Positions 1 to 64,000 of a stretch of 64,000 nt of DNA are shown piece after piece; the first letter of the stretch is position 1; the number at the start of each line of letters is the position of its first letter. This DNA is from Eledone cirrhosa (lineage: Eukaryota). A program made the translations under genes and the position numbers. Location of the stretch: NCBI GenBank assembly GCA_964016885.1, contig OZ024765.1, forward strand, positions 1,736,001-1,800,000. The letters are read 5' to 3'. The notes beneath the pieces are model-generated. The model ran no database searches and was not told the origin of the DNA. It worked only from the letters and a program-made list of their open reading frames with translations.

Positions 1-13199: not shown

Positions 13200-13500
13200 T
13201 CTCTGTAAAGTTATGTTGGTGCCACACCATCCAGGCCGAAACAAATGAGATCGTGTAGGTGTCACGACAAAAAAACACACAGTCCACGCTGTAATGTGGC
13301 CGTGTAGGCAACACGGTAAAAACCTCCCAGCCCCACACTGTAAATGTGGTTGGTGTTAGGAAGGGCATCCAACTGTAGAAAACCTGCCAGCCAGTCCTAT
13401 GCGAGCAAGACAATCACTCTTGCCTCAAGTGGGACTACCCCCGTCCAAACCCATGCAAGCGTGGAACACGGACGTTAAACGTTGATGATGATGATGATGA
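13200..13500 (+). mobile_element. RTE-tailed non-autonomous retroelement; related copies 3228-3410, 4095-4230, 4700-5225, 5715-5870, 8270-8430, 11070-11180, 14895-15090, 21545-22155(-), 59385-61230(-)
   Basis: Shared ggtgttaggaagggcatccagctgtagaaa...acccatgcaagc.tggaa...gacgttaaacg(atg)n tail, the same tail type as the RTE 3' end at 5540-5595. Confidence 0.85.
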
Positions 13501-14077
13501 CATATATATATATATATATACCCACACACACATATATATATATATATACTGATAAATGTATGAAACGCCACAACTAAAAGATAGTCTGAGCATGTATGGC
13601 ATAACAAGTACTCAATACTAACTGTAAGGAATTCCAGAAACAGATTTCTCTGATACAGAATCAGTGGTGTAGTGGTAATATTGAACTAATTAATTAGCAA
13701 CAATTAATATAACTAACAACCAATCAATAATGAAATCAATTAATATAAATATTAAAAATATTGATGTATATATATATCTACAAATTAATTAAGGTTACCA
13801 ATAAGATTAATAATTAATTGTTTCTACTTTAGGCACAAGGCCAGCAATTACCCAGTTCATTACTGGTACTTTATTTTATCGACCCCGTAAGGATGAGAGG
13901 CAAAGTTAACCTCGGCGGGATTTGAACTCAGATCGTAAAGGGACATAACTATGTTGGAAAGCATGGCGTCCGACCCTCTACCGATACTGCCAATCCACCA
14001 AGATTAATAATTAATGAACATGTATCTCTGTGAGAGAATTAGAGCTAAAAGTCTATCTATCTACTTATCTATATCTA

Positions 14078-14570
14078 CTGCCAGCCTCTTTCAAAAACGA
14101 AAGTGAGGCGGTTTTCCTCTGTACGGTGGCTATGGTGAAAGAGGTTATATGGTGGATGAGATTGAGAGGACTGAGGACAGATTCCTTTCTCTCCAGACAA
14201 CAATTGATTCCCTTCTTTAAGTATCACTTTAGAAGGAGAATCAGAGTGGAGAGAGAGGCACTGCACCCCAGTAAATTTACTGAAAGGTGGGTGAATGGGG
14301 CCAAAATAGCACGAGTGATTGGGCCTTCTCTGTATATAAACCTGTAGGTTAAAGAAGGGAGCACTTGCACAACATGCTCCTGAAGTTGAGGGTTGTTCTA
14401 TCTACGGGGTATTAAACAACCCATTTGTGGCGCTTCCCCCCCTATTGGGGATTTCAATTGTTATAATTGTTTGTTTCAACATTTTTACACGATTGTATGG
14501 GAAATCCCCGGCATGTGTCTTTGTATTGTCCCCTTTTCTTGTGCGCCCTTGTGGCAAATAAAGAAATATA
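14078..14570 (+). mobile_element. L1/Tx1-like LINE 3' end
   Basis: ORF tail AMVKEVIWWMR...FFKYHFRRRIRVEREAL...FTERWV followed by a UTR ending in AATAAA at ~14557. Family assignment is from motif recall. Confidence 0.55.
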
Positions 14571-14574
14571 TCTA

Positions 14575-14617
<43 letters not shown>

Positions 14618-14638
14618 TATATATAGAGAGAGAGATAG

Positions 14639-14686
<48 letters not shown>

Positions 14687-14709
14687 TATATATAGAGAGA
14701 GAGAGATAG

Positions 14710-14745
<36 letters not shown>

Positions 14746-15247
14746 ATACAATAATATAAATATACACACATTTCCTATTATTGTAGTTGTAGTTGTGGGT
14801 AAAGGTCCTAAACTATGGTTCTGCTGTGAGGAGGGTTTGGTGCGGCCAACTAACCTGTCCTTTCTCATAACAGTGCCATCCACATCTGGTCCCACACTGT
14901 AAATGTGGTCGGTGTTAGGAAGGACTTCCAGCTGTAGAAATCTCTGCCAAATTTACAGTCCTGTCAGAGTAAAGTACGGCACGCCCAATCTTGGACAGAC
15001 TTGTCTCTCGCTCAACATGGACAGCCCGTCTAACCCATGCAAGCATAGAAAAATGGACGCTAAATGATGATGGTGATGATGACGATGATGGGAATTTCTT
15101 TGTTTAATTTAATTTATTTTATTTTATTTAAAAAAATTTTTTTTGCTTTATTAAAAACCCAAATTAACCCTTTTTCTCCATCCTCCCCGTCCTCGCCATC
15201 TCTGTCCCCTCTCTCTAATTTCTTTATCTATCTCCTCTAATTTCCAG

Positions 15248-15467
15248 CAACAAGAACAAGACCCCACCAACCTGTACATCGCCAATCTACCACAGTATTT
15301 CACGGAAGACCACCTGGATAATTTGTTTAAGGAGTACGGTACCGTGATCTCTACCAGAATCCTACGGAAAGTTGATGGCCAAAGTAGGGGTGTAGGATTT
15401 GCACGGATGGAGAACAAAGAAAAGTGTGAACAGATTATTCAGAACTTCAATTCCAAAATTTTGGCAG
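15248..15467 (+). CDS. shep: Alan shepard/RBMS-family RNA-binding protein, exon encoding RRM2 (first exon visible in window)
   Basis: Pyrimidine tract + CAG acceptor (15245-47) and GTAAG donor (15468). Translation [73 protein letters not shown] has the [10 protein letters not shown]...STRILR...SRGVGFARM signature of RBMS1-3/Shep RRM2. Phase 0 in, phase 1 out. Confidence 0.95.
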
Positions 15468-15479
15468 GTAAGGGCCAGT

Positions 15480-15760
15480 CACTCATGTGTTGTGTTCTTC
15501 TTCTTTGCCCACAAATTCCTGAGAGGGTCGTGGTGGCACAAAAATCGTCAAACCCTCCTTCCATCGGGTCCTGTCAGAAGCAACCGTCTCCAACTGATCC
15601 GGCTGGATCCCCAAGCAGGGCCAGCCAAGCTCATGGATGTTATCCAACCATCTTGCTTGGGGTCTACCCCTGGGTCTCCTGCCGGTTCGTTTTGCCCATA
15701 GAATTTGTCCAGCAATTGTTTCCTGAGACATTCTAATCTCATGTCTGTAATATCGGAGCT
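15480..15760 (-). mobile_element. LINE (RTE-like) 3' terminal fragment in short intron
   Basis: ORF ...[24 protein letters not shown]...ASDRTRWK is a typical non-LTR RT C-terminal GxRxRGRP motif. Confidence 0.75.
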
Positions 15761-15928
15761 TAAAAATATAGTAATGAAACGGTTAAAGTGTTTATATTTA
15801 TCTAAAAACCTTCCATCATAATTTTAAGCAGAAACCTTTGTTAAGTTATGCTCCAAACCATATATAATGTCTTTCATTATAAATCTGGTCGTGAAAGGGG
15901 TTAAAAGTTGTTGTGTTATCTTTTTCAG

Positions 15929-16047
15929 GAGGCAATGAACCTCTTCTAGTAAAGTTTGCAGATGGTGGCAGTAAAAAAAAAGCCCAGTATCAACAGAGTC
16001 GTTCCTGGCCAGAAAGAACTGATGCTAACAATTTTAGCTTTGTAGCT
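15929..16047 (+). CDS. shep: shep/RBMS exon: end of RRM2 (GNEPLLVKFADGGSKKKAQYQQSRSWPERTDANNFSFVA)
   Basis: ttttcAG acceptor and GTAAGT donor at 16048. EPLLxKFADGGxKK is the conserved RBMS motif. Phase 1 in matches the previous exon; phase 0 out. Confidence 0.93.
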
Positions 16048-16059
16048 GTAAGTACTCTA

Positions 16060-16093
<34 letters not shown>

Positions 16094-16450
16094 CTCAGAC
16101 CAGTAGTCTTGGTGCCTGGGTAGCTAGAGCACTTGACTAGCTCTATAATGCATATCTATGTATGGAGAACATTTGCCTTGCTCTACAATGTGTATCTGTG
16201 TATCTTGAGCACTAAACTAGTTCTACAATGTGCACCTGTGTATTTAATGCCCTAGGCAGGCTCTACAATGTGTGTGTGTGTATTTAGCACCCTTGGCTAG
16301 CTCTACAATGTGTGTGTTTGGGTATTTAGAGCCCAAGGCAGGTACTACAAAGTGCCCCATTTTCACAACTAAGATAATGTCAACTTAGAGTTCATTAAGT
16401 TGACGAACAGGAGGGGATTATGATGATGATGGTGATGATGTCTGTGATAT

Positions 16451-16685
16451 GTTACAATACAAGGTCCCCAAGATCTAACACCCCTCCCTATTGTTACAAC
16501 ACAAGGTCCCCAAGATCTAACTCACCTCCCTATTGTTACAACACAAGGTCCCCAAGATCTAACTCACCTCCCTATTGTTACAACACAAGGTCCCCAAGAT
16601 CTAACTCACCTCCCTATTGTTACAACACAAGGTCCCCAAGATCTAACACCCCTCCCTATTGTTACAACACAAGGTCCCCAGGTCT
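16451..16685. repeat. 42-bp minisatellite (~5.5 copies)
   Basis: gttacaacacaaggtccccaagatctaactcacctccctatt. Confidence 0.92.
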
Positions 16686-16736
16686 AAACCTCACACTCCC
16701 ACCACACAATTATAATTCTTTCTGGTTTATTTCCAG

Positions 16737-16780
16737 GGAATTCCTATGGGTTATGATCAATCAAACATCGCCCAGAATGG
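16737..16780 (+). CDS. shep: shep/RBMS 44-nt exon (GIPMGYDQSNIAQNG)
   Basis: ttccAG acceptor and GTAAGT donor at 16781. Resembles the RBMS G..YD...QNG segment. Phase 0 in, phase 2 out. Confidence 0.85.
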
Positions 16781-17096
16781 GTAAGTACTTTAAACTATTG
16801 TATTTTACATTTTATATATCAATATATATATATCAATATATATATATATAGATATATATATTGGGGTGGGGATAAGTTGAAAGTTGTGAGAGTATTAGTT
16901 TATATATATATTAATTAAAATAACAGATTAAAGTTTAAGCAAAGAATCGCTGCTTTCACCCTTAACGGGATCTTCTGAAATAAATATTTGCTCTACGGTT
17001 CTTATATATTTGATATATATTTATCCTTATCGAGCCCTCTTTGGATTTTAATCTTCACATTTATTATTATTACTATATATATATATATTTATATAT

Positions 17097-17520
17097 AACG
17101 AAGGAAATGTGGTAAGGAACCAGATGGACCATAACGCACCAAAGTACTCAATACTTAGGGTAGTAGAGTGGGTAATGGGAACGAGTATGACCCCGACGGC
17201 TGAGCTCAAGCCGTTTCGACGGCTAATTCTGAACTGAATTAGCCATTGAAACGGCTTGAGCTCAGCCGTCGGGGTCCTACTCGTTCCTATATATATATAT
17301 ACATATATATATATAGGAAAAAGTATGACCCCGACGGCAGAGCTCACGCCGTTTCGACGGCTATTTCTGGACGGAAATAGTCCAGAAACAGCCGTCGAAA
17401 TGGCTTGAGCTCTGCCGTCGGGGTCATACTTTTTCCTATTTCCCCCTCTACTACCCTAAGTATTGAGTACTCTGGTGCGTTATGGTCCATCTGGTTCCTT
17501 ACCACAACTCCTTCATTATC
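17097..17520. mobile_element. Two head-to-head copies of a hairpin-containing repeat; relatives 17920-18065, 23640-23830, 40722-40800, 59010-59190
   Basis: Shared arm gaagga..tgtggtaaggaaccagatggaccataacgcacca.agtactcaatac plus ~110-bp near-perfect hairpins (17177-17288, 17314-17438); all embedded in (TA)n. Confidence 0.85.
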
Positions 17521-18168
17521 TATATATATATATATATAGTGGTGGAACACTGGAAGGTAATATCCGAAGTGGTAGAGCACTCAGTCCAAGGGACGAGTTA
17601 GGTAGAAGTGGTAACACAACAGTTAGTTCACCATACCGAGAACAAATGTTTCACCTTAGCGGATCTTCTCTATAAACACATATACACACATATAGAGGTA
17701 ATTAGTTACCTCATTAAATTTCATACTAATTAGTATAGTTGTAGGGCCACAGTATTTGTAAGGAGTGGGGTGGGGTAGTCTTTTTATTTGGTCTGTTATA
17801 TTGATGGTGGTGGTGGTGGTGGAGGGGACCCACTGGCATATATTGTGTCTATATAGCATCTTCTTCTCTCTTTGTGTGTGTGTGTGTAGATATATATACA
17901 CACACACACACACAGATAAAGAGTCAGAACTCGACAGCTGAGCTCTTGCCGTTTCAACAACAGCTAGTTCCAGAGTGGAACTAGCTGTTGGCAAGAGCTC
18001 AGCTGTCGGGTCCCAACTTTTTATAATCTAACCATGCACTACTACCTCAAGTATTGAGTACTCCGTTGAGTAATAGTGTAATATATGTATAAATGGATAA
18101 ATGTACTGTACTCAACTTCTTAATATCCTGAACCACATGAAACCACATTAGCAAGACATTCTTGAAAA

Positions 18169-19025
18169 GTACAAAACAACACTATGACTACATCACATTA
18201 AATATTAAAGTCTTTACTGTAATACTGTAAATATTCACAACAATCTGTCCACTAGTAAAGATACTATAAACATTTAGTACAAAACAATACTATGACTACA
18301 TCACATTAAATATTAAAGTCTTTACTGTAATACTGTAAATTTTCACAACAATCTGTCCACTAGTAAAGATACTATAAACATTTAGTACAAAACAACACTA
18401 TGACTACATCACATTAAATATTAAAGTCTTTACTGTAATACTGTAAATTTTCACAACAATCTGTCCACTAGTAAAGATACTATAAACATTTAGTACAAAA
18501 CAACACTATGACTACATCACATTAAATATTAAAGTCTTTACTGTAATACTGTAAATTTTCACAACAATCTGTCCACTAGTAAAGATACTATAAACATTTA
18601 GTACAAAACAACACTATGACTACATCACATTAAATATTAAAGTCTTTACTGTAATACTGTAAATATTCACAACAATCTGTCCACCAGTAAAGATACTATA
18701 AACATTTAGTACAAAACAACACTATGACTACATCACATTAAATATTAAAGTCTTTACTGTAATACTGTAAATATTCACAACAATCTGTCCACTAGTAAAG
18801 ATACTATAAACATTTAGTACAAAACAATACTATGACTACATCACATTAAATATTAAAGTCTTTACTGTAATACAGTAAATATTCACAACAATCTGTCCAC
18901 CAGTAAAGATACTATAAACATTTAGTACAAAACAACACTATGACTACATCACATTAAATATTAAAGTCTTTACTGTAATACTGTAAATATTCACAACAAT
19001 CTGTCCACCAGTAAAGATACTATTA
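18169..19025. repeat. 108-bp tandem repeat (~8 copies); same family at 32594-33238 (~6 copies)
   Basis: gtacaaaacaacactatgactacatcacattaaatattaaag... period 108 at both loci. Confidence 0.93.
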
Positions 19026-20697
19026 ATCTTTGAATCAACAAACCTAGTCTTTAGACAGTTCCTACATCATTGCAGGATTTTAGGAATTAAGTTACACCAT
19101 AAACCTTCAAATATTAAATTATTTTCTCTCATTTTAACTAAACAAAAATATCACAAGTTTCTAATTTAGTCTTTTGAGTTCCTATTTTTAAATATTGTCC
19201 TTTTTTCTTAGAGTATTCATATATTTTATATATAAAATATGTGTCTATATATATATATTGAGAGAGAGAGTAGACCCTGTTTGATCGGAGCTTGGCATCT
19301 GGAAAATTCTTTGCTGAGGTACAAGCCTGGTCAAGGTGTTTTTGTGGAAGACCAACAGTCACCCTTGCATACCAGTCTCCTCCTCTCCAGGCCACTGATG
19401 ATGTCCAAGGGAAAGGCAATGGCTAATACAGCTTGGCACCAGAGACATCACAATATACACACTATGTATAGTATATATACACTATATATACATTATATAC
19501 ACACATTATATATACAGTATATATACACATTATATACATTATATACACACATTATATATACAGTATATATAGGATGTTGTCTATATAGATGTACACTATA
19601 TAGGATGTTGTCTAAGGCAATGGCTGATACAGCCTGGCACCAGAAACATTGCAGCGCATATATACACTGTATATATATTATATATACACTATATATACAT
19701 TATATACACACTATGTACAGTATATATACACTATATAGGATGTTGTCTAAGGCAATGGCTGATACAGCCTGGCACCAGAAACATTGCAGCTCATATATAC
19801 ACTATATATATTATATATACACTATATATACATTATATACACACTGTGTACAATATATATGCACTATAATCCCAGAGGGAAGTGCATGGCTGATTGGTTA
19901 GAGAACTGGATTCACAATTGTGAGGTTGTGAGTTCAATTCTCAGACCGGGTGATGCGTTATGTCCTTGAGCAAGACACTTTATCCTACGTTACTTCTACC
20001 TGGAGATGCAACTGATAGATAGTATTAGCAATTGGAAAGACCAATGGAAACCTTGTTTCAATCGACTCTCCATGTATATATTTTTTATATACACTATGTA
20101 CACTGGCGAGAAACCTATCAATGTTAAATAAAGTTATATGTATATGTGTGTATATCTATATATATGTATATATATTTATATGTATATATATATGTATATG
20201 TGTGTGTATCTATATATATGTATATATATTTATATATATATGTATATGTGTGTATATATATGTATATGTGTGTATATATATATGTATATGTGTGTATATC
20301 TATATATATGTATATATATTTATATGTATATGTATATGTGTGTATATCTATATATATGTATACATATTTATATGTATATGTATATGTGTGTATATGTGTG
20401 TATATGTATATATATGTATATATATTTATATGTATATATATATATATGTATATGTGTGTATATATATATATATATGTATATATATTTATATGTATATATA
20501 TATGTATATGCGTGTATATCTATATATATGCATATATATTTATATGTATATGTGTGTATATATATATATACATATGTATATATATTTATATGTATTGTGT
20601 GTACATCTATATATATGTATATATATTTATATGTATATATATATATGTATATGTGTGTATATCTATATATATGTATATATATTTATATGTATATATA

Positions 20698-20740
<43 letters not shown>

Positions 20741-20834
20741 ATATATCCCTTTCTATCTATATCAATAGATAGATATCTCTCTTCTCTCTCGCTATGTATA
20801 ATATATATATATATATAATATATATATATATATA

Positions 20835-20875
<41 letters not shown>

Positions 20876-20906
20876 ACTCCACAACTTACCGTGTATATCT
20901 CTGTGA

Positions 20907-21018
<112 letters not shown>

Positions 21019-21027
21019 ATATATATA

Positions 21028-21070
<43 letters not shown>

Positions 21071-21071
21071 A

Positions 21072-21105
<34 letters not shown>

Positions 21106-21133
21106 CTGGAGCCCACAACTTACCGTGTATATC

Positions 21134-21170
<37 letters not shown>

Positions 21171-21307
21171 TCCTATCCTCTCCTCCCTCCCACCACCACC
21201 ATGTTTGTGCCTCTCTCACTACAGCTCCTATTGATGTTGTTGTTGTTGTTTGTGTCTCTCAATCATGTTTGTGGTTGATGGAGTGGCACATGCTTATAGA
21301 TGTACAG

Positions 21308-21512
21308 TCTTTATCTGCCTTACAGTGTGGGGGCAGCAGCCCCAGGGGGGGGTGCAGCCACAGCAGGAGGTGGAGCTGTTGCCACGGCGATGATTCCGGC
21401 CGGTATGATGCCTCGCTATTCCATGTCAACGACCCCTGTCACCACGTACCAAGTCCAGTCCAATCCAGCCTGGATGCACCATACACAGTACATTATTCCA
21501 CCCCTTCCACAT
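21308..21512 (+). CDS. shep: shep/RBMS exon ([15 protein letters not shown]...[26 protein letters not shown]); alternative in-frame start at 21326
   Basis: [14 protein letters not shown] resembles RBMS1 PVSAYQVQSPSWM (recalled). GTGAGT donor at 21513. Two phase-2-compatible CAG acceptors end at 21307 and 21325. Confidence 0.85.
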
Positions 21513-21650
21513 GTGAGTATGCAAACATCTTTATATATACACATATCATCATCATCATCATCATCATCGTTTAACGTCCGTGTTCCATGCTTGCATGGGT
21601 TTGGACGGGGGTAGTCCCACTTGAGGCAAGAGCGGTTGTCTTGCTCGCAT

Positions 21651-22105
21651 AGGACTGTCTGGCGGGTTTTCTACAGTTGGATGCCCTGCCTAACACCAAC
21701 CACATTTACAGTGTGGGACTGGGAGGTTTTTACCGTGTTGCCTACACGGCCACATTACAGCGTGGACTGTCTGGCAGGTTTTCTACAGTTGGATGCCCTT
21801 CCTAACACCAACCACATTTACAGCGTGGGGCTGGGAGGTTTTTACCGTGTTGCCTACACGGCCACATTACAGCGTGGACTGTCTGGCAGGTTTTCTACAG
21901 TTGGATGCCCTTCCTAACACCAACCACATTTACAGTGTGGGGCTGGCAGGTTTTTACCGTGTTGCCTACACGGCCACATTACAGCGTGGACTGTCTGGCA
22001 GGTTTTCTACGGCTGGATGCCCTTCCTAACACCAACCACATTTACAGTGTGGGTCTGGGAGGTTTTTACCGTGTTGCCTACACGGCCACATTACAGCGTG
22101 GACTG
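21651..22105. repeat. 112-bp tandem repeat (~4 copies) within RTE-tailed element
   Basis: ggactgtctggcaggttttctacagttggatgccc... period 112. Confidence 0.9.
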
Positions 22106-22662
22106 TGTGTTTTTTTTTGTCGTGACACCTACACGACCTCATTTGTTTTGGCCTGGATATATATAATAATAATGAAATTATTGTGTACAGTGCTCAGGTG
22201 CACTACAACTCATCAAAGGTGCATGTATAGTACATAGAATAATGTACAAATGTCAGGAAAATGAACAGTGTATGAGTCATGATATAATAACAACAACAAT
22301 AATGAAATATTGTGTACAGTGCTCAGGTGCACCACAACTCATCAAAAAAAGTGCATGTACAGTACATAGGGCAATGCACAAACATCAGTAAAATGAACAG
22401 TGCACGAGTCATGATACACACATGTGTGCATGTGTATGGAAGGGGTACATCAGGTGTAGTTTTGGCGTATTTCGGGAAGCATGAGTGTCTTAAAGGATGC
22501 AGTGTCTCGGCAGCTAACAATTGACGCAGGCAGTTTGTTCCATGCTTCAGCAACTCTGAGCGTGAAAAAATGTCTACGAAAGTCATGGGAGCTGTGCTGT
22601 TTTCTGATCATATATATATATACGATATTAACAAATGGAAACTATATTTATAAAACCATATT

Positions 22663-22727
22663 TATTTCATTATACATATTTCAAGGACACCAAGTTAAAT
22701 TATGGTGTGCTTTCATCAGATAAAATA
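22663..22727 (-). ncRNA. Minimal type-I hammerhead ribozyme motif
   Basis: Reverse complement TATTTTAT-CTGATGA-AAGCACACCA(taatttaact)TGGTGTCCTT-GAAA-TATGTA-TA^ATGAAATA. Confidence 0.8.
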
Positions 22728-23454
22728 TAATATAGATCAGTTTTATAAATAAATATTGACATACCCTTAGAGAATGCAACCATTGCTGTTGGAAGCTCCC
22801 TCTCATTCTTTAAGGGTATGTCAATATTTATTTATAAAACTGCTCTATATTATATTTTATCTGATGAGGGTGGTGGATTGGCAGTATCGGTGGAGGGTCG
22901 GACGCCATGCTTTCCAGCATAGTTATGTCCCTTTACGATCTGAGTTCAAATCCCGCCGAGGTTCACTTTGCCTTTCATCCTTACGGGGTCGATAAAATAA
23001 AGTACCAGTAATGTACTGGGCATTTACTGGCCTTGTGCCAAAAGTAGAAACAGTTATATGTATGGCCAGTGCCTTTGGTTGGATGTTTTTTTTTGTGTCA
23101 CACTTTTCTGTATAACTGTTGTTTACTCTGGACCTGATGTATTGAGTGCCTTGTCATTGCCTCAAATGAATCGAAGATGTACTTGTTGTACAACAGCTAA
23201 AACTTCGATTTATACCTATTATATATATATATATATATATATATTGGGTATATGTTGGTTGTTTACCGACACCTCAGTATGCAGATTGGAGCACTCGACG
23301 AAGTACGCAGGTTGGTTTGTTTACTCCGGAGTATGATTCCAGTTCCTCGGAGGAATAACTACACACCCAGGAGCTGGACATATCGATGTATTGACGGAGT
23401 AAAACACACTTCAACAACATGTGTACCTGTCTTTTCCACACCAATTCGGACTGC

Positions 23455-23507
23455 CTGCCCGAAGAGGTCACAGCCAAAGATGGCTGTCACCGAAATATAT
23501 ATAGCAG
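23455..23507 (+). ncRNA. Hammerhead motif with one core substitution (CCGAAGA)
   Basis: CTGC-CCGAAGA-GGTCACAGCC(aaagat)GGCTGTCACC-GAAA-TATATA-TA^GCAG. Confidence 0.72.
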
Positions 23508-23571
23508 TAATTTTTAATTTATAATAAACGAAGCCAAATTTTACATATTTGACTTAATTATTTTATATATG

Positions 23572-23637
<66 letters not shown>

Positions 23638-23858
23638 CATTGAGGACTCCTACAGCTGAACTCCGGTCGTTTCAACAGCTAGAACTGAACTAAGCCACCA
23701 GGATTAGAACAGCAGGAATCTAGCTGAACTTATCAGCTGTTAGGGCCCTGAATCTTTTTACATTACCCACTGTAACGAGTGCTCTGGCACGTTATGGCCC
23801 ACCTGGTATCTTACCACACCCTTTTTGTTATATATATATATATATATAATGAAAGTGA

Positions 23859-24120
23859 AGGCGCATGGCTTAGTGGTTAGAGCATTGGGCTTGCAATCGA
23901 AAGGTTTTGAGTTCAATTCTCGGACCGGGTCATGTGTTGTTTCCTTGAGCAAGACACTTTATTTCACGTTGCTCCAGTTTACTCAGCTGTAGAAATGAGA
24001 TGAAGAGGTACCGGCCTGCCCACCCAGCCAGAGAGATGGCGTTATCTTATGGCTAAAACATGACGTGCTGTGACTAGCAGCGCCGAATCGACGCCCGACA
24101 GACTGGTCGGTGAAGGTGAT
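23859..24120 (+). mobile_element. tRNA-derived SINE family B (CORE/V-like); other copies 5875-6017(-), 11590-11737(-), 19880-20070, 25479-25567, 39720-39830, 50524-50736
   Basis: tggcttagtggttagag A-box, gagttcaattc B-box, tccttgagcaagacactttatttc central domain. Confidence 0.88.
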
Positions 24121-24131
24121 ATATAATTACA

Positions 24132-24326
24132 TAATAAAGAAGACAATATAATTATTTCATTACCAATGGCTTCAACAATCTAGATGAATCTTGCAAGGAA
24201 TATCCAGTTCATTTGTCAGACAACATAATTATTTTATCTGACAAATGTATTGGATATTCCTTGCAAGAATCGTCTAGTCTCTTGAAACCTTTGGTAAATG
24301 GAATAATTATATTGTGTTCTTTATTA
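24132..24326. mobile_element. Fold-back element with degenerate hammerhead-like motif in each arm
   Basis: ~95-bp inverted arms. + arm: ttttat-CTGACAA...GAAA-CCTTTGG-TA-aatggaata. - arm: CTGACAA...GAAG-CCATTGG-TA-atgaaata. Confidence 0.65.
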
Positions 24327-24755
24327 CATATTTAACTGGCTCTGTACAATACATAGAGCACTCCTTTTTCCTTTATCTTTTCTATGGAAATGTTTAATAT
24401 ATATATATATATATATATAAAGAGTAAATACATTCTTGTATGAATATATACATATATATAGACCTTCTACATGTGAGTATACATACATTCATTCATGCAT
24501 GCATAGTTATATTCATAGATACATACCTATATGTATGTATATATATATATATATATATATACCGTCTTACATGTGACATGTATACATATGTATATACATA
24601 CATGTGTGAAGGTGTGTGTGTGTGAGTGAAGGTGTATGTATGTGTGTGTCTGTGTGTGCATTATACCATGTATATTTTCATTCTATTTCCACTCACTTTA
24701 CCTCCCTCCCTCCCTCACACTTCTATTGTCTCTATCGCTCCCCGACCCCTTACAG

Positions 24756-24860
24756 ATGATACCTAATACGGTCCATCCTGGAAGCCACACTCTTGATCCC
24801 AGTTCTGTAATGCCGACCCTTACAACCCAGATGGGACAACTCCAGCTGTCCAACACTTCG
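24756..24860 (+). CDS. shep: shep/RBMS exon (MIPNTVHPGSHTLDPSSVMPTLTTQMGQLQLSNTS)
   Basis: Pyrimidine tract + tacAG acceptor, GTACGT donor; 105 nt, phase 0/0. LTTQMGQLQL resembles the RBMS L.QQM.HLSL motif. Confidence 0.87.
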
Positions 24861-25743
24861 GTACGTTAACCACAGTTTTCTTGTTTCATCTTTCTAACCC
24901 CTGCAACTGCTTCTTCTGCTGCCATCATAGAAACCTGAGGGTCTGAACCCTTGGAGAGCAGATAGGACACTGCCCAGCATTTTTAAGACCTACAGGAATG
25001 CTATGATAGAAACTTAGAGAAGGCATGAACCCTTGGAGAGGGGATAGGACACAGTCTAGCATTTCTAAGGTCCACTGGAATGTTATGAGGAACTTAGGGA
25101 GGGGTTGGACACAGTCTAGCATTTCTAAGGTCCACTGGAATGTTATGAGGAACTTAGGGAGGAGATGGGCCAAAATACCGTGATGGACACGAGGGACTGG
25201 ACACTTGATGTGAAGGACACTGCCAAGTATTTCTAATGTTCACTGAAATGCCATGATGGGCAACAGAGTAAAGCATTTAGAGTGGCACCCTATGTTGGGT
25301 TATATTGGAGTTTACCAATATATGTCCTGATAAAGATTATAGAAGCTCTATGTTAATCAGTATCCTTGGTCGGGCAGTAACTGAAAAAGGTTGAGGGAGT
25401 TTTTATCCTCAGTAAATTCCGCTATAGACTTTTATCACACAGACTGCAGAGCTCAAAATTTAATAAATTTAGACTTATAAGGCACATGGCTTAGTGGTTA
25501 GAGTGTTGGGTTTGCAATCAGGAGGTTGTGAGTTCAATTCTTGGACCAGATGATGCATTGGGTCCCTTGTGGGAGAGATTAAGGGACCAGAATCTATTGA
25601 TCATAGACTCAGGTCTGTCCTTCCTTTGTGGGTGAGGTTAAGGGGAGATAATCTATTTGTTGGATGTGATTTTCTGTTACAGGTTCAAAACCCAGACTTG
25701 GTCCCTAGTAATGTTTTTTTTTTTTTTTTGTTTCTCTTGACAG

Positions 25744-25827
25744 TACGTCTCTGGGCCACATGCAACCTATACTCAAATCCCTTACCAACCCCAAGGTGGT
25801 GCCGTAGTACAAACAGTTCCTGTTGAG
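25744..25827 (+). CDS. shep: shep/RBMS exon (YVSGPHATYTQIPYQPQGGAVVQTVPVE)
   Basis: Long poly-T + gacAG acceptor, GTAAGT donor; 84 nt, phase 0/0. Ends in VPVE as in RBMS1. Confidence 0.88.
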
Positions 25828-26765
25828 GTAAGTGCCCCCACCCCGGGGGAAATCTTTATTTCTGTTTACTAATTTAAAAATTTTAATTTTTTTAATACAT
25901 ATTCAGTATTTCAGAATTCCTTTGGAAGTGGGGTTTGCAGGGGTTTATATATAGTGGCCCCTGTGGAGGGGTGGAGGGTTTTTATATACTGGTCCTTTGA
26001 GAGGGGAGTTGCAATGGAATATATATAAAGTGGTTTCTTTGGAAGGGTGGGGGAAGGAGTTATATATAGTGGTCCTTTGAAAGGGGTAGAGGGCAGGGGT
26101 TAGTGACCCTTTCGGTGGAGTTGTAGTGGAATATATATAAAGTGGTCCCTTTGGAAGGGTGGGGGAAGGGATTATATATAGTGGTCCCTTAAGACGGGGG
26201 TGGAGGGCAGGGGTTAGTGACCCTTTCGGTGGAGTTGTAGTGGAATATATATAAAGTGGTCCCTTTGGAAGGGTGGGGGAAGGGGTTATATATAGTGGTC
26301 CCTTAAGACGGGGGAAGTGACACACTGGGGTCGTTTAAATTGACCCTCCCCAAAATTGCTGGCCTTGTGCCTATGTAAGAAACTATTATTAGGGCAGCGG
26401 ATTGTCAGTAGCAGTAGAGGGTCGGACGCCATGCTTTGCAGCATAGAGTTACGGCCCTTTACGTTCTGAGTTCAAATCACGCCGAGGTTAACTTTGCCTT
26501 TCATCCTTACGTGGTCGGTAAAATAAAGTACCAGTAATACACTGGGGTAATTGCTGGCCTTGTGCCTAAAGTTATTATTATTTCATTTATATATCCTTTA
26601 TTTATAGTGGTTTTTTTTTTTTGTTGGTGCGGGGTGGGGAAGATTATCCCCCCCCCCCCCCCCACCTCACCCCACGCACGTTAGTTGTAGTTGTTTATTT
26701 TAATTTTTTTTAAATCTTTTTTTGTTTTTGTTTGTTTTTTTTTTTTATTATTTTGTCTGTTGTAG

Positions 26766-26846
26766 GAGCATAACCCACCTCCAGTAGGGAATGATGAGGG
26801 TCAGCATCATTTCCAGACATACCAGACAGCCCCCCCTCCCAAGTAG
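26766..26846 (+). CDS. shep: shep/RBMS last coding exon (EHNPPPVGNDEGQHHFQTYQTAPPPK*)
   Basis: Long T-rich tract + tgtAG acceptor; in-frame TAG at 26844-26846; phase 0. Confidence 0.82.
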   Translation, partial: EHNPPPVGNDEGQHHFQTYQTAPPPK

Positions 26847-27117
26847 GAGCCATTCTATGGTAATCACTCTTTTTTTTTATGGTTTCTTTTCTTTTATATT
26901 TATCTTTATCTTTATATATTTTCTTCTCTTCTTTGTTCCTTTGCGTGTTTTGGATTTTATTTTTTTTCTTCGTTTAAAACCTTCATCTCCCCCTCTCTCT
27001 TCTTCATCACCAATTATGTTTAACCTGTTGACCGCCGCACATATTTTACACAGCTACAGTTGCTGTGTTGGGTTTTTTTCTTTCCTGTAAAATGACTTAT
27101 TTTGATTGACAAACGTC

Positions 27118-27427
27118 ACATCAATAAAGTAGTAACCACATCTAGCTCATCCTCACCACCACCACAACCACCATCACCACCAGCCCACCATCAATAAAGT
27201 AGTAACCACATCTAGCTCATCCTCACCACCACCACAACCACCATCACCACCAGCCCACCATCAATAAAGTAGTAACCACATCTAGCTCATCCTCACCACC
27301 ACCACAACCACCATCACCACCAGCCCACCATCAATAAAGTAGTAACCACATCTAGCTCATCCTCACCACCACCACAACCACCATCACCACCAGCCCACCA
27401 TCAATAAAGTAGTAACCACATCTAGCT
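27118..27427 (+). repeat. 70-bp tandem repeat (4.4 copies), each with AATAAA
   Basis: tcaataaagt at 27121, 27191, 27261, 27331, 27401. Confidence 0.93.
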
Positions 27428-27802
27428 TTGAAGTTATGAACTGTTGGAAAAGAGTTCAAACTTGTTAGGATAAGTTATCTTGTCACAGCACTGAAGAGGT
27501 TAAAACCCCTTTCTAATACAAGATACATCAACAGTTTTGAGGGATTTACTAATACAATGAACTTTCTCATTGCTTCGTTAACATCGTATGTGTAATGATT
27601 AGAGAACTGCAAGACTGAGTCCAGTTTATTATTTTACATCCCCTTATCAAAATAAGTTGGATTACTTTGAGTAAATCATGAATGAATATTATGTAATTTA
27701 TCTACTAAATGTCTTGGCTCTTGATTAAACATGAATAATCTTATAATGTATTGTATTGCTTATATCAAGATTCACTTCTGTTAAAAGTTTCAAATGTCAA
27801 CT

Positions 27803-28608
27803 TCCATTAGTGTTCATATCATAACACTCCACCCCATTAGTGTTCATATCATAATACTTCCCCCATTAGTGTTCATATCATAACACTCCACCCCATTAGT
27901 GTTCATATCATAATACTACACCCCATTAGTGTTCATATCATAATACTACACCCCATTAGTGTTCATATCATAATACTTCCCCCCATTAGTGTTCATATCA
28001 TAACACTCCACCCCATTAGTGTTCATATCATAATACTACACCCCATTAGTGTTCATATCATAACACTCCACCCCATTAGTGTTCATATCATAATACTTCC
28101 CCCCATTAGTGTTCATATCATAACACTCCACCCCATTAGTGTTCATATCATAATACTTCACCCCATTAGTGTTCATATCATAACACTCCACCCCATTAGT
28201 GTTCATATCATAATACTTCCCCCCATTAGTGTTCATATCATAACACTCCACCCCATTAGTGTTCATATCATAATACTACACCCCATTAGTGTTCATATCA
28301 TAATACTTCCCCCCATTAGTGTTCATATCATAACACTCCACCCATTAGTGTTCATATCATAATACTTACACCCCATTAGTGTTCATATCATAATACTACA
28401 CCCCATTAGTGTTCATATCATAATACTTCCCCCCATTAGTGTTCATATCATAACACTCCACCCCATTAGTGTTCATATCATAACACTTCCACCCCCATTA
28501 GTGTTCATATCATAATACTTCCCCCATTAGTGTTCATATCCATAACACACCACCCATTAGTGTTCATATCATAATACTACACCCCATTAGTGTTCATATC
28601 ATAATACT
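27803..28608. repeat. 30-bp minisatellite running into assembly gap
   Basis: ccccattagtgttcatatcataaYact..., ~27 copies visible. Confidence 0.95.
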
Positions 28609-28808
28609 NNNNNNNNNNNNNNNNNNNNNNNNNNNNNNNNNNNNNNNNNNNNNNNNNNNNNNNNNNNNNNNNNNNNNNNNNNNNNNNNNNNNNNNNNNNN
28701 NNNNNNNNNNNNNNNNNNNNNNNNNNNNNNNNNNNNNNNNNNNNNNNNNNNNNNNNNNNNNNNNNNNNNNNNNNNNNNNNNNNNNNNNNNNNNNNNNNNN
28801 NNNNNNNN
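28609..28808. other. Assembly gap (200 N)
   Basis: Run of n. Confidence 1.
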
Positions 28809-28830
28809 CACAAAACACACATGAAAAAAA

Positions 28831-28861
<31 letters not shown>

Positions 28862-29069
28862 GAAATTTTGAAACTTAAAAAAAAAAATAGGAAGAAAAGA
28901 TTTCTATTGAAAAAAAATATCTAAAAAGTAAACAGAGAAGGAGTATTAAAGAATGAGTGAATGTGAAGGAAAAAAAGGAAATAAAACGAAAAAAACACCA
29001 AGGAAAGGAAAGAAGGGGCGGGGGAGCAAAATGATTGCTATCCCTACTCCCTCTCCCCTACACCTCTTC

Positions 29070-29960
29070 CTCATCTGATTCTTGATCTAAGATGACTTAA
29101 TCCCATGTTTTTTGTTATACAGGGAGATGATCTGCTCTGATACTTGATTCGAGATGAGTTGAACCGTTCTTTTTCTATGTTATACAGGGAGATGATCAGC
29201 TCTCTGTTTGATCCTTGATTCAAGATGACTTGAACACCTCATTTTGTATGTTATATAGAGAGATGATCAGCTCTCTGATACTTGATTCAAGATGATTTGA
29301 ACACTGTTTTGTATGTAATATAGGGAGATGATCAGCTCTCTGATACTTGATTCAAGATGATTTGAACACTGTTTTGTATGTTATAGAAGGAGATGATCAG
29401 CTCTCTGATCCTTGATTCAAGATGACTTGAACACTGTTTTGTATGTTATAGAGGGAGATGATCAGTTCTCTGTTTGATCCTTGATTCAAGATGACTTGAA
29501 CACTGTTTTGTATGTTATAGAGGGAGATGATTAGCTCTCTGATACTAGATTCAAGATGACTTGAACACTGTTTTGTATGTTATAGAGGGAGATTGTTTCC
29601 TTATCTCTCTGATTCTTGATACCAGACAACTTGATCCCATATTTGTAATGAAGGGAATTCATCTCCTGTTTGATACTTGATCCCTCGTTTTGTAATGTAG
29701 CAGAGAGATCAACCCCCTCCCCTCTCTCTGATTCTTGATTCGAGATGACACAATCCCATATTTGTATTGGAGTTCACCCCCCCACCCTCCCTATTTGATA
29801 CTTGATTCCCACCCCACCCCCGTTTTTGTAATGCCAGCAGAGAGATGATCCCTCCTCTCTGATCCTTGATTCAAGATGACTTGATTACCCCCTTCTCCCC
29901 CCCTCCCTTCCTCCCCCATTTTGTAATACAGGGAGATAACTCCTCTCTCATGAATCTTCA
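29070..29960. repeat. ~65-bp degenerate tandem repeat
   Basis: gggagatgatcagctctctgatacttgattcaagatgacttgaacactgttttgtatgttata; homogeneous centre, diverged edges. Confidence 0.85.
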
Positions 29961-30570
29961 TCCAAAATGACGTAACCCCACTTTGTAAAGCAGGGAGTCA
30001 CCCCTACCCACTTTTCACAGTAGAGAGGGGGTCGGGGGAGAAAAAGGGCCATTACTGAACTGATGATAAAAAAATATAATAATAATAATAATGATGATGG
30101 ATGATAACAATGGCTGCTCTTCTCATCATCTCTCGATTTGAAAACAACAGAGGGATGGGGGGGACGGGGTTTTTTCGGGGGGATGGGGACTAAAAGGGAA
30201 AACGCTTGCATGTTAGGATATAAGCAGTTATCTCCTCCTCTTCTGCCCCCTCTCCCCTCCCCTCGAAAAATAAGAGTAGAGAAAGCTGGAGTATGGGGTG
30301 GGGAGGGCCATGTGTGCTTTTTATATATTGTCATAATTGATGTCTCCATCCCCCCCCTCCCTCATGCCCTTCTCTCCCTCTCTCTCGCTTTCTATCTCTA
30401 TATATAGAGGAAAGGATATATCTATATATACATATATATCCTTTCCTCTATTCCTCTCTCCTCTCTCTCCCTCTTCCTCTCTCTCCTCTTCCTCCCCCCC
30501 TCTCTCCCCCTCCCTCCGTACTCCCTCCCCTCTCACCTCTATCCCTCTCACTCCCTCTCCCTCCCTATAC

Positions 30571-30601
<31 letters not shown>

Positions 30602-31110
30602 TCCTTTCCTCTATCTCTCTCCCCCTCTCTCTATCCCTCCCTATATATATATATATATCCTTCATCTCCCCCCTCTCTCTATCCCTCCCTATATATATAT
30701 CCTTCCCTCCCTCTCTCTCTCTGGGCTGACAGACACTCAGACAGTGTTTTGTTTGCTGGTTTTAGTTTTGTTAAAGTGTATTGTCTTTATCCCCCCCCCC
30801 CCCCCCCATCACCATCATCACCCCCACCGCCATCACCACCATCACCATCATGGCCCCCCACCCCACCACCACCATCATCCCCACCATCACCATCATTATC
30901 CATTGCTGATAAAGAGGGAACGATGAAGAATGGATGATTTACTGACAATGATGTTGATGATGATGATAATGACAATGAAGGTGACGATGATGATGATGAC
31001 AGCTATGGCTATGAAGGTGATGATGATGATGATGATGATAGATTTTCAAATTTTTCTTTATCTACTAATAATAATAATAATAACCATTATCATTATTGTT
31101 GTTGATGTTG

Positions 31111-31142
<32 letters not shown>

Positions 31143-34100
31143 GCGAACTGTTTTACGATATTTCTTCTTGGTTTGTTTGTTGGTTTTTCTTTCTTTTTTT
31201 GTTGTTGTGTGTCTGTTCGAATCCTGCCTAGGGTGGACTTCACCTTTTTTTTTTATTCACCATGGGGCCGGTTGGGGGAGGGGAGCAGGGAGGACTGGGT
31301 TTGACAAGGTACCTGCCATATAATTGGGTTGACGGGGGGGGGGGGGGGATTGGGGTCGATTTAAATTGACTGTACACCCACCATCCCCCCCTCGCAAAAA
31401 GTGGAAACCATTGTTGTCATTTTATTGTGGGTTGGCAGTATCGTTAGAGGGTCGGACGCCATGCTGTGTGGCATAGAGTCATGGCCCTTTACGGTCTGAG
31501 TTCAAATCCCGCCGAGGTTAACTTTGCCTTTCATCCTTACGTTCGATAAAATAAAGTTCGATAAAATAAAGTACCAGTTATACACTGGGTAATTGCTGGC
31601 CTTGTGCCAAAAATAGAAACAATTATTATTATTGTCGTTAATACATCAGATGAAATGCTTTGATGTTAATTTGTTCTGGCTGTTTACATAACTTGGGTTC
31701 AAATCCCTCCACGGTCAACTTTGCCTCTAGGGGGATCCGATGACATAAAGTACCAGTTGCGTACTGGGCGAGGGCGTGGTCGATGTGTTCGACTTTCCCC
31801 TCTCCTGCTCCTTCCCCTCGTCCCTTCCAGAATTGCTGGCCTTGTGCCTTCCAGCAAAGTTACGTCCCTTTACGGTCTGAGTTCAAATCCCGTCGAGGTT
31901 AACTTTTCCTTTCATCCTTACAGGGTCGATAAAATAAAGTACCAGTAATGCACTGGGGTAATTGCTGGCCTTGTGCCAAAACTAGAAACAATTATTATTA
32001 TTATTAATGATATCATCTCCATTGTTCTTAGTAGTATTATTTCAAAGAATTTTTATGTAAAAAAAAAATGACACAAACAAAAAAAAAATTGTTTTGGGTT
32101 TTTTTTTTTTTTTTTTTTAGAGGGCTATGGGTGTGGGGATAGCTGAAGGGGTGGGGGAACGATAAGGTTACCTCCCTTTCTAACTGGAGTTTTTTGTTTT
32201 TTTTTCTTTTTGTTAATTTTATTTTATTTTTATTGTTTGTTTGTTGTGAGAGAAACGAGGCAAAGGAAGAAAGAAAGAAAGAAAGAAAAAAACCTGAACA
32301 TTATTATTATTATTATTTTTTTTATTTGGTGGTATGCTACCCTTCTGTCGTTCCCCTTCTTCCCTCTTTCACCCGTTCACAAAAATATCCTGGCTCCCAA
32401 CTTTTTAAGACAAACTCGCCTCCCTCTTTCTTTCTTACAAAAAAGAAAAAAAAAACATATAAAAATAAAAATGTTAAAAAAACCCCCAAAAAACTGCTGA
32501 GGGTTTTAATCCTTTCGTGGCGATGTTTCCAGTGAGATACGCCCTCGACATCTTGTAGGACATTATACCACATTAGCAAGGCATTCATGGAAAGTACAAA
32601 ACAACACTATGACTGCATCACATTAAATATTAAAGTGTTTACTGTAATACTGTAAATTTTGACAACAATCTGTCCACCAGTAAAGATACTATAAACATTT
32701 AGTACAAAACAACACTATGACTACATCACATTAAATATTAAAGTGTTTACTGTAATACTGTAAATTTTGACAACAATCTGTCCACCAGTAAAGATACTAT
32801 AAACATTTAGTACAAGACAACACTATGACTACATCACATTAAATATTAAAGTGTTTACTGTAATACTGTAAATTTTGACAACAATCTGTCCACCAGTAAA
32901 GATACTATAAACATTTAGTACAAGACAACACTATGACTACATCACATTAAATATTAAAGTCTTTACTGTAATGTTGTAAGTTTTCACAACAATCTGTCCA
33001 CTAGTAAAGATACTATAAACATTTAGTACAAAACAACACTATGACTACATCACATTAGATATTAAAGTCTTTACTGTAATACTGTAAATTTTCACAACAA
33101 TCTGTCCACCAGTAAAGATACTATAAACATTTAGTACAAAACAACACTATGACTACATCACATTAAATATTAAAGTCTTTACTATAATACTGTAAATGTT
33201 CACAACAATCTTTCTAATAATAAAGAGACTATAAATATTTGAATTAACAAACCTATTTTTAGATAATTTTCATTTTCTGTTAAATTATTACAGGATGTTA
33301 AGAATTTTAAGGGATTTAGTAAAATTATTAATTATTTCATTACTAAGTTAGTAACTTAACTTATGATTATGTTGACAGTTTTTAATTTCAATAGAAACCT
33401 TTTTAAATGGGTTTTATTTCTCATAACTAGAGTAAGTTTTGGCCAGGTTGGTAACAAAAGGGTTAAAATTTCAAAGCACCCCTTGACACACACAAACACA
33501 CCCACCCTGTCCATACACTCCTGATCCCAGCTCTTATCTTTCCTTCTTTCTCTATCCCTCTTTTTTTTTTATTATTCCTGCCCCCCTCAAGAAAACGAAA
33601 TTAAGGGGAAAAGAAAAAAAAATGTATATTTTCTTTAGGGAGGGGGTCGGCTAAAAAAAAATGAAAAGATGAAAAAAAAAGTTTTGCTGATAATTTCAAT
33701 TTTTTTTTTAATTTTCCTTCATTTTGTGAATAAGAAACCGAAAATTTCCCCCACTCCCCGCAGATTCCTTTTGTCTCCCTCTCTCTTGAAAAAAAAAAAG
33801 CAACTGATAAATTCTTTTCTGTTTTATCTTTAATTTTTTTTTTTTATTTTAAATTTAAATTTCACTTTTTTTAAAAAAAAAAAAAAATTAATTTTTTCTG
33901 TTACACTTTCGTTGTACTTTGTTTTTGTTTTTTTTTCCCCTGTGTTTTTTTTTGTTTATTTTTCAAATTTAAATTTATTGATTTTTTTTTTTAAATTTTT
34001 TTTTACTGAATAATAACTATTTTAAAAAACGACAAATCTTTTTTTTTTCTTTGATATACATATGTATATATATACATGTGTGTATATATATGTGTATATA

Positions 34101-34308
34101 TATATATATGTATATAGCATTTATGTAAGATTGTTGGCTTCAGTTATATATAAAACATAAATATATATATTATATGTATATATATATATATGTTTATAAA
34201 TGTATATATATATATATGTATATATATATGTATATATATATATGTATATATATATGTATATATATATGTATATATATATGTATATATATATGTATATATA
34301 TATATGTA

Positions 34309-34351
<43 letters not shown>

Positions 34352-34533
34352 GTATATATGTATATATATATGTATATATATAAGTAAGATGTATGGTAGG
34401 TCGTATGTGAATCGCGATGATCACGCCTGACCTACCAAATATGCGACGGTAGCTAGTTAAGCTCTATGTGTATATATATATATATATGTATATATATATG
34501 TATATATATATATATATGTATATGTATATGTAT

Positions 34534-34565
<32 letters not shown>

Positions 34566-34608
34566 GTATATATATATGTATATATATGTATGTATGTATA
34601 TATATATG

Positions 34609-34639
<31 letters not shown>

Positions 34640-35286
34640 GTATATATATATGTATATATATATGTATATATGTATATATATATGTATATATGTATATATA
34701 TGTATATATGTATATATATGTATATATATATGTATATATGTATATATATATGTATATATATGTATATATGTATATATATGTATATATATATGTATATATA
34801 TGTATATATATGTATATATATGTATATATATGTATATATATATGTATATATATGTATATATATGTATATATATGTATATATATGTATATATATATGTATA
34901 TATATATGTATATATATATGTATATATATATATGTATATATGTATATATGTATATATATATGTATATATGTATATATATATGTATATATATATGTATATA
35001 TGTATATATATATGTATATATATATATGTATATATGTATATGTATATATGTATATGTATATATATATATATGTATGTATGTATATATATAAATATATGTA
35101 TATACAAATATAAATTAGCGAGAATCGTATTTCGGCTTTGGAAATTAGCGAAAAACAACTTCCGAGATGTGTGGCAAGCGCTCAATAGATTCTAACGAAC
35201 CAGAGCTACAACATACGTTAAAGGCCAAACACACTGAGACGAGGGTTAAACCATTATCTGCTCAGCCATAGAAACGACCAAGTATG

Positions 35287-35317
<31 letters not shown>

Positions 35318-36000
35318 GTATATGTATATATATATATGTATATGTATATATGTATATATATATATATGCGTATATGTATGTATATGTATATATATATATA
35401 TGTATATATGTATATGTATATGTATATATATATATATGTATATGTATGTATATATATATGTATATGTATGTATATATATATATGTATGTATATATATATA
35501 TGTATATGTATATGTATATGTATATATGTATATGTATATGTATATATATATATGTATATATATGTATATGTATATATATATATGTATATATATGTATATG
35601 TATATATATGTATATGTATATATATATATGTATATGTATATATATATATGTATATATATATGTATATATATATATATGTATATGTATATATATATATGTA
35701 TATGTATATGTATATATATATATGTATATATATATGTATATATATATATGTATATATATATATGTATATATATATATGTGTATATGTATATATATATATG
35801 TATATATGTATATGTGTATATGTATATATATATATATATATGTATGTGTATATATATGTATGTATATATATATGTATGTATATATATATGTATGTATATG
35901 TATGTATATATATATACATATATTTATCCTTATCGAGCCCTCTTTGGATTTTAGTCTTCGAATTTATTATTATTACTATACATATACATATATATATATA

Positions 36001-36046
<46 letters not shown>

Positions 36047-36137
36047 CATCAACAACATATATATGTATATATATATACATATATATATATTTGTTAATAT
36101 TCAATTTAATGACCTATGCCTTTTCTCTTCTTGACGA

Positions 36138-37207
36138 CAATACTACCAGGGTGTTGCCCTCACAGTCACTACAATACTACCAGGGTGTTGCCCTCACTGT
36201 CACTACAATACTACCAGGGTGTTGCCCTCACGGTCACTACAATACTACCAGGGTGTTGCCCTCACAGTCACTACAATACTACCAGGGTGTTGCCCTCACT
36301 GTCACTACAATACTACCAGGGTGTTGCCCTCACAGTCACTACAATACTACCAGGGTGTTGCCCTCACAGTCACTACAATACTACCAGGGTGTTGCCCTCA
36401 CAGTCACTACAATACTACCAGGGTGTTGCCCTCACGGTCACTACAATACTACCAGGGTGTTGCCCTCACTGTCACTACAATACTACCAGGGTGTTGCCCT
36501 CACGGTCACTACAATACTACCAGGGTGTTGCCCTCACTGTCACTACAATACTACCAGGGTGTTGCCCTCACTGTCACTACAATACTACCAGGGTGTTGCC
36601 CTCACTGTCACTACAATACTACCAGGGTGTTGCCCTCACTGTCACTACAATACTACCAGGGTGTTGCCCTCACAGTCACTACAATACTACCAGGGTGTTG
36701 CCCTCACTGTCACTACAATACTACCAGGGTGTTGCCCTCACTGTCACTACAATACTACCAGGGTGTTGCCCTCACTGTCACTACAATACTACCAGGGTGT
36801 TGCCCTCACAGTCACTACAATACTACCAGGGTGTTGCCCTCACTGTCACTACAATACTACCAGGGTGTTGCCCTCACTGTCACTACAATACTACCAGGGT
36901 GTTGCCCTCACTGTCACTACAATACTACCAGGGTGTTGCCCTCACTGTCACTACAATACTACCAGGGTGTTGCCCTCACAGTCACTACAATACTACCAGG
37001 GTGTTGCCCTCACAGTCACTACAATACTACCAGGGTGTTGCCCTCACAGTCACTGCAATACTACCAGGGTGTTGCCCTCACGGTCACTGCAATACTACCA
37101 GGGTGTTGCCCTCACAGTCACTGCAATACTACCAGGGTGTTGCCCTCACAGTCACTGCAATACTACCAGGGTGTTGCCCTCACTGTCACTGCAATACTAC
37201 CAGGGTG
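36138..37207. repeat. 34-bp minisatellite (~31 copies)
   Basis: caatactaccagggtgttgccctcacDgtcacta; last ~5 copies carry a ctgcaa variant. Confidence 0.95.
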
Positions 37208-37639
37208 TGCTGTCTATTATATATAGGGTAAGCCTGATTGGACGCGCTCGATTATAACGGATAAGGGTGCGCACTTGTTGTGGCTTGAGTTTCTTCCGTT
37301 TTCGATACGGCTGCGTAGCTGCTGACACCTGCACGCTGTCACGGCGAGTCCTCGTCCCCTGCACCGCCCTGCCGGCGGGAATGCAGGGACGCGAAGCAGC
37401 GGCCTGTGCTGTGACACGCGCCACCCTCTAGCCGTCTTCGATTCGGACGGAAGTTTCCGCTTCGCCCGTGTCTTTGTGCGGCCGAATGCAACCCGCCACC
37501 GCCGTCCTGTATGAGAGTGTGTGTCTTCTGATCCCCGTGGTGGTTCTCCTGAGCCTCATGGTGGCCCTTTGTCCTTCAGCAAGACACCTTATTTCATATT
37601 GGACCTGTCAACTTAGCTCGGAAACAAGGACTTAGTTAT

Positions 37640-38210
37640 ATCTGTAATTCAAAGGGATCTGCTGTTGTCACCATACTGTGTTAAACTGAATCTCCCTGAG
37701 AACTCTGTAATTCAAAAGACCAGCTTTGTCACACAGTGTCTGCTGAATCTCCCTGAGAACTCTGTAATTTAAAAGACCAGCCTTGTCATCATACTGTGTT
37801 ATGCTGAATCTCCCTGAGAACTCTGTAATTCAAAAGGTCAACCTTGTCACATATTGTGTCTGCTGCATCTCCCTGAGAACTCGGTAATTCAAAAGGTCAA
37901 CTGTGTCACATATTGTGTCTGCTGCATCACCCTGAGAACTCTGTAATTCAAAAGGTCAACCTTGTCACATACTGTGTCTGCTGAATCTCCCTGAGAACTT
38001 TAATTTAAAAGACCAGCCTTGTCACCATACTGTGTTACACTGAATCTCCCTGGGAACTCTGTTTAGGTTGGAGAACTATGTCTGTGGAAAGCTCAGCCAC
38101 TTAAACTATAATACATGGTAGACTGTACCTATAATTTAAAGAGCCAGCCCTCTCACAATCTGTGTCATACTGAATCTCCCTGAGAAGTACATTAAAGGTA
38201 CATGTCTGTA
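37640..38210. repeat. ~59-bp degenerate tandem repeat derived from SINE tail
   Basis: tgaatctccctgagaactctgtaattcaaaag..; single-copy homologue at 5615-5685(-). Confidence 0.82.
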
Positions 38211-38423
38211 GAATGCTCAGCCACTTACATGACTGTACCATTGATCGAACAACTGCAACACTTTCCAACACAATCTTTCATTTTTCCTTTTGCTTTTTTG
38301 CTTGTTTTTATTTTTATTTGTTGTTGGTTTTGTTTCAGTTTTTATTTCATGGGAGAAGAGACAGTTGTTGATAGATAGAGAGATAGAGAGATAGAGAGAT
38401 AGATAGATAGAGAGAGATAAATA

Positions 38424-39261
38424 GACAGATAGTATCAGTAATGGAAAGACCAATGGACACATTGTTTCCTTGGTCTGATCTGATGATCAGCTCCTTTCTT
38501 CTACCAGGTATTGTGACTGACAGATAGTATCACTAATGGAAAGACCAATGGACACATTGTTTCCTTGGTCTGATCTGATGATCAGCTCCTTTCTTCTGCC
38601 AGGAGTTGTGACTGACAGATAGTATCAGTAATAGAAAGACCAATGGACACATTGTTTCCTTGGTCTGATCTGATGATCAGCTCCTTTCTTCTACCAGGTA
38701 TTGTGACTGACAGATAGTATCAGTAATGGAAAGACCAATGGACACATTGTTTCCTTGGTCTGATCTGATGATCAGCTCCTTTCTTCTGCCAGGAGTTGTG
38801 ACTGACAGATAGTATCAGTAATGGAAAGACCAATGGACACATTGTTTCCTTGGTCTGATCTGATGATCAGCTCCTTTCTTCTACCAGGAGTTGTGACTGA
38901 CAGATAGTATCAGTAATGGAAAGACCAATGGACACATTGTTTCCTTGGTCTGATCTGATGATCAGCTCCTTTCTTCTGCCAGGAGTTGTGACTGACAGAT
39001 AGTATCAGTAATGGAAAGACCAATGGACACATTGTTTCCTTGGTCTGATCTGATGATCAGCTCCTTTCTTCTACCAGGAGTTGTGACTGACAGATAGTAT
39101 CAGTAATGGAAAGACCAATGGACACATTGTTTCCTTGGTCTGATCTGATGATCAGCTCCTTTCTTCTGCCAGGAGTTGTGACTGACAGATAGTATCAGTA
39201 ATGGAAAGATCAATGGAAACATTGTTTCCTTGGTCTGATCTGATGATCAGCTCCTTTCTTC
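38424..39261. repeat. 95-bp tandem repeat (~9 copies) derived from SINE family B tail
   Basis: Unit matches single-copy segments at 50640-50725 and 19993-20060. Confidence 0.9.
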
Positions 39262-53839: not shown

Positions 53840-56245
53840 TAAAGCCTCTGTGCCTGTAACATATTTTATTTGGGGTATCCCTGTTCTTCCATGGTCAAAA
53901 TTATTGGGGTTTCCCTCCTTTTACATATATTCCACCATAGCTAATAATTCAATATATACTATTTAGGTAGGGCCAAAACACCAGTGCCTAAAACATATGT
54001 TATTTGGGTCTTTTATGGTTACCATATTCAGTTTTCCTAGGGCAGGGGGTGGAGCAAACTTCTGGCCCCTTTTTCACTTCATCAATCTCTTTTTTTAACC
54101 CCCACCTCGTCCCATCCTACATCCAGTTTTCCTAGGACAGGGGGTGGAGCCAAACTTCTGGCCCCTTTTTTCACACCATCAATCCCTTTTTTTTAACACC
54201 TCCCTCCTTCAACCCCCCCTATGCTACATCCAGTTTTCCTAGGGCAGGGTGTATGGAGAAAGATTTTGATCACTTTTTCATACATATTCAACCTCTACCC
54301 TCCATCTTGAATCCAGTTTTCCTTAAATAAATTTGGGGTGGGGTATTTCAGCTCCTATTTCATTAATCTACCATATCTTCAATCCCGTTTTTCAATGCCC
54401 TCCACCCCAGCCCATCATCAATCTGCCTCCTATTTTCCTAAGGTATGGTTACCATTTTTAGGTTTGGGGATTTCACATAGCTAATTAATAATCATAATTA
54501 TATATATATATATTATACTATTTATAACATATTCTCTACCTTAGCTAACTATTTATGACAAGGCTAAAGCCCCTGTGCCTAAAACATATGTTATTTGGGC
54601 CCCCTCTGCCCTTCATGGTGTAAATTATTGGGGTTTCTTTTTACATATACTCTACTACAGCTAATTAGTTAATTAATAAATATATATTATTTATAATAAG
54701 GTTGAAGCAGCTGTGCCTAAAACATATATTATTTGGGCCCTCTCTGCCTTTCATGGCGCAAATATTGGGGTCCCCCCTTTTAATTACACTCCACTATAGT
54801 TAATTTATAAATATATACTATTTACACCAAGGTCGATGCACCTGTGCCTAAAATATATGTTATTTGGACCGTCTCTGCCCTTTGTGGTCAAATTATTGGT
54901 GTTTTCTCTATTACAGCTAATAAATTATTTATAATAGGTCCGAAGCATCTGTGCCTAAATATATATTCACCTGAGCCCTTACTGCTCTTCATGGTCACCA
55001 TTTGGGGATTTCCCCCCTTTTAATTATACTCTACTATAGCTAATTAGCTAATTGAATACTATTTATAAGGTCCTGTGCCTAAAATATTTGTTACCCAAGC
55101 CCTCTCTGCCTGTCATTGGGGCTAACCAAGCAAAATCTCTTCATTCCTGGAAGAACAGGGCTTCGACTCTAACCAAGTGAGGCCGGGATGTTTATGTAAA
55201 GACAAGGCTTTCATCCTTAACCAAGCAAGGTCCTTATGTTCCTAGAAGTATAGGGTTTGGTCCCTAACCAAGCAAGGTCCTTATGTTCAGGGAAGTATAG
55301 GGTTTGGTCCCTAACCAAGCAAGGTCCTTATGTTCCTAGAAGTATAGGGTTTGGTCCCTAACCAAGCAAGGTCCTTATGTTCAGGGAAGTATAGGGTTTG
55401 GTCCCTAACCAAGCAAGGTCCTTATGTTCAGGGAAGAACAGTTATTGAACCATATTGATCAAAATAACCAAACAAATGTCTGATCAATAAATATTGATTA
55501 TTAATTTACCTGGGGAATCTATCATGCTCTAATAGAAGCGATAGGGTCACTGATCAGAGTTATTGATCTCTGATTTTGTGTTCACTGATCACTCATGAAT
55601 TTTCCTAAGGTTGATCTCCAAAGTTTTTTTCATAGAATCTGCAAAGACCCCCCCCCCCCTCGCTTTCGCTTCCCACCAAAAAAAAAGTAATTGGAAAAAT
55701 TTAATTAAAATTTTAGACCCCTTGTTGTGACTTTTGGTCCACCCTGTATTATAATTAATAAATATATTATGATAGGGGTCTCCCCTCTTTAAAAAAAAAT
55801 TATAATAAAATAAAATAAAAGCACCTGTGCCTATAACATTATCTGCACCCTATTCTCATTTCATTACCAAATAATCTGGGGCCCACTCTGCTCCCTTTTC
55901 ATGGTCCAATTATTTCAAACCTGCCCTACACCCATTTCAAGGGCAAATTATTTTGGGCCCACCCTACTCCCATTTCATGGTCAAATAATCTGGGACCCAC
56001 CCTATTTCCATTTCAAATGTTGATTATTTAGGGCTCACCCAACTCCCATTTCATTATCAAATTATTTGGGGCCTGCCCTACTCCCTACATTTCAAAGGCT
56101 GCTTATTTAGGGCTCACTCTATTCACATTTCATGGTCTATTTATTTAGGGCTCACCCTACTCCCTACATTTCATTATGAAATTATTTGGGGCCACCCTAC
56201 TCCTATATTCCTATTTCATGGTCCAATTGTTTAGGGCTCACTCTA
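53840..56245. repeat. Cluster of degenerate tandem repeats (~120-bp cctgtgcctaaaacatatg; 46/47-bp 55215-55440; ~40-bp 55860-56240)
   Basis: Direct inspection. Confidence 0.75.
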
Positions 56246-57059
56246 CCCCTGTTTGTGTAGGGCAGATTCTGCTCACGTAGTTTTTTACATGCTACCTATA
56301 TATATATATGTATATACATGCTACCTATATATATATGTATATATATATGTATATATACACATGATATATATACATGCACACAATATATATATACACATAC
56401 ACAATATATATATATACACATACAAGGTATGTATATATATATATGTGTGTGTGTATGTATGTATGTATATATATATATATATACACACACACATACAAGG
56501 TGTATATATATATATATATACACACACATACATACAAGGTGTATATATATATATATATATACACATACAAGGTATATATATATATATATATATATGCATG
56601 TATGTATGTATGTATGTGTATATGCAAAAGGCAAACAGAAATAACAAAGCAAACAACACAGTACAATGAAGAAATATATTAGTTTTACGCTTGATACAGT
56701 AGGAAAAGAGTCTTAAAGTTTCGAATGCTAGTCCTTCATCAGAGGATAGTACATATATGTATATATGTATGTATATATATAAAAGGTATTCAGATGTACA
56801 GTTTGAAAACATATATTGTCAAGTATTTGCTTCTTTCAATATGGATAGTAGTTTGAAAGACATTTTAAAATACGTGGTTCTTTTTTTAAAACATGGATAG
56901 ATTTGACAGATATACTAACCCTTTTTGTTACCATATTTCTCCTGAAAGACACTGCCTATGGTTTTCAAATATGGTCCCTTTTTAAAAAAAAAAATGTGGA
57001 TAGTTTTGACGGGAATTTTATAAATGGTTCTTTTTAAAACATGAACAGTTTCATGGGAT

Positions 57060-57680
57060 TCATAACCATGTGGGCCTGACAATGTTTTATTAACATGTGG
57101 GCTTTGATAGTGTTTTTATAAACATGTGGGTTTTTGATAGCATTTTATAAACGTGGGCTTGGTAATGGTTTATAAACATGTAGGCTCGACATTGGTTTAT
57201 AAACTTGTGGGCTTCGATAGTGTTTTACAAACGTGGGCTCAACAATGGTTTATAAACATGTAGGCTTTGATAGCATTTTATAAACATGTAGGCCTGAATC
57301 GTGTTTAATAAACATGTGGGCTTCGATAGCATTTTATAAAGATGTAGGCCTCGATAGAGTTTTATAAACATGTGGGCTTGGTAATGGTTTAAAAACATGG
57401 ACTTTGATAGTGTTTTATAAACATGTAGGCCTGGATTGTGTTTCATAAACATGTGGCCTTCAAAAATGTTTTATAAACTTGTGGGCTCGACAAGGGTTTA
57501 TAAACATGTGGGCTTCGTTAGCGTATTATAAACATGTAGGCCTCGATTGTGTTTTATAAACATGTGGGCCGCGATATCGTTTTATAAACATGTGGGCCGC
57601 GATAACGTTTTATAAAATGTGGATCGCGATAACGTTTTATAAACATGTGGGTCGCGATAACGTTTTATAAACGTGGGCTC
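57060..57680. repeat. ~30-bp degenerate minisatellite (tttataaacatgtgggc...)
   Basis: Direct inspection. Confidence 0.85.
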
Positions 57681-57825
57681 AGAGTGCATTTTAAAACGTG
57701 GTTCTTTTTTTTTTTTTTTTTTTTATATATAAAAAAAAAAATCTCCCTGAAAAAATAATCATGGATAAAAATCCTTGTTTGACGACGTTTTCAAGTTTGT
57801 ATCTTCACACCTGACTAAAGTGTCT

Positions 57826-57859
<34 letters not shown>

Positions 57860-58368
57860 TAATAATTGTCACATTGATTGTGATCATGTGATGTTACAAT
57901 ATTTATATTATTTAAAAAAAATAAAGGGTGGGGTGGGAAAAGATTTGGGGGAATCTTGCCACAAAAGTAAACTGGCTTTTTAAAAAAAAAAAAAACAACA
58001 AAACAAAACATGGATGGGGAGGGGGGGATTGGTGGGTTTTATACATCCAAATTATTATTATTATTATTATTGTTATTATTATTGTTATTGTTGTTGTTGT
58101 TGCTCTAGCTCTTTCCATTTTCTGAGCTAAAATCCCAACTGTGGTCAATTTTTGCCTTTCATTCCCCTACCTCCGGGCTGGGGGAGGGGGGCTGGGCAGG
58201 CAGGAGGGGAGATAAGATAATGTAGTACCAGTGAAATACTGGGGTTGGCTGGTGGTGGGTTGATTTAATCGACTTTCTCCTCTCCCTCCTCCTCCTCTCC
58301 TCAGTCAGTCATTTCTCCCACCCCACCTCCGCCATATCGCTGGCATTGTGCTTAAATTAGAAAAAAAC

Positions 58369-58410
<42 letters not shown>

Positions 58411-58593
58411 CATTATTGGCAGTATCGGTAGAGGGTCGGACGCCATGCTTTGCAGCATAGAGTTACGGCCCTTTATGATCTGAGCTCAAATCCCGCCGAA
58501 GTTAACTTTGCCTTTCATCCTTACGGGGTCGATAAAATAAAGTACCAGTAATACACTGGGGTAATTGCTGGCCTTGTGCCTAACGTAGAAACA

Positions 58594-58640
<47 letters not shown>

Positions 58641-58758
58641 CTTTGTAAAGTTCGAGACACTCCCAAAGCCTACCTCATGTTTCACAGATGACTTTCACTT
58701 TAATGATAATAAAAGAGGTGTAGCGGTTGTAGTAGTAGTAGTTGTTGTAGTTGTGGTT

Positions 58759-58806
<48 letters not shown>

Positions 58807-58912
58807 AGTGTACGGGCTACTACCAGTAGTGTTTTTGTGTGAAACTCTCTCTATATATATTTGTGTGTATATATATATATATGTGTGTTTTTATATATAT
58901 GTTTGTGTATAT

Positions 58913-58952
<40 letters not shown>

Positions 58953-59187
58953 ATATATATGTGTGTGTTTTTATATATATATATGTATGTGTATATATAT
59001 GTATATATATAACGAAGGAGTTGTGGTAAGGAACCAGATGGACCATAACGCACCAGAGTACTCAATACTTTGAGTAGTAGAATGGGTAATAGGAAAAAGT
59101 ATGACCCCGACGGCTGAACTCCGGCCATTTCAACAGCTACTTCTGTTGAAACGACTGGAGCTCTGCCGTCGGGGTCCTGACTCTTTT

Positions 59188-59222
<35 letters not shown>

Positions 59223-59536
59223 CCCTGCGATCAGTTATGAGGAATCTTGTATTCTCAGTCTACACGTAGAGTGCTTTTCCTACTATTACATCATGGTTAA
59301 CTATACGGCATAACCAGTTCTATCCAGTGGTGAAACACCAACTTCAATGAATATATATATATATACACACACACATATATATATCGTCATCGTTTAACAT
59401 CCATCTTCCATGCTAGCATTGGTTAGATGGGTTTGTCCCATTTAGAGGCAAGTTGGGTCGGGCGACCGTGTCTCGCTCATATAGGACTGTTTCTGGTTAG
59501 TTTTCTACGGCTGGATGACATTCCTAGTGCTGACCA

Positions 59537-61190
59537 CATTTACAGTGTGTACTGGGAGCCTTTTGTTGTGACACCTACATGGCCACTTTACAGTGTGTAC
59601 TGGGAGCCTTTTGTTGTGACACCTACATGGCCACTTTACAGTGTGTACTGGGAGCCTTTTGTTGTGACACCTACACGACCACTTTACAGTGTGTACTGGG
59701 AGCCTTTTGTTGTGACACCTACATGGCCACTTTACAGTGTGTACTGGGAGCCTTTTGTTGTGACACCTACAAGGCCACTTTACAGTGTGTACTGGGAGCC
59801 TTTTGTTGTGACACCTACATGGCCACTTTACAGTGTGTACTGGGAGCCTTTTGTTGTGACACCTACATGGCCACTTTACAGTGTGTACTGGGTGCCTTAT
59901 GTTGTGACACCTACAAGGCCACTTTACAGTGTGTACTGGGAGCCTTTTGTTGTGACACCTACATGGCCACTTTACAGTGTGTACTGGGAGCCTTATGTTG
60001 TGACACCTACAAGGCCACTTTACAGTGTGTACTGGGAGCCTTTTGTTGTGACACCTACATGGCCACTTTACAGTGTGTACTGGGAGCCTTTTGTTGTGAC
60101 ACCTACATGGCCACTTTACAGTGTGTACTGGGTGCCTTATGTTGTGACACCTACAAGGCCACTTTACAGTGTGTACTGGGAGCCTTTTGTTGTGACACCT
60201 ACATGGCCACTTTACAGTGTGTACTGGGAGCCTTATGTTGTGACACCTACAAGGCCACTTTACAGTGTGTACTGGGAGCCTTTTGTTGTGACACCTACAT
60301 GGCCACTTTACAGTGTGTACTGGGAGCCTTTTGTTGTGACACCTACATGGCCACTTTACAGTGTGTACTGGGAGCCTTTTGTTGTGACACCTACATGGCC
60401 ACTTTACAGTGTGTACTGGGTGCCTTATGTTGTGACACCTACAAGGCCACTTTACAGTGTGTACTGGGAGCCTTTTGTTGTGACACCTACACGGCCACTT
60501 TACAGTGTGTACTGGGAGCCTTATGTTGTGACACCTACAAGGCCACTTTACAGTGTGTACTGGGAGCCTTTTGTTGTGACACCTACAAGGCCACTTTACA
60601 GTGTGTACTGGGTGCCTTATGTTGTGACACCTACAAGGCCACTTTACAGTGTGTACTGGGAGCCTTTTGTTGTGACACCTACATGGCCACTTTACAGTGT
60701 GTACTGGGTGCCTTATGTTGTGACACCTACAAGGCCACTTTACAGTGTGTACTGGGTGCCTTATGTTGTGACACCTACAAGGCCACTTTACAGTGTGTAC
60801 TGGGAGCCTTTTGTTGTGACACCTACATGGCCACTTTACAGTGTGTACTGGGAGCCTTTTGTTGTGACACCTACAAGGCCACTTTACAGTGTGTACTGGG
60901 TGCCTTATGTTGTGACACCTACAAGGCCACTTTACAGTGTGTACTGGGAGCCTTTTGTTGTGACACCTACATGGCCACTTTACAGTGTGTACTGGGAGCC
61001 TTTTGTTGTGACACCTACAAGGCCACTTTACAGTGTGTACTGGGAGCCTTTTGTTGTGACACCTACATGGCCACTTTACAGTGTGTACTGGGAGCCTTTT
61101 GTTGTGACACCTACATGGCCACTTTACAGTGTGGACTGGGAGCCTTTTGTTGTGACACCTACATGGCCACTTTACAGTGTGTACTGGGTG
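59537..61190. repeat. 48-bp minisatellite (~34 copies) inside an RTE-tailed element
   Basis: tttacagtgtgtactgggagccttttgttgtgacacctacatggccac periodicity; flanks continue as the retroelement. Confidence 0.95.
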
Positions 61191-61442
61191 TTCTGTGGTA
61201 CCAACATAATTTTACAGAGAAAGGGTGGTGTGGGCAGAAGTGTGAAGATGGAGTAGGGGTAGTGGGTTGGAGTGTATATTGGGTTAAGAGGTGCCTACTG
61301 ACTGTAGGTTTAAGTATGAGTTATTTGTTTTGTTGATTATTCAACAAAGTTAATTTATAACAGTTTAGAAGCACTCAACAGTATTTCTGGATTATAATAT
61401 CAATGATATTAAATAAATAGAAACTATATATAAAACCATATT

Positions 61443-61503
61443 TATTCTATTATATATATTTCAAGGGTACCAAGACTTTGGTACGCTTTCATCAGATAAA
61501 ATA
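61443..61503 (-). ncRNA. Minimal type-I hammerhead ribozyme motif (mirror arm)
   Basis: Reverse complement TATTTTAT-CTGATGA-AAGCGTACCAAagtcTTGGTACCCTT-GAAA-TATATA-TA^ATAGAATA. Confidence 0.85.
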
Positions 61504-61621
61504 CAAAGTTTGTTTTATAAATATTTGACATATCCAGGAAGAAGATCTTAACGGTTATCCAGGAAAAACTTGAACCGTTAAGATCTTCCTGGCTATGTCA
61601 ATATTTATAAAACGAACTTTG

Positions 61622-61682
61622 TATTTTATCTGATGAGAGCGTACCAAAGTTTTGGTACCCTTGAAATATATATAATAGAATA
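61622..61682 (+). ncRNA. Minimal type-I hammerhead ribozyme motif
   Basis: TATTTTAT-CTGATGA-[GAGCGTACCAA agtt TTGGTACCCTT]-GAAA-TATATA-TA^ATAGAATA; intact core, stems I and II pair, palindromic stem III. Confidence 0.85.
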
Positions 61683-61931
61683 AATATGGTTTTATAAATA
61701 TAGTTTCTATTTATTTAATATCATTGATATATATATATAGATGTATATATAGATGTATATATAGATGTATATATAGATGTATATATATATAGATGTATAT
61801 ATAGATGTATATATATATAGATGTATATATATATAGATGTATATATATATAGATGTATATATATATAGATGTATATATATATAGATGTATATATATATAG
61901 ATGTATATATATATAGATGTATATATATATG

Positions 61932-61984
<53 letters not shown>

Positions 61985-62695
61985 GTATATGTATATATAT
62001 ATATATGTATATATATATGTATATATATAGATGTATATATATATGTATATATATATATGTATATATATAGATGTATATATATATAGATGTATATATATAT
62101 GTATATATATAGATGTATATATATATGTATATATATATATAGATGTATATATATATATATATATATAGATGTATATATATATATATATATATATAGATGT
62201 ATATATATATGTATATATATATATATGTATATATATATAGATGTATATATATATGTATATATATATATATGTATATATATATAGATGTATATATAGATGT
62301 ATATATATATAGATGTATATATAGATGTATATATATATAGATGTATATATATATGTATATATATATAGATGTATATATAGATGTATATATATATAGATGT
62401 ATATATAGATGTATATATATATAGATGTATATATAGATATATATATATATGTATATATATATAGATGTATATATATACAGATGTATATATATATGTATAT
62501 ATATATAGATGTATATATATATGTATATATATATAGATGTATATATATATGTATATATATATAGATGTATATATATATGTATATATATATAGATGTATAT
62601 ATATATGTATATATATATAGATGTATATATATATGTATATATATATAGATATGTGTATATATATATATATGTATATATATATATGTATATATATG

Positions 62696-62770
<75 letters not shown>

Positions 62771-63030
62771 GTATATACACATGCTAACTATCCTGCCAGG
62801 TGATTCTTTAGACTGTCTTGTCCCTCTACACCTTTTTTCTTGCTTCATGTACCACCTTCCATAACATCAAGTGGTGTTTCACATTTCTTCACTTTTCCTC
62901 TTCCATAGTGCAAGTCATGTTGTTGTTGTTGTTGTCGTGGTTTTTGGTAATATGACAAACTAGCATGGCCTGACTGAATTATAAGAGACAAAATATATGT
63001 TGAGGTGTTGTTCTTATCGATGTTGTTTAA

Positions 63031-63878
63031 CCCCTTTCTTACCATATTTACCTGGTGTTTGGCACATAACTTAACAAAGGTTCTTACATAAAATTAGGAT
63101 GGAAGGTTTTAGCAAACTATAAACATTTTAACCCCTTTGTTATCATATTTATTTAGTGTTTGGAACATAACTTAACAAAGGTTCTTACATAAAATTAGGA
63201 TGGAAGGTTTTAGCAAACTATAAACATTTTAACCCCTTTGTTATCATATTTATCTAGTGTTTGGAATATAACTTAACAAAGGTTCTTACATAAAATTAGG
63301 ATGGAAGGTTTTAGCAAACTATAAACATTTTAACCCCTTTGTTATCATATTTATCTAGTGTTTGGAATATAACTTAACAAAGGTTCTTACATAAAATTAG
63401 GATGGAAGCTTTTAGCAAACTATAAACATTTTAACCCCTTTGTTATCATATTTATCTAGTGTTTGGAATATAACTTAACAAAGGTTCTTACATAAAATAT
63501 GGATGGAAGCTTTTAGCAAACTATAAACATTTTAACCCCTTTGTTATCATATTTATCTAGTGTTTGGAACATAACTTAACAAAAGTTCTTACATAAAATT
63601 AGGATGGAAGGTTTTAGCAAACTATAAACATTTTAACCCCTTTGTTATCATATTTATCTAGTGTTTGGAACATAACTTAACAAAGGTTCTTCTATAAAAT
63701 TATGTTGGAGGGATTTACTAAAAGTATTAATTATTTCATTAGTAAGATAGTAACTTAAAGAAAGGTTCTTATATAAAATTATGTTGGATGATTTTAATTT
63801 AAATTGGAAACCTTTAAAATGGGTGGTTTTATTTCATAGAACCAGAGCTGGTTTGGGCCCAGGTTGGTAACTAAAGGA
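63031..63878. mobile_element. Second TTAA-flanked piggyBac-like MITE with 101-bp tandem array (~6.5 copies); related ends at 15790-15904(-), 33310-33466, 56915-56965
   Basis: TTAA-CCCCTTT..TACC ... GGTAAC.AAAGG-TTAA; 101-bp periodicity (63070, 63171, 63272...). Confidence 0.8.
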
Positions 63879-64000
63879 TTAAAGAAGTTCTCAAATTTCC
63901 CTCCTCCTTCTCTTTCTCCTCCTACTGATGTCACACTTTGTAAAATATATAAGTACAATATATTTAGACAAAGCTTGGCTCCACCTCTGTTATTTAAACA

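What the first reader, a model, noticed from the sequence alone, without database searches (positions are those of the whole stretch)
22625..23507. Covarying hammerhead family with a conserved C-C mismatch in stem II
Seen: three loci with different primary sequence keep the same fold. Stem II is AAGCGTACCA/TGGTACCCTT (61.5 kb), AAGCACACCA/TGGTGTCCTT (22.7 kb) and GGTCACAGCC/GGCTGTCACC (23.5 kb). All pair except a C-C mismatch at the 4th position, and all have GAAA-TATRTA-TA. The compensatory changes argue for selection on RNA structure. Inference: the invariant C-C may be a tertiary-contact or protein-binding site defining an undescribed hammerhead sub-class.
Basis: partly seen in the sequence, partly recalled or inferred. 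Interest (0 to 1): 0.8.

Follow-up and report, generated by a model that had tools for sequence, protein, structure and literature searches.

The report
Octopus retroelement hammerheads with C·C mismatch
Four hammerhead-type RNA motifs, predicted to cut themselves, sit in short repeats in an octopod genome that are likely broken ends of Penelope-like retroelements, a known arrangement; their one oddity is a C·C mismatch shared by two repeat families with unrelated flanks, which may be functional but is untested.

Summary
The window has four type I hammerhead motifs, not three (22719-, 23459+, 61495-, 61630+). All have a 10-pair stem II broken only by C·C at pair 4 and a near-palindromic stem III; 0 of 200 shuffles give one. 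They are only two lineages: the 61.5-kb pair are arms of one insertion, the 22.7-kb copy belongs to their family, and the 23.46-kb copy has unrelated flanks. That copy's core is broken by a private 4-nt insertion, but reads show a high-copy family with a canonical core (97-100%) and no C>G change listed at 3% or more in three of four runs. The host is an octopod. Head-to-head truncated arms, (TA)n flanks and 3'-biased depth point to Penelope-like element ends, whose dimer-dependent hammerheads are published; no element ORF was found. Stem pairing is clearly selected. Selection on C·C itself is only suggested: chance retention is about 0.03-0.05 for unconstrained sites, up to about 0.4 if it drifts like a pair. 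It is absent from 56 published element hammerheads. Verdict: new variant of a known kind; a functional role is open and cheap to test.

The parts
22663..22727 (-). Hammerhead A, type I: stem I 8 bp, core CUGAUGA at 22719-22713, stem II 22712-22683 with C·C at 22709/22686, GAAA, near-palindromic stem III, AUA triplet; predicted cut after 22671. Antisense to the host gene.
22624..22868 (.). Family 1 insertion with head-to-head arms. The left arm carries A and ends in (TA)n at about 22606-22622; the right arm (22814-22868) stops just after its CUGAUGA box, so it has no second complete ribozyme.
   Evidence: arms match at 53 of 54 columns
22867..23060 (+). High-copy dispersed repeat abutting the truncated right arm; 7 other near-full or large copies in the window. 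Its identity as a cephalopod SINE is recalled, not tested.
23250..23333 (-). Inverted 3' tail of the family 2 element next to (TA)n. In other copies this stretch follows the ribozyme-bearing part on the same strand.
   Evidence: opposite-strand joints 23333 to 23511/23556; loose ends
23333..23565 (+). Family 2 element body, truncated, ending in (TA)n at 23564. High copy: 2838 contigs laid in X1, depth about 10 times higher on the ribozyme than upstream.
23450..23508 (+). Hammerhead B, type I: core at 23459-23465 broken in this copy by a 4-nt insertion (canonical in the family), stem II 23466-23491 with C·C at 23469/23488, GAAA, palindromic stem III, AUA triplet; predicted cut after 23503. Sense to the host gene.
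61443..61503 (-). Hammerhead C, family 1, left arm of an inverted repeat; C·C at 61485/61466
61622..61682 (+). Hammerhead D, family 1, right arm; G·U at the first stem II pair; C·C at 61640/61659
61393..61735 (.). Family 1 head-to-head inverted insertion with 3' ends facing outward; the right end runs into a TA-rich microsatellite
21516..24755 (+). Intron of an RBMS/shep-like RNA-binding protein gene that holds hammerheads A and B; flanking exons at about 21306-21515 and 24756-24863

Best explanation
These are four type I hammerhead motifs with a 10-pair stem II interrupted by C·C at pair 4, lying in truncated copies of two repeat families in an octopod genome that are likely the 3' ends (pLTRs) of Penelope-like retroelements, where they are predicted to cut the element's RNA only as dimers. 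Mechanism, by step. Shown: core boxes, three helices, compensatory changes, high copy number for family 2, and C·C as the family state. Inferred: target-primed reverse transcription into (TA)n left 5'-truncated and inverted copies; the monomer cannot close stem III well (about 3 kcal/mol worse than leaving it open), so two ribozymes of a tandem transcript pair their AUAUAUAU palindromes and cleave after AUA, perhaps helped by the element's protein as shown for the anole element. The C·C was inherited from the ancestor of both families and has probably been kept by weak selection as a flexible, protein- or stem I-accessible break three pairs above the core; it lowers stem II stability by 6-7 kcal/mol. 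I put a C-specific function at about 0.3, the need for any break at about 0.3, and neutral inheritance at about 0.4. The copies in this window are most likely inert leftovers.
For: Motif reality: 4 found, none in 200 shuffles; 9 of 16 pairs change on both sides, against 0-1 in slid controls (the structure was derived from these four rows, which favours it). Family state: core canonical in 97.3% (X13), 99.9% (X1) and 100% (X4, X6) of depth; no C>G place listed at 3% or more anywhere in the 307 nt in X1, X4 or X13. Retroelement anatomy: depth 10-fold higher on the ribozyme than upstream in X1, many opposite-strand joints, (TA)n at outer ends. This matches PMC8557442 (inverted 5'-truncated copy, optional tail, (TA)n targets; passages) and PMC4209133 (long helix II, palindromic helix III, opposite-strand pairs 100-700 bp apart; first two of four parts of the text). 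Dimer need. Protein assistance precedent: PMC11167929 (second part of the main text). Host: exon 92-93% identical to Octopus and Argonauta RBMS proteins; Penelope-like elements cover 6.83% of O. vulgaris in 190 families (PMC13282606 supplement row).
Against: No reverse transcriptase or GIY-YIG match among 72 of the 248 frames that passed my length and complexity filter and were sent to Pfam, so the parent element and its clade are unidentified. No cleavage or expression data. Only two independent lineages carry C·C. The lack of C>G in reads shows only that no sizeable subfamily within 80% identity repaired it; C>G is absent at all places in those runs, so it is no test of selection. Published element hammerheads mostly have an extra base before a G10.1-C11.1 pair, whereas these have A-U, G·U or G-C there with no extra base. 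Rfam gives no hammerhead match at E up to 10.
Confidence: 0.75

Rival explanations
1. The C·C is a selected, C-specific contact: a 1x1 internal loop that docks stem II on stem I or binds the element's protein, standing in for the loop-loop contact that minimal element hammerheads lack.
For: Kept in two families whose flanks do not align while 5-7 of 9 neighbouring pairs turned over; one substitution would gain 6-7 kcal/mol; chance retention 0.025-0.05 at the flanks' C content. It sits at pair 4, about where the short stem II of canonical type I hammerheads (4 bp) ends. The anole element's hammerhead cleaves only with its protein.
Against: Two lineages only; pairs 7 and 9 are invariant too; no conserved partner base is evident in stem I, which is 8 bp in family 1 and 4-5 bp in family 2. 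Both C bases are predicted unpaired, with no alternative helix (pairing probability 0.05 or less). No assay.
Confidence: 0.3
2. The C·C is a neutral ancestral quirk, carried along because both families descend from, or swapped in, one ribozyme module whose stem II is stable enough without that pair.
For: A and B share four consecutive stem II bases around the mismatch and the same stem III. If pair 4 turns over like a Watson-Crick pair, retention is 0.22-0.44. Published element hammerheads tolerate a mismatch at this pair: U·U and C·A in 2 of 56 rows (my reading of Fig. S3 of PMC4209133).
Against: Unpaired neutral sites should decay faster than paired ones, and the flanks are already unalignable. 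The other stem II cells are 36 of 36 paired.
Confidence: 0.4
3. The constraint acts on the opposite strand or on DNA, for example a G·G-containing hairpin in the cDNA used during priming, and the hammerhead is incidental.
For: The antisense hairpins are predicted more stable with RNA parameters (-9.6 to -17.0 against -7.9 to -13.5 kcal/mol). An earlier unchecked note proposed DNA folding for a mismatch hairpin in another pLTR (e1-7271742).
Against: The catalytic boxes lie on the C·C strand. The tolerated variants are G·U on that strand (first pair of stem II in D and in about half of family 2; stem I), which would be A·C on the other strand.
Confidence: 0.05
4. The repeats are non-autonomous retrozyme- or SINE-like units that circularise through the hammerhead, not truncated ends of autonomous elements.
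For: Many family 2 contigs begin at 23332-23335 with diverse sequence upstream, which would fit a unit of about 320 nt; no ORF was found. Animal retrozymes are proposed to derive from element pLTRs (preprint 10.64898/2026.07.22.740005, abstract and first of five parts).
Against: The copies are single and inverted, not head-to-tail tandem arrays; no tail-to-head joint is among the 15 of 25 joints shown; depth falls toward the 5' side.
Confidence: 0.15

Closest known systems
Minimal type I hammerheads in pLTRs of metazoan Penelope-like elements (Cervera and de la Pena 2014, PMC4209133; Lunse et al. 2017, not held, known only through reviews and recall)
   Same: Type I topology, longer than usual helix II, weak palindromic helix III implying dimers, AT-rich flanks, dispersed truncated copies, opposite-strand pairs 100-700 bp apart. 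The closest listed rows are the D. willistoni, M. japonicus and S. kowalevskii(2) motifs with a palindromic helix III and A at position 17.
   Different: Helix II has 10 pairs (at most 8 in the 56 listed rows) with C·C at pair 4 (0 of 56; two rows have another mismatch there; read by eye, and that paper's descriptor may have disfavoured mismatches). No extra base after A9; first pair A-U, G·U or G-C. No cephalopod among the 56 rows.
Endonuclease-positive Penelope-like elements that insert in microsatellites (Neptune, Hydra, Naiad; Craig et al. 2021, PMC8557442)
   Same: Inverted 5'-truncated copy next to the main copy, optional tail, (TA)n at the outer ends.
   Different: No ORF here, so the clade is unknown. 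Short-motif searches of that paper's supplement found no consensus with this ribozyme (line breaks can hide matches), and Naiads are said to lack canonical hammerheads.
Canonical type I hammerheads of animal non-LTR retrozymes (PMC7229834; Schistosoma type; accession RF00163 is recalled)
   Same: Same core; dimer-dependent weak helix III in amphibian members; a helix II mismatch is known in one family (U·U at the base, axolotl HHR_Amex2).
   Different: Those have a 4-bp helix II with conserved loop contacts and lie in tandem arrays; these have 10 pairs, are dispersed, and match no Rfam hammerhead model.

Membership tests
Hammerhead ribozyme, type I | Core CUGANGA ... GAAA ... UH | tested here: met
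   A, C and D canonical. The window copy of B is not (4-nt insertion), but its family is canonical in 97-100% of depth.
Hammerhead ribozyme, type I | Three helices around the core, stem I open-ended, with covariation | tested here: met
   four rows, two lineages
Hammerhead ribozyme, type I | Match to an Rfam hammerhead model | tested here: not met
   No hammerhead family at E up to 10 in 22620-23560 or 61570-61715
Hammerhead ribozyme, type I | Self-cleavage 3' of position 17 | not testable with these tools
   Needs an in vitro assay or RNA 5'-end data
Minimal hammerhead of Penelope-like elements | Long helix II and short palindromic helix III | tested here: met
   10-pair helix II; the 8-mer self-pairs (-3.2 kcal/mol in B, C, D; -2.2 in A); monomer closure costs about 3 kcal/mol
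Minimal hammerhead of Penelope-like elements | Extra base between A9 and a G10.1-C11.1 pair | tested here: not met
   First pair is A-U, G·U or G-C directly after A9; two published rows (M. japonicus, S. kowalevskii(2)) also lack the extra base
Penelope-like element | ORF with telomerase-like reverse transcriptase and GIY-YIG endonuclease | tested here: inconclusive
   No match in 72 of 248 candidate frames; the copies are only 250-340 nt long and no whole genome is held
Penelope-like element | 5' truncation with an inverted copy, optional tail and microsatellite target | tested here: met
   All three insertions are head-to-head with a (TA)n or TA-rich run at one or both outer ends; 3'-biased depth and opposite-strand joints in family 2
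Non-LTR retrozyme | Head-to-tail tandem units each with a hammerhead | tested here: not met
   No tandem array with score 100 or more covers the four motifs
Proposed C·C sub-class | C·C conserved across many independent families | tested here: inconclusive
   2 of 2 lineages here; no homologues in the viral, prokaryote or metagenome scans

The most novel reading that the evidence does not exclude
Octopod Penelope-like elements carry a hammerhead sub-class, invisible to Rfam, in which a fixed C·C loop three pairs above the core is the docking or protein-binding site that switches on cleavage. It would give a defined handle on how minimal element hammerheads, which lack loop-loop contacts and barely cleave alone, are activated.
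Probability: 0.3. Interest if true: 0.62.

Novelty: new variant of a known kind. Interest (0 to 1): 0.42.

Why it matters
How minimal hammerheads of Penelope-like elements reach useful cleavage rates is open: they lack known tertiary contacts, cleave poorly in vitro, and one needs the element's protein. A fixed mismatch in an otherwise fully covarying helix is a natural candidate for such a contact and needs only a few point mutants to test. The motif also escapes Rfam, so a high-copy ribozyme family in octopod genomes may be uncounted. If the mismatch proves neutral, this is an ordinary new member of a known class.

Tried and rejected
No whole genome is held, so no genome-wide alignment or R-scape-type test was possible.

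Rfam: the whole-window scan listed 150 of 417 matches, all microRNA models on simple repeats; local scans gave no hammerhead. A model built from the four motifs found no further copy in the window.

Sequencing runs: no RNA holder listed, which is no evidence on expression. Reads were laid only on family 2; 62 of 102 difference rows were hidden, so exact shares at 23469 and 23488 are not known, and C>T there (also two C>A-type possibilities in X13) at a minor share is not excluded. X6 lists two C>G places that are not shown. The depth step in X13 near 23443-23446 coincides with many read ends in a RAD library, so I did not use it.

Coding constraint on the C bases: rejected; the frame from the AUG in CUGAUGA is short, differs between A and C/D, and is absent in family 2 (read). 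Alternative pairing of the C bases: not predicted. U4C as a natural core variant in B: rejected, private insertion. Link to the published octopus Naiad consensuses: no motif match.

Literature: eight searches showed no paper on a C·C in hammerhead stem II; the only paper holding both 'hammerhead ribozyme' and 'C-C mismatch' was on DICER, and one search returned none. Lunse et al. 2017, the largest set of these variants, and the supplements of PMC7229834 and of the 2026 preprint could not be read and may already show this variant.

Full report
Observation. The quoted stems are in the sequence. A loose scan found four long-stem hammerhead motifs: A (core at 22719, minus), B (23459, plus), C (61495, minus) and D (61630, plus), plus one short-stem core in a tandem array at 52369. 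A descriptor asking for at least 8 stem II pairs with at most one mismatch finds exactly these four, all with C·C at pair 4, and none in 200 shuffles that keep dinucleotides in 1-kb blocks. On their alignment, 60 of 64 cells of the stated structure pair; the 4 exceptions are the C·C. Nine of 16 pairs change on both sides, against 0-1 when partners are slid. That structure was derived from these rows, so the controls flatter it.

Independence. C and D are two arms of one inverted insertion (141 of 145 aligned columns identical). A belongs to the same family (116 of 131 against D). B's flanks show no convincing alignment to them (the best of these comparisons was matched by 38 of 1000 shuffles). 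So there are two lineages. Within family 1, A and C differ in stem II by four substitutions that form two adjacent compensatory pairs; by chance this is about 0.001, good evidence that pairing is selected. Between families, five to seven of nine pairs differ; pairs 7 and 9 and the C·C are invariant.

The third locus. B reads CCGAAGA in the window. I laid four runs on 23250-23556 at 80% likeness: X1 2838 contigs, X13 6718 reads (same species label), X4 19 and X6 5 contigs (two other species labels). T at 23460 or a 4-nt gap at 23457, which both give the canonical core, account for 99.9%, 97.3%, 100% and 100% of depth, so this copy has a private insertion. Position 11.1 is C or U in about equal shares in X1, X4 and X13 (all U in X6), giving G-C or G·U. 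Neither C of the mismatch is among the 40 difference rows shown (62 hidden; the rows shown reach a share of about 25% or more in some run), and the tallies for X1, X4 and X13 list no C>G place at 3% or more in the whole stretch; X6 lists two, not shown. C·C is therefore the family state and no sizeable subfamily has repaired it. This is not a test of selection, since C>G is absent everywhere in those three runs.

What the repeats are. The host is an octopod: an RRM exon is 92-93% identical to Octopus and Argonauta RBMS proteins, and A and B lie in an intron of that plus-strand gene. All three insertions are head-to-head with 3' ends outward and a TA run at one or both outer ends. In family 2, depth in X1 is 10 times higher on the ribozyme than upstream, and 23250-23333 is an inverted piece that follows the ribozyme in other copies. 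PMC8557442 describes this anatomy for endonuclease-positive Penelope-like elements (passages). PMC4209133 describes their hammerheads as type I with long helix II, palindromic helix III and opposite-strand pairs 100-700 bp apart (parts 1-2 of 4 of the text and parts 1-2 of 3 of the supplement). No RT or endonuclease match was found in 72 of 248 candidate frames, so the assignment rests on anatomy and the clade is unknown.

How it likely works. Closing stem III in a monomer costs about 3 kcal/mol, while the 8-mer self-pairs, so cleavage after AUA is predicted in dimers from tandem transcripts, as reviewed in PMC6765202 and PMC7761336 (passages). The anole element's hammerhead cleaved only with its protein and was not needed for insertion in vitro (PMC11167929, second part of the main text). 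The window copies are probably inert: A is antisense to the host gene, B is broken, and C and D would pair with each other.

The mismatch. It costs 6-7 kcal/mol against either repair, and both C bases stay unpaired in the predicted ensembles. If they were unconstrained and saturated like the flanks, both staying C has probability 0.025-0.05; if the site turns over like a pair, 0.22-0.44. The feature was also picked after the fact. G·U variants on the C·C strand argue that the sense RNA is what folds. In the 56 published rows I counted by eye no C·C in helix II, two other mismatches at pair 4, and at most 8 pairs. I put C-specific function at 0.3, need for any break at 0.3, and neutral inheritance at 0.4.

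Novelty. Rfam has no match. Pattern scans of viral, prokaryote and metagenome collections gave only chance hits. Eight literature searches showed no report of this mismatch, but Lunse et al. 2017 was not held (known through reviews and recall) and the supplements of PMC7229834 and the 2026 preprint were unreadable. Other papers were seen as passages only (PMC7229834, PMC6962438, PMC13725137, PMC13282606, PMC3088659) or by supplement search only (PMC10085705). Earlier scan notes held nothing on this genome or sequence; two notes on other genomes supplied rival ideas, copy-specific decay and DNA-strand folding, which I tested on this locus but not on theirs.

Verdict: a real, new variant of a known kind; interest 0.42.

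Noticed in passing
window 51906-52401: Tandem array of 106-bp units (4.3 copies). Units carry a CUGACGA-like box, a 5-pair stem and GAAA, like a hammerhead core, but no stem I forms next to the core and Rfam gives no hammerhead match. Possibly a decayed retrozyme-like array.
   Followed up: partly
window 10452-26843, + strand: RBMS/shep-like gene with at least seven exons, 92-93% identical to octopod proteins in the RRM exon. The sense-strand intronic hammerhead (B) is the one with a broken core; a single case, so only anecdotal.
   Followed up: partly
window 61393-61735 and 22713-22868: The head-to-head arms would form long double-stranded RNA if transcribed, burying the ribozymes; a possible A-to-I editing substrate in a cephalopod (inference from general knowledge).
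   Followed up: no
window 22862-22868: The right arm of the family 1 insertion ends exactly after the CUGAUGA box, where the SINE-like repeat begins; the rest of the arm is not found behind that repeat.
   Followed up: partly
flanks of A and D (about 22645-22750, 61603-61700): Family 1 has a further outer helix of 10-12 predicted pairs that extends stem I beyond an internal loop or bulge in A and D; a candidate docking partner for stem II.
   Followed up: partly
run X6, behind 23457: Two contigs continue from the family 2 upstream sequence and core box into a different, self-complementary sequence, not the C·C stem; junction or other subfamily, unresolved.
   Followed up: no
window 17200-17440: Palindromic element with a (TA)n centre and internally repeated GC-rich arms, MITE-like.
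   Followed up: no
window 4702-5078, 21652-22106, 59534-61188: Related 48-bp and 112-bp minisatellites recur at distant sites, one in the opposite orientation; a 108-bp array recurs at 18168-19023 and 32593-33240.
   Followed up: no

Follow-up and report, generated by a model that had tools for sequence, protein, structure and literature searches.

What is an inverted repeat that carries one hammerhead ribozyme motif on each strand: a mobile unit in its own right, a hairpin kept for what its RNA does, or the product of another element? The question is raised by a palindrome of about 330 bp in a 64,000-nucleotide stretch of Eledone cirrhosa DNA (GenBank assembly GCA_964016885.1, contig OZ024765.1, positions 1,736,001 to 1,800,000 of the forward strand). 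This whole stretch is referred to as the window, and positions are given in its coordinates. A reading made from the sequence alone had proposed a small non-autonomous element that has a self-cleavage site whichever strand is transcribed and that may act as a folding switch or a dsRNA substrate. Published systems are compared below from parts of the cited papers.

The locus and its hammerhead motifs

Both motifs were recovered by a scan of the whole window. CUGAUGA lies at 61630 on the plus strand and at 61495 on the minus strand, in each case with stem I fully paired (8 of 8), GAAA and an AUA triplet, the latter ending at 61674 and 61451, respectively. The 8-bp stem I, the core elements and the predicted cleavage after these two positions were thereby confirmed as first described. 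The arm alignment (61393-61556 with 61573-61735; 94% identity) and the scan bear out an inverted repeat with one type-I hammerhead per arm on opposite strands, and both arms hold the hammerhead core CUGANGA, GAAA and NUH with stems I to III. The extent originally given, 61397..61730, covers a real palindrome and misses the left end of the insertion, which starts about 80 bp further left, at ~61316, with a tail of ~81 bp on the left arm (Table 1). This tail, absent from the sequence-only reading, runs on into the 5' region and the open reading frame (ORF) in the tandem copy L056; upstream of the right-arm sequence, other copies continue without interruption into 3' UTR and ORF. The left and right arms overlap by 1 nt at the junction (61556). 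Ten pairs of the distal stem I extension are present in the single-arm MFE structure, and the right hammerhead sequence is the commonest variant of the family (19/257).

Table 1. Features of the fold-back insertion in window coordinates; +1 denotes the putative transcription start
Feature	Position	Strand	Basis
Penelope "tail" (bounded by the two outer end points; the following unit's 5' region)	61316..61396	-	82-86% match to tails of other copies
Left arm, tail-bearing pseudo-LTR, about +18 to +174	61397..61556	-	
Type-I hammerhead, A10.1-U11.1, predicted cleavage after 61451	61443..61503	-	Motif scan; family covariation
Right arm, tail-less pseudo-LTR, +3 to about +174, ending in the (TA)n target	61556..61727	+	
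Native hairpin at the 5' end of the pseudo-LTR RNA, immediately internal to the putative start site	61556..61595	+	-16.7 kcal/mol in natural copy L016
Predicted outer continuation of stem I flanking the right hammerhead, pairing 61601-61613 to 61689-61701	61601..61701	+	By eye
Type-I hammerhead, G10.1-U11.1, predicted cleavage after 61674	61622..61682	+	Motif scan
(TA)-rich microsatellite, typical insertion target of the family	61728..62777	.	(TA)n at copy ends

Two structural details required correction. Stem II has the 11 positions claimed for it, of which 10 are paired and one is a C-C mismatch, and it is closed by G-U or A-U instead of the canonical G10.1-C11.1. Stem III is self-complementary, as claimed, and its palindrome is the 8-mer from A15.1 to U16.1, not TATATA. 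Self-complementarity, as a dimer-forming helix requires, was found for stem III in 240 of 257 cases across subfamilies, three main 8-mers accounting for 152, 58 and 25 of the 257. Together with a predicted pair probability of 0.0005 for stem III in the monomer, this supports a dimer-type hammerhead, for which the 8-bp helix is predicted to contribute only -3.2 kcal/mol.

When the Rfam models were applied, as had been suggested for verification, no hammerhead match was obtained at the gathering score or at E values up to 10; at both thresholds there were only chance hairpin matches to miRNA models. The ribozyme assignment is therefore based on the motif and on covariation. For the latter, 14 variants were used, the author's choice out of 23 clusters. 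Paired states occupy 98.3% of cells, and 5 of 5 counted stem II pairs changed on both sides. The covariation score was reached by 0 of 500 shuffles, a value that should not be read as a probability since the sequences are related. Stem II thus covaries across subfamily variants; a lack of covariation or core conservation among copies, together with a lack of cleavage, had been named as grounds for abandoning the ribozyme. Core conservation figures are biased by motif selection and were not taken as proof of selection.

Penelope hammerheads as described in PMC4209133 are likewise of type I, with a long stem II, a short palindromic stem III and weak, dimer-dependent cleavage, and that paper also reports opposite-strand pairs, the dual hammerheads of Schistosoma lying 100-700 bp apart. 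The present motifs differ from those in the described part of that work by lacking G10.1-C11.1, by a C-pyrimidine mismatch conserved at position four of stem II and by a stem I of 8 bp with a distal helix predicted beyond it. In all main subfamilies stem II consists of three pairs, the conserved C-C or C-U mismatch and then the remaining stem; the mismatch is possibly a tertiary contact with stem I.

A third hammerhead, from a sister subfamily, was noted at 22719 on the minus strand in a second fold-back insertion (22620-22877), and its stem II differs from that of the main locus by compensatory changes. The partner arm is interrupted just after its CUGAUGA by SINE-like sequence. A tRNA-like match (33 bits) at 23866-23923 is likely a SINE head.

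A Penelope-like parent family

The genome-wide copy search identified the arm as a dispersed repeat with 1,675 candidates, the best 30 of which match at 96-100%. A 15-mer spanning stem I and core occurs exactly 45,251 times in the genome, compared with 7 times for its reversed control. In longer copies the arm is the end of a ~1.1-kb 3' UTR downstream of an ORF with RT and GIY-YIG motifs, which supports the earlier suggestion of a link to Penelope-like elements. That linkage was seen by motif in other copies; the window copy itself has no ORF, and no window ORF near the locus belongs to the element. Because the arms are the ends of an ORF-bearing element, and the window junction recurs in no other of 300 fetched loci, the description as a small non-autonomous element is not supported.

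Translations of natural copies contain RWR, DKT, YRDD, CxCX5C, VIY-YIG (GIY-YIG-like, with no CCHH), CxxC and CxH. SDKT is present in 4 of the 5 copies that cover its region and RWR in 4 of 4, with RWR or RWK in relatives. The CxCX5C linker, the absence of CCHH and the CxxC and CxH motifs around conserved E and N were all read from the translations of L053, L054 and L055. Long relatives number 533 at E ≤ 1e-10, the best named one being from Argonauta hians (45%). The Pfam RT and GIY-YIG models gave matches below cut-off only (E 0.014, and E 0.012 on a relative), no solved structure was matched in a PDB search with the element protein, and none of the 60 loci examined has an intact full-length ORF. 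The unit measures ~3.6 kb, and hammerheads in tandem copies are spaced 3.5-3.8 kb apart. Pseudo-LTRs are arranged in tandem (L056, L097, L171) or inverted (L051, L064); L056 has the textbook layout of inverted copy, pseudo-LTR, ORF, pseudo-LTR and tail. Copy ends show the preference for insertion into (TA)n.

These properties are close to those of the Hydra clade, for which PMC8557442 describes a C-terminal GIY-YIG without CCHH, DKT, CxCX5C, CxxC and CxH, (TA)n targets and a hammerhead near the 3' end. By motif, the present family has DKT for DKG, CxCX5C, no CCHH, CxxC, CxH and (TA)n, and resembles Penelope-13_HM and Hydra-1_Obim, for example, in ORF motifs, targets and 3'-end hammerhead. It is longer, at ~3.5-3.7 kb with the ~1.1-kb 3' UTR, whereas Hydra elements are generally <3 kb, a length that is a tendency in the source and not a strict criterion. 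It also differs in having RWR for RWK, a longer tail (~90-95 nt against 30-40), a copy number in the tens of thousands, and a hammerhead sequence unlike the one listed for Hydra-1_Obim in the part of PMC8557442 covered. Judged by these motifs, the family is a high-copy Penelope-like retrotransposon of Hydra-clade character.

The palindrome is accordingly a real feature of a new family with an already known structure, and not a new element or a switch. The layouts of L051 and L056 are as in Craig et al. Fig. 2 (PMC8557442). That paper describes 5'-truncated inverted copies and one-sided tails, and its entry for Penelope-13_HM gives a hammerhead on each strand together with an inverted copy truncated at the 5' end. 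Similarly, insertions in Adineta vaga (PMC3846280) have head-to-head pseudo-LTRs, a tail on only one of them, and TATA and Initiator-like TCACT motifs in the pseudo-LTR, all of which recur here. What makes the family informative is that PMC8557442 counts how tandem and inverted Penelope structures arise among the unsolved questions, and the copy statistics bear on it; the locus itself is ordinary.

Three further observations concern the longer copies. ORFs of L051-L055 have an asparagine-rich stretch before the CxCX5C linker, comparable to the N-rich inserts of Adineta Penelope described in PMC3846280. On the minus strand of L055, positions 327-3061 carry long ORFs that belong to an unrelated non-LTR retrotransposon and, read by eye, contain endonuclease-like and RT-like sequence. 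At the start of the tail, for example in L002, L111, L113 and L114, a short hairpin-forming motif persists in subfamilies with otherwise dissimilar tails; it is a candidate protein-binding or priming signal.

End points of the copies and the origin of the palindrome

Back-to-back pairs with both 15-mers exact number 1,073 at gaps of 64-94 nt, 2,324 at 95-125 nt, 1,809 at 126-156 nt and 101 at 200-230 nt, with 0 in controls for all gap classes. At least 5,206 pairs therefore exist at gaps of 64-156 nt, the counts covering the listed gap classes, and ~23% of the 45,251 hammerhead sites, or about a quarter, fall in short pairs of this described kind. Such abundance and similar size, in the thousands, could suggest a retrozyme- or MITE-like non-autonomous element that moves as a unit with one ribozyme per strand, as could a centre that recurs at a 118-nt gap in one other subfamily. 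We consider this highly improbable: 43 of 43 centres differ in the window's subfamily, in keeping with the unique window junction, pair gaps among the fetched loci spread from 45 nt to 3.9 kb, 4 of 6 pairs with the recurring centre have arms closest to each other, and the predicted duplex masks the ribozymes. A MITE or fold-back DNA element is likewise disfavoured by the differing centres together with unequal outer ends.

Non-LTR retrozymes were also considered. According to the available part of bioRxiv 10.64898/2026.07.22.740005, these are tandem arrays with a type-I hammerhead derived from a Penelope pseudo-LTR, and the locus resembles them in this origin and in having no ORF. Their arrays run head to tail, whereas here a single head-to-head pair was probably built at insertion; 45 of 60 adjacent hammerhead pairs are back to back (11 are on the same strand, 2 of these <300 nt apart), which does not agree with a head-to-tail array.

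The subfamily with the 118-nt gap (L112, L118, L174-L179) has a self-complementary 5' end and many palindromes at that same gap. Its stem III palindrome is GC-rich, with a predicted dimer energy of -10.5 compared with -3.2 kcal/mol.

The 5' ends were characterized in a run of 96 sites, taken without selection from a single contig, of which 83 could be scored. Between 12 nt inside and 3 nt outside the A of an Initiator-like motif lie 28 of the 83, with 10 exactly on the A; 2 end 4-40 nt outside, 31 run further and 22 stop earlier. Note that the start site was picked after sight of this sample. Depending on subfamily, 56-82 nt separate the motif from the hammerhead, and one subfamily has a TATA box ~30 nt upstream of the motif; Schostak et al. 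2008 assign the promoter to the pseudo-LTR. The base before +1 is G 71 times and A 47 times (p = 1e-10), although A is twice as common as G, and the native base is C or T in 94 of 95 cases. Such a G excess is as a copied cap would give; among 30 G cases checked, 12 could be partner-templated and 15 gave no resolution. Starts at the hammerhead cleavage site number 6 of 170, compared with ~6.6 expected, and with no run-off at this site the RNA templates appear to be uncleaved. Peaks of starts at +1, +31 and +41 are inflated by selection and a query indel, and were excluded as evidence. A 3' splice site at the junction (pyrimidine tract and CAG) was rejected because the 5' ends are concentrated ~8 nt upstream of it and what recurs across subfamilies is the Initiator-like motif and not the AG. 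A sigma-70 scan, irrelevant to a eukaryote, returned 5 sites compared with 4.6 by chance.

At their 3' ends, copies stop at two preferred points, about +174 and about +270, which delimit the tail. After 11 of 72 distinct back-to-back pairs had been dropped as unclassified, exactly one tail was found in 58 of 61 (p = 1.6e-14). Copies starting at +1 (n = 59) include 48 with an adjacent inverted partner and 50 that are tail-less. Partners of the tail-less +1 arms carry the tail end in 33 of 41 cases, and partners of tailed +1 arms are without it in 7 of 7. Eleven of the 41 partners consist only of tail sequence that is absent from the other arm, 3 of these 11 being neighbours and probably one event.

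These end points argue that the palindrome in the window is probably a short head-to-head insertion of a hammerhead-bearing Penelope-like end, made from two cDNAs on what is likely one capped RNA, with its ribozymes predicted to be silenced. Reconstructed from genomic copies, the sequence of events would start with the ~3.6-kb RT and GIY-YIG element whose ends form the arms. Its RNA would begin ~70 nt upstream of the hammerhead, at the Initiator-like site, and would be copied without prior cleavage. Two cDNAs would then be made, one primed from each end of the cut (TA)n target: the first from +174, here reaching +3, and the second from the tail end, displacing its way to about +18. The palindrome would result when the 3' ends of the two cDNAs were joined through 1 nt of microhomology, and both arms would contain a hammerhead only because it sits between the start site and the priming sites. 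The window copy fits a one-RNA origin less cleanly, on account of differences between its arms, including two family polymorphisms, and of a divergent tail. The arms differ by 4 substitutions and several indels; they have in common one minor variant found in 8 of 229 arms.

The window tail (61316-61396) matches tails of another subfamily (L189, L207) at 84-86% and those of its own at 82-85%, which is unusually divergent. The arms are 94-98% like their family, unlike the tail, and no (TA)n lies beyond the tail.

Self-priming was weighed against this reading. A first cDNA, or an antisense RNA (Arkhipova et al. 2013), would fold back and copy itself, and trimming of one arm by the endonuclease would leave the one-sided tail. 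This was proposed in PMC3846280, and several results are compatible with it: the junction hot spot coincides with a native hairpin, on which L011 and L022 turn exactly, and most pair junctions have short overlaps. Paired arms also share rare variants, with 108 minor variants in common in 47 pairs compared with 26 ± 5 in 5,000 shuffles, although gene conversion between arms, or an origin in sister source copies, could account for these as well. A fold-back copy cannot hold sequence that its template lacks, and the 11 of 41 partners made up of tail sequence alone therefore fit two cDNAs better. Arms reaching the start site are tail-less in 50 of 59 copies, and either arm may be the longer (the tail-less one 13 times, the tailed one 8 times, with 10 ties, among the 31 of 47 pairs that could be resolved). 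An antisense template, moreover, predicts neither ends at a sense Initiator nor a G excess. We therefore regard self-priming as unlikely here. In the covered part of PMC3846280 it is proposed from few copies, whereas the copy statistics of the present family favour two cDNAs.

Biochemical work on PAc, a Poseidon element, agrees with the two-cDNA reading. In vitro (PMC11167929), two internal RT start sites delimit the tail, the target is AT-rich, both target strands are cut and extended, and hammerhead cleavage is dispensable. PAc belongs to another clade, and in the described part of that study the two start sites are not linked to the two arms of inverted insertions; a model assigning two start sites to two target ends was not found in the non-subscription literature searched. 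Whether Penelope inverted insertions in general arise by such double-ended priming, with one tail-delimiting start site for each target end on the same capped, uncleaved RNA, we judge to be evenly balanced. By the same reading, the thousands of double-hammerhead palindromes may or may not, with equal weight on either side, be joined run-off products ending at the transcription start. Double-ended priming, if true, would replace self-priming and give one rule for the one-sided tail, the head-to-head orientation and the palindrome size; for the PAc system it predicts that, on a single RNA, each target strand is extended from a start site of its own. The copies also point to a promoter position and an uncleaved RNA template, which bears on the role of Penelope hammerheads.

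Predicted folding of the inserted palindrome

RNA of 61316-61730 folds at -240.8 kcal/mol (z = -30.9), and 0 of 100 shuffles were as good. Forcing stems I and II at the expense of the duplex carries a predicted cost of 83 kcal/mol on the plus strand and 77 kcal/mol on the minus strand. Self-cleavage of whichever strand is transcribed is thus not supported, because the antisense arm always comes first and the duplex is predicted to be 77-83 kcal/mol more stable than the ribozyme fold. Moreover, two ribozymes on opposite strands cannot dimerise in cis. Folding calculations accordingly predict that the fold-back silences both window ribozymes, and that cleavage would be confined to RNA whose start lies within the junction, where it would proceed in trans. 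A dimer formed between the two pseudo-LTRs is the likely working form of the hammerhead in the parent element.

Read-through RNA would form a duplex of ~160 bp without cleavage. Should transcription pass through the locus, a dsRNA substrate may result. Nothing points to the suggested folding switch. That the insertion was kept as a regulatory hairpin (a source of dsRNA, editing or small RNA, or a cleavage switch) is a very doubtful proposition. The very stable fold is in its favour, and cephalopods edit dsRNA heavily. The arms, however, have drifted to 94% identity, the copy is one among thousands, and no gene context was found around the palindrome, which sits between a minisatellite and a microsatellite. 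If transcribed, the >5,000 long hairpins of the family would be a large source of dsRNA in this genome.

The minisatellite has a 48-bp period (34.5 copies) and lies within another dispersed repeat (59534-61188), and a 101-bp tandem array (6.9 copies) occupies 63026-63717.
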